A stretch of 64,000 nt of DNA from an uncultured Chloroflexia bacterium (GTDB lineage: Bacteria; Chloroflexota; Limnocylindria; Limnocylindrales; CSP1-4). Made by a program: the position numbers and the translations under genes. Under the pieces are notes generated by a model. That model saw only the letters and a list, made by a program, of their open reading frames with translations. It had not been told where the DNA came from and made no database searches. Location of the stretch: the NCBI GenBank assembly GCA_963744115.1, contig CAVUSI010000002.1, positions 473,209 to 537,208 on the forward strand. The letters run 5' to 3'. Within the stretch, counting starts at the first letter, position 1; each line of letters begins with the position of its first letter. Below, piece after piece: positions 1 through 64,000 of this stretch.

Positions 1-72
1 AGATGACCACGGAATCGTAGCATTCGGCGACAACCCAGGCGGCTCATCGACCCGGACGTAGCCGGAGACGGC

Positions 73-255
73 TCAGGCGGTCGCACCATCCTGGGTCTGC
101 GCCCGCGCGACGGCCATGGCCAGAACCTCCTCACGGGTGGGGGTCATGTTGTGGACGGCGCGGCCATGCTCCGTCGTCGCGACGACGACGTCGCCCTCCG
201 CACCGGTCGTCTCCCAGCCACAGGCGCACCGAACGGTGATCGTCTCGTCGTCCAC
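73..255 (-). CDS. Small DUF1059-like putative metal-binding protein (60 aa)
   Basis: GTG start at 255 preceded by GGAGGAG; MDDETITVRCACGWETTG...EHGRAVHNM has a CxCG...H-x3-H pattern; it is the C-terminal part of ORF 73..678. Confidence 0.7.
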   Translation of the reverse strand: MDDETITVRCACGWETTGAEGDVVVATTEHGRAVHNMTPTREEVLAMAVARAQTQDGATA

Positions 256-268
256 GTAGGCTCCTCCA

Positions 269-842
269 TCAGCCGAGATTCCGGAACGGCTCCGGGGCAT
301 AGGTCGCGAGGATCGTCCGCCAGCCCGGAGGGAGCTCGGCGGCGACCACGGGGTCGTCCGCCCGCCAGCCAGGGCCGCTGTGTCGCAGGCCGTGCTCGAC
401 GACCTGGGCAGTGGCGATCTCTCCTGGGGGGCCGCCGTGGCCTCCCCGCGGGCCAGCGCGGGTCCGTCCGATCGGGGCGCTCTCCATGGATCCGACAAGG
501 CGTCGACAGGCATTCGGCACCTGCGCCTGGAGATCCTCGCCGCGGTCGCCGATGCCGTGCTCCTGTTCGCGTCGCGGCGCCATCTGATCGCGGCCACGAA
601 GCTGAGGATCACCGCCCCGCGGTCGCGGCGCCACGATGTCGAGTGGACAAGCAGGGGTTGGCCGATGACGTCGCTCACGATCCGCCACGTCGACCGGGTG
701 AGTCAGCGCGGCCCCAAGCTCGACAGCCAAGGGGCCGCGCCACACGGACCCGTAGCTCGAGGTGATCGCCGGCCAGCCAGACGACGAAGACCTCGGCCTG
801 GACCGGACCCTCGACGTCGAACCCGTCCGGGAGCCTCGTCAT
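269..842 (-). pseudogene. Frameshifted conserved hypothetical protein (HSTSWR motif)
   Basis: Protein-like segments are spread over three frames: MTRLPDGFDVEGPVQAEVFVVWLAGDHLEL / TGPCGAAPW / VELGAALTHPVDV / VSDVIGQPLLVHSTSWRRDRGAVILSFVAAI / QVVEHGLRH...PEPFRNLG. TACCAT lies 6 nt upstream of ATG 842. Confidence 0.55.
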
Positions 843-963
843 CGCGCGATGGTACCTCCGCGGCTTCCCGTCAGGACCCACGCTCGACGACCAAGGGTCC
901 CGTCTCAAGGACGACCCTGACTCACGACGGCGCCGCAGCACCCTCGGCGTCGCTCGGGGCATA

Positions 964-981
964 ACCTTTACGTAAACGTCA
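964..981. promoter_or_regulatory. Palindromic operator upstream of merR
   Basis: ACCTTTACGTAAACGT has a perfect core TTTAC|GTAAA in an AT-rich island; TTTACG(967)-N17-TAAGGT(990) is a plausible promoter for merR. Confidence 0.6.
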
Positions 982-1004
982 ATGTGTGATAAGGTCGGGG
1001 GGAA

Positions 1005-1637
1005 ATGAGCGAGTCCGTCGACGCCCTCGAGGCGACCCAAGGGGCACCCGAGACAGCCGATGGCGCGCCCGCGCCCGCCGGTCTCTTCCGGATCCAGAAG
1101 GTCGCCGCCGAGCTCGGCTTGACGACCCGCTCGATCCGCTACTACGAGGAGATCGGGCTGCTCGAGCCGGCGGCCCGGTCCGAGGGCGACTACCGGCTGT
1201 ACGACGCCGACGATCTCGACCGACTCCGCTACATCAAGGGTCTTCGGGACGATGCCGGCTTCAGCCTGGCGGAGATCGCCCAGCTGCTCGAGGACGAGAC
1301 CGCCCGGGCGCGCAACCGGGTCCGGTTCCGTGAGACCCACGATCTGAACGAGCGGCGGACGATCATCCATGACGCTCTCGCCCGGGTGGACCGCCAGGTC
1401 GCCACGCTGCGCGCCAAGGCCGATCGGCTCGAGGCGATGATCGATGACGCGACGCATCGGCAAGACCACCTGAGCGAGCACCTGGCGGAGATCGAGGCCG
1501 AGCTGGCCGGTGACACCGAGGCGGCCGCCGAGCACGCCCGGGCCGCCCACGCCGATCACCCCCACGGCCGGCCGCCGACGCACGTCCACGTCGCCCGCGA
1601 CGATCCGTCGCCGGCCCGCCGTCGCGCGCCGCGATGA
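1005..1637 (+). CDS. MerR-family transcriptional regulator
   Basis: FRIQKVAAELGLTTRSIRYYEEIGLLEPAARSEGDYRLY...LRYIKGLRDDAGFSLAEI is a MerR HTH; His-rich C-terminal tail. Confidence 0.93.
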   Translation: MSESVDALEATQGAPETADGAPAPAGLFRIQKVAAELGLTTRSIRYYEEIGLLEPAARSEGDYRLYDADDLDRLRYIKGLRDDAGFSLAEIAQLLEDETARARNRVRFRETHDLNERRTIIHDALARVDRQVATLRAKADRLEAMIDDATHRQDHLSEHLAEIEAELAGDTEAAAEHARAAHADHPHGRPPTHVHVARDDPSPARRRAPR

Positions 1638-3055
1638 GCCCGGTCAAGACCGTCGCCGGGCTGGCCGGCCTGCGCGCGCTGCGCCATCGCAACTTCCGGC
1701 TGTTCTGGTCCGGTCAGCTCATCTCGCTGGTCGGGACGTGGATGCAGTCGGTCGCCCAGGCCTGGCTCGTCCTGACGATGACCAACGATCCGTTCATGCT
1801 CGGGGTCGTCGCGGCCGCTCAGTTCCTGCCGGTGATGGTCTTCGGGCTGTTCGGCGGGATCGTCGCGGACAGCCTGCCGAAGCGCCGGACGCTGATCGCC
1901 ACCCAGTCGAGCGCGATGAGCCTCGCGTTCATCCTCGCCGCGCTCACGGCCACGGGCACGGTCCAGGTCTGGGAGATCATCGTGCTGGCCTTCCTGCTCG
2001 GCTGCACCAACGCCGTCGACATGCCGACCCGGCAGTCGTTCGTCTTCGAGATGGTCGGTCGCGAGGACATCGGCAACGCGGTCGCCCTCAACTCGGCGAT
2101 CTTCAATGCCGCCCGGATCGTGGGCCCTGCCGTCGCCGGGCTGACGATCGGCCTGTTCGACATCTCGATCGCCTTCTTCCTCAACGGCCTGTCGTTCATC
2201 GCCGTGCTGGCCAGCCTCCTGTCCATGCGTCCGGCCGATCTCCACCCGGCCAAGCCGATGATCATGCCCAAGACCGTTCGGGCCGTCTTCGCCAACCTCG
2301 GCGAGGGGCTCGGCTACGTCCGGCGGACCCACATCGTCCTGCTCGCCGTCAGCGTCGTCGGGCTGGTGTCGCTGGTCGGGATGAACTTCACGATCGTCAT
2401 CCCGGCGCTCGCCCGGGACGTGCTCGGCAGCGACGCTGCCGGCTACGGCTTCCTCATGGCCGCGTCCGGCGTCGGTTCGCTGACCGCGGCCCTGTCGATC
2501 GCCTTCCTCGGTCGTCCGAGCGAACGCATGCTGATCGGCGGCGCGCTCGTCCTCGGTATCCTCGAGGTCGCCCTGGCGTACTCGCGGTCGATGCCGTTGT
2601 CCCTGCTGTGCATGTTCGGGATCGGCGCCGGCGGGATCGCCATGGCGATGACCGCCAACACCTCGATCCAGCTGTCGGTCCCCGACGGTCTCCGCGGCCG
2701 GGTCATGGCCGTCTATACGACCGTGTTCGCCGGCTCGACCCCGATCGGCGGCCTGCTCTTCGGGGCGCTTGCCGGCGCGTTCGGGGCGGCGACCGCCGTC
2801 CTGCTCGGTGGACTTGCCGCGATCGTCATCGCGCTGGTGGCCGGGGTCTTCGCCTGGCGCTGGGGACTGCTCGGATCGCGGGCGGCGAGCCATGCAGGCG
2901 GGGCGGCGAACGGATCGCAGGCGACCGCGACGTCCGCACCCAGCCGCACTCCCGCGATCCCCGGGCTCGTCGAACTAGCGGTCGCGGCTCCCGGTCGAGC
3001 CGGCGCCGCTCACAGTCGGACGAGGCCGAGGACCGGCGCCTCCCCGGCGACATAG
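1634..3055 (+). CDS. MFS transporter (MFS_3/DUF894-like exporter)
   Basis: RALRHRNFRLFWSGQLISLVGTWMQ signature, about 12 hydrophobic segments, ATGA overlap with the merR stop. Confidence 0.92.
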   Translation: MSPVKTVAGLAGLRALRHRNFRLFWSGQLISLVGTWMQSVAQAWLVLTMTNDPFMLGVVAAAQFLPVMVFGLFGGIVADSLPKRRTLIATQSSAMSLAFILAALTATGTVQVWEIIVLAFLLGCTNAVDMPTRQSFVFEMVGREDIGNAVALNSAIFNAARIVGPAVAGLTIGLFDISIAFFLNGLSFIAVLASLLSMRPADLHPAKPMIMPKTVRAVFANLGEGLGYVRRTHIVLLAVSVVGLVSLVGMNFTIVIPALARDVLGSDAAGYGFLMAASGVGSLTAALSIAFLGRPSERMLIGGALVLGILEVALAYSRSMPLSLLCMFGIGAGGIAMAMTANTSIQLSVPDGLRGRVMAVYTTVFAGSTPIGGLLFGALAGAFGAATAVLLGGLAAIVIALVAGVFAWRWGLLGSRAASHAGGAANGSQATATSAPSRTPAIPGLVELAVAAPGRAGAAHSRTRPRTGASPAT

Positions 3056-3669
3056 TCGAACGCCAGCGGCCCTGCCGCCCCGCCCAGCGTGAGCCGGAGC
3101 CGGATCGCGTCGTCGTCGGGATGGTTCGGGTCGTAGATCCACAGGACGACGGTCCCGGCGGCGGCGTCGAGCTCGTAGCCGTGGACGACCACCTGGTGGT
3201 CGCCGATGAGGTGGCGCGGATCCGCCGACGCCACGTGGGTGAGCCCGAGTGCTGCCGGCCGTCCGGCGTCGATCTCCCGGCGGACCGCCGGCCACGCATC
3301 GCGGACCGCGAGACGGGCGCGGGTCGACGCGCCGACCGCGCCCGTTCGCCAGAACCGGGTCACCGCCACGCCCCAGCCGAGGCTCTCGATCTGGCGGCGG
3401 ACGATCTCGCGGAACAGCTCGGAACCCTCGGGGGGCGGCGTCAGGTCAGGTGGTGGCGGTTCCCCGACCAGCCAGCGGTCGATGGTCGCGAGCGCCATCC
3501 CGCCGCACAGCCCGTTCGCCGTGTCGCCGATCCGCAGCTCGAGCTCGACCGGTACAGGCCCGGGGATCCGGACGGCGACGCGGATCGCCGGACCGTGCGG
3601 CCACTGGTTGGCGAAGTGGAACCCCGCGGTGGAGGGGAGGAAGCCGGGGACCGCCCGGATCGTGGTCAT
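3010..3669 (-). CDS. Hypothetical protein with papain-like Cys-His-Asp motifs
   Basis: ATG 3669 has TATCGT 7 nt upstream; motifs NGLCGGM, DHQVVVHGYE and WIYDPNHP. Confidence 0.75.
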   Translation of the reverse strand: MTTIRAVPGFLPSTAGFHFANQWPHGPAIRVAVRIPGPVPVELELRIGDTANGLCGGMALATIDRWLVGEPPPPDLTPPPEGSELFREIVRRQIESLGWGVAVTRFWRTGAVGASTRARLAVRDAWPAVRREIDAGRPAALGLTHVASADPRHLIGDHQVVVHGYELDAAAGTVVLWIYDPNHPDDDAIRLRLTLGGAAGPLAFDYVAGEAPVLGLVRL

Positions 3670-3719
3670 CGTCCCAACGATAGCCCGGAAGGCGGCGGGA
3701 CGGCGCCGCCCTCGGCCGC

Positions 3720-3757
3720 CCATCTTGCCATCTAGATGGGAAGATGGGAAGATGGCA
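3720..3757. promoter_or_regulatory. TA operator: five CCATCT/AGATGG boxes at 8-bp spacing
   Basis: CCATCT at 3720 and 3728; AGATGG at 3734, 3742 and 3750; 3720-3747 is a 28-bp palindrome with one mismatched pair, directly before the antitoxin start. Confidence 0.75.
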
Positions 3758-3759
3758 CC

Positions 3760-4020
3760 GTGAAAGTCACGCTGGACATCAAGGACGACCTGTATCGCGC
3801 CATCAAGGTCGAGGCCGCCCGTCAGGACCGAACGGTCCGCGACATCGCCGACGAGGCGCTCGAGGCCTGGCTGGAGGCGATCGAGAACGCCGAGGACATC
3901 GCCGCGGCCACGGCAGCCGAAGCCGAGTACCAGCGCGACGGCGGTGGGGTCGACATCGACGAATACTTCAGACAGAGGGTCGCTGAGGACCGCGCGAAGT
4001 ACGGCACGCGCAAGGGGTGA
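3760..4020 (+). CDS. Ribbon-helix-helix antitoxin
   Basis: VKVTLDIKDDLYRAIKVEAARQDRTVRDIADEALEAWL fits an RHH fold; acidic C-terminus; overlaps the toxin start (GTGA). Confidence 0.85.
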   Translation: MKVTLDIKDDLYRAIKVEAARQDRTVRDIADEALEAWLEAIENAEDIAAATAAEAEYQRDGGGVDIDEYFRQRVAEDRAKYGTRKG

Positions 4021-4295
4021 CCGCCCGCTCGGCGTACCGGATCGTGGTGACGGCCGCCGCACAAAGGGAGATGGATCGGCTCCCAGCCGATGTCGTTGCC
4101 AGGGTCCGGATGCCGCTACGAGCGCTCGCGACCGACCCCCGGCCGCCGGGGGTCAAACGATTCGTCGGGGCCGATTTCTGGCGGATCAGGGTCGGGGACC
4201 TGCGGATCGTGTACCTGATCGATGACGGGGCTCGAGTGGTTCGCATCGAGCGAGTGGTCCGCCGTGCCGAGAGCTCCTACCGTCGCCTCCGCTGA
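4017..4295 (+). CDS. relE: RelE/ParE-family toxin
   Basis: YRIVVTAAAQREMDRL...DPRPPGVKRFVGADFWRIRVGDLRIVYLIDD is a typical RelE pattern; 92 aa, basic. Confidence 0.9.
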   Translation: MTARSAYRIVVTAAAQREMDRLPADVVARVRMPLRALATDPRPPGVKRFVGADFWRIRVGDLRIVYLIDDGARVVRIERVVRRAESSYRRLR

Positions 4296-4348
4296 CGACG
4301 CCAGCGCCGCGCCACGCGCTGCTCGTCTCGAGGCGCGACGGCCCGCCT

Positions 4349-5713
4349 CAGCGGTCCTGAAGGTCGTCGATCCGGTAGGGCATCGTGCTCGACGACCAGG
4401 TCGCCGAGACGTCGGCGCGGGAGGCGGTGAAGAAGCGGGTCAGCCCGGACACCGTGAACAGGATGGCGAAAGCAGGGTAGCCCAGCGGCAGGATCGCCAG
4501 GATGGCGGCGTTGGACAGCTGTCCGGCGGTGACGCCCGATCGCCGTCCCGGCCACGAACCGACCCTGCGCCCGGATGACGTCGGGACCGTGCGTGATCCG
4601 CATCAGGCGCTCGTTGGACGACAGGGTGCCGGCCGCGGCCCCGGCGCTGGCGACCACCGCCACGACGCAGATGACGAGCCACGCCAGCGGGTTCTGCGGG
4701 AAGGCCAGCAGGCCGAGGATCATCGACCCGCCGCGGAGCAGGAACGACAGCCGCAGGGTCCTCGACGCGGAGCCTCGACTGAGCATCCCGCCGACCATCG
4801 TCGCCGCGACGAGCGACGCGCCGGACGCGAGCGCAGCGAGCAGGATCGCGAACGCCGGCGGGAGGTGCAGGACGCTGATCGCGTAGATCGACAGATACGG
4901 ACCGAACCCGGCGCCGAACGCGGCAAGGGTGATCGAGCGCAAGAAGCGGTCGAGCTCGCGCGGTCCGGGTCCCTTGGCCGGCGTCGTCGGCCGGCCGGTG
5001 GCGGGGTCAAGGACCGGCTCGGCGGGCCGTGGTTCGGCCACCCGGACCCGGCCGGGCTTGGGCAGGCGACGGACGACCAGCAGCTCGGCGACTCCCGCGA
5101 CGCCCGCCACGACGAAGACGGCGGCGTAGATCAGCACGCCGACCCGTGACTCCGTGAGCTGGACGAGGATGGCCACGGGCAGCAGGAGGAAGGCGCCGAG
5201 GCCCAGGTTGGTGCCCATCACCCTCGGCGCGACGAAACGGCGCTCGCCGTCGGGCATGATCGCCCCGAACCAGGCGAGGAGGTTCGTCCCGCCGATCGTG
5301 GTCGCGGCGCCGGCCATCGTCATGACGGCGCCGATGGCGACGATCGCGACCGAGGCCGGCATGACCTTGGCCCAGACGAGGAAGGTCAGGATCGCCAGGA
5401 TGAACCCGCGGGTCTCACCGACCAGCAGGATCGCCAGGGTGACGCCGCGAAGGTTGCCGTCGAACCGACGCAGGAGGCGCGGGACGAGCAGCTGGGCCGC
5501 CGAGAACGCGAACGGCAGGACACCGATGACCGTCGCCACGGCCGGTGAGGCACCGAGCACGAGCAGGAGCGGGACGGTGAGCCCGTCGCCGGCCAGGGCG
5601 GACACGGCCGCCTGCCCCATGCCGATCCCGAGGTAGCGCCGATAACGCTTGCCGAGGAAGATGCGCCACTCGTCGAGGGCGGTGCGCAGCGCGGGCTGCC
5701 TCGGCTGATCCAT
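4349..5713 (-). CDS. MFS transporter, frameshifted near the C-terminus
   Basis: Many TM segments in ORF 4277..5713. After GTAIG (~4480) one extra G shifts the frame; the alternative frame continues [26 protein letters not shown]...LQDR to a stop at 4349. Confidence 0.75.
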
Positions 5714-5812
5714 CGCGCCAAGCCTACCCGCGGTGGGGTGGCGACCGATGCCGATCGCGGTCGGCGGGCCGCTCCCGGCCGGTCCAGGCTCGAGGAGCCC
5801 GGCGGCCTGCCG

Positions 5813-6910
5813 TCAGGCGGCGATCCTCGGGCCGTACCAGACGCTGGCGGCGATGATCAGGTAAAGGGCGACAAGGGCGAGGCCCTCGAGCCAGGTCGAC
5901 TCACCGTCGAACACGATGAGCGCGCCGAGGATCACGGCCAGAGCCAGCGACCCGAGCAGGAGCGGGGTCAGCACGAGCGTCAGCGGCGGGCCGCCGATGA
6001 CCATCGAGATGAGGACGAGTGCCGGGGTCAGCGCCAGGGCGATCTGGAGGCTCGAGTTCAGGATCAGGCTCGCCGCGAGGTCGACCTGGTTCTTGATCGC
6101 GAACCGGACCCCGACGACGTTCTCGACCGCATTGCCGGCGATGGCCACGACGACCAGCCCGGCGAACTCCTCGGAGATGCCGAGCGACGCGAGCGACGGC
6201 ACCAGGGCGTCGACGAACCACTCGGAAACGAGCGCGGCGCCGGCCGCCGACAGGGCGAGGAGCCCGATCGCCAGCGGCAACGGCCAGACCTCGTCGACCG
6301 GAGCCTCCATCGCGCTCGCGCCGGGACCACCCGAGATCGAGAACGGGATCGACGCGGCGAACAGGACCAGCAGGACGAGCGCCGTGAACACGCTGAGCTC
6401 CTGGGCGTGTCCCGCGTCCGGGGCGCCGGGTGCCGTGGCGAGGGTCGGGATCGCCAGGGCCGCCACGGCCAGGACGAGCAACACGGCGATCATCCGGACC
6501 GGCGCGGCTCCGAACCGGAGGACCCCGTTCGTCCGACCGCCGAAGAAGAAGGCGAGGCCGAGCACGAGCAGGCAGTTGGCCAGGATCGACCCGACAAGCG
6601 CCGTCTGCACGACGACGACGAGACCGGCCTGCAGCGCGAAGATCGAGATGAACAGCTCGGGCAGGTTGCCCAGCGCGGACTGGAGGACGCCGGTCTTGCC
6701 CGGGCCGAGGCGGTGACCGAGCTGGTCCGTGCCCGAGCCGATCAGCCCGGCCAGCCCCGCCAGGGCGATCGCCGAGACGACGAACACGAGCGCGTGCGGC
6801 GCCCCCGCGAACTGGAGGACCGCGGTGGCGATCGTCAGCCCGCCGGCGACGACGAGCAGGATCGAGGCGGTCCGCCCGAGGGTCCGGAGCAGCGCGGACA
6901 GGGCGGTCAT
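5813..6910 (-). CDS. cax: Ca2+/H+ antiporter (CAX/ChaA family)
   Basis: Alpha-repeats GNLPEL and GNAVEN; about 10 TM segments; ATG 6910 has TATCAT 7 nt upstream. Confidence 0.92.
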
Positions 6911-6958
6911 GCGCGGGATGATACGGGTCCGGTCGGCCCGCATTGCTACCATCGACGC

Positions 6959-9059
6959 ATGCCCACCAACCGGCTCGCCGGCGAGACGAGCCCGTACCTC
7001 CTCCAGCACGCCCACAACCCCGTGGACTGGTATCCGTGGGGCGAGGAGGCGCTCGTCCGTGCGCGCGCGGAGGACAAGCCGATCTTCCTTTCGATCGGCT
7101 ACGCGGCCTGTCACTGGTGCCACGTCATGGAACGCGAGTCGTTCGAGGACGAGGCGACGGCCGCCGACCTGAACCGCGACTTCGTGCCGATCAAGGTCGA
7201 CCGCGAGGAGCGGCCGGATCTCGACCAGGTCTACATGGCCGCGGTCCAGGCGATGACCGGGCAGCGGCGGCTGGCCGATGAGCGTCTTCCTGACGCCCGA
7301 CGGGCGGCCGTTCTACGGCGGCACGTACTTCCCGGACTCGCCGCGTCACGGGATGCCCGCGTTCCGTCAGGTCCTCGAGGGCGTCGCTCGCGCCTACCGC
7401 GAGCAGCGCGACGAGGTCGAGCGGTCCGGCGGGGCGATCGTGGCGGCCATCGCCGACGCGTCGCGGTTCGGCGCGACCGGCGGTCCGGCCGACGTCCCCG
7501 CCCAGGGCCTGCCCGACCGGACCGTGCTGGACGCGGCGGTCGCCGCCCTCGAGCGGACGTTCGACCCGCGGCACGGCGGCTGGGGTGCCGCTCCGAAGTT
7601 CCCGCAGCCGATGACCATCGAGTTCCTGCTCCGGCGGGCGGCCTCGGGCGACGACGACGGCCGGTCGCTGGCGATGGCGCGGCGGACGCTCGACGCGATG
7701 GCCGACGGGGGGATCCACGACCAGCTCGGCGGCGGCTTCCACCGCTACGCGACCGACGCGATCTGGCTCGTGCCGCACTTCGAGCAGATGCTCTACGACA
7801 ACGCCCAGCTCGCCCGGGTCTACCTCCATGCCTGGCAGCTGACCGGCGACCGACGCTACCGCGAGGTCGCGCTCGGCACGCTCGACTACATGGCACGGGA
7901 GCTGCTCACGGCGGACGGGGCATTCGCGGCGAGCCAGGATGCCGACACCGACGGCGACGAGGGGGCGACCTTCGTGTGGACCGCCGAGGAGATCCGGCGG
8001 ATCCTCGGCCCCGACGAGGCGGCCCTGTTCGGCGCGGCGTACGACGTGACCGAGGGCGGCAACTGGGAGGGCCGGACGATCCTCCGCCGGGTCCGCTCCG
8101 ATGCCGAGCTCGCGGCGATGAGCGGGACGCCCGCCGACGAGGTCGCCCTGCGCCTGGCGACGGCGCGCGAGACGCTCCTGGCGGTCCGCGCCGATCGTCC
8201 GCAGCCGGCCCGCGACGACAAGGCCCTCGCCGGCTGGAACGGGCTCGCCCTCGGGGCGCTGGCGGACGCGGCGGCGGCTCTCGAGACCGCCGGCGACGAC
8301 GCCGACGAGGCCCTCGCGGCGCGCTACCGCGACGTGGCGACGACGGCCGCCGAAACCCTCCTGGCGAACCTCCGCGCGCCGGACGGTCGCCTGCGCCGGA
8401 GCTGGAAGGACGGGCGCGCCTCCGCCGACGGCGTCCTCGAGGACTACGCCTGCCTCGCCGACGGCCTGTTCGCGCTGTACGGCGCGACGTTCGACGAGCG
8501 CTGGTTCGTGGCCGCCCGAAGCCTCGCCGACACGATCCTGGCGGAGTTCGCGGACCCGGCCGGCGGGTTCTTCGACACGGGCGACCGCCACGAGACCCTC
8601 GTCACCCGACCGAAGGACCTCCAGGACAATGCGGTCCCCTCGGGGAACGCGATGGCCGTCACGGTCCTGCTCGAGCTGGCCAGCCTCACCGGCGAGGGCC
8701 GCTACGTGGCCGCCGCGGAGCGCGCCGTCGCGCAGGTCTCGGGGGTGCTCGCCCGATATCCGGGCGGGTTCGGGCAGTGGCTGATCGCGCTCGACCTCGC
8801 CCTGGCCGACGTGGTCGAGGTCGCGGTGGTCGGCGACCCGGCGGACGAAGCCACGGCCCGGTTGGTGCGTCCGGCCCGGACCGGCTACCGGCCGCACACC
8901 GTGGTCGCCTGCGCGGCCGATCCGGAAGCCAGCACGATCGAGCTCCTCGGCTCGCGGTTCCGCCTCGCGGGTCGGCCCACCGCGTACGTCTGCCGCGACT
9001 TCGCCTGCCGCCAACCGGTGACCGAGCCGGAGGCCCTGGCGGCCCTGCTGCTCGAATGA
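6959..9059 (+). CDS. YyaL/SSP411-family thioredoxin-domain protein, one frameshift
   Basis: [53 protein letters not shown]. An extra C at ~7264 breaks [13 protein letters not shown]. Confidence 0.92.
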
Positions 9060-9068
9060 GGTGACCCG

Positions 9069-9299
9069 ATGAGCGAGTCGTCAAGCCAGCATCCGGTCTC
9101 CGACGCGGGCTGTCTCCGATGCAACGCACCCCTCGAGTCACTGGGCGTCCACCAGTTCCGCACCGGCGGCACGACCGGGGGCTGGAAGCTTCTGTTCGGT
9201 GAGTGGGCCGAGGTCGGCGAGGACATGCTCCCGTTCGAGGTCCGCGCCTGTCGAGCCTGCGGCAACGTCGAGCTGCGCCTGCCATCGACCGGCCGATGA
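9069..9299 (+). CDS. Small zinc-ribbon protein
   Basis: CLRC...CRAC pairs in 76 aa; AGGTGA RBS; stop overlaps the next start. Confidence 0.8.
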   Translation: MSESSSQHPVSDAGCLRCNAPLESLGVHQFRTGGTTGGWKLLFGEWAEVGEDMLPFEVRACRACGNVELRLPSTGR

Positions 9300-9850
9300 C
9301 CGTCAGCGTCCGTGAGATCCACCCGGACGAGTACGACGCGCTCGGGGCGATCACGGTCGCGGCCTACCTGACCGTGGGCGAGGACGGCCATGACGGGTAC
9401 CTGGACGTCGTCCGTGACGTCGCGCGGCGGGCCGCCAGCTGTCCGGTCCTGGTCGCGGTCGACCACGACGGCCGGATCCTGGGCGGCGTGACCTACGTCC
9501 CCGGACCGGGCACGCCATGGTCGGAGTCCGAACGCGAGGGCGAAGCCGGGTTCCGGATGCTCGCGGTCGATCCGGCCGGCGGCCAGGGTCGGGGGGCCGG
9601 GCGCGCGCTCGTCCAGGCCTGCATCGACCGGGCCCGCGCCGAGGGTCGCTCACGGATCGTCCTGCTGACCCGGCCCCGGATGACGGCGGCCCAGCGGCTG
9701 TACCAGCGGATGGGGTTCCGGCGCGCTCCCGAGCGCGACTGGGAGCCGGAGCCTGGGATCGAGCTGCTCGGGTTCGAGCTGGATCTCGGGCTGGACACGC
9801 TGCCGGACGGTGCGGCGGACGGTTCGACGACCCTCGACCGAGCCGACTGA
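9296..9850 (+). CDS. GNAT acetyltransferase
   Basis: FRMLAVDPAGGQGRGAGRALV (motif A) and MTAAQRLYQRMGF (motif B). Confidence 0.9.
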   Translation: MTVSVREIHPDEYDALGAITVAAYLTVGEDGHDGYLDVVRDVARRAASCPVLVAVDHDGRILGGVTYVPGPGTPWSESEREGEAGFRMLAVDPAGGQGRGAGRALVQACIDRARAEGRSRIVLLTRPRMTAAQRLYQRMGFRRAPERDWEPEPGIELLGFELDLGLDTLPDGAADGSTTLDRAD

Positions 9851-9856
9851 CCGCGG

Positions 9857-11173
9857 ATGGAACGCCGCCCAGCGGCTGCCACGGACCCGCCGGTCGAGCC
9901 GCGACCCGCGGCGACGATCGTCCTCGTCCGGCCGAGCGCCGACGGCCTCGAGGTCCTGCTGACCCGCCGCCCGGACTCGATGGCGTTCGCGGCCGGGCTC
10001 CACGTGTTCCCGGGCGGCCGGGTCGAAGAGGCGGACGGCGACGCGAGGCTGGTGGCCCGGGCGAGCGGGCCGCGCGACGATCCGGCGTTCCGGGTCGCGC
10101 ACCGGATCGCGGCGATCCGCGAGACGTGGGAGGAGGTCGGGGTGCTGCTCGCCGGGCGCGGAGCGACGGCCGAGCCCGACGCCGCAGGAGCCGGGGTCGG
10201 AGCCGCCGCGGGCGGCCCGCGGGACGCCGACCATGACTTCGTCGCGTTGGCGACACGGCTCGACCTGTCGCTGGCGACCGTCGACCTCGTCGAGGTCGCC
10301 CGCTGGGTCACGCCTCGGGCGTACCCGCGCCGGTTCGATGCCAGGTTCTACGTCGCCGAGCTGCCACCCGACGCGGTGCTCGCCCCCGATCCGCGCGAGG
10401 TCGTCGACCACGCCTGGCTGACCCCGCGGGCGGCCCTCGCGGCGATGGCCGACGGGACCATCGCGATGTGGCCGCCGACGTCGACCACGCTCCAGCGCCT
10501 CGAACGGGCCGGATCGTTCGCCGAGGTCCGAGCCGGCCTCGTCCGCGGTCCGGAGCTGCGCATCCGGATCGAGCGGGTCGACCCGACCCTGACCGTCGTG
10601 ACCGGTCGGGCCACGTTCGGGCCGGACGGCCGGCCCGTGAACACCGTTCTCGTCGGTCGGCGGGCGGTGGTGGTCGTCGATCCCGGTGACCCGGACGAAG
10701 ACGTCCTCGACGCGATCGAGGCGACCGTGGCCGCCGGCGGCGGTCGGATCGTCGCGATCGCCCTGACCCACGTGGATCCCGGCCACGCGGCCGGGTCGGC
10801 CGAGCTCGCCGAGCGAACCGGGGCGCCGGTCGTCGTCGGGCCCGGCGGTGCGGCATCGCTGTCCTGGGACGCCTCGGAGGTCGTCGACGGGGCGTCGGTC
10901 GGTCGCGGGGACGACGGACTCACCGCAGTGGCGACCCCCGGCCATCGGCCCGACCACCTGGCCTTCCTCCGGCCCGACGGGACGCTCCTGACCGGCGACG
11001 CGATCACCGACCGCCCCACGCTCGTCCTGCCTCCCGAGGGGGACGCGGCCGCACACGCGGCGACCGTCGCGCACGTCCGGACGCTCGTCGCTGCGGGGAC
11101 GGTCCGCCGGTTCGTACCGGGCCACGGCCCGGCGATCCTGGCCGATCCCGCGGCCATCCTTGCCGGTCGCTAG
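9857..11173 (+). CDS. NUDIX (NUDT19-like) and metallo-beta-lactamase fusion
   Basis: RPAATIVL...VFPGGRV...AAIRETWEEVG and RRFDARFY (NUDIX); TPGHRPDH, TGDAI and PGHG (MBL). Confidence 0.88.
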   Translation: MERRPAAATDPPVEPRPAATIVLVRPSADGLEVLLTRRPDSMAFAAGLHVFPGGRVEEADGDARLVARASGPRDDPAFRVAHRIAAIRETWEEVGVLLAGRGATAEPDAAGAGVGAAAGGPRDADHDFVALATRLDLSLATVDLVEVARWVTPRAYPRRFDARFYVAELPPDAVLAPDPREVVDHAWLTPRAALAAMADGTIAMWPPTSTTLQRLERAGSFAEVRAGLVRGPELRIRIERVDPTLTVVTGRATFGPDGRPVNTVLVGRRAVVVVDPGDPDEDVLDAIEATVAAGGGRIVAIALTHVDPGHAAGSAELAERTGAPVVVGPGGAASLSWDASEVVDGASVGRGDDGLTAVATPGHRPDHLAFLRPDGTLLTGDAITDRPTLVLPPEGDAAAHAATVAHVRTLVAAGTVRRFVPGHGPAILADPAAILAGR

Positions 11174-11184
11174 ACTGACGCGCC

Positions 11185-12036
11185 ATGAGCCTGCCGCCGG
11201 ACGCCTCGCCGCCGGACGCCTCGCCGGCGGATGCACTGCCGCCGGACGAACCGCCTGCTGCCTCGGCCGCCGAGGTCGAGGCAGAGGCGCTTCGCTTGAT
11301 GCGGTCGGTGACCGACGCTCGGCTCCGGGTCCGACTGATGGGCGGGCTGGCGATCCGGATCCAGTCGCCGACGGCCTCACGACCGCCGTACGAGCGGACC
11401 TACCGGGACTTCGACCTCGTGGCGCACGACAAGGACGTCTCGGCGCTCCGCCGACTGCTCGATGCCGCCGGCTACGTCGGGGACAAGCTGTTCAACGCGA
11501 TCCACGGCGCGCAGCGGCTGGTCTACTCGGCGCCGGACGGCCGCTGGTCGGTCGACATCGTGATCGATCGGCTGGAGATGTCCCACACCCTCGACCTCAA
11601 GGGCCGGCTCGCGACCGATGGGCCCACCCTCGATCTCGCCGACCTGCTGTTGACCAAGCTCCAGATCTGGGAGACGAACCGGAAGGACCTCGGCGACGCG
11701 ATCTGCCTGCTGGCCGACCACCCGCTCGCTGCGGTCGGTCGGTTGTCGGCCGCGGGCGGAGCCGACGGGACTCCGGCGCCGATCGATCTTGTCCGCCTCC
11801 GATCCGTCCTCGGCGCGGACTGGGGCTTCTGCCACACGGTCGAACGGAACCTCCGGGCGGTCGCCGAACAGTGGGTGACCGCGCCGATCCCCGACCCGCC
11901 GTTCGCCGTCGACGCCCAGGTCGCGACCCTGCTCGCGGACCTCGAGGCGGCTCCGAAGTCGCTGGGCTGGAAGGCGCGCGCACGCGTCGGTGAGCGGGTC
12001 CGCTGGTACGAAACGCCCGAGGAGGCCCGCCGCTAG
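11185..12036 (+). CDS. Nucleotidyltransferase-superfamily protein
   Basis: RLMGGLAI...YRDFDLV gives a GG-x-DxD metal motif; ADLLLTKLQI helix; TAGACT upstream of the ATG. Confidence 0.75.
   Translation: MSLPPDASPPDASPADALPPDEPPAASAAEVEAEALRLMRSVTDARLRVRLMGGLAIRIQSPTASRPPYERTYRDFDLVAHDKDVSALRRLLDAAGYVGDKLFNAIHGAQRLVYSAPDGRWSVDIVIDRLEMSHTLDLKGRLATDGPTLDLADLLLTKLQIWETNRKDLGDAICLLADHPLAAVGRLSAAGGADGTPAPIDLVRLRSVLGADWGFCHTVERNLRAVAEQWVTAPIPDPPFAVDAQVATLLADLEAAPKSLGWKARARVGERVRWYETPEEARR
11194..11250 (+). repeat. 15-bp coding tandem repeat (PPDAS)
   Basis: CCGCCGGACGCCTCG twice, plus two degenerate copies. Confidence 0.8.
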
Positions 12037-12060
12037 ACGCCCGAGGAGGCGCGCCGCGAG
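12013..12060 (+). repeat. 24-bp tandem duplication of the gene 3' end
   Basis: ACGCCCGAGGAGGCCCGCCGCTAG followed by ACGCCCGAGGAGGCGCGCCGCGAG (22/24 identical). Confidence 0.75.
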
Positions 12061-12094
12061 CCGGCGACCTCCCGCTTCGCGTCGACCCGGGCCC

Positions 12095-13009
12095 TCAGCC
12101 CTCGCCGAGTCCGTTGCGGACGAGCGCCTCACGCCAGTACTCGACGCTGGCGACCAGGTCGTCGAGGACCGATTCGTCGTCCTGCTCGAATGCCGGGATG
12201 ATCTCGAGGATGAGCGCCGTCGTCTCGACGCCGCCGGCCTCGAGCGCGGCCAGCACCCGGTCCGCATCGATCCTGCCGATCGCGTTGCGGTCCGCCGTGA
12301 ACGGCCAGTGGTGGTCGCCATCGGCGTCGGATTGCTGGAGCTGCACGACGGGAGCCGCCCAGCCGAGCTCGACCAGCCAGGCGTATGGATCGCGGTCCGG
12401 ACCGGTCGACCCGGGCACGCACATGTGACCGACGTCGAGGCAGAGCCGGACCGGCACGCATCCATCGTCGCCGCTCGTCAGCAGCTCTCGGATCATCGCC
12501 ATGGTCGACGGCTCGCGTGCAGCGGCGAGGTTCTCGACCATGAGGTACTCGAGACCGGCACGCGACGCCGCGCCCGACAGGTCGATCAACGACGCCTGCA
12601 GCTCCGTCCACCGCGCCGCACGCCGGTCGGGATCCGTCCAGTCCGGGACGCTGAAGGCGCCGACGTGGCCGCCGGTCGCCACGCCGCCGAGCGCCGCGGT
12701 CCAGTCGATGGCCCAGCGGAACCAGCTCGCTGCGGCGGCGCGTCCGGCCGGGTCGGGTCCCAGGAGCAGGTTGTCCGAATAGGCCGCCAGGCCGGTGAAC
12801 GTCGAATGGATCTCGATGCCCGCCGCGGTCGCCGTTCGCGCCAGCGCCGCGGCATCGTCCGCGCTCGAGCCTGCCGCCACCAGGTCGAACGAATGCTGGA
12901 CGAGCGACAGGCCCAGCCGCTCGCGCACGATCGGGATCCAGTCCTCGGCGAGCGGCCAGCGCTTGACGGCGAAACAGGTGTTGATCCCGAGCCGGACGTC
13001 CACCGTCAA
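12095..13009 (-). CDS. TIM-barrel sugar-phosphate epimerase, EryC-like (AP endonuclease 2 fold)
   Basis: LGINTCFAVKRW, CLDVGH, DPYAWL, HWPFTA...GRI and LEI resemble D-erythrulose-1-phosphate 3-epimerase as I recall it (DPYAW, HRPFTA, GRI). Confidence 0.85.
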   Translation of the reverse strand: MTVDVRLGINTCFAVKRWPLAEDWIPIVRERLGLSLVQHSFDLVAAGSSADDAAALARTATAAGIEIHSTFTGLAAYSDNLLLGPDPAGRAAAASWFRWAIDWTAALGGVATGGHVGAFSVPDWTDPDRRAARWTELQASLIDLSGAASRAGLEYLMVENLAAAREPSTMAMIRELLTSGDDGCVPVRLCLDVGHMCVPGSTGPDRDPYAWLVELGWAAPVVQLQQSDADGDHHWPFTADRNAIGRIDADRVLAALEAGGVETTALILEIIPAFEQDDESVLDDLVASVEYWREALVRNGLGEG

Positions 13010-14520
13010 CCTCCCCGGACCGCCGCGGACGCGGCCAGTCTGCGATATGCGCCGAGAGCCTCGTCGTAGGCCGATCGGGCGCCGGCGTCCGGCTCGATCG
13101 GCGGTTCGGTCCGGGTGCAGCGGGCGATCGCCTCGGCCGGATCACGGTAGATCCCGGCACCCAGGCCGGCCAGCATCGCGACCCCGGTGACGGCGGCGTC
13201 GCCGGGGACCGTCCGGACCGGGATGCCCAGCACGTCGGCCTTGATCCGCGTCCAGGTCCCGAGGCGGGTGTCGCCGCCCGACACGCGCAGCTCGGTGACC
13301 GGCGCCCCGCCCACGCGGAGGAGGTCGAGCTGGTCGGCGATGGCGAACGCCACGCCCTCGAGGACCGCGCGCGCCAGCACCGCCCGGCCATGGCGGAGCG
13401 ACAGTCCGGCGAAGGCGCCGCGCAGGTCGGGATCGGTCCGCTCGCCGTCACCGAGGACGGGCAGGGCGACGACCCCGTCCGCTCCCGGGCCGATCGCCCC
13501 GGCCTCAGCGTCGAGGCGGTCGTAATCGGCGGCCGCCGGCCTCCCGGACCGACCCGCATAGGCGAGACCGGCGAGCCAGGCCACCGCGGCTCCCGTGGTG
13601 TTGATCCCGGTCTCGGTCGTGAACGGACCCGGGATGACGTGCGGGTAGTGGGTCACGGCCAGGACGTCGAGCGGTTCGCGGACGGCCGCATTGAGGCAGG
13701 TCGACGAACCGGCCATCTCGCTCACCGGTCCGGGTGCGATCACCCCGGCCCCGAGCGCGCAGGCCTGGCTGTCCGCCCCGCCGAGGATCACCGGCAGGTC
13801 GACCGGCAGGCCGACCCGAGCCGCCACGGCGGCCCGCAACCCACCGACGACGGCACTCGACGCCATGATCGCCGGGAAGAGCGAGCGGTCGAGGCCGAGG
13901 TCGTCGAGCATCCGGTCATCCCAGCCGCCGGCGCGCAGGTCGTACACGAGCGTCGCTCCGGCATGCGTCCCGTCGGTCGCGGCGACTCCGGTCAGGTGGA
14001 GGGCGACCAGGTCGCGCGGTTGGAGGGCGAGCGAAGCCAGCCTGAAGTCGGCCGCCTGATGCTCGCGCAACCAGAGCAGCTTCGGGGCGATGTGGAAGCT
14101 CGACGGAAGGTGACCGGTCCGGGCGTGGATCGCCTCGTCGCCGAAACGCTCGCGCATCGCCGTCGCTTCGGCGACCGCTCGGTTGTCGCGGTAGATCAGG
14201 CCGCTCGTCACCGGTCGACCGCGTCGATCGACCAGGACGACCGACGGGCACTGGCCGGTCAGCCCGATCGCGCGCACGTCGGCGGCGCGACCGAGGCCGT
14301 CGGCCTCGAGACGTCGGACCAGATCGGCCAGCGCCCCGACCGCCGCGGACCGCCACGAGCGCGCGTCCTGCTCCGCCCATCCCGGCCGGGGAGCAGCCGT
14401 CGGGTAGCTCCGACGCGCCTCGAGGATGCGTCGGCCGGCGAGGTCCAGGGCCGCGGCTCGGGCCCCGGACGTGCCGACGTCGATCGCGACGAGCAGTCCA
14501 TCGTGCCGGGCGCGGGTCAC
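13006..14520 (-). CDS. FGGY-family carbohydrate kinase (xylulokinase-like)
   Basis: IDVGTSGARA, GWAEQD, GLTGQ, PKLLWL, GGADSQ, VLEGVAF, VSGG. Confidence 0.93.
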   Translation of the reverse strand: MTRARHDGLLVAIDVGTSGARAAALDLAGRRILEARRSYPTAAPRPGWAEQDARSWRSAAVGALADLVRRLEADGLGRAADVRAIGLTGQCPSVVLVDRRGRPVTSGLIYRDNRAVAEATAMRERFGDEAIHARTGHLPSSFHIAPKLLWLREHQAADFRLASLALQPRDLVALHLTGVAATDGTHAGATLVYDLRAGGWDDRMLDDLGLDRSLFPAIMASSAVVGGLRAAVAARVGLPVDLPVILGGADSQACALGAGVIAPGPVSEMAGSSTCLNAAVREPLDVLAVTHYPHVIPGPFTTETGINTTGAAVAWLAGLAYAGRSGRPAAADYDRLDAEAGAIGPGADGVVALPVLGDGERTDPDLRGAFAGLSLRHGRAVLARAVLEGVAFAIADQLDLLRVGGAPVTELRVSGGDTRLGTWTRIKADVLGIPVRTVPGDAAVTGVAMLAGLGAGIYRDPAEAIARCTRTEPPIEPDAGARSAYDEALGAYRRLAASAAVRGG

Positions 14521-14521
14521 G

Positions 14522-15475
14522 TCAGCCCCGGACGAGCTGGTGCGCCGCGACCTTGTCGCGCTCGAGGGTCATGATCGCTCCGTTGAGGACGCCCGTCCCG
14601 TAGTCCGAGCCCGGATTGATGGCGATCGTCCGGCCCAGCCGGCGGATGCCGCCCGACTCGTGGATGTGCCCGTGCAATCCGAGCAACGGCTGGATCGTCA
14701 TCAGCGCGTCGCGGACCGCGGTGCTGCCGACCGGCGCGAACTTGACCTGGCCGACGGAGGTCTGGACGGTCAGGTTCGCGTCGAGGACCGGCGCCTCGTC
14801 GAGGCCGCTCCCGAACGGCGGGACGTGGACGTTGACGATCGCCCGCTCCGGCGCCTGCAGCCTGGCCGCCATGTCGCCGATCGCCGCGGCCAGGCCGTCC
14901 TCGGTCATCTCGCGATGGCTGTGCCACGGCGTGATGTTCGAGTAGCCGAGCGAGATCATCTCGTGATCGTCGTCGATCATGACGACCCGACCCTCGTCGT
15001 GGACGCCCCACGGCGCGTCGTCGAGGAGCGATCGCAGCTCCGCCGGGTCGTCGTTGCCGAGCATGAAGTACAGCCGCTTGCCGGTCGGGCGAAGGCGCTC
15101 ATCGGCCAGGTTCAGCCACTCGTTGAGCCGCGCGTGCATCAGGCTGACGAACAGGGCATCGAGCGATCCGTCGGCCTTCCGGGCGTCGAGCTCGCCGGCC
15201 TCCGCCCGGTACGGGTAGTAGCCGTGATCGGCGATGAGCTTCTCGAGCGCCTCGAGCTCGGGTCCGTCCTCGACGTCGTAGCTCGTCCCGATGAACGAGC
15301 AACGGTACCGACCGTCGCTGCCGCGGACGATCGTCTGGAGCGCCTTCCCGGCGATATCGCCGCCCAGGACGAGGACGTCGACGCCGTAGGCCGTACCGGC
15401 ATTGACGAACTTCCGGAAGCATTTGCTCGATCCGTGGAGGTCGGTGGCGAAGTAGACCTTGGTCTTCTTGCCCAT
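14522..15475 (-). CDS. Icc-related metallophosphoesterase
   Basis: ATDLHGS, LGGDIAG, GNDD, HVPP and LHGHIHE are calcineurin-like motifs. Confidence 0.9.
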   Translation of the reverse strand: MGKKTKVYFATDLHGSSKCFRKFVNAGTAYGVDVLVLGGDIAGKALQTIVRGSDGRYRCSFIGTSYDVEDGPELEALEKLIADHGYYPYRAEAGELDARKADGSLDALFVSLMHARLNEWLNLADERLRPTGKRLYFMLGNDDPAELRSLLDDAPWGVHDEGRVVMIDDDHEMISLGYSNITPWHSHREMTEDGLAAAIGDMAARLQAPERAIVNVHVPPFGSGLDEAPVLDANLTVQTSVGQVKFAPVGSTAVRDALMTIQPLLGLHGHIHESGGIRRLGRTIAINPGSDYGTGVLNGAIMTLERDKVAAHQLVRG

Positions 15476-15481
15476 CGCCGG

Positions 15482-16300
15482 TCAGGCGCCGACCGCGCGC
15501 GAGCGGACGGTCCGGGCCGCGTCCATCAGGCGCATCGCCCGGTCGCGGTCGACCGCGTTCCAGGTCACCCCATCGACCTTGAGACTGGTCCCGACGATCG
15601 CGCCGTCGGCGACCGCGAAGATCTCCTCGATCCGCTCGGCCCGGACCCCCGTGTTGGCGATGACCGGCGTGTCCGGGATCGCCTCCTTGGCCGTCCGCAG
15701 GTCGCTCATCGCGAACGACACTCCGGCGGCCGGTCCGCTGATGAGGACGGCGTCCATCCCGAGGAAGGCGGCGCCCTTGGCCCGCTCCGCGACGCCCCGG
15801 CTGCCGATCGCGCTGGCGAACTCCGGGAGGACGTTGTCGAACAGGGCGACGTCGGCGGCCCCGATCATCGTCCGGTATCCAGCGATCTCGCCGATCTTCG
15901 GCTCGATCATCCCGAGGTCGCTCTCGTAGACGCCGGTCAGGACCTCGCGGATGAAGCTCGCCCCGGTCGCCCTCGCCAGGGCCAGGCTGGCGATCGCGTC
16001 CCACAGGATGTTCACCCCGAACGGGACCCGCACGTCGCTCCGGAGCATGCCGATGGTGGCGGCCATGGCGCTCGGGATCTCCGGTCCCACCTTGAGCTGG
16101 TAGGGATAGTCGGCCTCGTTGCAGAACAGGACCCCGTCGACGCCCGCCTCCTGCAGGATCGCCAGGTCGCGCCCGAGGCTGTCGAGCGCCTTGCCCTGCC
16201 CCGCGGCGACATCGTGCAGCGGTCGGCCGGGCAGGCCGGGGAAATGGAGCATCGCGACCACCGGCTTGACCGTCCCGAAGATCCGCTCCAGTGCGTCCAT
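15482..16300 (-). CDS. BtpA/SgcQ-family TIM-barrel protein
   Basis: KPVVAMLHFPGLPG, GVDGVLFCNE, PFGVNIL, DGAIVGTSLK. Confidence 0.92.
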   Translation of the reverse strand: MDALERIFGTVKPVVAMLHFPGLPGRPLHDVAAGQGKALDSLGRDLAILQEAGVDGVLFCNEADYPYQLKVGPEIPSAMAATIGMLRSDVRVPFGVNILWDAIASLALARATGASFIREVLTGVYESDLGMIEPKIGEIAGYRTMIGAADVALFDNVLPEFASAIGSRGVAERAKGAAFLGMDAVLISGPAAGVSFAMSDLRTAKEAIPDTPVIANTGVRAERIEEIFAVADGAIVGTSLKVDGVTWNAVDRDRAMRLMDAARTVRSRAVGA

Positions 16301-16309
16301 GCTCTCTCC

Positions 16310-17176
16310 TCAGGCTGGGTCGATCCGGGCCGACGAGGCGGCGAGCGCTTCGTCGTTCGGACCGGCGATGACGATCTCGAGACCGGCGGCGGCCAGGGCC
16401 GTCAGCTCGAGCGCGGGGGCGGATCGGTCGGTGACGAGGGTCTGGATCGAGGCGGCCTCGGCCACGACCGCGTTCGCGGATGTGCCGATCTTCGAGCCGT
16501 CGGCGATGACGACCACGCGGGCGGCTCGCTCGATGGCGAGGCGCTGGATCTCCGCCTCGTCGTCGTCGACCTCGGTCAGGCCCCAACGCGCGCTGAGCCC
16601 GGCGGCGCCGATGACCGCCAGGTCGAACCGGAAGCGACCGAGGGTCGCGGCGGCGACCGGTCCGACGCAGGTCAGCTCGTCGCGTCGGACGGCGCCGCCG
16701 AGGGCCACGACCTCGACCGGGCGGGTCCCGAGGAGACTCGCCGTCGGGAGCGACGCCGTCACGACGACCAGGCCCGGGCGGACCGGCAGGAACCGGGCGA
16801 ACTGCTCGGCGGTCGTGCCGATCCCGACGAAGACCACCCGGGCGTCACCGAGGAGGTGGGTCGCGCGCATCCCGATCCGGCGCTTCTCCCGGGTGTGCTG
16901 GAGCGCCCGCGCGTTGAACGCGACGTCGAGCGCCCGGGTCAGGTGGGCGGTCGCCCCACCGTAGGTCTGGCGGACGAAGCCGTCCCGCTCGAGCCGGCGG
17001 ATGTCCCGGCGGATCGTCATCTCGCTGACATCGAACTCCCGGGCAAGGTCACCGACGTGGATCGTCTGCTCCTCGGCGACGCGCTCGAGGATGCGATGAC
17101 GCCGGTCGACCGCCGCGAGCGGCCGCGGACGGCCACCGCTCGTCTCCGCACGTCTCACAGCATCCGACACGTTCAT
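16310..17176 (-). CDS. DeoR/GlpR-family regulator
   Basis: RRHRILE...DLAREFDVSEMTIRRDIRRLE is a DeoR HTH, followed by a sugar-phosphate sensor domain. Start position is uncertain. Confidence 0.92.
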   Translation of the reverse strand: MNVSDAVRRAETSGGRPRPLAAVDRRHRILERVAEEQTIHVGDLAREFDVSEMTIRRDIRRLERDGFVRQTYGGATAHLTRALDVAFNARALQHTREKRRIGMRATHLLGDARVVFVGIGTTAEQFARFLPVRPGLVVVTASLPTASLLGTRPVEVVALGGAVRRDELTCVGPVAAATLGRFRFDLAVIGAAGLSARWGLTEVDDDEAEIQRLAIERAARVVVIADGSKIGTSANAVVAEAASIQTLVTDRSAPALELTALAAAGLEIVIAGPNDEALAASSARIDPA

Positions 17177-17198
17177 TCCTCGAAACGCACAACAACCA

Positions 17199-17225
17199 TT
17201 GACGAACAGTGTGCGATTGTGTTCG
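17199..17225. promoter_or_regulatory. Inverted repeat CGAACA-N11-TGTTCG overlapping TTGACG
   Basis: Lies in the AT-richer divergent region between deoR and the APC permease; candidate DeoR operator. Confidence 0.45.
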
Positions 17226-17298
17226 ACTATCAATGCGGCAGGCCCGCGCTGTCAAGCGCTCACACCGCACTGTGGACCGCGACGGAGGAGGAACCACC

Positions 17299-18933
17299 TT
17301 GACCACGAAGGTCGACGGTACCGGGGGTAGCCAACTGTTCGTTCGCCAGAGCACGGGGCTGGTTCGGGAGGCCTCGGCGCTCGATGCGACGATCTTCAAC
17401 GCGGTCTTCTCGGCGCCGGTCGGCGCCGCTCTCGCCTTCGGCCTGTTCTGGGCCTACTCCGCCTTCCCGAAGGCCGACCTGGTGTCGGCCACGATCATCT
17501 CGCTGTTCCTGAACGTCCCCGTCCTGATCATGATGGCGCTGCTCGCCGCCAGCATGCCGCGGACCGGCGGCGACTACGTCTGGGTCAGCCGGATCCTGTC
17601 GCCCCCGCTGGCGCTGATCAGCAACTTCGGCGCGGCGCTGTCGGCGATGATCGGGGCCACCTTCTGGGCCCGCTACTTCGCCGTGTCGGCCCTCGGGCCC
17701 GTCCTCGTCTCGATCGGGGCGGTGACCGGGAACGCGACGCTGGTCGAGTGGGGCCAGAACTTCAGCGACCAGAAGAACCACCAGATCTGGGTCTTCCTCG
17801 GCGGCTTCGCGATGATCGCATTGATGACGGCCATCCTCATCGCCGGCACGAAGACGACCTTCCGCTGGCAGAACACGTTCTTCGTCATCGCGATGGCGGG
17901 CACGCTCGCCGCATTCGTCGTCCTCCTGTTCGGCAACAACGCGGACTTCCAGGCGCACTTCAACACCCTGAACGCCACGTTCGGCGGCGGGACCGCGGCG
18001 GACGTCATCGGCGACAAGGCGGGGATCGGTCCGGATACCTCGGACCTCGGCTCGCTCGTCCCGGCGATCTTCGTGGTCATGACCTTCATGATGTGGAACT
18101 GGTGGTCGGTCTACCTCGCCGGCGAGCTGAAGAGCGCGATGAACCGTGGTCGCCAGCTCAGCATCATGTTCGGCGCGCTGATCTTCGACGTGGTGTTCAT
18201 CTCGCTCGGCGCGATCCTGTTCTTCCGCGTCGTCGGCTTCGACTTCGTCGTCGCGGCCAACAGCGGCAGCACCGCCTACGCGATCCCGTCGGGCGCCTTC
18301 TTCCAGCTCCTCGCGAGCCTGGTCGCCGACATCCCCGTGGTGACCGTGCTCATCGTCGGCTCGTTCCTGTTCTGGAGCCTGCCCGCGATGGTCGGCAACA
18401 CGTTCATGCCGATCCGCTCGGTCTTCGCCTGGTCGTTCGACCGACTCCTGCCCGAGAAGTTCGCCGAGGTCAACGAGCGGACCCACTCGCCCGTGCCGGC
18501 CATCCTGCTGGTCATGGGCATCATCACCGCGATGCTTGCCTGGAGCATCGTGTCGACCGACTTCGGGACGTGGCTGGCGCTGGGCGTCCTGGCCGGCGTC
18601 GTCTGCGTCGTGATCGTCGCCGTCGCCGCCTTCGTCTTCTCGAGCCGCCGACCCGACCTGTACCAGGCGTCCCCGGCCAACGTGACCTTCGCCGGTCTGC
18701 CCGTCCTCAAGATCGTGGCCCCGCTGTCGATCCTGGTGATGGTCTTCCTGGTCTACGCCGTCCTGGCCTACCCGCCGCTGGCACTCGGGAGCTCCGACAA
18801 CGCCTGGTGGGTCCCGGCCTTCATGCTCGCCATCGTCATCATCGGACTGGTCATCTTCTATGGCGCCCGCGCCATCCGGAAGAGCCAGGGCATCGATATC
18901 GATCTCGTCTACCGGGAGCTTCCCCCCGAGTGA
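17299..18933 (+). CDS. APC-family permease
   Basis: TTG start after GGAGGAGG; FVRQSTGLVRE, MPRTGGDYVWVSR, RSVFAWSFDRLLP, YRELPPE; at least 12 TM segments. Confidence 0.92.
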   Translation: MTTKVDGTGGSQLFVRQSTGLVREASALDATIFNAVFSAPVGAALAFGLFWAYSAFPKADLVSATIISLFLNVPVLIMMALLAASMPRTGGDYVWVSRILSPPLALISNFGAALSAMIGATFWARYFAVSALGPVLVSIGAVTGNATLVEWGQNFSDQKNHQIWVFLGGFAMIALMTAILIAGTKTTFRWQNTFFVIAMAGTLAAFVVLLFGNNADFQAHFNTLNATFGGGTAADVIGDKAGIGPDTSDLGSLVPAIFVVMTFMMWNWWSVYLAGELKSAMNRGRQLSIMFGALIFDVVFISLGAILFFRVVGFDFVVAANSGSTAYAIPSGAFFQLLASLVADIPVVTVLIVGSFLFWSLPAMVGNTFMPIRSVFAWSFDRLLPEKFAEVNERTHSPVPAILLVMGIITAMLAWSIVSTDFGTWLALGVLAGVVCVVIVAVAAFVFSSRRPDLYQASPANVTFAGLPVLKIVAPLSILVMVFLVYAVLAYPPLALGSSDNAWWVPAFMLAIVIIGLVIFYGARAIRKSQGIDIDLVYRELPPE

Positions 18934-19036
18934 TCCCGGTCGACCACGAGGCGGATGGCCGTCGGTCGCGAGACCGGCGGCCTTCGCTTCCCGGGTCCGT
19001 GACGGACACCACCGGGTCCTGCCGTCTCCCAGGTGC

Positions 19037-19211
19037 GGTAGTACGGGCATTCTTAGGGAGCGGTCTCGTGCTGGGCCCAGCCGGGTCGCGGGCGCGCGGA
19101 TCGGGTTTCGGTGTCCGCGATACCAATGGCCGTGCTATCCCGGCCCGTGGACCGGCCGGACCGCCACGGACAGGTGGCTGCAGGGCGGTTCCTAGTCATG
19201 CCCGTTCTATC
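19037..19211 (+). ncRNA. Candidate structured RNA, 6S-like rod (~175 nt)
   Basis: 19039-50 pairs with 19198-209 (11/12); 19054-59 with 19189-94; 19081-85 with 19139-43; apical stem 19095-100 with 19114-19; 3'-side hairpin 19145-50 with 19164-69. G-U pairs favour the + strand. Confidence 0.45.
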
Positions 19212-19255
19212 GTCGCGCGCCTGTCCGACGAGCGCAGGCGGTGGACCGTGACCGC

Positions 19256-19843
19256 TCAGTCGGCGAGGGCCCGGGCCAGGTTCCGGAGGAGGTTGAGGCC
19301 CTCGTCGACATCCTCGGTCGGGGCGTACGGTCCGGGCATCAGGAAGCACGGTCGGCCGCCCATCGCGACGCCGTCGAGCTGACCCCACGCCTCGGTCAGG
19401 GCTCGACCCGCCGAGGCCGTCGCGGCCCGCTTGTAGATGAACACGACGGCACCCGGCCGCCACAGGGCGATCTTCTGCCACAGCGCGCCGACCCCGCGGG
19501 TCAGCTCCTCGTCCGACGCCGTGTCGCGCGGCGTGGGCCGCTTGAGCAGGTCGGTGATCCCGTGACCGGCCGCGACGAGCGCGTCGTCGGCCGCCTCGAC
19601 CGGGGTGTCGGCCGGGACGATCCCGACCCGCCCGAGGCGCGACCAGAATCGCCGGCCGAGGCTGCCCTGGTGGTAGTGGCCCGCGGTGACGCTGACCGGT
19701 GACGGGTTGAGCCCGACGAACAGCAGGCCGCCGCGCTCGGGCGGCAGGTCCGCCAGCGTCTCGACCGCCCGTCCGTCGATCGTCAGGGTGGTCCGATGCG
19801 GACCGGGACCCGGGCGGAAGAGGAGCTCGTCGAGGGTCGTCAT
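19256..19843 (-). CDS. mug: Mismatch-specific uracil/thymine DNA glycosylase (MUG/TDG)
   Basis: LLFVGLNPSPVS...GHYHQGSLGRRFW and GITDLLKRPT. Confidence 0.88.
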   Translation of the reverse strand: MTTLDELLFRPGPGPHRTTLTIDGRAVETLADLPPERGGLLFVGLNPSPVSVTAGHYHQGSLGRRFWSRLGRVGIVPADTPVEAADDALVAAGHGITDLLKRPTPRDTASDEELTRGVGALWQKIALWRPGAVVFIYKRAATASAGRALTEAWGQLDGVAMGGRPCFLMPGPYAPTEDVDEGLNLLRNLARALAD

Positions 19844-20095
19844 CGGGCGGCGAGCATAGCGCACGGCGCCGCGACGGCGACGGTCAGCGGTCGCTCGGAC
19901 CGGGGCGATCGCCCAGCACGCGCTCGACCCGCTGGAGGCGATGGCTGCGCTCGAGGTGGCTCGGCCCGTCGAGCGATCGGGGGGCCAGGATCGACGCGAC
20001 ACGCGCCAGGCGGAGGGCGCGGACATGGCCCGGGATGGCCGGACCGGCCGCCGGACGGACCCGGATGCGGTTCTTCGGGGTCATCGTCGCCCGCC

Positions 20096-20848
20096 TCAGT
20101 CGAGCACGACGAAGTTGACGTTGGTCGACAGCCCGGGGGCCTTGTTGAGGTAGACGGTCACCTTCCCGGCGGATGCGACGGCCGCCCGGACGTAGACGCC
20201 CGTTCGCGCCGTCGCAAGGACCGCAAAGACCAGGCTCGCGGAGGTCACGCCAGTGACCGCCTTCGATGCCGACGTCTTGGTCTTGTAGACAGAGATCCTG
20301 CCGCTCATCGTGAAGTGGGCGGAGCCGTCGACCACCAGGGCCCGGGCCGGCGCGATGCCCTGGGCGTAGACGCCGGCGGCCCCGGCCGAGGCGCCGAGGA
20401 CGCCGTAGTCGCCGGTCCCGACGACGCCGGTGCCCTGGATCGAATCGCCCCACACGCCCGCGGCGTTGAGCGCCGACGTGTCCGAATAGCCGTACACGCC
20501 GGTCTCGGCGGTCGTCAGCTCGGAGGTGGTCAGGTCCCAGGCGTTGGTCGCGTCCCCGACCGCGACCCACGCGCCGGTCCCGGCCCCGTTGGTCGGATCG
20601 GCGGTGATCCTGGCGCCGTACCCGGCGTCGGTGTTGGCGACGGCCAGGGTCGCGTCGGTGGCGAGCCCGGCGCTGATCGTCGTCCGGGCCGTCGCGGCAT
20701 TCGACACGTTGAGCAGCGCCGGGACGTCGACGGCGCGGACACCCGGGGCGGTCGCCAGCGCCTGGACGCCGATCGCGGCCGCGCCTCCGAGCGCCGCGGT
20801 CAGGATCGCCCGGCGGGAGGTGACGCGGTCGGTCGAGTCGATGGCCAT
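20096..20848 (-). CDS. Putative Tat-exported protein with GVxG repeats
   Basis: SRRAIL twin-arginine motif, hydrophobic helix and VRA cleavage site; repeats GVYG, GVWG, GVVG, GVLG, GVYA; AGGAGG RBS. Confidence 0.8.
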   Translation of the reverse strand: MAIDSTDRVTSRRAILTAALGGAAAIGVQALATAPGVRAVDVPALLNVSNAATARTTISAGLATDATLAVANTDAGYGARITADPTNGAGTGAWVAVGDATNAWDLTTSELTTAETGVYGYSDTSALNAAGVWGDSIQGTGVVGTGDYGVLGASAGAAGVYAQGIAPARALVVDGSAHFTMSGRISVYKTKTSASKAVTGVTSASLVFAVLATARTGVYVRAAVASAGKVTVYLNKAPGLSTNVNFVVLD

Positions 20849-20984
20849 GGGGGTCGGTCCTCCTGGTCCGCCGGGGGACCGTGTCGACGATCCTCGCCTG
20901 GGACGCGCGAAGGATAGTCGGCGGGCCCGGGGCGCTCTCGTCCGAGGAGGGCCGTTCGGTGCGGGCAGGCACCGAACGAAAGGG

Positions 20985-21176
20985 TCAGGCGGGGGGAGCC
21001 GGTGGGGTCTGGCCGCCGCTCGTCGTGTCGTGGTCCTTCTGGATGTCGGACACTTCCTTGCGGGCCTCCTTGACGCCTCGGCCGAGCATGTTCCCGATGA
21101 GCGGGATGGTCTTCGGGCCGCGCCAGATGACGACGACGATCAGGAGGATGACGAGGAGCACGAGCAAGTCGGGCAT
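20985..21176 (-). CDS. tatA: TatA/E translocase subunit
   Basis: TM helix followed by GPKTIPLIGNMLGRGVKEARKE amphipathic helix; TACCAT 6 nt upstream. Confidence 0.85.
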   Translation of the reverse strand: MPDLLVLLVILLIVVVIWRGPKTIPLIGNMLGRGVKEARKEVSDIQKDHDTTSGGQTPPAPPA

Positions 21177-21272
21177 GGCCCGATGGTACAGCCTCAGCCG
21201 GCGGGACGGACGGAGGGTCGCCGGGCGATCGGGTTGGTGTAGACGCGTTCCATGCCGGGTATCGTGCCACGC

Positions 21273-23052
21273 ATGGTCGGCCCCGCTGCCTCAGACGGCC
21301 CGCTGCTCGTGTTCGGGCCCCGATCCGCGACGTACGACTTCGGGCCCCATCACCCGCTCACCCCACGTCGGTTCGGTCCCGGCATCGACCTGCTCCGGGC
21401 CGTCGGGGCCGAACCGGGTCTCGCCCCCGAGCCGGCGACCGACGACGAGCTGCTCGCCGTCCACACCGAGGCGTACCTGGCGGCGGTCCGCCGGTTCAGC
21501 GCGGACCCCGGCCTCCCGCCGGCATTCGGGATCGCGCCGCTGGGCGATGTCCCGCCGTTCCGTGGCATGCACGCCGCCGCGGCCGCGGTCGCCGGCGGCT
21601 CGCTCGCGGCCATGGCGGCGATCCTCCGGGGCGAGGTCGAGCACGCCTACCACCCGGGCGGCGGTCTCCATCACGCCATGCCGGCGCGCGCGTCCGGCTT
21701 CTGCGTCTACGACGACCCGGCCCTGGCCATCTCAGCGGCCCGTCGGGCCGGCCTCCGCGTCCTGTATGTCGACCTCGACGTTCACCACGGCGACGGGGTC
21801 GAGGCGATCCACCGCGACGACCCGGGCGTCATGACCGTCTCCTTCCATGAATCGGGGCGCTACCTCTTCCCGGGGACCGGGTCCGCCGACGAGGCGGGTG
21901 ACGGGATCGCGGCCGGGACCGTCGTCAACATGCCGTTCGAGCCGCTCAGCGGGGACGGTGCCTGGCTGGCGGCGGTCCGGGCCCTTGTCCCGACCCTGGC
22001 CGGGGCATTCGGCCCCGACCTGATCGTCAGCCAGCACGGAGCGGACAGCCACGCCTGGGACCCCCTCGCGCACCTCCGGGTCACGACCACGGCGATGGGC
22101 GAGGCGGCGCGCCTGGTCGACGCCGTGGCCCACCGGTTCGCGGCCGGGCGCTGGCTGGCCACGGGCGGTGGCGGATACGAGGTCTATCGGGTGGTGCCGC
22201 GCGCCTGGGCGCTGACCTGGCTGGCGGGCGCTCACCGCGCGGTGCCCGACACCGTCCCCGAGCCGTGGCGCGAACGATGGGCGGGCGAGGCCGCTCGCTG
22301 GGACGTGGGATCGCTGCCGGACCGGTTCGAGGACCCGTCGAACGGCGGCTTCGGACGGGGACAGAGCCAGGCGGCCGCCGAAGCCGAGTCGCTCGCCACC
22401 CTCCAGCAGGTGCGCGACCTCGTCCTCCCGAGGCTGCTGACGGTTGCCGAGGACCGGGGCTGGTCCGAGACGACGACCGTCGGAACCGAGCCGGGCGGCG
22501 CCGCGGCCGACGACCGTTGGGATCCTGCCGGGCGCCCGATCGGCACGCCGGTCATCCGACGCCTCGATGCGACGTTGCTCGACGGCCTTCGGCTGGCGGC
22601 GCGGACGATCGCCCCGAGCGATCCCCACGACGCCATGGGCATCCTCGTCCGGGCGGTCCGCGCCGGCTCGCATCTCGTCGGTGCGGTCGACGGGGATCAT
22701 CTGGTCGGCGTCGCTCTCACGGCCTCCACCCAGCCCGGCCTCGGGTCAGGCCCCGCCGGGCGTCCGCGCCGACCCGGCCGGAGGACGAGCTGATCGCCCT
22801 CGGCGTCGCTCCCGGCCTGGCGGCGGCGAGGTCTCGCCGCGGCGCTGGTCGCGGCGTCGATCGAGGACGCCCGAGCCCGGAGCGTCGGCCTCCTCGCCAG
22901 GATCGGAACGGGGGAGCGCGACGTGATCGAACCGCTGCCGATCGTCGACCCGCCACGAGATCGCCGATCGCCTGCTGACGGGGGCAGGGTTCGAGCGGAT
23001 CCCTGGACCGCCGGGCGACAGTCCCGCGCGGGTCGTGGCCTACCGGACGTAG
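21273..23052 (+). CDS. acuC: AcuC/HDAC-family deacetylase with a C-terminal GNAT-like domain (frameshifted)
   Basis: GGGLHHA, GFCVYDD, DLDVHHGDG, GADSHAWDP, GGGGY. The tail continues through shifted frames as DELIALGVAP-AWRRRGLAAAL...GFERIP to TAG at 23050-52. Confidence 0.82.
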
Positions 23053-23107
23053 AAGAAGCGGCGAGCCCCAGCTCGCCGCTTCGTTCGGTCGGGATCGATC
23101 GTCGGCG

Positions 23108-23320
23108 TCAGCCGGCGAGGACCGCGGATGCGGTGGCGATGATCGCCGCCGCCGCGCTTCCGAGTGCCACCAGGAGGCGATTCCCGCCGCCCCACTTCGG
23201 ATCCGGCGTCGAGTGGATCCGGGCCTCGTGGGCCTGCTTGGCGAGCCGGCTCCGGTCCGCCTCGCGCATCAGATCGGCCTGATGGTGACGAGTGAACTCC
23301 TGGCTGAAGTAGGTGTTCAT
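23108..23320 (-). CDS. Small hypothetical protein (70 aa)
   Basis: MNTYFSQEFTRHHQADLMREADRSRLAKQA with a hydrophobic C-terminus; GAGGGG RBS; high GC3. Confidence 0.7.
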   Translation of the reverse strand: MNTYFSQEFTRHHQADLMREADRSRLAKQAHEARIHSTPDPKWGGGNRLLVALGSAAAAIIATASAVLAG

Positions 23321-23661
23321 GTCATCCCCTCGGTTCGTTCGTGGGTGCTGCCGCATCCGTTGCCTGAATGCTCCACCCGGGAGGCCCGTCCGGACGACCG
23401 CCCGGCCGACCCGTCACCGGTCAACCCGAGCCACCGCTGGGAGTCGCACCAGGCCTACCCCGGCTGTCACCCGTGCGACACGGCCCGTGCTCTCGGTGAC
23501 CTTCGAGAGGGTCAAGGTGCCGACCAATGGCACCCCCAAGGCGGGCCTCATGGCCCGTCATCACGCTTGCGGCCCGTCGCTATGGTGATGACGGTTTCGG
23601 AGCGCCGGAGTCGCCAGGATGAACAGGGCGGCTCGAACGGGCGCCCAGGGAGGGTCAGGAA

Positions 23662-24273
23662 ATGCAGATCACAGCACCTTGGCACCGCAGGGGCGTCGCG
23701 CTCCTGCGGATCGTCGTCGGCGTCATCTTCCTATGGGCCGGCCTGGATAAGCTCCTGGGGAGCGGGCCCGCCGGCTTTTCGGCAGCCGGGTACCTCGGTC
23801 ATGCGACCGGTGGCAGCCTTGGCTGGCCCTTCGTGGCAGCGCCGGCCGCGGACGCGGCGGTCGTCATCTACAACCCGACCCACGACCTGTGGGTCAGCCT
23901 GTCGAAGAACACCACGGCCCTGGCGATCATCAATCCGATGGTCGTGTACGGGGAGCTCGGGATCGGCATCTCACTGATCCTCGGCCTCCTGACCCGCTTC
24001 GGCGCGATCATGGGCGCCCTGATGATGGCGCTGTTCTTCGTCGCCGGCTGGTCGTTCACCAACGGCATCGTCGAAGAGCACCTGACCTACATGGTCGTGC
24101 TGTTGGCGATCGCCGGCCTCGGCGCGGGCAAGTACTACGGCCTCGACCAGTGGGCCGCGAGCACGGAGTTCGGCCAGAACCACGACTTCTTCCGCAAGTG
24201 GTTCCTGTCGGGTGACCCGTTGGAGCCGGCCGGCGCGGCCAATGCGGCCAGCGCGACCAGCGCTACTGCCTGA
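23662..24273 (+). CDS. DoxX/DoxD-family membrane protein
   Basis: LLRIVVGVIFLWAGLDK, GELGIGISLILGLLTRFG, GAGKYYGLD. Confidence 0.9.
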   Translation: MQITAPWHRRGVALLRIVVGVIFLWAGLDKLLGSGPAGFSAAGYLGHATGGSLGWPFVAAPAADAAVVIYNPTHDLWVSLSKNTTALAIINPMVVYGELGIGISLILGLLTRFGAIMGALMMALFFVAGWSFTNGIVEEHLTYMVVLLAIAGLGAGKYYGLDQWAASTEFGQNHDFFRKWFLSGDPLEPAGAANAASATSATA

Positions 24274-24295
24274 CGACCCTCCAGCCTTCGTTCGG

Positions 24296-24326
24296 AACGG
24301 CGGGCTCTCGACGGCCCGCCGTTTCG
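24296..24326 (+). terminator. Hairpin terminator after doxX
   Basis: AACGGCGGGC-8 nt-GCCCGCCGTT, a 10-bp stem with only a short U tract. Confidence 0.65.
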
Positions 24327-24410
24327 ATTCGCGACGCTGTCGGCGGGATTCGCTCATCTGTTCGAAAGTGAGCAGCGAGGAACGTCCGGCGGGCCTATAC
24401 TCGGCGTCCC

Positions 24411-29180
<4,770 letters not shown>

Positions 29181-29195
29181 GCCGGGCTCGACCGG

Positions 29196-30050
29196 ATGCC
29201 CGAGGGCGACACCCTCCATCGAACGGCGGACGGCCTCCGGCCGTATCTCGTCGGTCGCCCGGTCGTGTCGGTCCGGGCGAACGGGCCAGGCCCGATCCCG
29301 CAGGTCGGCCGGCTCGTCGGCTCGACCGTGGTCGACGTCGAGGCTGTCGGCAAGAACCTGCTGATCCGGTTCGACAACGGGCTCGAGCTGCGGACCCATC
29401 TGCGGATGAACGGGTCGTGGCACCGCTACCGCCCCGGCGAACCGTGGCGCCGGGCAGCGGTCCGGGCGAGGCTCGTGCTGGAGGTGCCCGGAGCCGTCGC
29501 GGTCTGCTTCGACGCGCCGGTCGTCGAGCTCCTCGAGACCCGCGCTGAGGGCCTCCACCCGGCGCTCGCGTCGCTCGGTCCCGACCTGCTCCACCCGTCC
29601 GCCGACGTTGCCGGCGACGACGTCGAGATCCTGCGGCGCCTCCGCCTGCCCGCCTGCGCCGACCGCGCGATCGCCGAGGCGCTCCTCGACCAGCGGACGA
29701 TGGCCGGCGTGGGCAACGTCTACAAGTGCGAGATCCTGTTCATCGAGCGGGTGGATCCATGGGCCCGCGTCGGCGACCTCGACGAGGCCGTCCTGCGGCG
29801 ACTGGTCGCGACGGCTCGTCGGCTGCTCGTCGCGAACGCGGACCGGACCGGCGCCTCGAGGCCATCGTCCCGCCGTTCCGAGCGCGTCACCACCCAGGGC
29901 GACCCGGCAGCGGCCGGCCAGCCGCTGTGGGTCTACCGACGAGCCGGCCGGCCGTGCCGACGCTGCGGAACGATCGTCCGGCGGCGCTCGCAGGGAGCCG
30001 ACCTGCCGCGACTCACCTTCTGGTGCCCGCGCTGCCAGGCGACCGGCTGA
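29196..30050 (+). CDS. nei: Fpg/Nei-family DNA glycosylase/AP lyase
   Basis: N-terminal MPEGD, HLRMNGSW, LLDQRTMAGVGNVY (H2TH), CRRC...CPRC zinc finger. Confidence 0.95.
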   Translation: MPEGDTLHRTADGLRPYLVGRPVVSVRANGPGPIPQVGRLVGSTVVDVEAVGKNLLIRFDNGLELRTHLRMNGSWHRYRPGEPWRRAAVRARLVLEVPGAVAVCFDAPVVELLETRAEGLHPALASLGPDLLHPSADVAGDDVEILRRLRLPACADRAIAEALLDQRTMAGVGNVYKCEILFIERVDPWARVGDLDEAVLRRLVATARRLLVANADRTGASRPSSRRSERVTTQGDPAAAGQPLWVYRRAGRPCRRCGTIVRRRSQGADLPRLTFWCPRCQATG

Positions 30051-30083
30051 CGGCGCTCGGCCGGCGAGATCCCGGCGCCGTCG

Positions 30084-30779
30084 TCAGGTCGCGTCGAGCG
30101 CGACGGTCGAGCGGAGCTTGACCAGCCGACGATCCTCCGCGGCCGGGGCCACGTACCGGAAGACCGACCGATCGAGGGAGTAGATCCCGGTCGAGGCCAG
30201 CCTGATCCGTCCGAGCCGGAACGTGAAGACGGGGTTCTCGCCGTTGCCGGCGTAGTGGTACGGCGTCCCGTCGGCGGCCAGCACGGCCATGTTGGCCTGT
30301 CCGGCGAAGGTGTCGTGGAGCGCGCCGAGGAGGTGGGCGACCGGCTCGTCGGCCGTCCAGGCGTCCTCGAGCCAGCGTGCCCCGACCTCCGTGTCGGCTC
30401 GGCCGTGGATGCGGCCTTCCTTGCGGTAGCGGATCCGCCAGGATCGGTAGTCGCGCAGGTCGCCGTTGTGGCTGAAGGCATACCGTCCGGCCGGGTCGAT
30501 GAATGGTTGCGTGTCGCCCATCCCGAGCGTCGACAGCCGGGACGGCCGCCGGAGATGCACGAGCAGGCTGGTCGTCTCCGTCCGGCCCAGGGCGTCGCGA
30601 CCCGGGTCGTCGCGGAAGGCACGCAGGTCCCGGTACTCGCCGATCGTGCCGCCCGGCGTCAGCCAGGCCGCTCCCCAACCGAACCCGGCCACCCCGTACC
30701 GCTCGAGCCGCTCGCTGAACGTCCACAGCTCGTCGAGCCGGAACGGCTCCGCCGCACGCGCCACGAACTGCTCGCACAT
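30084..30779 (-). CDS. Class II glutamine amidotransferase (Ntn, N-terminal Cys)
   Basis: Begins MCEQF; GFGWG, VHLRR, TQPF, FSHNG, DTE; TACCAT 7 nt upstream. Confidence 0.85.
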   Translation of the reverse strand: MCEQFVARAAEPFRLDELWTFSERLERYGVAGFGWGAAWLTPGGTIGEYRDLRAFRDDPGRDALGRTETTSLLVHLRRPSRLSTLGMGDTQPFIDPAGRYAFSHNGDLRDYRSWRIRYRKEGRIHGRADTEVGARWLEDAWTADEPVAHLLGALHDTFAGQANMAVLAADGTPYHYAGNGENPVFTFRLGRIRLASTGIYSLDRSVFRYVAPAAEDRRLVKLRSTVALDAT

Positions 30780-30935
30780 CGGCGGGATGGTACCGCAGAC
30801 ACGCTCGGTCACCCGCCGCGAACGTGCCCGAGACCGGGTCTCGTCACGTCCGGATCGCGACGACGTCGTGACATCGACGGCGTAGGCTGATGGCGAGTCC
30901 AGGGACCCAGTGCCGCCGGCGATCGGGAGGGCGGG

Positions 30936-32354
30936 ATGCACGGACCCAGCGGTGGGACGACCGGAGGGGGCGCGGCGGGCGCCGAAGCAGGCGGACGTCC
31001 GACCGAAGCGCTCAGCTTCCGCGAGCTGTTCGATCTCAACGCCTATTGGCTGGCGATCAACATCCTGTGGGGGGCGATCGGGATCAGCCTCCTCCCGCTG
31101 CTCATGGTCGATCTCGTCTGCCGCGGCGACAAGGCATGCCCGGATCCGTCTGCCATCCTGCCCGGGGTGACCGTCGGCAAGGGTGCGGCCGAGGCGATCA
31201 TCATCAACCTGGGCGTGGTCATCGCGATCCTCGTCCAGCCGACGGTGGCCGCGATCAGCGACCACACGAGCAGCCGGCTCGGCCGACGCAAGCCGTTCAT
31301 CATCGTCGGGACCCTGCTCGACATGGTCTTCCTCCTCGGCCTGTATCTCGCGGGCGCCTGGATCGGGATCCTCCTCTTCTACTGCCTTCTCCAGTTCAGC
31401 TCGAACTTCGCCCAGGGCCCGTTCCAGGGCTATATGCCCGATCTCGTCCCGGCCAAGCAGGTCGGGCTGGCCAGCGGGTTGATGGGCCTGATGATCCTGG
31501 TCGGCATCGGCGGCGGGGCGATGCTGGTCGCCGTCGCGAACGCGCTCGGCAACCCGCGCTTCGTCATCTTCGCGATCATGGCCGTCGAGCTCACGACGAT
31601 GCTGCTGACCGTCTTCCGGGTCCGCGAGGGGCGACAGGGCATCCCGCGGGAGGGGAAGTCGTGGCTCCAGGTCGGGCTCGGTGCGTGGGGCACCGACATC
31701 CTGCGCGAGCGGAGCTTCGTCTGGCTCCTGGGCTCACGGCTGTTCTTCCTGATGACCGGGGCGACCCTCACGGCGATCGCCTTCTTCTACATGGCCGACT
31801 CGTTCGGGATGGCGACGCAGACCGCGCTCGACTACACCTTCGTCGCCGGCGCCCTGATCGTCGCGTTCGGTGCCATCGCGACGGTCCCGTCGGGTCGGCT
31901 GTCGGGCCGGATCGGCCGGAAGCGGATGATCTACATCTCGGCGATCATCGGCTCGGTCGGGATGGCCTGCCTGGTCCTCTCGCCGTCGTCGATCGTCGCA
32001 CTCGGCTTCGCCGTGCCGGTGGGCGTGGCATCCGGGATCTTCCTGGCCGTCGACTGGGCGCTGATGACCGACATCATCCCGAAGGCCGAGTCCGGGCGAT
32101 ACATGGGCATCAGCAACGTCGTGACGGGATCGTCCGGGGCGATCGCCGCGGCCATCGCGCTCGTCCTCGTCGACGTCGGGAACCACGCCTTCGGGGTGGG
32201 TGCCGGACCGCGGCTCGCGTTCGGCGTCGCGTGTTCGTACTACCTGATCGGGTCCCTCCTGCTGACGCAGGTCGACGAGCGCCGTCGTGAGGACGTGCCG
32301 TCGGCCGTGTCGGCCGAGCCCGTGCCCGTCGCCGCCGCCGGCTCGACCAGCTGA
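30936..32354 (+). CDS. MFS transporter (GPH/SLC45-like)
   Basis: QPTVAAISDHTSSRLGRRKPF, SGRLSGRIGRK, DWALMTDIIP. Confidence 0.9.
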   Translation: MHGPSGGTTGGGAAGAEAGGRPTEALSFRELFDLNAYWLAINILWGAIGISLLPLLMVDLVCRGDKACPDPSAILPGVTVGKGAAEAIIINLGVVIAILVQPTVAAISDHTSSRLGRRKPFIIVGTLLDMVFLLGLYLAGAWIGILLFYCLLQFSSNFAQGPFQGYMPDLVPAKQVGLASGLMGLMILVGIGGGAMLVAVANALGNPRFVIFAIMAVELTTMLLTVFRVREGRQGIPREGKSWLQVGLGAWGTDILRERSFVWLLGSRLFFLMTGATLTAIAFFYMADSFGMATQTALDYTFVAGALIVAFGAIATVPSGRLSGRIGRKRMIYISAIIGSVGMACLVLSPSSIVALGFAVPVGVASGIFLAVDWALMTDIIPKAESGRYMGISNVVTGSSGAIAAAIALVLVDVGNHAFGVGAGPRLAFGVACSYYLIGSLLLTQVDERRREDVPSAVSAEPVPVAAAGSTS

Positions 32355-32416
32355 GCCGCGACCGGCCGAACGAGAGCCGCTCGACCGGCCGAAGAACGAG
32401 CCGCTCGAGCGGCCGA
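32353..32416. repeat. Three imperfect ~20-bp tandem copies between convergent genes
   Basis: GAGCCGC(TC)GA(C/G)CGGCCGA at 32353, 32374 and 32398. Confidence 0.5.
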
Positions 32417-32426
32417 TGGCTCCGAC

Positions 32427-33377
32427 TCAGGGCTCGAGGCCGACGAACCTCCGGAACCGGCGCCGCGGCTCGGGGGCCCGGCGCAGGTCGGCGACGAGGC
32501 CACGATAGGTCGCCGGCCGGAGCCAGCGGATCGGGTCGTCCGATAGCCAGACATAGGGGACCGCGCCCCACAGCAGGACCAGATAGTCGAGGCGGATCGG
32601 CCGCTCGCCGAACCCGAAGATCGCCTGGAGCTGGACGATCGTCAACGGCAGCATCAGCAGGCTGAGACCGGCGAAGACACACAGCCAGGCGAGGCCCCAT
32701 CCACGGGCCCGCGGGGCGAGGACGAGCCAGAATGGCGCCGGCACCCACTTCATCCAGGTCGCCATGCCCCACAGGAAGCCCCCCGACGCGGGCCCGACGA
32801 AGCGGGTCGCCCACAGCGCGAAGGTCAGCACGAGCGTGATATTGCCGGTGTCGAGGTTCGCGCCGATCGGGAACGCCAGCATGAGGATGACCACGGCGGT
32901 CGCGAGCGGCCGCTGGCGATAGGCCCAGTGGATCGTCCAGAACAGGGCGAGGATCGCGCCGCCCCGCCAGATGAACCACGCGACGTCCCACGGGAGGAGC
33001 GCCCACGGGGCGAACAGCGGCAACATCCACGGCGCATAGACGTACGGCAGGAACGGGCCGGTCGGCGCGTACGGGTTGCCGCCGTTCAGCCAGATCCGCA
33101 CGCCCGCCCAGTACGCCCGGGCGTCGGCGCCGGCCAGCTCGCCGCGCGATACGAGGCCGGCGCCGATGACCCCGGCGACCACGATGAGGATCGCCATCGC
33201 CGCGATCCGGCGCGGGTCGCGGAGCCTCGATGCCTCGCGTCGGAGCGCGCGCTGGAAGACGCCGGCGCGGCGCCTGGTCGGACGCGGGATGCGATCCGCC
33301 GGGAACCCGGCGGACGCTCGTCGCGGCGCGCCCGGGACGCCTCGACCGGGTCGCGCGGCGTCGGACGGTTCGGTCAT
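32427..33377 (-). CDS. GT87/DUF2029-like membrane glycosyltransferase
   Basis: ADARAYWAG...GGNPY...PYVYAPW, LDTGNI, MKWVPA; multiple TM segments. Confidence 0.8.
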   Translation of the reverse strand: MTEPSDAARPGRGVPGAPRRASAGFPADRIPRPTRRRAGVFQRALRREASRLRDPRRIAAMAILIVVAGVIGAGLVSRGELAGADARAYWAGVRIWLNGGNPYAPTGPFLPYVYAPWMLPLFAPWALLPWDVAWFIWRGGAILALFWTIHWAYRQRPLATAVVILMLAFPIGANLDTGNITLVLTFALWATRFVGPASGGFLWGMATWMKWVPAPFWLVLAPRARGWGLAWLCVFAGLSLLMLPLTIVQLQAIFGFGERPIRLDYLVLLWGAVPYVWLSDDPIRWLRPATYRGLVADLRRAPEPRRRFRRFVGLEP

Positions 33378-33684
33378 CGTCGGCGATTGTCGCACGAGGC
33401 CGGGAGGGCCCCAGCCCGGTTCGAAGCCGTCCGGATGCGCACGCGCGATGTGGACGGAGATGTGGACGGCGTCGGGACGGGTCGGCGATCTCGTCCGCCG
33501 GGCCGCGCATTCTGTGGACAAAGGTCCTTCCGGGTCGGCACCGGCTGGGCGATGATGGACAGACCGGATGGGAGGCATGGGATCCGAAACGATCCCGCAG
33601 CGCGACGACCCCGAAACGGTCGCCAGATCGCCGCGCTGGCCAGGGCGAGACCGGCCCCTCCTGGCACCCCTGGGTGCGCACGCG

Positions 33685-33981
33685 ATGACCCTCCGCGAGT
33701 ACGGACTCCTGACGCAGGCCACCGACTGGCTGACCTTCACCCTGGCCATCTGGGCGGTGCCCGGGCTGATCCAGGTCGAGGTCGGACCGATCGGCAGCGT
33801 CCTCCAGGTCGGCGGCATCCTCGGGAGCCTCGCCTGGAAGTGCGCCGGCCTGGCGATCGCCTACGGGCTCCTGTCGTACGCCAAGCCGTGGGGCCAGTTC
33901 ATCGGGCTGACGGCGGTCGTCGCCCTCGGCATCCTCGGCACCGTCGGCAACCTGTGGGCGCTATCGCAGGTGATGCGCTGA
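33685..33981 (+). CDS. Small membrane protein (98 aa)
   Basis: QATDWLTF...EVGPI...WK pattern with about 3 TM segments; high GC3. Start could be further upstream (33568). Confidence 0.7.
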   Translation: MTLREYGLLTQATDWLTFTLAIWAVPGLIQVEVGPIGSVLQVGGILGSLAWKCAGLAIAYGLLSYAKPWGQFIGLTAVVALGILGTVGNLWALSQVMR

Positions 33982-34057
33982 ACCGAGGGCGCGGCTCCTC
34001 CCACGTGTCGGCTCCTGTATCCTCGGGCGCAACGTTCGGGAGGCAGGCGCACCAGCA

Positions 34058-34891
34058 GTGGCCGAAGGTACCGTCATCGTCATCGGCGGCGCGGAGGACA
34101 AGGTCCGGGACCGCGTCATCCTCAGTCGGTTCATCGCGCTTGCGGGCGGCGAGGACGCAACGATCGCCGTCATCAGCACCGCCTCGTCGCTCGGCCTGGA
34201 GGCGGGACAGCGCTATCGGCAGGTGTTCACGGAGCTCGGAGCGCGCGAGGTCCACACACTCCACGCCGTGACCCGACCCCAGGCCAATGATGAGGCCGCG
34301 GTCCGTACCGTCCAGGACGCGACGGGGATCTTCATGACCGGCGGGAACCAGCTCCGGCTCGCCTCGACGCTGGGCGGGACCCGACTGGCCGACTCGATCC
34401 TCGACCGGTTCCGCCTCGGGGCGGTCGTCGCCGGGACGAGCGCCGGTGCGTCGGCCATGAGCAGCCACATGATCGCCTTCGGGGCGTCGGGCGCGACGCC
34501 GAAGCAACGGATGGCCCAGATCGCGGCCGGCCTCGGCGTGCTCCCCGGCGTCATCATCGATCAGCACTTCCAGCAGCGGAACCGACTCGGTCGGTTGCTC
34601 AGCCTGATCGCCCAGAACCCGAGCCTCCTCGGCCTCGGCGTCGATGAGGACACGGCCGGCGTGGTCGGTCCTGACCACGTGATGGAGGTCATCGGTCGGG
34701 GCAGCGTGACGATCATCGACGGAGCCGCCTCGGAGACGGATGCCTGGGAAGTGGGCGGCCACCGGCCCCTGATGATCAGCAACGTCGTCCTCCACTCGCT
34801 TCCTGGCGGCTACCGGTTCGACCTGCGCCGCCGCCATCGGGTCGCGACCCCGGTCCTTCGCGCGGTGAGCGGCGGCGAGGCCGCCACATGA
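34058..34891 (+). CDS. cphB: Cyanophycinase
   Basis: IIGGAEDK, MTGGNQLRL, AGTSAGA (Ser nucleophile), DQHFQQRNRLGRL, GVDEDT. Confidence 0.96.
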   Translation: MAEGTVIVIGGAEDKVRDRVILSRFIALAGGEDATIAVISTASSLGLEAGQRYRQVFTELGAREVHTLHAVTRPQANDEAAVRTVQDATGIFMTGGNQLRLASTLGGTRLADSILDRFRLGAVVAGTSAGASAMSSHMIAFGASGATPKQRMAQIAAGLGVLPGVIIDQHFQQRNRLGRLLSLIAQNPSLLGLGVDEDTAGVVGPDHVMEVIGRGSVTIIDGAASETDAWEVGGHRPLMISNVVLHSLPGGYRFDLRRRHRVATPVLRAVSGGEAAT

Positions 34892-37800
34892 CGCCCTCCG
34901 AGCGCAAGCCGAGCTCGAAGCCGAAGCCGAAGACCGTCACCAAGTCCGGCGCGAAGCCGAAGACCGTCGCCAAGTCCGGCGCGAAGCCGACCGCGAAGTC
35001 CGGCGCGAAGCCCGTCTCCAGGTCCGGCGCCGCGCAGGCTGGGAAGTCGGCCAAGCCGGTCGCGAAGGCGGCCGCGGTCGACGCTCCGCCGGCGACCTCG
35101 ACCCGAGCCGCGAAGCCACGATCGGTCGCCCTCGAACCCAGCCTCCGGATCGTCGAGTCGCGGATCCTGCGCGGACCGAACTACTGGGCGCGCGAGCCGG
35201 TGATCCGTCTCCTGGTCGATCTCGGCAGCCTCGAGGAGTACCCGTCCAACAAGATCCCGGGCTTCGTCGACGGCCTGGTCGGGATGCTCCCGTCGCTCGA
35301 GGACCACGCCTGCTCGCTCGGTCGCCGGGGCGGCTTCGTCAGCCGGCTCCGCGACGGAACGTGGGCCGGCCACGTCGCCGAGCACATCGCGCTCGAGCTG
35401 CAGAACCTCGCCGGCACCGACGTCCGCCACGGGAAGACCCGGTCGGCCGGGCCGTACGGCCAGTACAACGTCATCTACGAGTTCCGCGAGGAGACCGTCG
35501 GCGTCGAAGCGGGCCGGATGGCCGTGGCGCTCGTCAACCACCTGGTCGACCCGGTCGCCGCGCCGTTCGACCTCGTCGACGAGCTCGAGCGGCTCATCCT
35601 CCTGGCCGAGCGGTCCGCCTTCGGGCCGTCGACCCAGGCGCTCATCGACGAGGCCGTCAGCCGAGATATCCCGTTCATCCGGCTTGATCGGTTCTCGCTC
35701 GTTCAGCTCGGCCAGGGCGTCCACCAGCAGCGGATCCGGGCCACGATGACCAGCCGGACGAGCGCGATCGGGGTCGACGTCGCGAGCGACAAGAGCCTGA
35801 CCAACCGCCTGCTCGACTCGGCCGGCCTGCCCGTCCCGCGGGCCGACGTGGTCGATCGCGAGGAGGATGCGGTCGCGGCCGCGCGCCGGCTCGGCTTCCC
35901 GTGCGTGGTCAAGCCGCTCGACGGGAACCATGGGCGCGGCGTCCACCTCGACCTGCGCTCGGACGACGCCGTCCGGGCGGCGTTCCACGGCGCGCTCGCC
36001 CAGAGCCGCGGCGGCGATGTCGTCGTCGAGACGTACGTCGCCGGCAAGGACTACCGCTGCCTGGTCATCGGCGGGAAGGTCGCCGCGATCGCCGAGCGGG
36101 TCCCGGCCTCGGTCCACGGCGACGGCAGCCTGTCGGTCCGCCAGCTCGTCGACCAGGCGAACCAGGATCCGCGCCGCGGGATCGGCCACGAGAAGGTCCT
36201 CACCCGGATCAAGCTCGACGGCGCCGCCGAGGAGCTCGTCCGGGTCCAGGGCTGGGAGCTCGACGACGTCCCGCCGAAGGGGGCGTGGATCAAGCTGGCC
36301 CTGACCGGCAACATGTCGACCGGCGGGACGTCCATCGACCGGACCATCGAGGCGCATCCGGACAACGTCGAGATCGCCGAGACGGCGGCGCTCATCGTCG
36401 GGCTCGATGTCGCCGGGATCGACTTCATCTGTCCGGACATCGCGACCCCCGTCCGCGAGACCGGTGGCGCGATCGTCGAGGTCAATGCCGCGCCGGGCTT
36501 CCGGATGCACACCCACCCGACCGAAGGCGAGCCGCAGTACGTGGCCAAGCCGGTCATCGACAACCTCTTCCCGCCCGGCTCGGGGTCGCGCATCCCGATC
36601 GTGGCCGTGACCGGCACGAACGGGAAGACGACGACCGTCCGGATGATCGCCCACATCCTCAAGCTGATGGGCCGGCGGGTCGGGATGACCTCGACCGACG
36701 GCATCGTCATCGACGGCCGCCTGATCAAGAAGGGTGACATGTCGGGGCCCAAGTCGGCCCAGATGGTCCTCCAGAACCCGACCGTCGACACCGCGGTCTT
36801 CGAGGTCGCGCGTGGTGGCATCCTGCGCGAGGGCCTGGGCTACGACCGGAACGACGTCGCCGTCGTGACCAACGTCACCGGCGACCACCTCGGCCTCGGC
36901 GGGATCGACTCGATCGGCCAGCTCGCCAACGTCAAGGGGGTCGTCGTCGAGGCCGTTCCGCGGTCCGGCACCGCGGTGCTCAACGCGGACGATCCGCACG
37001 TCGCCCGGATGGGCCGGCACTGCGCCGGCCGGGTCGTCTACTTCAGCATGGCCACGGAGAAGGGCAAGGACGGGTTCGATCGGATCGACGGCCATCTCGG
37101 GCGTGGCGGTGCGGCGTTCGGGATCGACTCGACGGCCGAGGGCGACCTCATCGTCCTGCGTCTCGGGCAGCGGACGATGCCGGTGCTGTACACGCACCTC
37201 ATCCCGGCCACCTTCGGCGGGCGAGCGAGGATGAACGTCGCCAACGCGCTCGCGGCCGCGGCGGCCGCCTGGGCATCGGGTGCGCACCTGCACGACATCC
37301 GGCAGGGCCTGCGGACGTTCTCGACTTCCTTCTTCCAGGCACCGGGTCGGCTCAACCTGCTCGAGATCGGCGGGATCCGGGTGGTCATCGACTACTGCCA
37401 CAACGTCGACGGGATGCGCCAGCTGGCCGACTTCGTGGAGAACATGGTCACCGAACCGGAGGTCCGAGGGCCGAAGGGCGTCCGGCCGTCGAGGACCAAC
37501 GGCGCCCGCCCGCGGACCGGACGGGCGATCGGGGTGATCGGCATCCCGGGCGACCGGCGCGACGACGATCAGCACGATTACGGCGCGATCGCGGCGACGG
37601 CCTTCGACGAGATCTATGTCCGCGAGGATCGGAACCTGCGCGGCCGTTCGCCGGGCGAGACGGCGACGAACGTCGTCGCCGGCGTCAAGGACGCGCGCGC
37701 CGCGGGCAATGCCAGGACCACCCGCGCCGAGAAGATCCTCGACGAGATGACGGCGGTTCGCGCCGCCCTCCGTCGCGCCGCACCCGGTGACCTCGTCGTG

Positions 37801-37914
37801 ATGTGCGTCGACGATGCCGTCGGCGTCTATCGCGAAGCGATGGCCGCGTCACGGACGCCGGGCGGGCCGACGGCCTTCACCGACCCGGGAGAGCTCGAAG
37901 CGCCCGAGGGCTGA
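34888..37914 (+). CDS. cphA: Cyanophycin synthetase CphA1
   Basis: N domain GPNYW...CSLGRRGGFVSRLRDGTWAGHVAEH; ATP-grasp VVKPLDGNHGRGV, EVNAAPG; Mur domain GTNGKTT, ARGG, PGRLN, DYCHN. Confidence 0.97.
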   Translation: MTPSERKPSSKPKPKTVTKSGAKPKTVAKSGAKPTAKSGAKPVSRSGAAQAGKSAKPVAKAAAVDAPPATSTRAAKPRSVALEPSLRIVESRILRGPNYWAREPVIRLLVDLGSLEEYPSNKIPGFVDGLVGMLPSLEDHACSLGRRGGFVSRLRDGTWAGHVAEHIALELQNLAGTDVRHGKTRSAGPYGQYNVIYEFREETVGVEAGRMAVALVNHLVDPVAAPFDLVDELERLILLAERSAFGPSTQALIDEAVSRDIPFIRLDRFSLVQLGQGVHQQRIRATMTSRTSAIGVDVASDKSLTNRLLDSAGLPVPRADVVDREEDAVAAARRLGFPCVVKPLDGNHGRGVHLDLRSDDAVRAAFHGALAQSRGGDVVVETYVAGKDYRCLVIGGKVAAIAERVPASVHGDGSLSVRQLVDQANQDPRRGIGHEKVLTRIKLDGAAEELVRVQGWELDDVPPKGAWIKLALTGNMSTGGTSIDRTIEAHPDNVEIAETAALIVGLDVAGIDFICPDIATPVRETGGAIVEVNAAPGFRMHTHPTEGEPQYVAKPVIDNLFPPGSGSRIPIVAVTGTNGKTTTVRMIAHILKLMGRRVGMTSTDGIVIDGRLIKKGDMSGPKSAQMVLQNPTVDTAVFEVARGGILREGLGYDRNDVAVVTNVTGDHLGLGGIDSIGQLANVKGVVVEAVPRSGTAVLNADDPHVARMGRHCAGRVVYFSMATEKGKDGFDRIDGHLGRGGAAFGIDSTAEGDLIVLRLGQRTMPVLYTHLIPATFGGRARMNVANALAAAAAAWASGAHLHDIRQGLRTFSTSFFQAPGRLNLLEIGGIRVVIDYCHNVDGMRQLADFVENMVTEPEVRGPKGVRPSRTNGARPRTGRAIGVIGIPGDRRDDDQHDYGAIAATAFDEIYVREDRNLRGRSPGETATNVVAGVKDARAAGNARTTRAEKILDEMTAVRAALRRAAPGDLVVMCVDDAVGVYREAMAASRTPGGPTAFTDPGELEAPEG
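34921..35028 (+). repeat. 30/24-bp coding tandem repeat giving a Lys-rich CphA N-tail
   Basis: (C/G)CGAAGCCGAAGACCGTC(A/G)CCAAGTCCGGC twice, plus two 24-bp variants; encodes KPKTV(T/A)KSGA. Confidence 0.85.
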
Positions 37915-37933
37915 CCCCTGGCGCGGGTATCGA

Positions 37934-38026
37934 CTACCCGACGGTGTTCTTGCCGACGATCCGGATGACCGCGAAGATCTCCACGAGCGAGATCAGGATG
38001 AGCAGCAGGCCGATGGCCGTCTCCAT
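37934..38026 (-). CDS. 30-aa single-TM small protein (not in the ORF track)
   Basis: METAIGLLLILISLVEIFAVIRIVGKNTVG*; GAGGGAG RBS 10 nt upstream; all sense codons end in G/C. Confidence 0.7.
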   Translation of the reverse strand: METAIGLLLILISLVEIFAVIRIVGKNTVG

Positions 38027-38133
38027 GCCGGTAGTGCTCCCTCAGGCTCGGTCGGCGCGGCGCGCCGGGTCGTCCGGATGATGCGCCGCGGAAGCGTCGG
38101 TCCGCAAGGACGAGCGCTCGCTACCATCACCGG

Positions 38134-40026
38134 ATGGATCGAGTGACCTGGCGCGATCGCCTGCGCTATCGCTTCGACGAGTTCATGGGCCGCGGGACGA
38201 TCGCCTTGATCCTCGGCTTGTTCGTCATCTCGTTCCTGCTCATCGTCGGCATCGCCATCGTCGTGTCGCTGGTCGGCGTCGCCCGGGACCAGGACCTCGG
38301 ATTCGCCGACCTCCTCCGCTTCGGGCTCCTTCGGACACTCGACCCGGGCACGATGGGTGGCGACCAGGGCCAGCCCGGGTTCCTGCTGGCGATGTTCGCC
38401 GTCACGCTCGGCGGCATCTTCATCATCAGCACGCTGATCGGCATCCTCAACACGGGCCTCGAGGGCAAGCTGTCCGACCTGCGCAAGGGCCGCTCGCGCG
38501 TCATCGAGGAGGGCCACACCGCGATCCTCGGCTGGTCGCAGCAGATCCACACGGTGGTCACCGAGATCGTCGCCGCCAACGAGAACCAGGGTCGCCGCTC
38601 GATCGTCATCCTCGCCGACCGGGACAAGGTCGAGATGGAGGACGAGCTCCGCGAGAGGGTCGGTCCGACCGGGCGGACCAAGATCGTCTGCCGGTCGGGC
38701 AGCCCGATGGACGTCAACGACCTGGCGATCGCCAGCCTCGCGACGGCTCGCTCGATCGTCATCCTCGCCCCCGAGGGCGACGAGCCGGACGTCGACGTGA
38801 TCAAGTCGATCGTGGCCATCACCAACGACCCGAAGCGTCGGCCCGAGCCGTACCACATCGTCGCCGAGATCCGCGACCGGGCGAACGTCGACGTCGCCCG
38901 GATGGTGGGCGGCGACGAGCTGGAGCTGATCCTGTCCGAGGACGTCATCTCGCGGATCACCGCCCAGACCTGCCGGCAATCCGGGCTGTCGGTCGTCTAC
39001 GCCGAGCTGCTCGACTTCGCCGGCGACGAGATCTACCTGACCGAGCAGCCGAGCCTGGTCGGCCGGGGCTTCGGGGAGACCCTGGCGCTGTTCTCCGACG
39101 CGTCGGTCATCGGCTTGCTGCCCGTCGCCGGGCGCCCACGGCTCAACCCGCCGTCGGACACGGTCCTCGGGGCGGGCGACCGGCTCATCGTGATCGCTGC
39201 CGACGACGATCGGATCCACCTGGTCGGCGGCGAACCGTCGACGCTGGACGAAGCCCTCCTGCGCGAGCCGCGGACCCGAGTCCAGGCGCCGGAGCGGACC
39301 CTGATCCTCGGTTGGAACCGCCGTGCGCCGACGATCATCCGCGAGCTTGACGCCTATGTCGCCGACGGGTCCGAGGTCCTCGTCGTGGCGACCGGGACCG
39401 GGGTCGAGGCCCAGCTCGCCCGACTCGAGGGTCGCCTGACGACCCAGCGCGTGACGTACGACGGGCGGGATCCGAGCATCCGCGCCACGCTCGACGCCCT
39501 CGGCGTGGCCGGCTACGACCACATCATCGTCCTCTGCTCAGACACCCTCGAGCCGAGCCGAGCCGACGCCCGGACGCTGGTCACCCTCCTCCACCTTCGG
39601 GACATCGCCGCCCGGGCGAACCTCGACCTGTCGATCGTCAGCGAGATGCTCGACCTGCGCGATCGGGCGCTGGCAGAGGTCGCCAAGGCCGACGACTTCA
39701 TCGTCAGCGATCGGCTGATCAGCCTGATGATCGCCCAGGTCGCGGAGTCCAAGCATCTCAACGCCGTGTTCGACGATCTGCTCGATCCGGCCGGGTCGGA
39801 GATCTACCTCAAGCCCGCGGGCGACTACGTGGCGCTCGGCGTCGACGTCCCGTTCGCAGCCGTCCTCGAAGCCGCTCGCCGTCGCGGTGAGATCGCCTTC
39901 GGATATCGCATCTTCGCGCGGTCCGAAGACGCCGCCGCGTCGTACGGGGTCAAGGTCAATCCGGCCAAGGCCGAGCTGCTTTCGCTGGCCCCGGCAGACC
40001 GGATCATCGTCCTGGCCGAGGACTGA
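38134..40026 (+). CDS. CASTOR/POLLUX-like RCK-gated cation channel
   Basis: Two TM helices with pore loop TLDPGTMGGD; RCK domain GHTAILGWS; second RCK LILGWN; GSEIYLKPA. Confidence 0.85.
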   Translation: MDRVTWRDRLRYRFDEFMGRGTIALILGLFVISFLLIVGIAIVVSLVGVARDQDLGFADLLRFGLLRTLDPGTMGGDQGQPGFLLAMFAVTLGGIFIISTLIGILNTGLEGKLSDLRKGRSRVIEEGHTAILGWSQQIHTVVTEIVAANENQGRRSIVILADRDKVEMEDELRERVGPTGRTKIVCRSGSPMDVNDLAIASLATARSIVILAPEGDEPDVDVIKSIVAITNDPKRRPEPYHIVAEIRDRANVDVARMVGGDELELILSEDVISRITAQTCRQSGLSVVYAELLDFAGDEIYLTEQPSLVGRGFGETLALFSDASVIGLLPVAGRPRLNPPSDTVLGAGDRLIVIAADDDRIHLVGGEPSTLDEALLREPRTRVQAPERTLILGWNRRAPTIIRELDAYVADGSEVLVVATGTGVEAQLARLEGRLTTQRVTYDGRDPSIRATLDALGVAGYDHIIVLCSDTLEPSRADARTLVTLLHLRDIAARANLDLSIVSEMLDLRDRALAEVAKADDFIVSDRLISLMIAQVAESKHLNAVFDDLLDPAGSEIYLKPAGDYVALGVDVPFAAVLEAARRRGEIAFGYRIFARSEDAAASYGVKVNPAKAELLSLAPADRIIVLAED

Positions 40027-40044
40027 CGGCCGCCGCCCTCGTCC

Positions 40045-41808
40045 CTATCGCCCGGGGCGCTCCTGGAGCCGGGGCAGGAGCTCGGTCAGCTCGGTCGCGA
40101 CGTCGATCGGGCGGGCACCCACCGACGCCAGGAGGGCGAATACCGCATCGCGCTGTTCGTGGCACATCAGGACGATGACCCGGGCGGCGTCGGGCCTGGC
40201 GCCGCGCCCGTCGGCGTGGGAGCCGGCGCCGTTCAGTTCGGCCCGCAGGGCGATCGTCTCCGACTCGTAGACGGTCACCTCCTCGGGCGATCGGCCGGCC
40301 GCCGCGACACCGGCCAGGAGCTCGCCGACCACGGACTCTCGGGTCCTGCCGCGGAGGTAGTCGAGCGTCTCCTTGATCGCGACCCGCTGGGCACGCTCGC
40401 CGGCGATCCGGCCGATCCCGCGGAGGGTGTCATCCGGGCGGTCGCCGGCCGTGCCGATGATGATCGTGATCGGGGCTGCCCGTCCCGCCGCGCCGGCGGC
40501 GATCCCTTCGGCCACGTCCAGGACCGCCGCGATCCCCGCTTCGTTGTGAGCGAAGTCGACGATCACGATCCGCTGGCCCAGCCGGAACAGGTTGAGCCGC
40601 CCCGGCGAGCGGTCGGACGTGGGCCGGAAGTCGCGCAGGCCCGCGGCGACCTCGTCGACCGTGGCGCCGAGCGCCCGTGCCCCGCCGGCAGCCGCGAGGG
40701 CGTTGGCGACGTTGTGGCGGGCGATCCCGCCGATCGTGATCGGGACCTCGGCCGTGGCGACGATCGGGGTCGCGACGCCGTCCTCCACCTCGACCAGCGT
40801 CCCGTGGCGGAGGACATACGCACGTCCGCCCCGCGCGACGTGCCGGCGGAGCTTGGACGACGAGGCCTCGTCGATCGAGAACAGGGCGACCTGCGCGTGG
40901 GTCCGGCGAGCGACCTCGACCACCAGGGGATCGTCGGCATTGAGGATCGCCCAACCCTCGGGTCGCGTGATCCGACAGATCGTGGACTTGACCTCGGCCA
41001 GCTCGGGCAGCGTGTGGATGCCCTGCAGGTCGAGGTGATCGGAGCTGACGTTGGTGAGGATGCTGGCGTCATTGGATTCGTAGCCCACGCCGCGCAGGAC
41101 GATCCCGCCGCGGGCCGTCTCGAGGACGGCGACCTCGATGTCCGACCGCGCGAGGATCTGCTGCGCGCCGCCCGGTCCGGTCCAGTCGCCCGGGTCGACC
41201 ATCCGCTCGTCGACGAGGACCCCGTCCGAGGTCGTCGTGCCGACGTGGCGCCCGGCCAGGATGAGGATGTGGCTGATCAGCCGGGTGACCGTGCTCTTGC
41301 CGTTCGTGCCGCTGATCGAGACGATCGGGACCCGGCGGTCCGCGTCGCGGATCCACGCCGGCGGCGTGGTGCTGGCTTCGGCGATCCGCGCGGCCCAGCG
41401 CTCGAGCAGGCGGCTCTGCGATCCCGTGAGCCGGGCGGTCCGCGCCGGTGAGACGTTCCGTTCGGTGAGGGCCAGGCCGGCGTCGACGATCGCCCGGGTG
41501 CGCTCCGCTCCGGTCCACGGGAACGTCACGATCCAGTGGCCCGGGTCGGACGACCGATGGACGGCCAGGCCGGCACGCCCCTCGTGGTGCTCGGCGCGCA
41601 GACGGCGGATCCACGTGGTCAGCGCCGCGATCTCGTCCGGCCACTCGCGCGCCGGGACCTGCCGACCGAGGTGGACGAGGGCGTGCCTGCCCGGCGCTCG
41701 CTGGCCGTACCACGTCCGACGCCGGCCGATGGCGAGCTCGACCTTGGCCACCGGCTCGAGCCGGTAGACGGATGGTCCCTCGAGCAGGCGGATCTCGATG
41801 ACGCGCAC
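40045..41808 (-). CDS. CphA paralogue: degenerate N domain plus Mur-ligase domain, no ATP-grasp
   Basis: RVIEIRLLEGPSVYRLEPV aligns with CphA RIVESRILRGPNYWAREPV; GTNGKST, ETARGG, NVSSDHL, LNADDP, PGRLN, DFAHN; only ~160 aa precede the P-loop. Confidence 0.85.
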   Translation of the reverse strand: MRVIEIRLLEGPSVYRLEPVAKVELAIGRRRTWYGQRAPGRHALVHLGRQVPAREWPDEIAALTTWIRRLRAEHHEGRAGLAVHRSSDPGHWIVTFPWTGAERTRAIVDAGLALTERNVSPARTARLTGSQSRLLERWAARIAEASTTPPAWIRDADRRVPIVSISGTNGKSTVTRLISHILILAGRHVGTTTSDGVLVDERMVDPGDWTGPGGAQQILARSDIEVAVLETARGGIVLRGVGYESNDASILTNVSSDHLDLQGIHTLPELAEVKSTICRITRPEGWAILNADDPLVVEVARRTHAQVALFSIDEASSSKLRRHVARGGRAYVLRHGTLVEVEDGVATPIVATAEVPITIGGIARHNVANALAAAGGARALGATVDEVAAGLRDFRPTSDRSPGRLNLFRLGQRIVIVDFAHNEAGIAAVLDVAEGIAAGAAGRAAPITIIIGTAGDRPDDTLRGIGRIAGERAQRVAIKETLDYLRGRTRESVVGELLAGVAAAGRSPEEVTVYESETIALRAELNGAGSHADGRGARPDAARVIVLMCHEQRDAVFALLASVGARPIDVATELTELLPRLQERPGR

Positions 41809-41878
41809 GGTCCGGGCAGGATAGCGCGCCGCCGTGGCGCGGGACCGCTCGACCCGCCGGCCCGGCTACACTCCGGCG

Positions 41879-43126
41879 ATGGAATCCCTCCACGCTCCCG
41901 GCGCCGCGGTGAGCGCCGATGAGCTCGAGGAGCTCGAGGAGATCGTCGAGGAGGAGCTGCCGACGTACCTCGAGGACCTGGCCTCGCTGGTCAACGTCGA
42001 CTGCGGGAGCTACACCAAGGCCGGCGTCGACCAGGTCGGCCAGTGGACGCGGCGGTTCCTCGAGCGGCTCGGGGCCACGGTCGAGGTCCGGCCGGACGAC
42101 ACGCTGGGCGACACCGTGATCGGGACGCTGGCGGGTCGTCGCGGCGGCCCGCGGGTCCTGCTGATCGGTCATCTCGACACCGTCTTCCCGGACGGGACGG
42201 CGCGCGCCCGCCCGTTCCGGATCGACGCCGGTGTCGCTCACGGGCCGGGCGTGACCGACATGAAGTCCGGGCTGCTGACGGGGCTCTACGCCTTGCTCGC
42301 GCTGCGAGCGCTGGGGACCGACGAGGACGAGATCGCCGAGCTGCCCTTCGAGCGCCTGGTGTTCGTCGCGAACCCCGACGAGGAGATCGGCTCGCCGACC
42401 TCGAGCCCCCACATCCGCGAGCTGGCGCTCGAGACCGATGCCTGCTTCGTCCTCGAGTGCGCCCGCGCGAACGGCGACATCGTGTCCGCCCGGAAGGGGA
42501 CCGTCGACTTCCGGCTGACGACCCGGGGGCGGGCCGCGCATGCGGGCGTCGAGCCCGAGAAGGGCCGCAACGCGATCCTCGAGGCGGCCCACCAGACGAT
42601 CGCCCTGCAGGCGCTCAACGGGCGCTGGCCCGGGGTGACGGTCAACGTCGGGGTCGTCCACGGCGGGATCCGGCCGAACGTCGTGGCCGAGGAGGCGATC
42701 CTCGAGGTGGACCTCCGGGCCACGGCACGCGCGGACCTCGAGGCCGCCGAGGCGGCGGTCCGGTCGATCGCGGCCACGTCGACCGTGCCCGACACGACGG
42801 TCGCGGTCGAGGAGACGGGCCGGCACTGGCCGATGGAGAAGCTCGAGCGGTCGGGTCGGTTGGTGGACCATGCGGTCGCGATCGCCGACCGGCTCGGTTT
42901 CCCCCTGGTCGACTGCGCGACCGGCGGGGCGTCCGACGCGAACACGACCTCGGGGCTGGGCGTGCCGACCCTCGACGGGCTGGGCCCGATCGGCGGCAAC
43001 GACCATTCCCCGGCCGAGTACCTGGAGGTGGATTCGATCGTGCCGCGAACGACGTTGCTCGCGGCGCTCCTGCTGGCGGTCGCCCGGGACCCGCTCATCG
43101 CCTCGTGGCGGCCCCACCGGGCATGA
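41879..43126 (+). CDS. M20 metallopeptidase (carboxypeptidase G2-like)
   Basis: GHLDTVF, GVTDMKSG, DEEIG, AHAG, GGASDAN, DHSPAE; TACACT 6 nt upstream. Confidence 0.92.
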   Translation: MESLHAPGAAVSADELEELEEIVEEELPTYLEDLASLVNVDCGSYTKAGVDQVGQWTRRFLERLGATVEVRPDDTLGDTVIGTLAGRRGGPRVLLIGHLDTVFPDGTARARPFRIDAGVAHGPGVTDMKSGLLTGLYALLALRALGTDEDEIAELPFERLVFVANPDEEIGSPTSSPHIRELALETDACFVLECARANGDIVSARKGTVDFRLTTRGRAAHAGVEPEKGRNAILEAAHQTIALQALNGRWPGVTVNVGVVHGGIRPNVVAEEAILEVDLRATARADLEAAEAAVRSIAATSTVPDTTVAVEETGRHWPMEKLERSGRLVDHAVAIADRLGFPLVDCATGGASDANTTSGLGVPTLDGLGPIGGNDHSPAEYLEVDSIVPRTTLLAALLLAVARDPLIASWRPHRA

Positions 43127-43512
43127 CCGCCGGTCGCCGTCTCGTGTCGTCCGGCGGCCGGTGGGAGGAGACCGGCGGTTACAGCCGCGCGGTGGTGGTC
43201 GGCGATGCGTGCTGGGTCGCCGGCACGACCGACGCCGGGCCCGACGGCCGGTCGCTCCACCCCGACGATCCGGGAGGCCAGGCGCGGGCGGCGCTCGACC
43301 GCATCGAGATCGCGCTCCGGGACGCCGGGTTCGGCCTGGCGGAGGTCGTCCGGACCCGGATGTTCGTGACCTCCGCGGCGTCCGTCCCGGCCGTGTTGGC
43401 GGCTCACGGCGAGCGGTTCCGGTCGATCCGTCCCGCGGCGACCATGGTCGTCGTGGCCGCCCTGATCGAGCCGTCCCTCCTGGTCGAGATCGAGGCCGAC
43501 GCCCACCACTGA
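43123..43512 (+). CDS. RidA/YjgF-family protein
   Basis: GYSRAVVVG...VAGTT, VVRTRMFV, RPAATMVVV...LVEIEADA. Confidence 0.92.
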   Translation: MTAGRRLVSSGGRWEETGGYSRAVVVGDACWVAGTTDAGPDGRSLHPDDPGGQARAALDRIEIALRDAGFGLAEVVRTRMFVTSAASVPAVLAAHGERFRSIRPAATMVVVAALIEPSLLVEIEADAHH

Positions 43513-43517
43513 GCTGT

Positions 43518-43753
43518 GATGCGGCTCGGCGCATCAGCCGCCCCCGCGACGGGGTCCTGCCCCGATGCGGCTCGGCGCATCAGCCGCCCCTGTGTGAGAT
43601 ACGGCGCGCCCAGATCGGCTCCGATGCAGTCTGCTGCATCGGGCGATGAGCCCGGCGCGTGTGCGGCGGACCGGCAACGGACGTGTCCCGTGAGCGACGT
43701 GGCCCGAGTCCGCCATCGCTGAACGCACCACGATCGATGCGGCGAGTCGCATC
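43518..43753. repeat. REP/BIME-like hairpin cluster
   Basis: 27-bp exact direct repeat at 43518-44 and 43564-90, each containing GATGCG-N6-CGCATC; same hairpin at 43736-53; CCGATGCAG-N4-CTGCATCGG at 43621-42. Confidence 0.65.
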
Positions 43754-43808
43754 ACCGGCGGCACCTGCCCTGCCGACCGCCCGCTCGAGCCAGGCGTCCC
43801 GGACCGAG

Positions 43809-44138
43809 CTACGCCCAGCCCAGATACCGAGCGACCGCCACCAGGACGACCGCGGCCGCGAGACCGAAGAACAGGTTGTGGCGCCACCACATGAGCGCCA
43901 TCGAGACAAGCACGGCGAGCCATTCGACACCGACATGGAACGCGGCCCGGTTGTCCGTGGTCACGACCATGACGCTGACGGCGGCGAGCGCGGCCAGGAC
44001 GGCCGGCCCGACCAGCTGCAGGTAGTCGAGTGCCCATCGCGGCAACCGTTCGACGCCGGGCGCGAGCAGGGGCAGCGCCCGCGACGGGTAGGTGACCGCG
44101 CCCATGAGCACCGCCAGGAGCACGAGGTCGGTCGTCAC
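43809..44138 (-). CDS. azlD: AzlD branched-chain amino acid exporter subunit
   Basis: MGAVTYPSRALP...YLQLVGPAVLAAL; overlaps the azlC stop. Confidence 0.85.
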   Translation of the reverse strand: MTTDLVLLAVLMGAVTYPSRALPLLAPGVERLPRWALDYLQLVGPAVLAALAAVSVMVVTTDNRAAFHVGVEWLAVLVSMALMWWRHNLFFGLAAAVVLVAVARYLGWA

Positions 44139-45014
44139 GACGCCGGGTCCGAGGGTTCGTCCGGACGCGTGGCCGGCTCGGGACCAGCGGCCGGCTCGGC
44201 TCCGGCGGCTCGATCCGCCTGCTCGAACGCCGTGTGCGGCACGGCCGGCATGGAGTAGTGCTCGGCGGACGCGCCGGTCCCGATCGGCGCCTCCTCGTGG
44301 GCCGCCGCGCGGGGCACCAGCATCCCGGCGAGCGGGCCGATCACGCCGCCGGCCACGATCCCGACGCCGGTCCCGACCGCGAGGCTGACCACCACACCGA
44401 CGGTCGCGCCGACCGCCGCGGCGACGACCTCCCGGCGCCCGGTGATGAGGCCGACGCACAGGCCGGCCATCGCCGCCGGGAAGACGACGTCCAGGCCAAG
44501 CCGGGATGGGTCGGCGATCTGGCCACCTAGCGTCACCCCGGCCAGCGTCGCCAGGTTCCACGGGATGAAGGTGGCCGCGATCGCCGCGATCCAGTAGCCG
44601 CGCCGGTCGGGGCGGCCGATCCGCCGGAAGTGGGCGATCGACAGGGCGAACGCCTCGTCGGTCAGGACGTGGGCCATCGCCGCCCGCTCTCCGATGGGGC
44701 GGTCCTTCAGCCACGGCGCCAGGGCGGCCGAGTAGAGCAGATGTCGCGCGTTGAGGAGCGCGGTCAGGACGATCACCCCGGGCCACGCCAGGCCGCGCGA
44801 CGACGTAGCCGACCGCGGCGAACTCGGCGGCGCCGGCGAAGACGATGAGGCTCATCGCCATCGCCTCGATCGGCGAGAAGCCAGCCCCGCGAGCCGCCAG
44901 CCCGTAGACGAACCCGAATCCGACCGCCGACACGGCGATCCCCGCCGATTCCTGCCAAAGCTGGCGTCTCGACGCGGCGACGGTCTGGGTCGGTCGAGCG
45001 ACTGGCGGCGTCAT
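44135..45014 (-). CDS. azlC: AzlC exporter subunit, one frameshift
   Basis: GFVYGL, SLIVFAGAAEF, LLNARHLLYS, LTDEAFA. One extra C at ~44790. Confidence 0.85.
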
Positions 45015-45075
45015 CGCCGGATGGTACCGCTGGTTGGCCTACTGACGTAGGCCAACGTGGCGTTGCGGCCCGGAC

Positions 45076-45348
45076 TCAGCGGAGGAACGTCTTGGCGCAG
45101 GTGCCGTCGCAGACCACGAACACGGCGTGCTTCTCGAGCGAGTAGCCCGCCGCGTGGAGGAGCCCCCGACACCCCTTGGTCGGGCATTTCCAGACCCACC
45201 AGCGGTCGTTGGCGTCGAGCGGCGTCGCCTCGGTCGCGATCGTCCCGGCGAGCTCGGGGTGCGCCTCGATCACCGCCGCGACGGCCGCCGCCCGATCGAC
45301 CTCGATCTCGCTCGTGTACGGGTAGTTCTGGCCGACGTTGGACGACAC
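45076..45348 (-). CDS. Small Cys-containing hypothetical protein (90 aa)
   Basis: WWVWKCPTKGCRGLLHAAG...VVCDGTCAKTF; GGGAGG RBS; high GC3. Confidence 0.8.
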   Translation of the reverse strand: MSSNVGQNYPYTSEIEVDRAAAVAAVIEAHPELAGTIATEATPLDANDRWWVWKCPTKGCRGLLHAAGYSLEKHAVFVVCDGTCAKTFLR

Positions 45349-45404
45349 GGATCCCTCCCGGAAGGCGATGGGCGCACGGGGCGAGTATAGGGGAGGGTCC
45401 CGGC

Positions 45405-47060
45405 TCAGTACGTCGCCGGGAGCCCGGCGCTCCTCGGGTCGGTGGCGGCCGCGAGGGTCCCGCCGTCGCCCGGCCCACCGTCCACGATCTCGATCGCGTG
45501 GCAGTGGCCCAGCAGTCCCGAGAACGGGTCCGTGACCGACACGTCGTGGCCGAGGGCGCCGAGGCCCTCGATCAGGCCGGGCGCGAAGCGCGGCTCCACG
45601 CGGACGGCGTCGGGGGGCGCGAAGTGCTCGGCCGGCTCGACGAACCAGCGCGGCATCCCGACGGCGCTCGCCACGTCGACGCTCCCGTCGACGAGCGCCG
45701 AGACCACCTGCGCATGGATCTGCGGCTGGGCGTCGCCGCCCATCGAGCCCACGACGACCCAGGGCCGCCCCTCGCGGAAGAGCATGCCGGGCATGAGGGT
45801 GTGGAGCGTCCGCTTCGAGGCGGCGAGGACGTTCGGGTGGTCGGGATCGAGGCTGAAGAAGGAGCCCCGGTTCTGGTAGGCGATCCCGGTCGCCGGGTCG
45901 ACCACGCCGGAGCCGAACCCCATGTAGTTCGACTCGATGAGGCTGACCGCACTCCCGTCACGGTCGACCACCCCGAGCCAGATCGTCCCGCCGCCGCGCG
46001 GCACCCGGGCCGCCGGCGGCCGTGCCGCGCGCGACGGGTCGATCCGCGCCGCGAGCTCGGCGGCGTAGGGCGCGGAGAGCAGCCGTTCGAGCGGCGCGGC
46101 ATAGACGTCCGGATCGGTCAGGTAGGCGTCGCGGTCGGCCATCGCCAGCTTGGAGGCCTCGATCCCGAGGTGGGTCCAGCGTAGGTCGGCGCCGGCACCG
46201 GGCCCGAACGCGCCGGCGGTCGGCGGCTCGAACCGTTCGAGCACCGACAGGATCTCGAGCGCCACGAACCCCGAGCTGTTGGGCGGATGGCTCGTGACGC
46301 GAACGCCACGGTAGTCGACCCCGATCGGCTCGGTCCACGTGGACGTCTGGGCGGCCAGGTCGTCGAGATCGATGGCGCAACCCGCGTTCGCCAGGGCGCG
46401 CGCCTGGTGCTCGGCGGTCTCGCCGCTGTAGAACTCGTCCCAGCCCTGGTCGGCGATCCGCGTCAGCGTCGCGGCGAGGGCCGGCAGCCGGACGCGCTCG
46501 CCGGGTCGCCATGGCCGCCCGTGCGGGCGATAGACGGTGAACCACGCTGCGTCGGATCCGAGCGCCGGCCCGAGGACTCGGGCCCCCGACTCGACCGCCG
46601 AGATGAACCCGTCCCAGGCGGCGAATCCGTCCCGGGCGAGCTCGATCGCCGAGGCGAGCAGCGCTGCCCTGGGCAGTCGCCCGTAGCGGTCGTGAGCGTC
46701 GCCCCATGAGCGCACGGCGCCGGGTACGGTGATGGTCGCCCCGCCGCGCATCGGCAGCCGCTCGAGCCCAGCCCGGCGGAGTGCCGCGACGTCGACCCGA
46801 GCCGATGACCGTCCCGAGCCGTTGAGCGCCACCTCACGAGCTTCCGCGGCATCCCAGACGAGCCAGAAGGCGTCGCCACCGATGCCGCAGGCGCTGCCCA
46901 TGACGACCGCCAGGACCGCGTTGGCCGCGATCGCGGCATCGACCGCCGATCCGCCGCCACGGAGGATCGCCAGGCCCGCCTCGCTCGCGAGGTGATGCGG
47001 TGCGACCACCGCTCCGTGCGTGCCTCGAGCCAGCGGGATCGGAGCGAGCGGTCGAGTCAC
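45405..47060 (-). CDS. ggt: Gamma-glutamyltransferase family (Ntn hydrolase)
   Basis: GGSAVDAA, GIGGDAF, TVPG, PPNSSG, GTIW, LHTLMP, GSMGGDAQPQ, DPRS. Confidence 0.93.
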   Translation of the reverse strand: MTRPLAPIPLARGTHGAVVAPHHLASEAGLAILRGGGSAVDAAIAANAVLAVVMGSACGIGGDAFWLVWDAAEAREVALNGSGRSSARVDVAALRRAGLERLPMRGGATITVPGAVRSWGDAHDRYGRLPRAALLASAIELARDGFAAWDGFISAVESGARVLGPALGSDAAWFTVYRPHGRPWRPGERVRLPALAATLTRIADQGWDEFYSGETAEHQARALANAGCAIDLDDLAAQTSTWTEPIGVDYRGVRVTSHPPNSSGFVALEILSVLERFEPPTAGAFGPGAGADLRWTHLGIEASKLAMADRDAYLTDPDVYAAPLERLLSAPYAAELAARIDPSRAARPPAARVPRGGGTIWLGVVDRDGSAVSLIESNYMGFGSGVVDPATGIAYQNRGSFFSLDPDHPNVLAASKRTLHTLMPGMLFREGRPWVVVGSMGGDAQPQIHAQVVSALVDGSVDVASAVGMPRWFVEPAEHFAPPDAVRVEPRFAPGLIEGLGALGHDVSVTDPFSGLLGHCHAIEIVDGGPGDGGTLAAATDPRSAGLPATY

Positions 47061-47109
47061 GCCGCTGAGTCTAGACGGGGCGCCATCGGCGCAGGGTACC
47101 CTTCCGGTC

Positions 47110-48447
47110 GTGCAGACCGCCCCCGATCACGGCCGCCAGACGGGCCTCGTCCACCTGATCGTCGGCGACGTCCCGCGCTCGCTGATGGCCGTCCTGGCCG
47201 GCACGTTCACGCTCCGCTTCAGCACCGGCCTGACCGGCGGCCTGCTCATCTACTACCTCGCCCATCCAGAGCACGGGGCCCCGGTCGTCGACGCCGCCCA
47301 GCTCGGCTTGCTGATGGCGGCGTTCTACGTCTCCGAGCTCGTCCTCGCCCCGCCGTTCGGGCTCCTGTCCGACCGCTGGGGCCATCACCGGGTCATGCAG
47401 TTCGGCCCGCTGTTCGGCCTCGTGGCGGTCATCCTCACCTATCTCGCGAGCAACGTCGTGCTGCTCGGGGCGACGCGCATCCTGGAGGGTGCTTCGACCG
47501 CGGCGTCGGTCCCGTCGATCCTCGGCTTCATCGCGGTCATCACCGCGAGCGACGAGCTGCTGCGGGGCCGCGCCGCGTCCCGATTCGAAGGCGCCACGCT
47601 GGCCGGCCTCGGTGCCGGTCTCGTCGCCGCCGGCCCGGTCTGGGAGCTCCTCCACCGGCAGGGGTTCCTGCTCAACGCCGGGGTCTACTTCGTCTCCTAT
47701 CTCATCTACCGGTTCGGCGTCCCGGAGACGCCCGCCGGCCATGCGCCCGGAGCCGAGCGCCCGCCCGGCTTCCACCGCTACCTCGAGATCCTGCGCAGCT
47801 CGCACGTCTGGCTGCTGGCGCCGACCTGGATCGCCCTGAACGCGGCGATCGGCCTGTGGACGACCCAGTCGCTCTTCCAGCTGGTCAAGGAGCCGCTCCC
47901 GAAGTTCGCCGACCAGTACCTGATGGGCCGGGTGGACCCGCTCCAGGTCAGCCTGGGCCTGGTCGCCGCCGGCGTCGTCTTCTTCGCCGGCCTGGCGTTC
48001 TGGGGCGAGCGCTTCCGGACGATGCGCCGGACCTCGATCCTGTTCTACGGGATCCTCGGCGGGGCGGCCGTTGTCGCGGCGGTCGCGGTCATCAATCACA
48101 GCGGGGACCTCGGCCCGCTCGTCCGCATCGCGGCGGGCGCGGTCGCGGTCGCCGGCCTGTTCGTGCTGGCCGGCGCGACCCCCGCCGCGCTCGGGATGCT
48201 GGCCGACATCTCCGAGGCGTTCCCGGCCGACCGGGGGGCGATCATGGGTCTCTACTCCGTGTTCCTGGCCCTGGGCCAGATCATCGGCAGCCTCATCGGC
48301 GGGGTCGCGGCCGACTGGCGGGGGATCGACGGCATCATCGTGGCGACCGGCCTGGCCCTCGTGATCGCGCTCATCCCGCTCGGTCGCTTGCGCGCGGTCG
48401 AACACCTCATCGGCACGGCCGGCACGCCGGCGCCGGCGACCGACTGA
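47110..48447 (+). CDS. MFS transporter
   Basis: FGLLSDRWGHHR motif A; about 12 TM segments; TACCCT 7 nt before GTG 47110. Confidence 0.88.
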   Translation: MQTAPDHGRQTGLVHLIVGDVPRSLMAVLAGTFTLRFSTGLTGGLLIYYLAHPEHGAPVVDAAQLGLLMAAFYVSELVLAPPFGLLSDRWGHHRVMQFGPLFGLVAVILTYLASNVVLLGATRILEGASTAASVPSILGFIAVITASDELLRGRAASRFEGATLAGLGAGLVAAGPVWELLHRQGFLLNAGVYFVSYLIYRFGVPETPAGHAPGAERPPGFHRYLEILRSSHVWLLAPTWIALNAAIGLWTTQSLFQLVKEPLPKFADQYLMGRVDPLQVSLGLVAAGVVFFAGLAFWGERFRTMRRTSILFYGILGGAAVVAAVAVINHSGDLGPLVRIAAGAVAVAGLFVLAGATPAALGMLADISEAFPADRGAIMGLYSVFLALGQIIGSLIGGVAADWRGIDGIIVATGLALVIALIPLGRLRAVEHLIGTAGTPAPATD

Positions 48448-48509
48448 CGACCCGCGCCGCCCGTCGCCGACCGTATCATCGACGCCACCCAGGAGGAGGG
48501 TCCCGTCCC

Positions 48510-49367
48510 GTGACTCGCGTCGCGATCGTCACCGACTCGGCCGCCGACATCGATCCGGAGGTCGCCGACACGGCCGGCGTCATCGTCGTGCCGCTCATCG
48601 TCAGCTTCGGCCAGGACAGCTATCGCGCGGGTGTCGAGCTGTCGACCGAGGCGTTCTGGGAGCGGATGGTCGCCCCGGATGCCCCGTTCCCGACAACGGC
48701 CGCATCGAGCCCCGGCGTGTTCAAGGACGCCTTCGAAGCGGCGTTCGCGAGCGGCGCCGAGGCCGTCGTCTGCATCACGGTCGGTTCGAAGCTGTCGGGT
48801 ACGCACAAGAGCGCCCAGGTCGCGCTGGAGCTTCTGCCCGAGCGGGAGATCCACCTCGTTGACTCGAAGAGCGCATCGATGGGCCAAGGCCTGCTCGTCC
48901 TCCTGGCCGCGGAGCTCGCCGCGACCGGCGTACCCGCGGACGGCATCGCCCGGACGATCGAGGGCCGCGCCGACGACATCCTGGTCGTGGTCTGCCTGGA
49001 TACGCTCGACTACCTCAAGAAGGGCGGCCGGATCAGCGGGCCGCAGGCGGCCATCGGCTCGCTCCTCGGCATCAAGCCGATCATCTCGGTGGACGACGGT
49101 GTGGTCGACACCGTCGACAAGGTCCGGACGCGGACGAAAGCCCGCGCCCGCGCGATCGACTTCATCATGTCCGACCCGGTCGAGCGCCTCAGCGTGCTCC
49201 ACACGATCAGCCCCGACGTCGACGCGTTCCGGGCCGAGCTCGTCGCCCGGGCGCCCGGCGGGATCGACCCTTCCCGGGTGTCCACCGAGCTGGTCGGATC
49301 GTCGGTCGGTCCGCACCTCGGACCGGGCGCGGTCGGCGCCGCTGTCCTGAGGAAGCGCCCGACCTGA
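48510..49367 (+). CDS. DegV-family fatty-acid-binding protein
   Basis: IVTDSAAD, VPLIV, SSP, SKLSGT, DSKSASMGQG, YLKKGGRI, IKPII, HLGPGA. Confidence 0.95.
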   Translation: MTRVAIVTDSAADIDPEVADTAGVIVVPLIVSFGQDSYRAGVELSTEAFWERMVAPDAPFPTTAASSPGVFKDAFEAAFASGAEAVVCITVGSKLSGTHKSAQVALELLPEREIHLVDSKSASMGQGLLVLLAAELAATGVPADGIARTIEGRADDILVVVCLDTLDYLKKGGRISGPQAAIGSLLGIKPIISVDDGVVDTVDKVRTRTKARARAIDFIMSDPVERLSVLHTISPDVDAFRAELVARAPGGIDPSRVSTELVGSSVGPHLGPGAVGAAVLRKRPT

Positions 49368-49416
49368 GCCCATCCGCTCCGGGATGGCATGGGCCGAACG
49401 GCCTATGGACGGCACT

Positions 49417-49479
49417 GCAACCAGTCCGCAACGTGGTGGCAACCGGACCGCGACGAGCGTCGCGGATGGCAGATATACT
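49417..49479 (+). promoter_or_regulatory. gdhA promoter: three GCAAC boxes at 11-bp pitch, a palindrome and a -10 box
   Basis: GCAAC at 49417, 49428 and 49439; CCGCGACG-AG-CGTCGCGG at 49448-65; TATACT at 49474-79. Confidence 0.55.
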
Positions 49480-49607
49480 CGCCGGTGACTGAACCACGCG
49501 CCGCGGCCGCCCTCCGGGCGGGATCGGGGCGCTTCCCGTGGGGTCGTCCGGGAGACGACTCAGAACTCGGCCGATCGACGCGACGGCCGGACGGAGGACC
49601 ACTCTCG

Positions 49608-50873
49608 ATGACCACCGAACAAGCCGCTGGGCCGATCAACCCATGGTCGGTCGCGCAGCAACAGTTCGATCTTGCCGCTGAACGGCTCAATCTCGACCCG
49701 GGCCTGCGCAAGGTCCTGCGCGAGCCGCGCCGCGAGCTGATCGTCCACTTCCCGGTGAAGATGGACGACGGCAACGTCCAGGTCTTCACCGGCTACCGCG
49801 TCCAGCACAATCTCGGCCGCGGCCCGGCCAAGGGCGGCATCCGCTACCACCAGGACGTCAGCCTCGACGAGGTCAAGGCCCTCGCGATGTGGATGACCTG
49901 GAAGTGCGCGGTCGTCGGCATCCCGTTCGGCGGCGGCAAGGGCGGCGTGGTCGTCGACCCGAAGAAGCTGTCGATCAAGGAGCTCGAGGGTCTGACCCGG
50001 CGCTACGCCACCGAGATCAGCATCATCATCGGGCCCGAGAAGGACATCCCGGCGCCGGACGTGAACACGAACGCCCAGACGATGGCCTGGATCATGGACA
50101 CCTACTCGATGCACGTCGGGTACACCGTCCCCGGGGTCATCACCGGCAAGCCGATCGCGCTCGGTGGGTCGGAAGGCCGCAACGAGGCCACCGCCCGCGG
50201 CGCGGTCTACTGCATCGTCGAGGCCGCCTCCCACCTGGGGCTCGACCTCAAGACCGCCACGGTCGCCGTCCAGGGCTTCGGCAACGCCGGCTCGATCGCG
50301 GCGCGACTCATCCGGGACGAAGGTGCGACGGTCGTCGCCGTGAGCGACTCGACCGGCGGGATCCACAACCCGGCCGGCCTCGATGTCGATCGGATCATCG
50401 CCTGGAAGAAGGAGCACGGCACCGTCCAGGGGTTCCCCGGCACCACGGACATCACCAACGCCGAGATCCTCGAGATCGACTGCGACGTCCTCATCCCGGC
50501 CGCCCTGGAGAACCAGATCACGGCGCGCAACGCGGGGAACATCAAGGCGAAGGTCGTCGCCGAGGCAGCCAACGGTCCGACGACGCCCGAGGCGGATGAC
50601 ATCCTCCACGCCAACGGCGTGTTCTCGATCCCGGACATCCTGTGCAACGCCGGCGGCGTCACGGTCAGCTACTTCGAATGGGTCCAGGACCTCAACCGCG
50701 ACTTCTGGAACGAGGCCGAGGTCAACGAGAAGCTCAAGGGGATCATGATCAAGGCGTTCAAGGACACCTTGATGATGTCCCTCAAGGAAGGCGTCAACAT
50801 GCGGACGGCGGCCTACCTGCTGGCGGTCCAGCGGGTGGCCGACGCCACCGCCATGCGCGGTCTCTACCCGTAG
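49608..50873 (+). CDS. gdhA: Glu/Leu/Phe/Val dehydrogenase (glutamate dehydrogenase)
   Basis: GPAKGGIRY, MTWKC, GGGKGG, DIPAPDV, VQGFGNAG, EAANGP, SYFEWVQ. Confidence 0.95.
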   Translation: MTTEQAAGPINPWSVAQQQFDLAAERLNLDPGLRKVLREPRRELIVHFPVKMDDGNVQVFTGYRVQHNLGRGPAKGGIRYHQDVSLDEVKALAMWMTWKCAVVGIPFGGGKGGVVVDPKKLSIKELEGLTRRYATEISIIIGPEKDIPAPDVNTNAQTMAWIMDTYSMHVGYTVPGVITGKPIALGGSEGRNEATARGAVYCIVEAASHLGLDLKTATVAVQGFGNAGSIAARLIRDEGATVVAVSDSTGGIHNPAGLDVDRIIAWKKEHGTVQGFPGTTDITNAEILEIDCDVLIPAALENQITARNAGNIKAKVVAEAANGPTTPEADDILHANGVFSIPDILCNAGGVTVSYFEWVQDLNRDFWNEAEVNEKLKGIMIKAFKDTLMMSLKEGVNMRTAAYLLAVQRVADATAMRGLYP

Positions 50874-50899
50874 GTCGCGCCCCGATCAACGCGTGGGAG

Positions 50900-50930
50900 G
50901 AAGCCCCCGGCCGATCCGGCCGGGGGCTTC
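50900..50930 (+). terminator. 14-bp-stem hairpin after gdhA
   Basis: GAAGCCCCCGGCCG-ATC-CGGCCGGGGGCTTC. Confidence 0.8.
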
Positions 50931-51015
50931 GACCATCCCGGGGCGGTGCGCCGGAGCCACCGGATCTCCGGCCGGCCCGGCCGAGGCGGCGTCGCCGCGG
51001 TGTACCATCGAGCCC

Positions 51016-51618
51016 ATGCTCGACCACGAAGAGAAGTTCCTGTTCAAGGAGGAGATCCTCCACCTGGCGAACGCGGTGGGGGAGACCGGGATCCTCGACA
51101 ACGTCGAGGACCTGCTCACCGACGTCATCACCAGTCCGCGCTTCGATTCCGAGGTGTTCACCCTCGAGCGAAGCCTCCAGGTGATGCTCGGGGCGCGAGC
51201 CGGAACGACGCTCGTCGGGCTGCTGACGGTCGCCCCCGAGGTGTTCGAGGAGGTCGCCGACGTCAACATCCCGTCGGAGGTCCACGAGCGGCTCGTCGCC
51301 TGGCGCGCCCGCTTCGGCCTGGCCATCGACAACGCGCTGAACTTCCTCAACAACCCGGACGGGATCCAGGGTCACAACTTCGCGACGCAGGTCGCCCACG
51401 TCGAGGATCGCCGGGTGCTCCAGGGTCGATTGACCCTCGTCCGCTACAACAACGAGCCGCAGTTCTTCGTTGCCGACGGGAGCGTCTACCTGGCGCTGAT
51501 CGCCGATGTGATGGAGCGGCTCGGACCGTACCTGGAGCCGGATACCGTCGACGCGGAGACGCTGACGCGCCTGCGCGACGCCGTCCAGCTGATCGAGCGC
51601 CGAACCACCCGACCCTGA
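51016..51618 (+). CDS. Hypothetical protein (200 aa)
   Basis: Strong GC3 bias; TACCAT 7 nt upstream of the ATG; no motif recognised. Confidence 0.8.
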   Translation: MLDHEEKFLFKEEILHLANAVGETGILDNVEDLLTDVITSPRFDSEVFTLERSLQVMLGARAGTTLVGLLTVAPEVFEEVADVNIPSEVHERLVAWRARFGLAIDNALNFLNNPDGIQGHNFATQVAHVEDRRVLQGRLTLVRYNNEPQFFVADGSVYLALIADVMERLGPYLEPDTVDAETLTRLRDAVQLIERRTTRP

Positions 51619-51630
51619 CAGGCGATCTCG

Positions 51631-52710
51631 GTGCGCCACCTCTACCTGGCGGCGACGGGTCAGAACCGGGGCAAGACCACGGCCAGCCTCGGCCTGTTCG
51701 ACCTCCTCGTCCGGCACGGGCTCGACGCCGGGTTCATGAAGCCGGTCGGCCAGCGGACGGTCATCGAGGACGGGGTCTCGGCCGACGAGGACGCGGTCCT
51801 GATGCGGGAGGTCTTCGGACTGACCGACCCGATGCCGGTGATGAGCCCGGTCCACATCCCGCGCGGGTTCACCAAGGCGTACATCAACGGCGAGGTGGTC
51901 GAGGACCTCGGGGCCCGCGTCCGGACCGCCTACGCCGAGCTCGCCGAGCGGCATGAGATCGTCCTGATCGAGGGGACCGGGCACGCCGGGGTCGGTGCGG
52001 TCATCGGCCTGTCGAATGCGGTGGTCGCGTCCATGCTCGGGGCGCCGGCGATCATCGTCAGCGAGGGCGGCGTGGGACGTCCGATCGACGAGATCGTCCT
52101 GAACGCCTCTCACTTCGCATCGCTCGGGGTCGAGGTGGCCGGCGCCATCGTCAACAAGGTCGACCTCGACGCCCAGCCGGGGCTCGTCCGGATCCTCGAG
52201 CGCGGGCTCGAGCTCCACGGGATCCCGCTCCTCGGCGTCCTGCCGTACCGGCCGATCCTGTCCAACCCGACCCTCGGGATGGTCCTCGCCGGTGTCCACG
52301 GCGAGACGCTCCACCCCGGGCCCGACCTCGAGCGGGTCATCGACAGCGTGGCGATCGGCGCGATGGAGCCGGTCCACATGCTCGAGCGGATCGGGCCAGG
52401 GACGCTGGTCATCGTTCCCGGGGACCGCGCCGACGCCATCCTCCGCCTGACCGCCGCGCACAGCTCGGCGGGGGTGACGGCGGGCCTCGTCCTGACCGGC
52501 GGCTACCGTCCGAGCGACACCGTCATCGACGAGATCCGCTGGGCGAACCTGTTCGCGACCCTTGTCGCGGAGGACACCTACGCGGTCGCCTCGGAGGTCC
52601 ACGACCTGCTCGTCAAGACGCACGCCGGTGATGCGGAGAAGATCGCCATGATCAAGGCGCTGGTCGCCGAGCACCTCGACCTCGAACGGATCCTCGCCGT
52701 CGCCCGATGA
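51631..52710 (+). CDS. Stand-alone phosphotransacetylase N-terminal region (BioD-like AAA_26 plus DRTGG)
   Basis: GQNRGKTT, FMKPVG, LIEGTG, NKV, IVPGDRAD. Confidence 0.88.
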   Translation: MRHLYLAATGQNRGKTTASLGLFDLLVRHGLDAGFMKPVGQRTVIEDGVSADEDAVLMREVFGLTDPMPVMSPVHIPRGFTKAYINGEVVEDLGARVRTAYAELAERHEIVLIEGTGHAGVGAVIGLSNAVVASMLGAPAIIVSEGGVGRPIDEIVLNASHFASLGVEVAGAIVNKVDLDAQPGLVRILERGLELHGIPLLGVLPYRPILSNPTLGMVLAGVHGETLHPGPDLERVIDSVAIGAMEPVHMLERIGPGTLVIVPGDRADAILRLTAAHSSAGVTAGLVLTGGYRPSDTVIDEIRWANLFATLVAEDTYAVASEVHDLLVKTHAGDAEKIAMIKALVAEHLDLERILAVAR

Positions 52711-52785
52711 CGGAGCGCGCACAGGACGCGCCGGGCGCACACGGGCACAGGCCGCACACGGGCGCACGGACGCCTCGCCGACGGG

Positions 52786-53778
52786 TCAGTCGGTCAGCTC
52801 CAGCCGGGCGAGCTCCAACGCCCCGACGAGCGGGCCGCGCTCCCCGAGCAGGCCCGTCTCGATCCGCGGCGCCACCCGGACGGTCCAGGCGACGTGGCGG
52901 CGGACCGGCTCGAGCAGACCCGGGAGGGAGCCGACACCGCCGCTCAGCACGATGAGCTCGGGATCGAGCAACGCGACCAACGCGGAGATCCCGACGGCGA
53001 GGGCCTGCGCCTGATCCTCGATGAGCATCATCGCGACGGTGTCACCCTCGGCCGCCAGCAGCGTCGCATCGCCGACGCTCGCCCCGATCCACAACCGGGT
53101 GGGCGGTCCCGACCGAACGGCGGCATCGATCCGGTCGCGCAGGCCGGGGCCTGCGACCCGGGCCTCATACGACGGCACCTCACCGACGTCCGGAGGGCCT
53201 CCGGCGGCCGCGGGCTCGGACGAGCCCCCGCCGACCGGCAGGAACGCGATCTCGCCGGCCATCCCCCGCGCGCCGCGGATCAACCTGCCCCCGGCCACGA
53301 TCCCGACACCGATCCCGGTCCCGAGGGCGATGACGGCGAAGTCGTCGAGCCCGCGGGCGACGCCGTGCGCTCGCTCGCCGAGCGCGGCTGCATTCGCGTC
53401 GTTGTCCAGCGCGACGCGCATCCCGACGGCTCGTTCGAGATCCGAGCGGAGGCGGTCGGCGTCGGCCAGACCAGGGATGTTGTGGACGGAGTCGAGCTCG
53501 CCGCTGACCGGGTCCACGCCGACCGGGAGCGCGACCCCCGCCGACCGGATCGGCCGGTCGCTGGCGGCGGGACCGACCTCCCCGAGCAGGTCGTCGAGCG
53601 CCGCGGCGATCCGCTCGACGAGCCCGTGCGCCGAGTCGCGGACGGTGGGTTCGACCCGCTCGGCCAGGATGGTCCCGTCATCGTCGGCCAGGGCCGTCCT
53701 CAGCTTCGTGCCGCCCACGTCGACGCCGAACAGTCGACCCGCCGGCGCCTCCCGAGGCCCGGACCCGGCCCCGCTCAT
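52786..53778 (-). CDS. ROK-family protein
   Basis: GVDVGGTK, DNDANAAALGE, GTGIGVGI, AGEI; lacks the CxCG zinc motif. Confidence 0.9.
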   Translation of the reverse strand: MSGAGSGPREAPAGRLFGVDVGGTKLRTALADDDGTILAERVEPTVRDSAHGLVERIAAALDDLLGEVGPAASDRPIRSAGVALPVGVDPVSGELDSVHNIPGLADADRLRSDLERAVGMRVALDNDANAAALGERAHGVARGLDDFAVIALGTGIGVGIVAGGRLIRGARGMAGEIAFLPVGGGSSEPAAAGGPPDVGEVPSYEARVAGPGLRDRIDAAVRSGPPTRLWIGASVGDATLLAAEGDTVAMMLIEDQAQALAVGISALVALLDPELIVLSGGVGSLPGLLEPVRRHVAWTVRVAPRIETGLLGERGPLVGALELARLELTD

Positions 53779-55052
53779 GACCCGCTGAACCGCGGGAGGT
53801 ACCCGACGTTCCGCTCGAGGATCGCCTCGAGCAGGCCTTCGGCAGCGCGGACGTCCGGGACGAGGGGATTGGCGACCAGCGCCAGGAGGGCTGCCCGCTG
53901 ATCGCCGGTCGTCGCCGCGGTGACCGCCAGCTCCTCGTAGGCCTTGGCGGCCTGGACCAGCCCGCGCATCTCCGGCGCGAGCGGCGCCAGCGGCAGCGGA
54001 TGAGCCCCGTCGCGGTCGATCCGGGCCGGGATCTCGACCACGGCGCGGTCCGGCAGGTCGGGGATCGCCCCGTCGTTCCGGATATCGACCACCTGGACGT
54101 CCCCGGTCCCGGCGTGGAGCGATGCGATCAGCTGCGCCGCGGCCTCGCTGTAGAACGCCCCGCCGCGCTCCTCGAGGAGCGCCGGCTTCCGATCGAGGGT
54201 CGGGTCCCGATACAGATCGAGGAGCTCGCGCTCGATGGCCATGACGTCCTCCGCCCGGGTCCCGCCGGCGAGCTGCTCGGCGAGGACCTCGGCGGTCGCG
54301 TAGTAGTAGTGGAGGTAGTAGGAGGGGATCGCCCCGAGGGCCCGCAGCAACTCGACCGGTGAATCGACGTCCTCCGCGAGCCCGGCCGCCTCGGCGTCGT
54401 CCGCCAGCATCCCGGGCAGCCGATCGACGCCGTCGACCATGACCGCCCGGATCCAGGTCAGATGGTTGAGTCCGACGTGTTCGAGCGCCACCCGATCGGG
54501 GGTCACCCCGAACCGGGTGGCCAGCCGGCGCTGGAACCCGATGGCGACGTTGCACAGCCCGATCGCCCGGTGCCCGGCGTCGAGGAGGGCCTGGCTGACG
54601 ATCCCGACCGGGTTGGTGAAGTCCACGATCCAGGCGTCCGGTGCGCTCCTCCGGCCGACCTCCTCGGCCAGGTCGAGGACGACCGGTACCGTGCGGAGGG
54701 CCTTGGCGAACCCGCCCGGTCCCGTCGTCTCCTGGCCGATGCAGCCGAACCGGTGAGGAAGCGTCTCGTCGGTCAATCGAGCGGCCTGGCCGCCGACCCG
54801 GAGCTGGACCAGCACGAACGCGGCGCCGTCGATGGCATCGGCCCGATCGGTCGAGATGACGAGTCGTCCGGGCCAACCCTGCCGCCGCAGGATCCGGTCG
54901 GCGAGCCCGCCGACGATCGCCAGCCGGTCGGGGTCGATGTCGTACAGGACCAGCTCGTCGACGGGCAGGCTGGTGGTCCGGTCGGCGATGCCCTGGACGA
55001 GCTCCGGTGTGTAGGTGCTGCCTCCACCGATCACGGCGATCTTCAGGCCCAT
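53775..55052 (-). CDS. GH4 glycoside hydrolase (6-phospho-beta-glucosidase-like)
   Basis: IAVIGGGSTYTPEL, GQETTGPGG, FTNP, GLCN, GLNHL, GGAFYS. Confidence 0.94.
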   Translation of the reverse strand: MGLKIAVIGGGSTYTPELVQGIADRTTSLPVDELVLYDIDPDRLAIVGGLADRILRRQGWPGRLVISTDRADAIDGAAFVLVQLRVGGQAARLTDETLPHRFGCIGQETTGPGGFAKALRTVPVVLDLAEEVGRRSAPDAWIVDFTNPVGIVSQALLDAGHRAIGLCNVAIGFQRRLATRFGVTPDRVALEHVGLNHLTWIRAVMVDGVDRLPGMLADDAEAAGLAEDVDSPVELLRALGAIPSYYLHYYYATAEVLAEQLAGGTRAEDVMAIERELLDLYRDPTLDRKPALLEERGGAFYSEAAAQLIASLHAGTGDVQVVDIRNDGAIPDLPDRAVVEIPARIDRDGAHPLPLAPLAPEMRGLVQAAKAYEELAVTAATTGDQRAALLALVANPLVPDVRAAEGLLEAILERNVGYLPRFSGS

Positions 55053-55078
55053 CGGGTGCCCACCCTTCCACGAACCCC

Positions 55079-55123
55079 TTGACAACCGGACCTCAGCATG
55101 TCCAAGGTTCGTTATAACGTTAT
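55079..55123. promoter_or_regulatory. Divergent promoter with overlapping palindromes (GntR operator candidate)
   Basis: TTGACA at 55079; GTTATAAC at 55111-18 and ATAACGTTAT at 55114-23. Confidence 0.6.
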
Positions 55124-55154
55124 CAGCAACCAGCCCGCCGACGATAGGGTGCAG

Positions 55155-55925
55155 ATGGCGAGATTCCGGCTCGAATCCGGGCCCGTGCCGCTCCATCATC
55201 AGGTCTACGTCGACCTGCGTGCATCGCTCGATGCCGGGGAGTGGCGGCCTGGGGACCGACTCCCGACCGAGCGCGATCTCGCGGCCCGCTACGGGTGCAG
55301 CCTGATCACGGTCCGTCGCGCGCTGAGCGAGCTCGCCCGCGAGCACCGGCTCGAGCGGACCCGCGGGCGTGGCACGTTCGCCACCACGCCGCCGATCGAG
55401 CTGGACCTGGGTGGCTCGATGAGCTTCACCGAGGAGATGCAGGTTCGCGGTCTCGATCCCGAGACGCGGCTGCTGGTGGCTCGCCGGCAGCCCGCCGGAG
55501 AAGGCGTGGCCGAGGCGCTCGATCTCAAGGTCGGTGCCCCGACGCTGTTCGTCGAGCGGCTCCGCATCAGCGCCGGCGAGCCGCTGCTGCTCGAGGGCGT
55601 TCACCTGCCGGCCGATCGCTTCCCCGGCCTGCTGGCGGTCGACCTCGAGCACACCTCGCTGTACGAGCTGCTGACGACCCGCTACGGCACGCGGATCGTC
55701 CGGGCCCGCGAGTGGCTCGAGCCGGTCCACCCGTCCCGCCGGGTCGCCGACCTGCTCGGCCAGGATCCGCACCGGCCGGCGCTCCTGGTCGAGAGCATCG
55801 CCTATGGCGAGCACGACGTGCCGATCGAGTACGGCCGGTCGCACATCCGCGGCGACCGGACCCGCTACTACGTCGAACGGTTGGTCGTCCGATCCGAACA
55901 GGCCCTGCTGTCGGCGGTCAGGTGA
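55155..55925 (+). CDS. GntR/HutC-family regulator with UTRA domain
   Basis: PLHHQV...GDRLPTERDLAARYGCSLITVRRAL...RGRGTF, SFTEEM, SLYELL. Confidence 0.93.
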   Translation: MARFRLESGPVPLHHQVYVDLRASLDAGEWRPGDRLPTERDLAARYGCSLITVRRALSELAREHRLERTRGRGTFATTPPIELDLGGSMSFTEEMQVRGLDPETRLLVARRQPAGEGVAEALDLKVGAPTLFVERLRISAGEPLLLEGVHLPADRFPGLLAVDLEHTSLYELLTTRYGTRIVRAREWLEPVHPSRRVADLLGQDPHRPALLVESIAYGEHDVPIEYGRSHIRGDRTRYYVERLVVRSEQALLSAVR

Positions 55926-55973
55926 CCGCCCCGAACCATCCCCAAGTCGTTCGATAGGAGGAGGACAGGCACG

Positions 55974-57344
55974 ATGACAACCAGGATCAGGGCTCTGGCT
56001 GGACTGGCAGCACTGGCGATCATCGCCGGCGCCTGCGGGTCTTCGGCCGCCACCTCGGCGCCGACCAGCGCGGCGACCGCAGCACCGACCGCCGCTGCTT
56101 CGAGCGACGCGGGCGCCTCGATCGCTCCGACGCCCGCCCCGAGCTACGACACCACGCCCGTCACCATCAAGGTCTGGGACTACTACGGCGAGACCACCCC
56201 GATCAAGCCGGCCCTCGACGGGTTCAAGAAGGAATTCCCGTGGATCACGGTCGACTACCAGGCGCTCGACTGGGATTCGATGAACGAGAAGTTCAAGGCC
56301 GGCCTCGGAGCCGGTGAGGTCCCCGACCTCGCGACTCTCGACATGACCTGGATCCCGACCCTCGCCGCGAACGGCGCGCTCGACGACCTGACCCCGATCT
56401 CCGGCGGGATGCTCAACGGGACCCCGATCAAGGACCAGTACACCCCGGGCGCCCTCGACGCCATGACCTACGGCGACGAGATGGTGTCGATGCTGTACGA
56501 CTTCGACACCTACGCGCTGTACTACCGGAAGGACCTGTTCGACCAGAAGGGCATCGCCGTGCCGACGAACTGGGACGAGTTCCGGGCGGCCGCGAAGGCC
56601 CTGGCCGAGTCGTCCAAGCCGGGCGGCAAGCCGGACAAGTACCTCACGGCGATCCGTCCGAACAGCTTCCACTTCTCGCAGTACCTCTACCAGGACGGTG
56701 GCTCGCTGCTCAACGAGGACAACACCAAGGCCGTCTTCAACTCGCCCGAGGGCGTCGACGCGGTCGGTATCCAGAAGGCGATCCTGGATGACGGGAGCGG
56801 CAAGTACTGGGCCGACTCCCAGGGCGACCTGACCCCGGCGATCAAGTCCGGCGAGGTCGCGATGTTCCAGGACGGGCCGTACTACATGGGCCTGCTGAAG
56901 AGCGGCGTGCCCGAGCAGTCCGGCAAGTGGGCGGTGGCCACCGCCCCGTTCTCGAAGCAGCCCGGAAGCTACCTGGGCGGGACCGGCCTCGGTATCCCCG
57001 TCCAGGCCGAGCACAAGGACGCCGCTTGGCTGCTCGCCCAGTACCTCCTCCGGCCCGACCAGCAGATCGGTGTCTTCAACTACGCCGGTGCGGCGCCGGC
57101 GACGACCGCGGCGCTCCAGAGCCCGGACCTGACCAAGCCGGATCCGTACTTCGGCGGTGAGCAGCCGTTCAGCGTCTTCCTCGAGTCGATGAAGACCTCG
57201 CGTCCGTTCCCCTATGTCGGGGCGTGGGACGATATCGACGTCGCCATCGCGGACGCGATGCAGAAGGCCCTGCTCGGCAAGGCCGAGGTCCAGAAAGCCC
57301 TCGACGACGCGGTCAACGAGACGAACACCCTGCTCGCGAAGTGA
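55974..57344 (+). CDS. Sugar ABC transporter substrate-binding lipoprotein
   Basis: Lipobox IAGAC followed by an Ala/Thr/Pro linker; GEVPDL, ALYYRKDLF, PTNWDE, YLGGTGL. Confidence 0.93.
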   Translation: MTTRIRALAGLAALAIIAGACGSSAATSAPTSAATAAPTAAASSDAGASIAPTPAPSYDTTPVTIKVWDYYGETTPIKPALDGFKKEFPWITVDYQALDWDSMNEKFKAGLGAGEVPDLATLDMTWIPTLAANGALDDLTPISGGMLNGTPIKDQYTPGALDAMTYGDEMVSMLYDFDTYALYYRKDLFDQKGIAVPTNWDEFRAAAKALAESSKPGGKPDKYLTAIRPNSFHFSQYLYQDGGSLLNEDNTKAVFNSPEGVDAVGIQKAILDDGSGKYWADSQGDLTPAIKSGEVAMFQDGPYYMGLLKSGVPEQSGKWAVATAPFSKQPGSYLGGTGLGIPVQAEHKDAAWLLAQYLLRPDQQIGVFNYAGAAPATTAALQSPDLTKPDPYFGGEQPFSVFLESMKTSRPFPYVGAWDDIDVAIADAMQKALLGKAEVQKALDDAVNETNTLLAK

Positions 57345-57380
57345 TCGCACGGGAGCGATGACCGGAGGCCTGATCCGATC

Positions 57381-58253
57381 GTGAGCGCGAAGATCGCCCG
57401 GCGGTTCCGCGGGGCGTCGGCGGGCTACCTGCTGATCGCCCCGGCGCTCATCGTGACGATCGTATTCCTGGTCATCCCGATGATCGTGTCCGGGTACTGG
57501 AGCCTGACGCACTACAACGGCATCAAGCCGCCACAGTTCGTCGGGCTCCAGAACTACGTCGACGTCCTGACCAACCCGCGCTTCCAGCGATCGTTCCAGA
57601 ACACCATCTTCTTCGTCGTGATGGGGATGGCGATCGGGCCGCTCCTCGGGCTCGGCTCGGCCATCCTGCTCAACGACAAGCTCCGCCTCCGGGCGCTCTT
57701 CCGGACGTCGTTCTTCCTGCCGACGATGACCTCGCTCATCGTCGTGGCGACGATCTGGAAGCTGATGTACGCCGACAACGGGGTCATCAACGCGGTCGCG
57801 GCCACCTTCGGCCTGCCCGGCCACGACTGGCTCAACGATCCGACCCTGGCCCTGCCGGCGGTCGTGGTCACGGCCATCTGGCAGGGCTTCGGGTTCGAGA
57901 CCGTCGTCTTCCTGGCGGCCCTCCAGGCCGTCCCGAAGGAGTACTACGAAGCCGCGACGGTCGATGGCGCCGGCCGCTGGGCGAAGTTCCGCTGGGTGAC
58001 CCTGCCGGGCATCCGCCCGACGATCGTGTTCGTCTACGTGATCGGCATCATCGGCAGCTTCCAGACCTTCGACCAGGTCTTCGTCATGACCAACGGCGGC
58101 CCGATCCAGGCGACGCGGACGATCGTGTTCGACCTGGTCGACCGCTTCAACAAGCTCGACATCGGCGGCGCCTCGGCCGTCGCCTACATCCTGCTCGTCT
58201 TCCTGGCCGTGCTCAGCTACGCCCAGCTCCGGCTGGGCGAGGCGCGAGACTGA
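57381..58253 (+). CDS. Sugar ABC transporter permease 1
   Basis: YLLIAPA, VGLQNY, FFLP, EAA loop YYEAATVDGAGRWAKFRWVTLP. Confidence 0.95.
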   Translation: MSAKIARRFRGASAGYLLIAPALIVTIVFLVIPMIVSGYWSLTHYNGIKPPQFVGLQNYVDVLTNPRFQRSFQNTIFFVVMGMAIGPLLGLGSAILLNDKLRLRALFRTSFFLPTMTSLIVVATIWKLMYADNGVINAVAATFGLPGHDWLNDPTLALPAVVVTAIWQGFGFETVVFLAALQAVPKEYYEAATVDGAGRWAKFRWVTLPGIRPTIVFVYVIGIIGSFQTFDQVFVMTNGGPIQATRTIVFDLVDRFNKLDIGGASAVAYILLVFLAVLSYAQLRLGEARD

Positions 58254-58261
58254 GGCCGGCG

Positions 58262-59111
58262 ATGCGATCGAGGCGGCGCGACCGGATCGCCAAGAGCGGG
58301 TTCCTGCTGCTCGCGTCCCTCCTGATGATCGTCCCGTTCCTGTGGGCCCTGTCGACCTCGTTCAAGCTGCCCAGCGACGTGTTCGCCTACCCGCCGCGGT
58401 TCCTGCCCGACCCGTTCACCGCCGACAACTACCGGAACATCACCACGCTGATCCCGTTCCCCAGGTACTTCCTCAACAGCACGATCGTGACGGGCACGAT
58501 CGTCGTGCTCAATGTGTTCTTCGGGACCGCGGCGGCGTACGCCTTCGCCAAGCTCAAGTTCCCGGGACGCGACGCGATCTTCTTCCTGCTGCTGCTGACC
58601 CTGATGGTCCCGTTCCAGGTCAACCTCATCCCGCTGTTCAAGATGATGGTCGAGCTCCACAAGGCGATTCCCGCCGCTCGGCGCCGACACGTACTTCGGG
58701 CTGATCGCGCCGAGTGCCGTGTCGGTCTTCGGGATCTTCCTGATGCGGGGATTCCTGCGCTCGATCCCGGACGAGATCCTCGAGTCGGCCCGGATGGACG
58801 GTGCGTCCGAGCTCCGGGTCCTCCGTTCGATCGTCTTCCCGTTGGCGGTCCCGGGGATGGCCACCCTGGCGATCTTCACCTTCCTGGGGGCCTGGAACGA
58901 CTTCCTCTGGCCGCTGATCGTGACCAGCTCGGAGGACATGCGGACGCTGCCGCTGGGGCTCGCCCTGCTGGCCCGCCGGAACAACTCCGACTGGGGGACG
59001 ACGATGGCCGGGACGATCGTGACCGCCGCGCCGATGATCATCATCTTTCTGCTCATGCAGCGCCGGTTCATCGAGGGTCTGACCGCCGGAGCGGTCAAGG
59101 ACGGCGGGTGA
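58262..59111 (+). CDS. Sugar ABC transporter permease 2, one frameshift
   Basis: AAYAFAKLKFPGR in the first frame; EILESARMDGAS...IVFP, WNDFLWP and GAVK in ORF 58719..59111; extra C at ~58670. Confidence 0.88.
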
Positions 59112-60194
59112 GCGAGCGGCCGGCGGTCGCCGGCGGCGACCAATTCCTGACCGAGATCGGCGGCCAGCCCGAGGCGATGCGCCGGGCGCACGGAGCGGTG
59201 GCCCGCCAGGCGGACCGGCTCGGCGACCTGGCCCGGCGGCCTCGAGACGGGACGATCGTGATGACCGGCATGGGCAGCTCGTACGACGCCTGCCACGTGC
59301 CGGTGACGATGCTCACGGAGGGCGGATCGCGGGCGAGCCTGGTCAACGCCGCGGAGCTGCTCCACTTCCAGTCGGCGAGCCTCGACGGCCGGACGACGCT
59401 CGTCGTGGTCAGCCAGTCCGGACGGAGCGTCGAGATCGTCCGCCTGCTCGAGGACCTCGCCCGGCGACCAGACCGGCCCTTCGTCGTGGCCGTCACCAAC
59501 GGGACCGACAACCCCCTGGCAGTCGGGGCCGACGTCGCCTTCGACACGGCGGTCGGCGACGAGCTCGGTCCGTCGACGATGACCTTCGCCGGGTCGCTGG
59601 TGGCGCTCGATGCCGTCGCCCGGGTCCTCGCCGCCCCGTCGGCGGAGATCGACGACGTCGTCCGAGCCGTCGGTGCCGATGTCGACGGAGCCGCGAGTGG
59701 CGGCCGAGGCGCTGCTCGCCGAGCGGGCGGCGGTCAGCGCGATCATGGTCCGCTGGGCGGCGGCCCGGCCGCACCTGGTCATCCTCGGCCGAGGGACCGG
59801 GCGAGCGGCCGCGGACATGGCCGCCCTGACCATCAAGGAGGTCGCCGGGGCCTCCGCCGAGGCGCTGGTGGCGGCAGACTTCCGCCATGGTCCGCTCGAG
59901 CTCGTCGACCCGTCGCTGGCGGTCGCGTTCGTGACCCTGGAGACCGCGACCGACGGGATCGATCGGTCGTTCGCGACGGAGCTGTCGATCGGCCCCGCCT
60001 CGGTGGTCGTCGTCGGTCGCGAACCGGGCACCGACGGTGCCGTCGCATCGATCGCGATCGGCCCGGTCGACCGGCGCCTCGCGCCCGCGGTCGCGATGAT
60101 CCCGTTCCAGCTGCTCGCCCGCGAGCTGGCGATCGAGCGAGGACGACGGCCGGGCGAGTTCAGCCGGGCCTCCAAGGTCACGACGCGCGAATGA
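59108..60194 (+). CDS. Double-SIS-domain protein (GlmS/NagB-II/FrlB-like), one frameshift
   Basis: FLTEIGGQPEA, GMGSSY, SQSGRS, VTN, IKE...DFRHGP; break at ~59695. Confidence 0.85.
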
Positions 60195-62263
60195 GCGCGG
60201 TGGTCGGTCGCGGCCGGCATTACCTCCAGCGCGACGGGCGGTCGATCGTCCCGGTCGGCGCCCACTTCGTCCCGGTCGAAGGGCCCGATTGGCCGTGGCG
60301 GGTCGGACCGGAGGCGTTCGACCGGGCGTTCGCGGCGATGGCCGCGGCCGGGCTCGATACGGTCCGGATCGACCTCCTGTGGGCGGCGCTCGAACCGGCG
60401 GAGGGGCGATTCGACGCGGATCACCTCGCGGTCCTCGACGAGATCCTCGCCTCCGCCCGGCGACATGGGCTGCTCCTCCACCCGACGTTCTTCATCGGCG
60501 GCGAGGTCGGCGATGCCTACTGGGACGTCCCGTGGCGGGCGGGACGCCACCCGCACCGCGATCCGGGCCTGATCGATCGGCAGGCCGCGCACGTCGCCGA
60601 GCTCGGGCGGCGCTGGCGGGACGATCCGGCGATCCTCGCCTGGGACCTGACCGACGAGCCGCCCCTGTGGCTGTTCACCGACACGACGGACGACGACGCG
60701 CGAGGCTGGACGGCCGCCCTCGCCGCGTCGCTCCGATCCGTGGACCCGACCCACCTGATCACGATCGGGACGGCCAGCCAGGAGGTCGGGGTCGGACCGT
60801 TCCGGGCCGACGTCGTGGCTGGGCTGCTCGACTTCACGACCGTCCATCCGTACCCGACCTACAACCCCGACCTGGTCCCCGACAGCCTGCTCAGTCGACG
60901 GATGACCCAGGCGGCGGCCTTCGAGACGGCGCTGGCGGCCGGCGCGGGGCGCCCGGTGATGCTCCATGAGTACGGGGTCTCGTCGGCGCAGTTCGACCCG
61001 GAGCTCGCCGCCGACTACGACCGGCTGCTGAGCTGGTCGAGCTTCGGTCGCGGGGCGATCGGCTTCCTCGCCTGGTGCTGGACCGATGCCGAGCCGGCCG
61101 CGGCTCGCCGGGCGCCGTACGTCCGCCAGCCGCACGAGACCCAGTTCGGCGTGACCGACCACCTCGGCGGCTTGCGACCGCGTGGTCGGGTCCTCCGGGA
61201 GGTCGCCGCGACCCTCGCCGTCCTGTCCGACGACCTCGACGGCCTCGCCGGTGACGGACCGGTCGCCTGCTCGGCCATCCCGGTCCCGCACGAGTACGTC
61301 CGCGCCTACGACCCGGCGGGGTTCGGCCTGACCGACGCTCCGGCGGGACCCTATGCCCCGGCCGAGATGGCCTGGGCACCACAGCGGGACCACCTCCCGC
61401 TCGTGCGTGGCTGGCTCAACGCGTTCGTGCTTGCGGCGAGGGCCGGAGCGTCGGTGGCGTTCGAGCGCGAGTCGCTCGACGACGTCTGGCCGGTCGTCCC
61501 GCTGGTCATCGTCCCGGCGCCGCTCACGTCCACCACGTCGTCGCTGCTCCACGTGCGGACGAGCTTCTGGCACGGCGCGGAGGCGCACTTCGGGCGCGGC
61601 GGGTCGCTCTGGCTGTCGATGGCCGCCGATGCGGCCCTGCCCGGGATGGGGTCGCTGGCCGGCTGCCATCTCGCCGACCGCGCGCCCGCGGATCGCCCCG
61701 GCACGCTCCGGTTCGTCCGGCCGTGGGGCCCGTTCGCGACGGGGGACGAGCTGACCCTGCCGACCGGCGATGGCTCGCTGTCCACCCGCTGGGCGCGGCT
61801 GGCGCTCGACGACGGCGAGGTCGTCGCGCTCGATGCGGACGGCGGCCCCGGCCTGGTCGTCGCCGCCCGCGGGTCGGGGCTCGTCGCGACCTGCGCCGCG
61901 CCCGTCGAACTGCTCCTCGCGGCCCGGCCCGATGCGCACGGCGCGCTCGACCGGAGCTGGGGCCTGTACGCCGGGCTGCTCGCCGAGGCCGGCATCCGCG
62001 AGCCCGCCTCGGTCGACCATCCGGAGGTGACCTGCGGGACGCTCCACGGTCCGTCCGGTGGACTGGCGGTGCTCACGAACCACGGGGAGGCGGACCTTCG
62101 GGTGGACCTCCGGCTGCCGGACGATGCCGCCGCCATCCGTCGCTACCGGCCGACCGGGATCGAGCCGCTCGCGCCGGTCCGTGCGCCGACGGGGGACATC
62201 ACGGTCGCGCTCGAGCTGCCGCCCCGGGGCTTCGCGATCGTCGGCTGGGTGGGGCGGACGTGA
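60191..62263 (+). CDS. Clan GH-A glycoside hydrolase (GH5/GH42-like) with C-terminal extension
   Basis: GLDTVRI, WDLTDEP (acid/base), VHPY, MLHEYG (nucleophile), WCW. Confidence 0.85.
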   Translation: MSAVVGRGRHYLQRDGRSIVPVGAHFVPVEGPDWPWRVGPEAFDRAFAAMAAAGLDTVRIDLLWAALEPAEGRFDADHLAVLDEILASARRHGLLLHPTFFIGGEVGDAYWDVPWRAGRHPHRDPGLIDRQAAHVAELGRRWRDDPAILAWDLTDEPPLWLFTDTTDDDARGWTAALAASLRSVDPTHLITIGTASQEVGVGPFRADVVAGLLDFTTVHPYPTYNPDLVPDSLLSRRMTQAAAFETALAAGAGRPVMLHEYGVSSAQFDPELAADYDRLLSWSSFGRGAIGFLAWCWTDAEPAAARRAPYVRQPHETQFGVTDHLGGLRPRGRVLREVAATLAVLSDDLDGLAGDGPVACSAIPVPHEYVRAYDPAGFGLTDAPAGPYAPAEMAWAPQRDHLPLVRGWLNAFVLAARAGASVAFERESLDDVWPVVPLVIVPAPLTSTTSSLLHVRTSFWHGAEAHFGRGGSLWLSMAADAALPGMGSLAGCHLADRAPADRPGTLRFVRPWGPFATGDELTLPTGDGSLSTRWARLALDDGEVVALDADGGPGLVVAARGSGLVATCAAPVELLLAARPDAHGALDRSWGLYAGLLAEAGIREPASVDHPEVTCGTLHGPSGGLAVLTNHGEADLRVDLRLPDDAAAIRRYRPTGIEPLAPVRAPTGDITVALELPPRGFAIVGWVGRT

Positions 62264-63294
62264 CGGCGGCGATCCTGGCCGTCGACGGTGGCAACTCCAA
62301 GGCCGACATCGCGCTCGTGGCTCCGGACGGGACGCTCCTCGGGGCGGTGCGGGGGCCGACGGTCTCCCACCAGGCCGTCGGCCTCGGGCCTGGGCTCGAT
62401 GCCCTCGAGTCGACCGTCGGACACCTGCTCCGTCATGCCGCTGCCGACCCCGACCTGCGGCCGGTGGCGCGGGTCGGCATCTTCACCCTGGCCGGCGCGG
62501 ACCTCCCCGCCGACATGCGGCTGCTCCGGCGGGCGCTCGTCGAACGGGCGCTGGTCGACGAGGTCGTCGTCCTCAACGACACCCACGCCGCGCTGCGGGC
62601 CGGGAGCGATCGCCCGTGGGGTGTCGTCGTCGTCTGCGGTGCCGGGATCAACGGACTGGGGGTCGGCCCGACCGGCCGGACGGTCCGCTTCGCCGGCGTC
62701 GGCGAGTACTCCGGCGACCGCGGCGGCGGCGGCGATGTCGGGACCGCCGCCCTGGCGGCGGCGATCCGGGGCCGTGACGGTCGAGGACCCCGAACCAACC
62801 TCGAGCGGCGCGTCCCGGCCCACTTCGGTCTGCGCCGGCCCGACGACCTGACGCTCGAGCTGTACTCGGGACGGCTCGACCCGGACCGCCTCCGCGAGCT
62901 CACCCCGCTCGTCTTCGCGACCGCGGCCGACGGGGACACCGTCGCGACCGCGATCGTCGACGCCCTGGCCGATGAGGTCGTCGCCTGGGCACGAGCGATC
63001 ATCCGACGACTGCACCTTACCCGCCGCGACGTCCCGGTCGTCCTGTCGGGCGGTGTCTTCCGGACGTCGTTCGAGCCGTTCTTCGCTCGGATCCGGTCGG
63101 GTGTCGCGCGAGTCGCTCCGAGCGCCCTGGTCGAGCGACTCGACGCCCCGCCGGTCCTGGGTGCGGCGCTCCTCGGTCTCGATCGCCTCGAGCTCCAACC
63201 CGCCGACCGACGAGCGGCCGAGGTCCGGCTCCGTGCGACCCTGACCGATGACCGGTTGCGGACCGGCGCCGCCGGGCTGCCGGACGAGGGGTAG
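62260..63294 (+). CDS. BadF/BadG-type sugar kinase (GlcNAc/GlcN kinase-like)
   Basis: LAVDGGNSK, NDTHAAL, VCGAG, GGGG, LSGGVF. Confidence 0.9.
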   Translation: MTAAILAVDGGNSKADIALVAPDGTLLGAVRGPTVSHQAVGLGPGLDALESTVGHLLRHAAADPDLRPVARVGIFTLAGADLPADMRLLRRALVERALVDEVVVLNDTHAALRAGSDRPWGVVVVCGAGINGLGVGPTGRTVRFAGVGEYSGDRGGGGDVGTAALAAAIRGRDGRGPRTNLERRVPAHFGLRRPDDLTLELYSGRLDPDRLRELTPLVFATAADGDTVATAIVDALADEVVAWARAIIRRLHLTRRDVPVVLSGGVFRTSFEPFFARIRSGVARVAPSALVERLDAPPVLGAALLGLDRLELQPADRRAAEVRLRATLTDDRLRTGAAGLPDEG

Positions 63295-63300
63295 CGGCCC

Positions 63301-64000
63301 TCAGCCGAGCGGTTCGTTGTCGATGAGGCGGGTCGAGCCGAGGCGGACCGCCAGCGACAGGAGCGCCGGACCCCGGACCGTGCCGAGCTCCTCGAGCGTG
63401 GCCGCATCGGCACAGCTGACGTAATCCACGACCGCCAGCGGTTCGGTGGCAAGGACGGCCTCGACGATCCCGCGCAGGCGGTCGCCCGACCGTTCGCCGC
63501 CGGCCCACGCCTCGCGACCGGCCAGCAGCGCTCGATGGAGGACCGGGGCGGCGGCTCGCTCCTCGGCGGCCAGGTGGACGTTCCGCGACGACAGGGCGAG
63601 GCCGTCGGGCTCGCGGACGGTCGGACAGGGGACCACCTCCGTCGGCAGCGCCAGGTCGCGGGCCATCCGGTCGATGACCATGACCTGCTGCGCGTCCTTC
63701 TGGCCGAAATAGGCTCGTTCCGCCCCGACCAGCGCGAACAGGATGGCGACCACCGTCACGACCCCGTCGAAATGCCCCGGCCGGGCGGCCCCTTCGAGCG
63801 GCAGCGCGATCCGGCCGACCGCCACGGTGGTGTCGAAGCCCGGGGGATAGACGTCGTCGACCGACGGCGCCCAGACCAGGTCGACCCCTTCGTCGGTGCA
63901 GATCAGCACGTCGCGCGCTTCGTCGCGCGGGTAGCGGCCGAAGTCGTCGGCGGCGTTGAACTGGCGGGGATTGACGAAGATCGTGGCGACGGTCGTCGCC
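63301..64000 (-). CDS. panC: Pantoate-beta-alanine ligase, 5' part outside the window
   Basis: IFVNPRQF, RYPRD, RPGHFDGV, FGQKDAQQ, REPDGLALSSRN, RLIDN. Confidence 0.96.
   Translation of the reverse strand, partial: ATTVATIFVNPRQFNAADDFGRYPRDEARDVLICTDEGVDLVWAPSVDDVYPPGFDTTVAVGRIALPLEGAARPGHFDGVVTVVAILFALVGAERAYFGQKDAQQVMVIDRMARDLALPTEVVPCPTVREPDGLALSSRNVHLAAEERAAAPVLHRALLAGREAWAGGERSGDRLRGIVEAVLATEPLAVVDYVSCADAATLEELGTVRGPALLSLAVRLGSTRLIDNEPLG

Follow-up and report, generated by a model that had tools for sequence, protein, structure and literature searches.

The seven-gene cluster at positions 11185-18933 of the window (the whole 64,000-nucleotide stretch of DNA analysed here) is best read as a DeoR-repressed catabolic unit in which two modules that also occur apart are joined. 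Module A, consisting of an APC permease, a metallophosphoesterase (MPE) and usually a Pol-beta nucleotidyltransferase (NTase), is an ancient and so far unstudied uptake-and-processing unit, and module B, i.e. DeoR-BtpA-FGGY with an EryC-like TIM barrel, is a sugar-phosphate route. No literature on the cluster or its substrate was found. Based on superfamily membership and gene context, on which all functional assignments below are founded, we infer the substrate class, the individual reactions and their order, and propose, at a rough probability of 0.45, that the cluster serves to take up a sugar or polyol conjugate bearing an amine and a phosphoester or nucleotide link, from which the MPE, aided by the NTase, would free the sugar for phosphorylation and conversion.

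The genes are real and arranged as an earlier note on this DNA had described them: in the 72% G+C window, GC3 frame analysis leaves only one coding frame for each of the seven; their assignments are listed in Table 1. Packing on the minus strand is tight, with a 4-nt overlap (the start of the TIM-barrel gene over the FGGY stop) followed by 1-, 6- and 9-nt gaps, and the operon encloses the MPE gene between BtpA and FGGY, at gaps of 1-6 nt. NTase, TIM barrel, MPE, BtpA and permease are each present in one copy in the 3.25-Mb genome, which also encodes six more distant paralogues of the FGGY kinase. The DeoR reading frame is open up to 17233, and its start was placed at ATG 17176 because of the promoter at 17255-17226. 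This promoter, TTGACA-18-GATAGT, is the sole sigma-70-like site in 8.3 kb (shuffles give 0.2) and is followed by CGAACA / CGCACA / TGTTCG repeats, a candidate DeoR operator; the TTGACA...GATAGT-CGAACAnnnnCGAACA arrangement is found again in Chloroflexota and Dormibacterota loci. The permease gene starts with TTG, preceded by GGAGGAGG.

Table 1 Features of the cluster and the basis of their assignment.
Feature	Positions	Strand	Basis
NTase (Pol-beta fold), 283 aa	11185-12036	+	fold, catalytic signature
EryC-like xylose-isomerase-type TIM barrel, 304 aa	12095-13009	-	PF01261, PDB matches
FGGY-family sugar kinase, 504 aa	13006-14520	-	FGGY_N + FGGY_C
Metallophosphoesterase (MPE), 317 aa	14522-15475	-	metal-ligand motifs, fold
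BtpA/SgcQ-family (beta/alpha)8 barrel, 272 aa	15482-16300	-	PF03437, TIGR00259
DeoR/GlpR-family repressor, ~288 aa from ATG 17176	16310-17176	-	HTH_DeoR + DeoRC
Promoter and candidate DeoR operator	17200-17255	-	sigma-70-like site, repeats
Deep-branching APC-superfamily permease, 544 aa	17299-18933	+	PF13520
Conserved cytoplasmic C-terminal tail of permease, QGIDIDLVYRELPPE	18886-18930	+	motif kept in MPE-linked permeases

Conservation was assessed in a near set of 58 genome loci in which the MPE gene is flanked by 4 kb or more on both sides, from Chloroflexota (Limnocylindria), Dormibacterota and Actinomycetota, and in a diverse set of 23 well-flanked, very diverse metagenome loci (G+C 39-73%). 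Linkage to the MPE in the near set holds for the permease, BtpA and FGGY kinase in 57 loci each, the NTase in 56, the TIM barrel in 55 and DeoR in 52, a co-conservation of seven genes far above chance expectation; the cluster is strongly conserved in soil bacteria. A lack of co-conservation, which the earlier note had named as refuting its proposal, is thus not what we find (52-57 of 58 loci), and its view that the permease belongs functionally with the other genes is supported. The NTase, described there merely as converging at the end, is in fact a core member: its gene changes position among the near loci with linkage kept, it lies beside the MPE in 14 of the 23 diverse loci, and one protein (P0259/L083) is an NTase-MPE fusion. 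Its absence near the other 9 diverse MPE-APC pairs indicates that the MPE can function without it.

In the diverse set, module A almost always occurs without sugar genes. The permease adjoins the MPE in 22 of the 23 loci, making the MPE, and neither kinase nor epimerase, its obligate partner; a DeoR gene adjoins the MPE in about 11. The genes are translationally coupled. An archaeal contig (L084) carries the full triad alongside MCM and AFOR, as does the cultured archaeon Halobellus limi (there without mention of these neighbours), and Thermomicrobium roseum has part of it (APC-MPE). Elsewhere, module A is surrounded by amine or C1 catabolic genes, encoding among others class-III aminotransferases, a dimethylglycine-oxidase-like DAO+GCV_T protein, CN-hydrolases, ADI/DDAH-like and PuuE-like enzymes, MTHFR and a GbsB/BADH-like pair of alcohol and aldehyde dehydrogenases. 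In a sister lineage, genes for a regulator of the GntR/UTRA type and for a PfkB kinase with a fused GlmS/FrlB-like SIS domain share one operon with module A, where they separate the permease gene from that of the MPE or NTase. Conversely, in Thermus and Rhizobium DeoR-BtpA-FGGY-SDR is accompanied by sugar ABC transporters in place of an amine permease, which identifies module B as a self-standing sugar route. The present locus shows the MPE gene as an insertion into module B.

The MPE has no match in Pfam, where its family is without a model; at E<1e-30 this family numbers about 423 clusters (50% identity). All metallophosphoesterase metal-ligand motifs are present (D12xH14, GD40, GN141DD, H217 and GH270xH272) and invariant across homologue sets of 131, 19 and 24 sequences, and an insert of ~100 aa separates motifs II and III. 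The predicted model (pLDDT 90.3) has aq_1956 (2YVT, 5e-11) and TT1561 (1UF3, 1.5e-8) as top Foldseek matches, i.e. the COG2129 fold, as the earlier note had supposed, and a profile search against the PDB retrieved LpxH (7e-5), aq_1956 and Rv0805. The protein is probably a cytoplasmic binuclear metallophosphoesterase, and it is the most conserved of the cluster, with 65-70% identity between phyla. In motif III, GNDD replaces GNH[DE], so that the usual general-acid histidine is missing. LpxH, a UDP-sugar pyrophosphatase (UDP-2,3-diacylglucosamine pyrophosphatase), likewise lacks this histidine (GNRD), and His-less enzymes of the superfamily would be poor monoesterase candidates. Taken with the weak similarity to LpxH in the profile search, the His-less motif points to a substrate that has a good leaving group; the step from motif III to substrate type is presumed from general knowledge of the superfamily.

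Following a Pro/Ala-rich N-terminal extension of ~36 aa with low model confidence, the NTase carries the catalytic signature G-G...D75xD77...D124, which is kept in 19 homologues. It scores 24 bits against PF14907 (NTP_transf_5), under the cut-off of 31. Foldseek places its AlphaFold model (pLDDT 89.8) closest to MenT1, TglT, LnuA and ANT(2'')-Ia, so that the predicted fold appears nearest to two groups, the MenT toxins, at low TM-scores of about 0.35-0.5, and O-nucleotidyltransferases for amino sugars such as LnuA and ANT(2''). One fused NTase-MPE copy lies on an element carrying integrase, ParA and relaxase. The permease matches PF13520 (AA_permease_2) with 74 bits; a single-sequence search of the PDB gave no match, and a profile search retrieved CAT1 (1e-15), LAT2 (1e-11) and GkApcT (4e-9). 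Its tail, +GI[DN]xxLx[FY][KR]E[IL]PPE-stop, recurs in almost every MPE-linked permease, including those of no more than 22-30% overall identity.

Within module B, BtpA scores 221 bits against PF03437 and 228 bits against TIGR00259 and is 45-50% identical to BtpA of the Thermus and Rhizobium clusters. The BtpA family has no solved structure, and the PDB offers similarity only in the phosphate-binding strands at the C-terminal end of TrpA and IMPDH. The best NCBIfam model for DeoR is GlpR_Halo (184 bits, under cut-off). The FGGY kinase is XylB-like rather than XylB, with 276 bits against TIGR01312 (equivalog cut-off 380) and PDB matches to the xylulokinases 5VM1 and 2ITM (~1e-52) and R. rubrum 3IFR (3e-48); at 29-31% identity it is not orthologous to the Thermus/Rhizobium cluster kinase. 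The TIM barrel (PF01261, AP_endonuc_2, 46 bits) is homologous to 3QXB (E 4e-36) and Brucella EryC (4K3Z, E 1.7e-24), in line with the EryC-like label given earlier, and is a putative sugar-phosphate epimerase or isomerase.

We propose that these proteins operate as follows. A cationic or zwitterionic conjugate of an amine or amino alcohol with a short sugar or polyol, joined by a phosphoester or nucleotide-type link, would enter via the permease, possibly in exchange for released amine. The MPE would cut its activated phosphodiester or pyrophosphate bond; in conjunction, the NTase may make or remodel a nucleotidylated intermediate that the MPE then resolves. The FGGY kinase would phosphorylate the freed sugar or polyol, and two further proteins, BtpA as phosphate-binding barrel and the EryC-like epimerase/isomerase, would convert the product into an intermediate of glycolysis or the pentose-phosphate pathway, a phospho-intermediate presumably freeing DeoR from its CGAACA-repeat operator.

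Several points speak against the import of a conjugate. An amine-removing enzyme is absent from the window, consecutive action of NTase and MPE would amount to a futile cycle unless different bonds are concerned, and neither the non-orthologous FGGY kinase nor the patchy NTase fits easily. Module A has such varied catabolic neighbours that a substrate-independent, regulatory role fits them at least as well as a common chemical step. By analogy to GlnD (NTase + HD), GlnE and DrrA/SidD, the NTase could be the writer and the MPE the eraser of a reversible nucleotidylylation, set according to nutrient status on the APC permease or another protein, with amines that differ by lineage and the sugar genes as local catabolic route. 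The NTase-MPE fusion is reminiscent of opposing activities joined in one protein, module A adjoins many unrelated N-compound pathways, the MPE is better conserved than any other protein of the cluster, and the strikingly conserved cytoplasmic permease tail could serve for docking. However, in a 19-sequence alignment no Ser, Thr or Tyr is both invariant and specific to these permeases, the tail aromatic residue is Phe in several NTase-containing loci, ~40% of the diverse MPE-APC pairs have no NTase nearby, neither NTase nor MPE has a sensor domain, and the MPE gene here sits mid-operon among catabolic genes; we consider such a switch unlikely. A toxin-antitoxin or anti-phage system, with the NTase as MenT/AbiEii-like toxin, the MPE as antidote and the permease-like protein as effector, would account for the MenT1 and TglT matches and for the element that bears the fused copy. 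It is nevertheless extremely improbable, as the TM-scores to MenT are low, PADLOC families are unmatched except for a 40-residue MPE motif, and the system is single-copy, chromosomal, vertically conserved, DeoR-regulated and in most lineages embedded among catabolic genes.

The earlier note had favoured a pathway analogous to frl for an amino-acid- or amine-linked short-chain sugar or polyol. Spelled out in full, such a model has a short sugar with a C-N link (Amadori or glycosylamine) as substrate; FGGY would act as FrlD, the TIM barrel as FrlC and BtpA as deglycase, while the MPE would be an accessory phosphatase for sugar phosphates and the NTase unrelated or accessory. Permease, kinase and TIM-barrel epimerase are indeed co-conserved, and the frl-type parts beside the sister-lineage permease and MPE, together with the amine-catabolic neighbours elsewhere, fit an amine-linked sugar or polyol; this part of the analogy is supported. 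DeoR-BtpA-FGGY, however, also occurs without an amine permease. As a single frl-like pathway it does not hold, since there are two modules, none of the frl-defining proteins (PfkB kinase, SIS deglycase, GntR regulator) is encoded within the window, and MPE and NTase are left without a role: neither the MPE as obligate permease partner in place of the kinase nor the linkage and fusion of the NTase is explained, and a His-less MPE would be a poor monoesterase. The model is thus decidedly doubtful. An ordinary pentulose or tetritol route of the xylulose or erythritol type, with permease, MPE and NTase as mere neighbours, agrees with the xylulokinase-like FGGY, the EryC homology and the DeoR-BtpA-FGGY-SDR clusters with sugar ABC transporters. 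It is very improbable given the MPE gene tightly packed between BtpA and FGGY, linkage of seven genes in three phyla despite the moving NTase, the sub-cut-off XylB score, and the absence of an EryB-type dehydrogenase and a sugar transporter from the locus.

Parallels to known systems can be drawn for both modules. The MPE shares fold and metal site with aq_1956, TT1561 and LpxH, but has the extra insert, and TM-scores are only 0.5-0.7. GlnD, GlnE and DrrA/SidD offer a parallel for the pairing or fusion of a Pol-beta NTase with a metal-dependent phosphohydrolase, and the NTase fold resembles the small-molecule O-nucleotidyltransferases LnuA and ANT(2'')-Ia, which act on amino sugars; NTase and MPE have no sequence-level relationship to any of these and no sensor domains. 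The E. coli frl operon comprises FrlA (APC permease), FrlB (SIS deglycase), FrlC (TIM-barrel 3-epimerase), FrlD (PfkB kinase) and FrlR (GntR/UTRA). The cluster likewise combines an APC-type permease, a sugar kinase and an AP_endonuc_2 TIM barrel under a single repressor, and the sister lineage adds GntR/UTRA and PfkB-SIS genes; however, its kinase is FGGY, its regulator DeoR, a SIS deglycase is lacking, MPE, NTase and BtpA are additional, and the TIM barrel is nearer to EryC/3QXB than to ketose 3-epimerases. With the Brucella/Rhizobium erythritol pathway (EryA kinase, EryB dehydrogenase, EryC tetrulose-4-P racemase, EryD, EryH/EryI) it shares the EryC homologue, a sugar kinase and a repressor, but not the EryB-type dehydrogenase, TpiA2/RpiB-type isomerases or ABC transporter, and it has BtpA, MPE and NTase in addition. 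A DeoR-BtpA/SgcQ pair next to a phosphorylating step also characterizes the E. coli sgc locus (SgcR DeoR, SgcQ BtpA, SgcE epimerase, PTS) and the DeoR-BtpA-FGGY-SDR clusters of Thermus thermophilus and of Rhizobium leguminosarum plasmids, where, in contrast, PTS or sugar ABC transporters occur without APC permease, MPE or NTase. E. coli yiaK-S / ula encode LyxK (FGGY kinase), SgbH/UlaD (ribulose-phosphate-binding-barrel decarboxylase), SgbU/UlaE (AP_endonuc_2 epimerase) and UlaR (DeoR). Although BtpA by sequence is not of the OMPDC family, the cluster lacks a 4-epimerase and transport differs, this set of folds, i.e. FGGY kinase, phosphate-binding (beta/alpha)8 barrel, AP_endonuc_2 TIM barrel and DeoR, appears to match module B, and we take it as our working model.

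The seven-gene locus is a union of two modules, since both are found apart from each other: module A, comprising an APC permease, a metallophosphoesterase (MPE) and a Pol-beta nucleotidyltransferase (NTase), is joined here to module B, comprising a DeoR repressor, a BtpA/SgcQ barrel, an FGGY sugar kinase and an EryC-like TIM barrel, with the MPE gene as an insertion that separates btpA from the gene of the kinase. Genes were chosen in the 72% G+C window, which is crowded with spurious ORFs, using a GC3 frame filter that kept one gene per stretch. The minus-strand genes overlap or lie 1-9 nt from their neighbours, and a TTGACA-18-GATAGT promoter at 17255-17226, the sole sigma-70-like site within 8.3 kb, is directed into deoR, its position setting the DeoR start at ATG 17176. 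CGAACA, CGCACA and TGTTCG repeats come after this promoter and form a candidate DeoR operator (17200-17225), and the arrangement of promoter and repeats is seen again in Chloroflexota and Dormibacterota loci. The source genome assembly comprises 3.25 Mb at 71% G+C, with Limnocylindria-type Chloroflexota MAGs as nearest relatives. In the source database the names are merely 'APC family permease', 'metallophosphoesterase' and 'hypothetical protein'; family searches bear out all gene labels of the earlier note, including that of the MPE, which reaches threshold with none of the Pfam Metallophos models but carries the full metallophosphoesterase signature.

Genes of the locus, with strand and basis of the call
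Gene	Position	Strand	Basis
NTase-like	11185-12036	+	GC3 frame filter
TIM barrel	12095-13009	-	GC3 frame filter
FGGY kinase	13006-14520	-	GC3 frame filter
Phosphoesterase (MPE)	14522-15475	-	GC3 frame filter
BtpA/SgcQ	15482-16300	-	GC3 frame filter
DeoR	16310-17176	-	GC3 frame filter; start set by promoter
APC permease	17299-18933	+	GC3 frame filter; TTG start after GGAGGAGG

A genome-collection scan with the MPE as query yielded 80 loci, in which the MPE is 70-98% identical in Chloroflexota, 66-68% in Dormibacterota and about 65% in Actinomycetota/Streptosporangiales, and nine window proteins were compared to these loci by tblastn. The co-conservation whose absence the earlier note had named as refuting its proposal holds: of the 58 loci flanked by 4 kb or more on either side, each partner is linked to the MPE in 52-57 (APC permease, BtpA and FGGY kinase 57 each, NTase 56, TIM barrel 55, DeoR 52). 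The NTase gene converges on the TIM barrel gene in the window's clade and lies downstream of the permease in Dormibacterota and others, yet its linkage persists, and it therefore belongs to the system. The loci of both Dormibacterota and Actinomycetota have a further BtpA; the former also gain an SDR, an alpha/beta hydrolase and an AMP-dependent ligase, the latter another FGGY kinase.

Two BtpA paralogues are present in L023 and L026-L066 (Dormibacterota and some Limnocylindrales), and the single BtpA of the window resembles the second, distal paralogue (70-78% identity) more than the MPE-adjacent one (57-67%), which suggests that one paralogue may have been lost or replaced in the window's clade. 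At L079 (10001-10949) and L028, both on MAG contigs, several cluster genes are fragmented or contain stop codons, and may be pseudogenes or reflect long-read assembly frameshifts. Upstream of the locus, a GNAT gene (9203-9850, +) precedes a Nudix-metallo-beta-lactamase fusion (438 aa; 9857-11173, +) that stops 12 nt before the NTase gene, all three running in the same direction. Both upstream genes are retained solely in the closest relatives, L001-L013, and were for this reason ruled out as members; the Nudix domain (NDP-X hydrolase) beside the NTase could be meaningful or plain synteny.

The MPE family as a whole comprises approximately 423 clusters (50% identity) at E<1e-30, almost all of about 315 aa, and permease-MPE copies occur by the thousands in soil, peat and sediment metagenomes, in both bacteria and archaea. 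A metagenome scan was seeded with distant MPEs (34-46% identity, low-G+C contigs) and followed by iterated HMM searches across all ORFs. On the contigs of the distant MPEs only the MPE, the APC permease and the NTase stay together, with gene junctions frequently of 0-8 nt and with partners that are 22-30% (permease) and 32-35% (NTase; E 1e-33 to 1e-35) identical to those of the window. The 23 metagenome loci flanked on each side by 4 kb or more, which have no taxonomy attached, include the permease in 22 and the NTase in 14, DeoR in 2, FGGY and TIM in 1 each and BtpA in none. Clustering of all flanking ORFs from 165 loci revealed no universal partner besides the APC permease and the NTase; DeoR, SDR and sugar genes appear in subsets. 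The triad extends to archaea, where both the contig L084, which carries MCM and AFOR, and Halobellus limi, a cultured haloarchaeon, have it; Thermomicrobium roseum has the permease-MPE pair. In P0259, a protein of 588 aa beside a divergent permease, NTase and MPE are fused, while extra domains in other long members of the MPE family were uninformative. At the fusion locus (L083, 2841-8218) this divergent, APC-like permease measures 624 aa and is accompanied by a second MPE-like protein of 543 aa; the contig, where an integrase, ParA, a relaxase and EcoEI_R_C are also encoded, resembles a mobile element.

Module B, in turn, is represented by DeoR-BtpA-FGGY-SDR clusters on plasmids of Thermus thermophilus and Rhizobium leguminosarum, with BtpA at 45-50% identity, together with sugar ABC transporters and without MPE, NTase or APC genes. 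By tblastn, 188 plasmid records match BtpA (E<=1e-10), Rhizobium accounting for 108, with gene order inspected at two loci only, a T. thermophilus plasmid (L168, 7265-11027) and R. leguminosarum pRL4b5 (L169, 6123-10285), where a CUT1-type sugar ABC transporter adjoins the unit. The unit is apparently an uncharacterised route for a polyol or ketose and, being present in cultured bacteria, would be a convenient starting point for work on the function of BtpA.

The binuclear metal-ligand motifs DxH, GD, GN, H and GHxH are all present in the MPE, and D12, H14, D40, N141, H217, H270 and H272 are invariant in 131, 19 and 24 homologues. Motif III reads invariantly GNDD, not GNH[DE], and thus lacks the histidine that normally serves as general acid. 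The substrates of superfamily members that lack it, such as LpxH, YfcE and MJ0936, are not monoesters but diesters or pyrophosphates with a good leaving group. Foldseek confirms a metallophosphoesterase fold for the predicted structure (pLDDT 90.3), the best matches being the uncharacterised COG2129 proteins aq_1956 (2YVT, E 5e-11) and TT1561 (1UF3, 1.5e-8), with TM-scores of 0.53-0.55 by query and 0.66-0.73 by target, the query having an insert of about 100 aa; UshA, Lmo2642 and SbcD/Mre11 follow. At the sequence level similarity to COG2129 proteins is just E 8e-5, and a profile search returned weak matches to LpxH, aq_1956 and Rv0805. In the NTase, G53, D75, D77 and D124 of the hG[GS] motif, DxD motif and third carboxylate are conserved. 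Its predicted structure (pLDDT 89.8) has an NTase fold at Foldseek probability 1.0, but the fold matches (MenT1, TglT, LnuA, ANT(2'')-Ia and FKRP) have low TM-scores, and a single-sequence PDB search returned nothing. The score to PF14907 (NTP_transf_5) is 24.1 bits, under the threshold of 31.2, and some homologues have a precomputed PF14907 match. On these grounds the NTase is a new Pol-beta branch with its own helical C-domain.

The permease (PF13520, AA_permease_2, 73.6 bits) is, judged from its sequence, a deep branch of the APC superfamily, matching CAT1 (1.4e-15), LAT2 (1.3e-11) and GkApcT (3.8e-9) in a profile search and nothing in a single-sequence PDB search. In APC transporters of alpha-amino acids a G-[ST]-G motif in TM1 binds the alpha-carboxylate; TM1 of the window permease, read by eye as IFNAVFSAPVGAALAF with no structural alignment, is without the GSG motif. 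The MPE-linked permeases (L001-L167) share a tail, '+GI[DN]xxLx[FY][KR]E[IL]PPE' (window 18886-18930), that coincides with the exact C-terminus, persists at 22-30% overall identity and might serve in docking or autoregulation. The tail tyrosine was considered as a nucleotidylylation site and ruled out, as Phe occupies the position in several NTase-containing loci.

Among the module B proteins, BtpA matches PF03437 (221.4 bits, cut-off 30) and TIGR00259 (228.4 bits, cut-off 153.4) over its whole length and lies below the cut-off of the cyanobacterial BtpA equivalog NF045918 (141.7 against 400 bits). The family has no solved relative; single-sequence PDB matches are marginal, a profile search aligns only the C-terminal phosphate-binding strands (TrpA, IMPDH), and many acid and base residues are invariant. 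DeoR (HTH_DeoR 56.9 bits, DeoRC 139.2 bits) reaches no equivalog cut-off, and the FGGY kinase is XylB-like, below the cut-off of TIGR01312 (275.8 against 380.25 bits). The TIM barrel is homologous to 3QXB and, over residues 6-294, to Brucella EryC (4K3Z, E 1.7e-24), in agreement with the label of EryC-like epimerase it had been given.

Elsewhere, module A is flanked by class-III aminotransferases (6 loci), a dimethylglycine-oxidase-like DAO+GCV_T protein (5-6), PuuE-like CE4 amidohydrolases and arylformamidase-like cyclases (5 each), ADI/DDAH-like enzymes (4), aldehyde:ferredoxin oxidoreductases (4 archaeal-type loci), MTHFR (3) and CN-hydrolases (T. roseum and L084), and in H. limi by a GbsB-like alcohol dehydrogenase and a BADH-like aldehyde dehydrogenase, both under curated cut-offs. 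In some 11 diverse loci the MPE is flanked by a regulator of the DeoR type. The shared theme of these neighbours is amine, amino-alcohol or methylamine compounds, sometimes sugar-linked. Because the permease-MPE pair lies consistently beside such catabolic genes, it probably marks a common, unrecognised soil route for N-containing organic matter, especially in uncultured Dormibacterota and Limnocylindria. At L101, L089 and L136 a MetF/MetV-type methylene-THF reductase and an HdrD-like Fe-S subunit lie directly upstream of, and co-directional with, DeoR-MPE-APC, and L101 has MazG fused to a tetrapyrrole-methylase-like protein downstream. The source genome encodes its own DAO+GCV_T protein (C3:1315168-1317553), dimethylglycine-oxidase-like and 48% identical to a module A-flanking one; N-methylated amine catabolism is thus present elsewhere in the organism.

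A literature search returned nothing on the cluster or the permease-MPE-NTase triad, and nothing relevant on SgcQ/BtpA (PF03437, COG0434) or COG2129 (TT1561, aq_1956). Three of the families have no known biochemical function, namely BtpA/SgcQ (with E. coli SgcQ among its members), the 'GNDD' phosphoesterases of COG2129-like type and the PF14907-like NTase, and their presence in one regulated unit with readable partners makes these functions testable. Cultured carriers are H. limi for the full triad, T. roseum for permease and MPE, and Thermus and Rhizobium for DeoR-BtpA-FGGY.

We tentatively propose, with a probability of roughly 0.45, that an amine-bearing conjugate of a short sugar or polyol is imported by the permease and cleaved by the MPE, which would split an activated phosphodiester or pyrophosphate link either in the conjugate or in a nucleotidyl intermediate made by the NTase. 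The FGGY kinase would then phosphorylate the freed sugar or polyol, later processing would fall to BtpA and the EryC-like barrel, and a phospho-intermediate would induce the operon via DeoR. As to the substrate, our most concrete guess is head-group esters of the glycerophosphocholine or glycerophosphoethanolamine type, or larger-polyol analogues, based on the GlpR-like regulator, the choline-/betaine-type neighbours and, in Dormibacterota, the genes of alpha/beta hydrolase and acyl-CoA-ligase type.

The main rival, which we regard as unlikely, is by analogy a GlnD-like writer/eraser pair, in which NTase and MPE would control the permease. The NTase-MPE fusion, the conserved permease tail and the variety of module A neighbours would fit such a switch, but the permease has no invariant hydroxyl residue, its tail carries Phe at NTase-bearing loci, the NTase is often missing and the MPE lies inside a catabolic operon in the window. 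There is a small chance that module A is a new transport-coupled nucleotidylylation system common to Archaea and Bacteria. Either an O-nucleotidyl or NDP-linked intermediate would serve to trap or activate an imported amino alcohol or amino sugar and would then be resolved by the MPE, in a two-step alternative to a kinase, or reversible nucleotidylylation would switch the permease itself; both versions would provide first functions for the COG2129-like MPE, the PF14907-like NTase and, via the attached operon, BtpA/SgcQ. A defence role is the least credible reading and was rejected on a negative PADLOC result: MenT/AbiEii toxin-antitoxin membership of the NTase found no PADLOC match, and its conserved partners are the MPE and the permease, with no antitoxin.

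Compared to the conjugate pathway that we favour, a pure pathway of the type of the E. coli fructoselysine operon (frl), as the earlier note had modelled for an amino-acid- or amine-linked short-chain sugar or polyol, is distinctly improbable, and a plain polyol pathway very much so. The frl analogy stands in part: six sister loci (L114, L121, L124, L134, L160 and L165) have GntR/UTRA and a PfkB-GlmS/FrlB-like SIS fusion inside module A, in the order GntR-APC-PfkB/SIS-LOG-MPE at L121 and APC-PfkB/SIS-NTase-MPE at L160, whereas family searches detected none of the frl-defining proteins, the PfkB kinase FrlD, the SIS deglycase FrlB and the GntR/UTRA regulator FrlR, within the window. The EryB-type polyol-phosphate dehydrogenase and the EryH/EryI isomerases of the erythritol pathway are likewise without counterpart in the seven genes and their flanks, but the EryC homologue is held in common with that pathway, and the parts of the cluster belong to known superfamilies, arranged in the logic of a catabolic operon.

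Follow-up and report, generated by a model that had tools for sequence, protein, structure and literature searches.

A divergent two-operon cluster in a soil Chloroflexota genome with a predicted role in the catabolism of glucosamine-bearing oligosaccharides

The nine genes at 52786-63294 of the window (the whole stretch of 64,000 nucleotides that was analysed) probably form two operons that together serve the catabolism of beta-linked oligosaccharides carrying glucosamine (GlcN) at the non-reducing end, namely chitosan or partly deacetylated chitin oligomers. The cluster is related to the csn system of Streptomyces but wired differently. An amino-sugar substrate had been proposed in an initial annotation of this DNA, and the proposal gains new support from a putative amine-binding Asp-Glu motif in the clan GH-A hydrolase.

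Organization and integrity of the locus

The host is a soil Chloroflexota genome in three contigs, 86% complete by marker genes. GC3 frame analysis and Pfam searches verified all nine genes of the initial annotation at their coordinates (Table 1): GH4 and ROK kinase genes, divergent from those for a GntR-type HutC/UTRA regulator, a CUT1 ABC importer, a double-SIS protein, a clan GH-A hydrolase, and a BadF kinase. Most of the genes are joined by overlapping stop and start codons, for example the ATG of the ROK kinase with the stop codon of GH4 (ATGA), the GTG of the SIS gene with the stop codon of permease 2, and the GTG of the BadF kinase with that of the GH-A hydrolase. The flanking genes, encoding glutamate dehydrogenase and a DRTGG protein upstream and pantoate ligase downstream, are unrelated to the cluster. 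Gene order is identical in seven genomes of the genus, with proteins 65-100% identical. No ABC ATPase is encoded within the cluster, and an MsiK-like gene lies elsewhere in the genome (C2:432737-433813).

Table 1. Features of the cluster, in window coordinates.
Feature	Position	Strand	Evidence
ROK-family sugar kinase	52786..53778	-	330 aa, no HTH; Pfam ROK 4e-40
GH4 NAD+/Mn2+-type glycosidase, 6-phospho-beta-glucosidase clade, csnH-like	53775..55052	-	Pfam Glyco_hydro_4 and 4C
Divergent control region, candidate HutC-type operator	55053..55154		DNA-level conservation
GntR/HutC-family regulator with UTRA effector domain	55155..55925	+	Pfam GntR 2e-19, UTRA 6e-39
CUT1 solute-binding lipoprotein (SBP)	55974..57344	+	Pfam SBP_bac_1/8; lipobox-like AGAC near N-terminus
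ABC permease 1	57381..58253	+	Pfam BPD_transp_1
ABC permease 2, two frames	58262..59111	+	Pfam BPD_transp_1; one extra T at ~58668-58670
Two-SIS-domain GlmS-isomerase-like enzyme, candidate GlcN-6-P deaminase	59108..60194	+	SIS domains in two frames; extra base at ~59697
Cytoplasmic clan GH-A retaining glycosidase, candidate exo-beta-D-glucosaminidase	60191..62263	+	Pfam Cellulase/GH5 26.4 bits, GH42/GH35 weak
BadF/BcrAD-type (NagK/MurK-like) sugar kinase	62260..63294	+	Pfam BcrAD_BadFG 8e-19

The control region between the two operons contains TTGACA at 55079-55084 and an invariant palindrome, GTTATAAC, at 55111-55118, followed by GTTATCAGCAAC at 55119-55130. These elements are kept as DNA in eight loci, even where the flanks diverge and the reading frame is lost; because conservation upstream is thus at the level of DNA rather than protein, the start of the regulator was moved to the ATG at 55155. 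The Pfam assignment of the regulator to GntR/HutC with a UTRA domain agrees with the HutC-type control initially annotated, and the region around GTTATAAC is a candidate HutC-type operator.

Permease 2 and the SIS gene each switch reading frame once through a single extra base, a feature absent from the initial annotation. In alignment with relatives, the extra base in permease 2 is a 1-bp insertion (GATTCCC versus GATCCC), and so is that in the SIS gene, whose two domains fall in different frames. Most likely, both frame breaks are assembly errors, and the organism itself probably has a working cluster. This is favored over decay because both genes are in frame in all seven relatives and because comparison with a 93%-identical short-read (Illumina) metagenome-assembled genome (MAG) revealed a one-sided excess of isolated 1-bp insertions, about a dozen over 44 kb of the window, six of them within 800 bp of another gene; isolated 1-bp deletions were few and located at gene boundaries or alignment ends. 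If both insertions were instead real, permease 2 and the SIS gene would be pseudogenes in this strain, and import and deamination would have been lost, whatever the ancestral function of the cluster. Such decay, although consistent with the broken reading frames of both genes in the window sequence, is unlikely: other genes are similarly fragmented in sister long-read MAGs, the genome is only 86% complete despite its three contigs, and, the extra base aside, the halves of permease 2 and SIS are ∼97% and ∼89% identical, respectively, to the nearest relative.

Enzymes and importer encoded by the cluster

All NCBIfam matches of the cluster proteins were far under the equivalog cut-offs. The GH4 protein contains both family domains (E 1e-47 and 1e-51) and the N-terminal NAD-binding GGGS motif, its N-terminus reading IAVIGGGSTYTP. 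It matched the 6-phospho-beta-glucosidases 5C3M, 1S6Y, and 1UP6 with E values of 1e-106 to 1e-75, compared with 1e-15 or weaker for non-phospho alpha-glucosidases of the AglA type, which places it in the 6-phospho-beta-glycosidase clade and predicts a need for a 6-phosphorylated substrate. ChbF, a member of this GH4 clade encoded in the Escherichia coli chb operon, is described in PMC12791066, citing Walter 2021, as cleaving GlcN-6-P glycosides, there after de-N-acetylation by the deacetylase ChbG; in E. coli, however, the sugar is phosphorylated by the phosphotransferase system (PTS) during uptake. The genome search yielded no EIIC, nor any enzyme I above cut-off, in keeping with the PTS independence initially annotated. 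With no PTS recovered from the genome, a cytoplasmic kinase must phosphorylate the GH4 substrate.

Two kinases of different Pfam families (ROK and BcrAD_BadFG), described in the initial annotation as two different kinase folds, are candidates for this. The ROK kinase was closest to glucokinase and BglK among NCBIfam profiles, both under cut-off, and to ROK glucokinases and the Listeria beta-glucoside kinase 4HTL among solved structures, whereas the BadF kinase matched NagK_SO3507 (2e-13) and MurK (8ZO3, 9e-23). Which of them serves GH4 is a guess, with BadF favored because a BadF kinase adjoins GH4 in csn-type clusters.

An intact orthologue of the SIS protein aligns end to end with the isomerase domain of GlmS (E. 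coli 1MOQ) and retains the phosphate loop (SQSG) and the equivalents of the catalytic Glu488, His504, and Lys603, with Lys485 replaced by Thr. Its NCBIfam matches were to GlmS (4e-31), NagB-II (2e-19), GlmD (4e-11; 42.6 bits versus an equivalog cut-off of 580), AgaS (9e-7), and FrlB (7e-5). MurQ, FrlB, and AgaS were rejected as identities, their profiles being much weaker than those of GlmS and NagB-II. A search of the genome, at its 86% completeness, recovered no classical nagB and no GH46 chitosanase, while nagA and three GH18 genes were detected. The GlmS isomerase residues, the NagB-II and GlmD matches, and the failure to find a classical nagB support the earlier suggestion that the SIS protein may be a GlcN-6-P deaminase. 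In Shewanella, likewise, a SIS-type deaminase (NagB-II, SO3506) and a BadF-type hexosamine kinase (NagK, SO3507) share one operon, and both profiles match the window proteins; the scores, however, are 70 versus 430 bits and 51 versus 370 bits against the equivalog cut-offs, and the window cluster is without NagA.

The best match of the SBP in the Protein Data Bank was the sophoro-oligosaccharide SBP Lin1841 (3e-34), making its closest solved relative a binder of beta-1,2-gluco-oligosaccharides, and a weak match to NgcE was also obtained. SBPs linked to the GH5-like hydrolase gene are 50-57% identical across phyla.

A GH5-like hydrolase with an Asp-Glu motif

The GH-A hydrolase was modelled by AF2 (pLDDT 90, pTM 0.93) as a GH5-like TIM barrel within a GH42-type three-domain architecture. 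Op5Man5 (7BOB), a GH5 exo-beta-1,4-mannosidase with a GH42-type trimer architecture and the same three-domain layout, was the best match both by sequence (3e-19) and by structure (Z 41, 540 residues aligned, 22% identity), and GH5_18 Man-beta-1,4-GlcNAc mannosidases followed at Z 32-36. Glu156 (acid/base) and Glu260 (nucleophile) align with the mutagenesis-verified Glu156 and Glu281 of Op5Man5 and follow the strands at 151-152 and 256-259 in the model, as expected of a GH5 barrel, where these residues come after strands 4 and 7; the Pfam Cellulase score exceeded its cut-off of 23.5 bits. An archaeal-type GH35 or GH42 identity was ruled out on score, with Pfam Glyco_hydro_35 at 20.4 bits (cut-off 27) and NCBIfam GH35_fam at 20 bits (cut-off 500). 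[quoted passage not shown]

The hydrolase departs from GH5 at the acid/base, where Asp155-Glu156 stands in place of Asn-Glu. The surrounding motif, WDL[TSA]DEPP, is invariant across 40 homologues, and Asp-Glu itself is kept by every representative of the top clade as well, whereas sister clades and nearer relatives retain Asn-Glu. Op5Man5 likewise has Asn-Glu and acts on neutral mannosides, in contrast to the window enzyme with its invariant Asp-Glu and amino-sugar gene neighbors. In GlmA, the same Asn-to-Asp replacement binds the C2-NH3+ of glucosamine, and D178N is inactive (PMC6566704); this role is known for GlmA only, and by analogy the motif may have it here. A literature search for a GH5-type exo-glucosaminidase gave no paper.

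The module recurs, with its gene order shuffled, in Chloroflexota, Actinomycetota, Dormibacterota, and a Planctomycetaceae-labelled MAG. Within 10 kb of the gene for the GH5-like enzyme, an ABC permease was found in 46 of 49 loci, and SIS, GH4, or BadF in 43 of 49, while in three Chloroflexota loci with Asn-Glu enzymes, a small control, SIS, GH4, and BadF were all absent nearby. A CE4 deacetylase gene is inserted inside the cluster in four loci; the CE4 homologue of the host genome itself has a neighborhood unrelated to sugar use. Beyond the seed genome, the GH5-like gene was found in none of 150 complete Actinomycetes genomes, with seven candidates scored per genome.

Tentatively, the WDLTDEPP clade could represent an unrecognized family of cytoplasmic bacterial exo-beta-D-glucosaminidases, GH5-like in barrel and GH42-like in architecture, that acquired glucosamine specificity through a GlmA-like Asn-to-Asp switch, starting from a GH5 ancestor that resembled beta-mannosidases. 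In partnership with CE4, GH4, kinase, and SIS, such enzymes would allow uncultured Chloroflexota and Actinomycetota of soil to use chitin and chitosan oligomers without a PTS, by a route that depends on deacetylation as in archaea.

Predicted pathway and relation to known systems

In the proposed pathway, the lipoprotein SBP and two permeases would take up the oligomer with energy from a shared ATPase of the MsiK type encoded elsewhere, and the cytoplasmic GH5-like enzyme would remove the non-reducing-end GlcN, whose protonated C2 amine would pair with Asp155. A kinase, most likely that of BadF type, would then phosphorylate O6 of the remaining disaccharide, and GH4, whose mechanism is NAD+-dependent, would cleave the phosphorylated product to yield GlcN-6-P and GlcN. 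Free hexosamine would be a substrate of the ROK kinase, the SIS enzyme would deaminate GlcN-6-P to fructose-6-P and ammonium, and the HutC/UTRA repressor, acting at the conserved GTTATAAC element, is likely to respond to a phosphorylated amino sugar.

Some observations sit poorly with a chitosan-type substrate: the closest solved relatives of the hydrolase are beta-mannosidases and that of the SBP binds beta-1,2-gluco-oligosaccharides, the genome is without GH46, and two hydrolases plus two kinases seem redundant for a homopolymer. Another amine-bearing glycoside, such as the beta-1,6-GlcN of deacetylated PNAG, GalN or ManN oligomers, or a glycosylated Amadori compound (fructosamine) with SIS as an FrlB-type deglycase, would also accommodate the Asp-Glu motif, which implies a C2 amine and leaves linkage and epimer free. 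Two-SIS enzymes include AgaS and FrlB, both matched weakly here, and frl-type operons similarly combine a HutC regulator, an ABC importer, SIS, and a kinase. Such substrates are nevertheless improbable, as the SIS scores for FrlB and AgaS fell far short of those for GlmS, NagB-II, and GlmD, the GH4 clade acts on beta-1,4-linked substrates of 6-phospho-gluco or -glucosamino configuration, and the csn-type gene link and CE4 favor chitin or chitosan products. There is also little likelihood of a neutral beta-mannoside or beta-glucoside joined to N-acetylhexosamine (Man-beta-1,4-GlcNAc of N-glycan cores, or sophorose-type), for which the GH-A enzyme would be an exo-beta-mannosidase, BadF, the genomic NagA, and SIS would process GlcNAc, and GH4 and ROK would be a 6-phospho-beta-glucosidase and BglK-type kinase pair: the mannosidase, Lin1841, and BglK matches and the presence of NagA in the genome agree with it, but where these mannosidases use an Asn to read the 2-OH the hydrolase has the invariant Asp-Glu, Asn-Glu relatives are without amino-sugar neighbors, the cluster is without mannose-6-P isomerase or NagA, GH4 and BadF match csn-type genes, and the CE4 deacetylase of some clusters points to de-N-acetylated sugars.

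The published csnREFGHK order of Streptomyces (SCO2657-2662) is ROK regulator, SBP, two permeases, GH4, and kinase (PMC5635096), and csn clusters have been tied by genetics to uptake of GlcN oligomers (PMC5635096; PMC6520443). The comparison was made with csn-ordered clusters in 12 sampled Actinomycetes genomes, whose equivalence to SCO2657-2662 rests on gene order. Across these 12 clusters, the window GH4 is 53-63% identical to the csn-ordered GH4 over >95% of its length, suggesting orthology to SCO2661 by gene order, and the window BadF kinase shows 39-47% identity with the gene following GH4 in 12 of 12 loci, BcrAD_BadFG by Pfam; the Q-x2-RE-x2-AA motif quoted in PMC6520443 was not seen in the csn-ordered loci, a result without weight for or against their orthology to SCO2662. 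Both systems rely on ABC import without a PTS, on hydrolysis by GH4, and on a sugar kinase of their own. In the window, however, GH4 lies in the divergent operon and the BadF kinase at the end of the opposite one, the regulator is of HutC/UTRA type rather than a ROK repressor like CsnR (the window ROK protein is kinase-sized), and the SBP (25-30% identical) and permeases (30-38%) belong to another transporter lineage. The resemblance to csn initially annotated therefore holds for GH4 and the BadF kinase and fails for the ABC importer and the regulator, while the idea that the cluster extends csn is borne out by the different importer group, the HutC-type regulator, and the added SIS protein, GH5-like hydrolase, and second (ROK) kinase.

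The chitin pathway of Thermococcus and Pyrococcus, which comprises Dac deacetylase, GlmA (GH35), a GlcN kinase, and the SIS deaminase GlmD, follows the same logic as that predicted for the cluster, with a clan GH-A exo-enzyme of GH42-like architecture and an Asp-Glu acid/base motif, a SIS-type GlcN-6-P deaminase, and a hexosamine kinase; its deacetylase has a counterpart in four loci related to the cluster. It differs in that the window hydrolase is not GH35 by sequence and has a GH5-like barrel, the deacetylase of the related loci is CE4 rather than Dac type, the kinases are ASKHA-type rather than ADP-dependent, and the GH4 branch is extra.

The roles of CsnH and CsnK in Streptomyces are presumed ones, and the cluster bears on both: the repeated pairing of GH4 with a BadF kinase in PTS-free genomes supports a kinase-primed GH4 mechanism. 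As a candidate new exo-glucosaminidase family, the Asp-Glu clade would exemplify convergent specificity switching in clan GH-A, and its enzymes could serve the production of defined chitosan oligomers or glucosamine. Soil holds major pools of carbon and nitrogen in chitin and chitosan, and the cluster provides a concrete, testable pathway by which abundant uncultured lineages, such as Limnocylindrales-type Chloroflexota, may use them.

Gene organization and reading frames

The gene list and outer coordinates of the initial annotation were borne out by GC3 frame analysis and Pfam. ATGA or GTGA overlaps joined GH4 to the ROK kinase, permease 2 to the SIS gene, the SIS gene to the clan GH-A hydrolase, and the hydrolase to the BadF kinase; thus, the cluster forms two tightly coupled divergent operons, with housekeeping genes on both sides. 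No ABC ATPase was present within the cluster, and an MsiK-like gene was located elsewhere in the source genome. The source DNA has a G+C content of ~72% and is from Chloroflexota, not from an actinomycete.

Genes of the cluster (window positions), all called by GC3 frame analysis and Pfam
Gene product	Position	Strand
ROK kinase	52786-53778	-
GH4	53775-55052	-
GntR/UTRA regulator	55155-55925	+
CUT1 solute-binding protein (SBP)	55974-57344	+
Permease 1	57381-58253	+
Permease 2	58262-59111	+
Two-SIS-domain protein	59108-60194	+
Clan GH-A hydrolase	60191-62263	+
BadF/BcrAD-type kinase	62260-63294	+

Between the operons lie TTGACA, an invariant GTTATAAC palindrome and then GTTATCAGCAAC (palindrome and GTTATCAGCAAC at 55111-55130), all conserved as DNA between loci despite divergence of their flanks. 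The GTTATAAC/GTTATCAGCAAC element is a candidate HutC operator, and this DNA-level conservation upstream led us to move the regulator start to position 55155.

The original calls overlooked one reading-frame change each in permease 2 and the SIS gene. Both genes are single-frame in seven congeneric genomes, and alignments with relatives placed an additional base in the window sequence at ~58668-58670 (permease 2) and another at 59697 (SIS). When 44 kb of the window was compared with a 93%-identical short-read (Illumina) MAG, Chloroflexota bacterium Chersky_267, about a dozen isolated 1-bp insertions were found in the window, six of them packed within 800 bp (~22817-23597), and isolated 1-bp deletions were few and lay at gene boundaries or alignment ends. 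The source genome comprises three contigs yet reaches a marker completeness of only 86%, and other genes of sister long-read MAGs are similarly fragmented. Both frame breaks are therefore probably assembly errors; real decay of the two genes is unlikely. Given the many isolated insertions, any “fusion” or “frameshift” result in the window calls for caution, since it may stem from assembly error. Other isolated 1-bp insertion sites were 20849, 33612, 44795, 45382, and 55066.

The GH5-like hydrolase and its Asp-Glu motif

The clan GH-A hydrolase lacks a signal peptide and gave a confident AF2 model (pLDDT 90, pTM 0.93); the nearest structure was Op5Man5 (7BOB; Z 41, 540 residues aligned), a GH5 exo-beta-1,4-mannosidase with GH42-type architecture, followed by GH5_18 Man-beta-1,4-GlcNAc mannosidases (Z 32-36) and then GH164 and GH42 enzymes. 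Glu156 and Glu260, which come after strands 4 and 7 in the model, aligned by HMMER with Glu156 and Glu281 of Op5Man5, a pair verified by mutagenesis. Membership in GH35 was ruled out by score.

The acid/base is preceded by Asp in place of the clan-wide Asn, and the surrounding WDL[TSA]DEPP motif was kept without change in 40 homologues whose identity fell as low as 40%. When 1.84 billion representatives were searched with a profile, 382 relatives had E values no worse than 1e-30. Every member of the top clade, which reaches down to about 400 bits, had Asp-Glu; one shorter representative at 296 bits had WDLSDGPP instead, and most of the relatives ranked next had Asn-Glu. The same replacement of Asn-Glu by Asp-Glu is found in archaeal GlmA, in which Asp178 is the residue that binds the GlcN C2 amine and its side chain keeps out GlcNAc; the D178N variant is inactive (PMC6566704). 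From these sequence features, the hydrolase is predicted to be an exo-beta-D-glucosaminidase, and we infer that it arose from a mannosidase-like GH5 ancestor by the same switch as GlmA. In a small control, none of three Asn-Glu relatives in Chloroflexota had SIS, GH4, or BadF genes nearby. The family was not found in 150 complete Actinomycetes genomes besides the seed genome (seven candidates scored per genome), and our literature search found no paper on a GH5-type exo-glucosaminidase.

Asp-Glu also occurred in a few other clades of the superfamily (search representatives P0059, P0068, P0086, P0093, P0106, and others), with motifs such as WDICDEPE and YDLGDEL and a nucleophile context different from that of the window enzyme; these may be further amine-specific glycosidases.

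Module conservation and putative amino-sugar functions

A scan of the genome collection with the hydrolase as query yielded 49 loci from Chloroflexota, Actinomycetota (Streptosporangiaceae, Nocardioides, and Microbacteriaceae), Dormibacterota, and one Planctomycetaceae-labelled MAG; related MAGs were soil Chloroflexota and Candidatus Limnocylindrales. A cognate ABC permease adjoined the hydrolase in 46 of the 49, SIS, GH4, or BadF lay within 10 kb in 43, and all three occurred together in 11. Gene order and strand differed from locus to locus; that the genes are kept together across phyla despite this rearrangement argues that they act in one pathway. The regulator in Actinomycetota loci was a ROK protein with an HTH, adjoining the SBP. 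An MsiK-type ATPase was added in three loci, and a CE4 polysaccharide deacetylase was inserted in four (two Actinomycetota, two Chloroflexota), between the hydrolase or SIS gene and BadF, or between BadF and GH4.

Over its full length, an intact SIS orthologue aligned with the isomerase domain of GlmS; the SQSG phosphate loop is retained, as are residues equivalent to Glu488, His504, and Lys603. In the profile search GlmS ranked first, NagB-II second, and GlmD third, with AgaS and FrlB far weaker, all below equivalog cut-offs. Because no classical nagB was found in the 86%-complete source genome, a SIS-type deaminase is needed for any amino-sugar catabolism there, and the proposal that the SIS protein can be a GlcN-6-P deaminase is consistent with these residues and profile matches. 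Elsewhere the genome encodes nagA and three GH18 genes; a GH46 chitosanase was not found at this completeness. On contig C3 (965607-971997), a paralogous cluster on one strand (GH4, 30% identical; SBP; two permeases; GntR, 45% identical; two-SIS protein) is a second GH4, ABC, and SIS unit. A third sugar cluster (contig C2, 402404-410686) combines ABC permeases with two ROK genes and encodes a SIS protein that shares 33% identity with that of the window.

The window GH4 was nearest to 6-phospho-beta-glucosidases (E 1e-106); E. coli ChbF, of the same GH4 clade, is described in PMC12791066 as cleaving GlcN-6-P glycosides. The reading of the cluster as PTS-independent was supported, and because the 86%-complete genome yielded neither EIIC nor an above-cut-off enzyme I, a phosphorylated GH4 substrate would have to come from a kinase. 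The BadF kinase was nearest to MurK and NagK, and the ROK kinase to glucokinases and BglK. Among SBPs of solved structure, the nearest match binds sophoro-oligosaccharides, which speaks weakly against the amino-sugar model.

Relation to the csn loci of Streptomyces

In published descriptions of csnREFGHK, CsnR is the repressor and CsnEFG the ABC transporter; CsnH is a GH4 hydrolase and CsnK a putative kinase of oligosaccharides, with presumed roles for both enzymes (PMC5635096; bioRxiv 10.1101/2023.09.20.558697; PMC6520443). Among 151 complete Actinomycetes genomes sampled, 31 had orthologues of the window GH4 at E 1e-80 or better. The gene surroundings were retrieved for 12 loci, and nine of them showed a ROK-HTH regulator, an SBP (seen in eight of the nine), two permeases, GH4, and a BadF-type kinase. 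A BadF-type kinase adjoined GH4 in every one of the 12; Pfam assigned it to BcrAD_BadFG in the locus tested, and the kinases of all 12 loci are similar. Judged by gene order, these clusters are putative equivalents of SCO2657-2662.

The csnK-position gene in these loci is of BcrAD_BadFG type, whereas CsnK belongs to the ROK family according to a 2023 preprint (bioRxiv 10.1101/2023.09.20.558697), and its family assignment merits re-checking. One csn-ordered locus (L112, G110:C7) is preceded by a divergent MsiK ATPase and CE4 deacetylase and followed by a SIS gene, a layout intermediate between the Streptomyces arrangement and that of the window.

Identity between the window and csn-ordered clusters was higher for GH4 (53-63%) and the BadF kinase (39-47%) than for the SBP (25-30%) and permeases (30-38%); thus, the window shares a csnH-like GH4 and csnK-position kinase, whereas its importer is of another lineage and its regulator of another family, and the SIS, GH-A, and ROK kinase genes are additional. 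The description of the cluster as resembling but extending csn fits this pattern, and sequence inference supports the overall interpretation. New here are the probable artefactual origin of the two frameshifts, the link of CE4 to the cluster, a candidate new exo-glucosaminidase in the form of the Asp-Glu clade, and the orthology split by which csn-like enzymes are joined to a non-csn importer and regulator.
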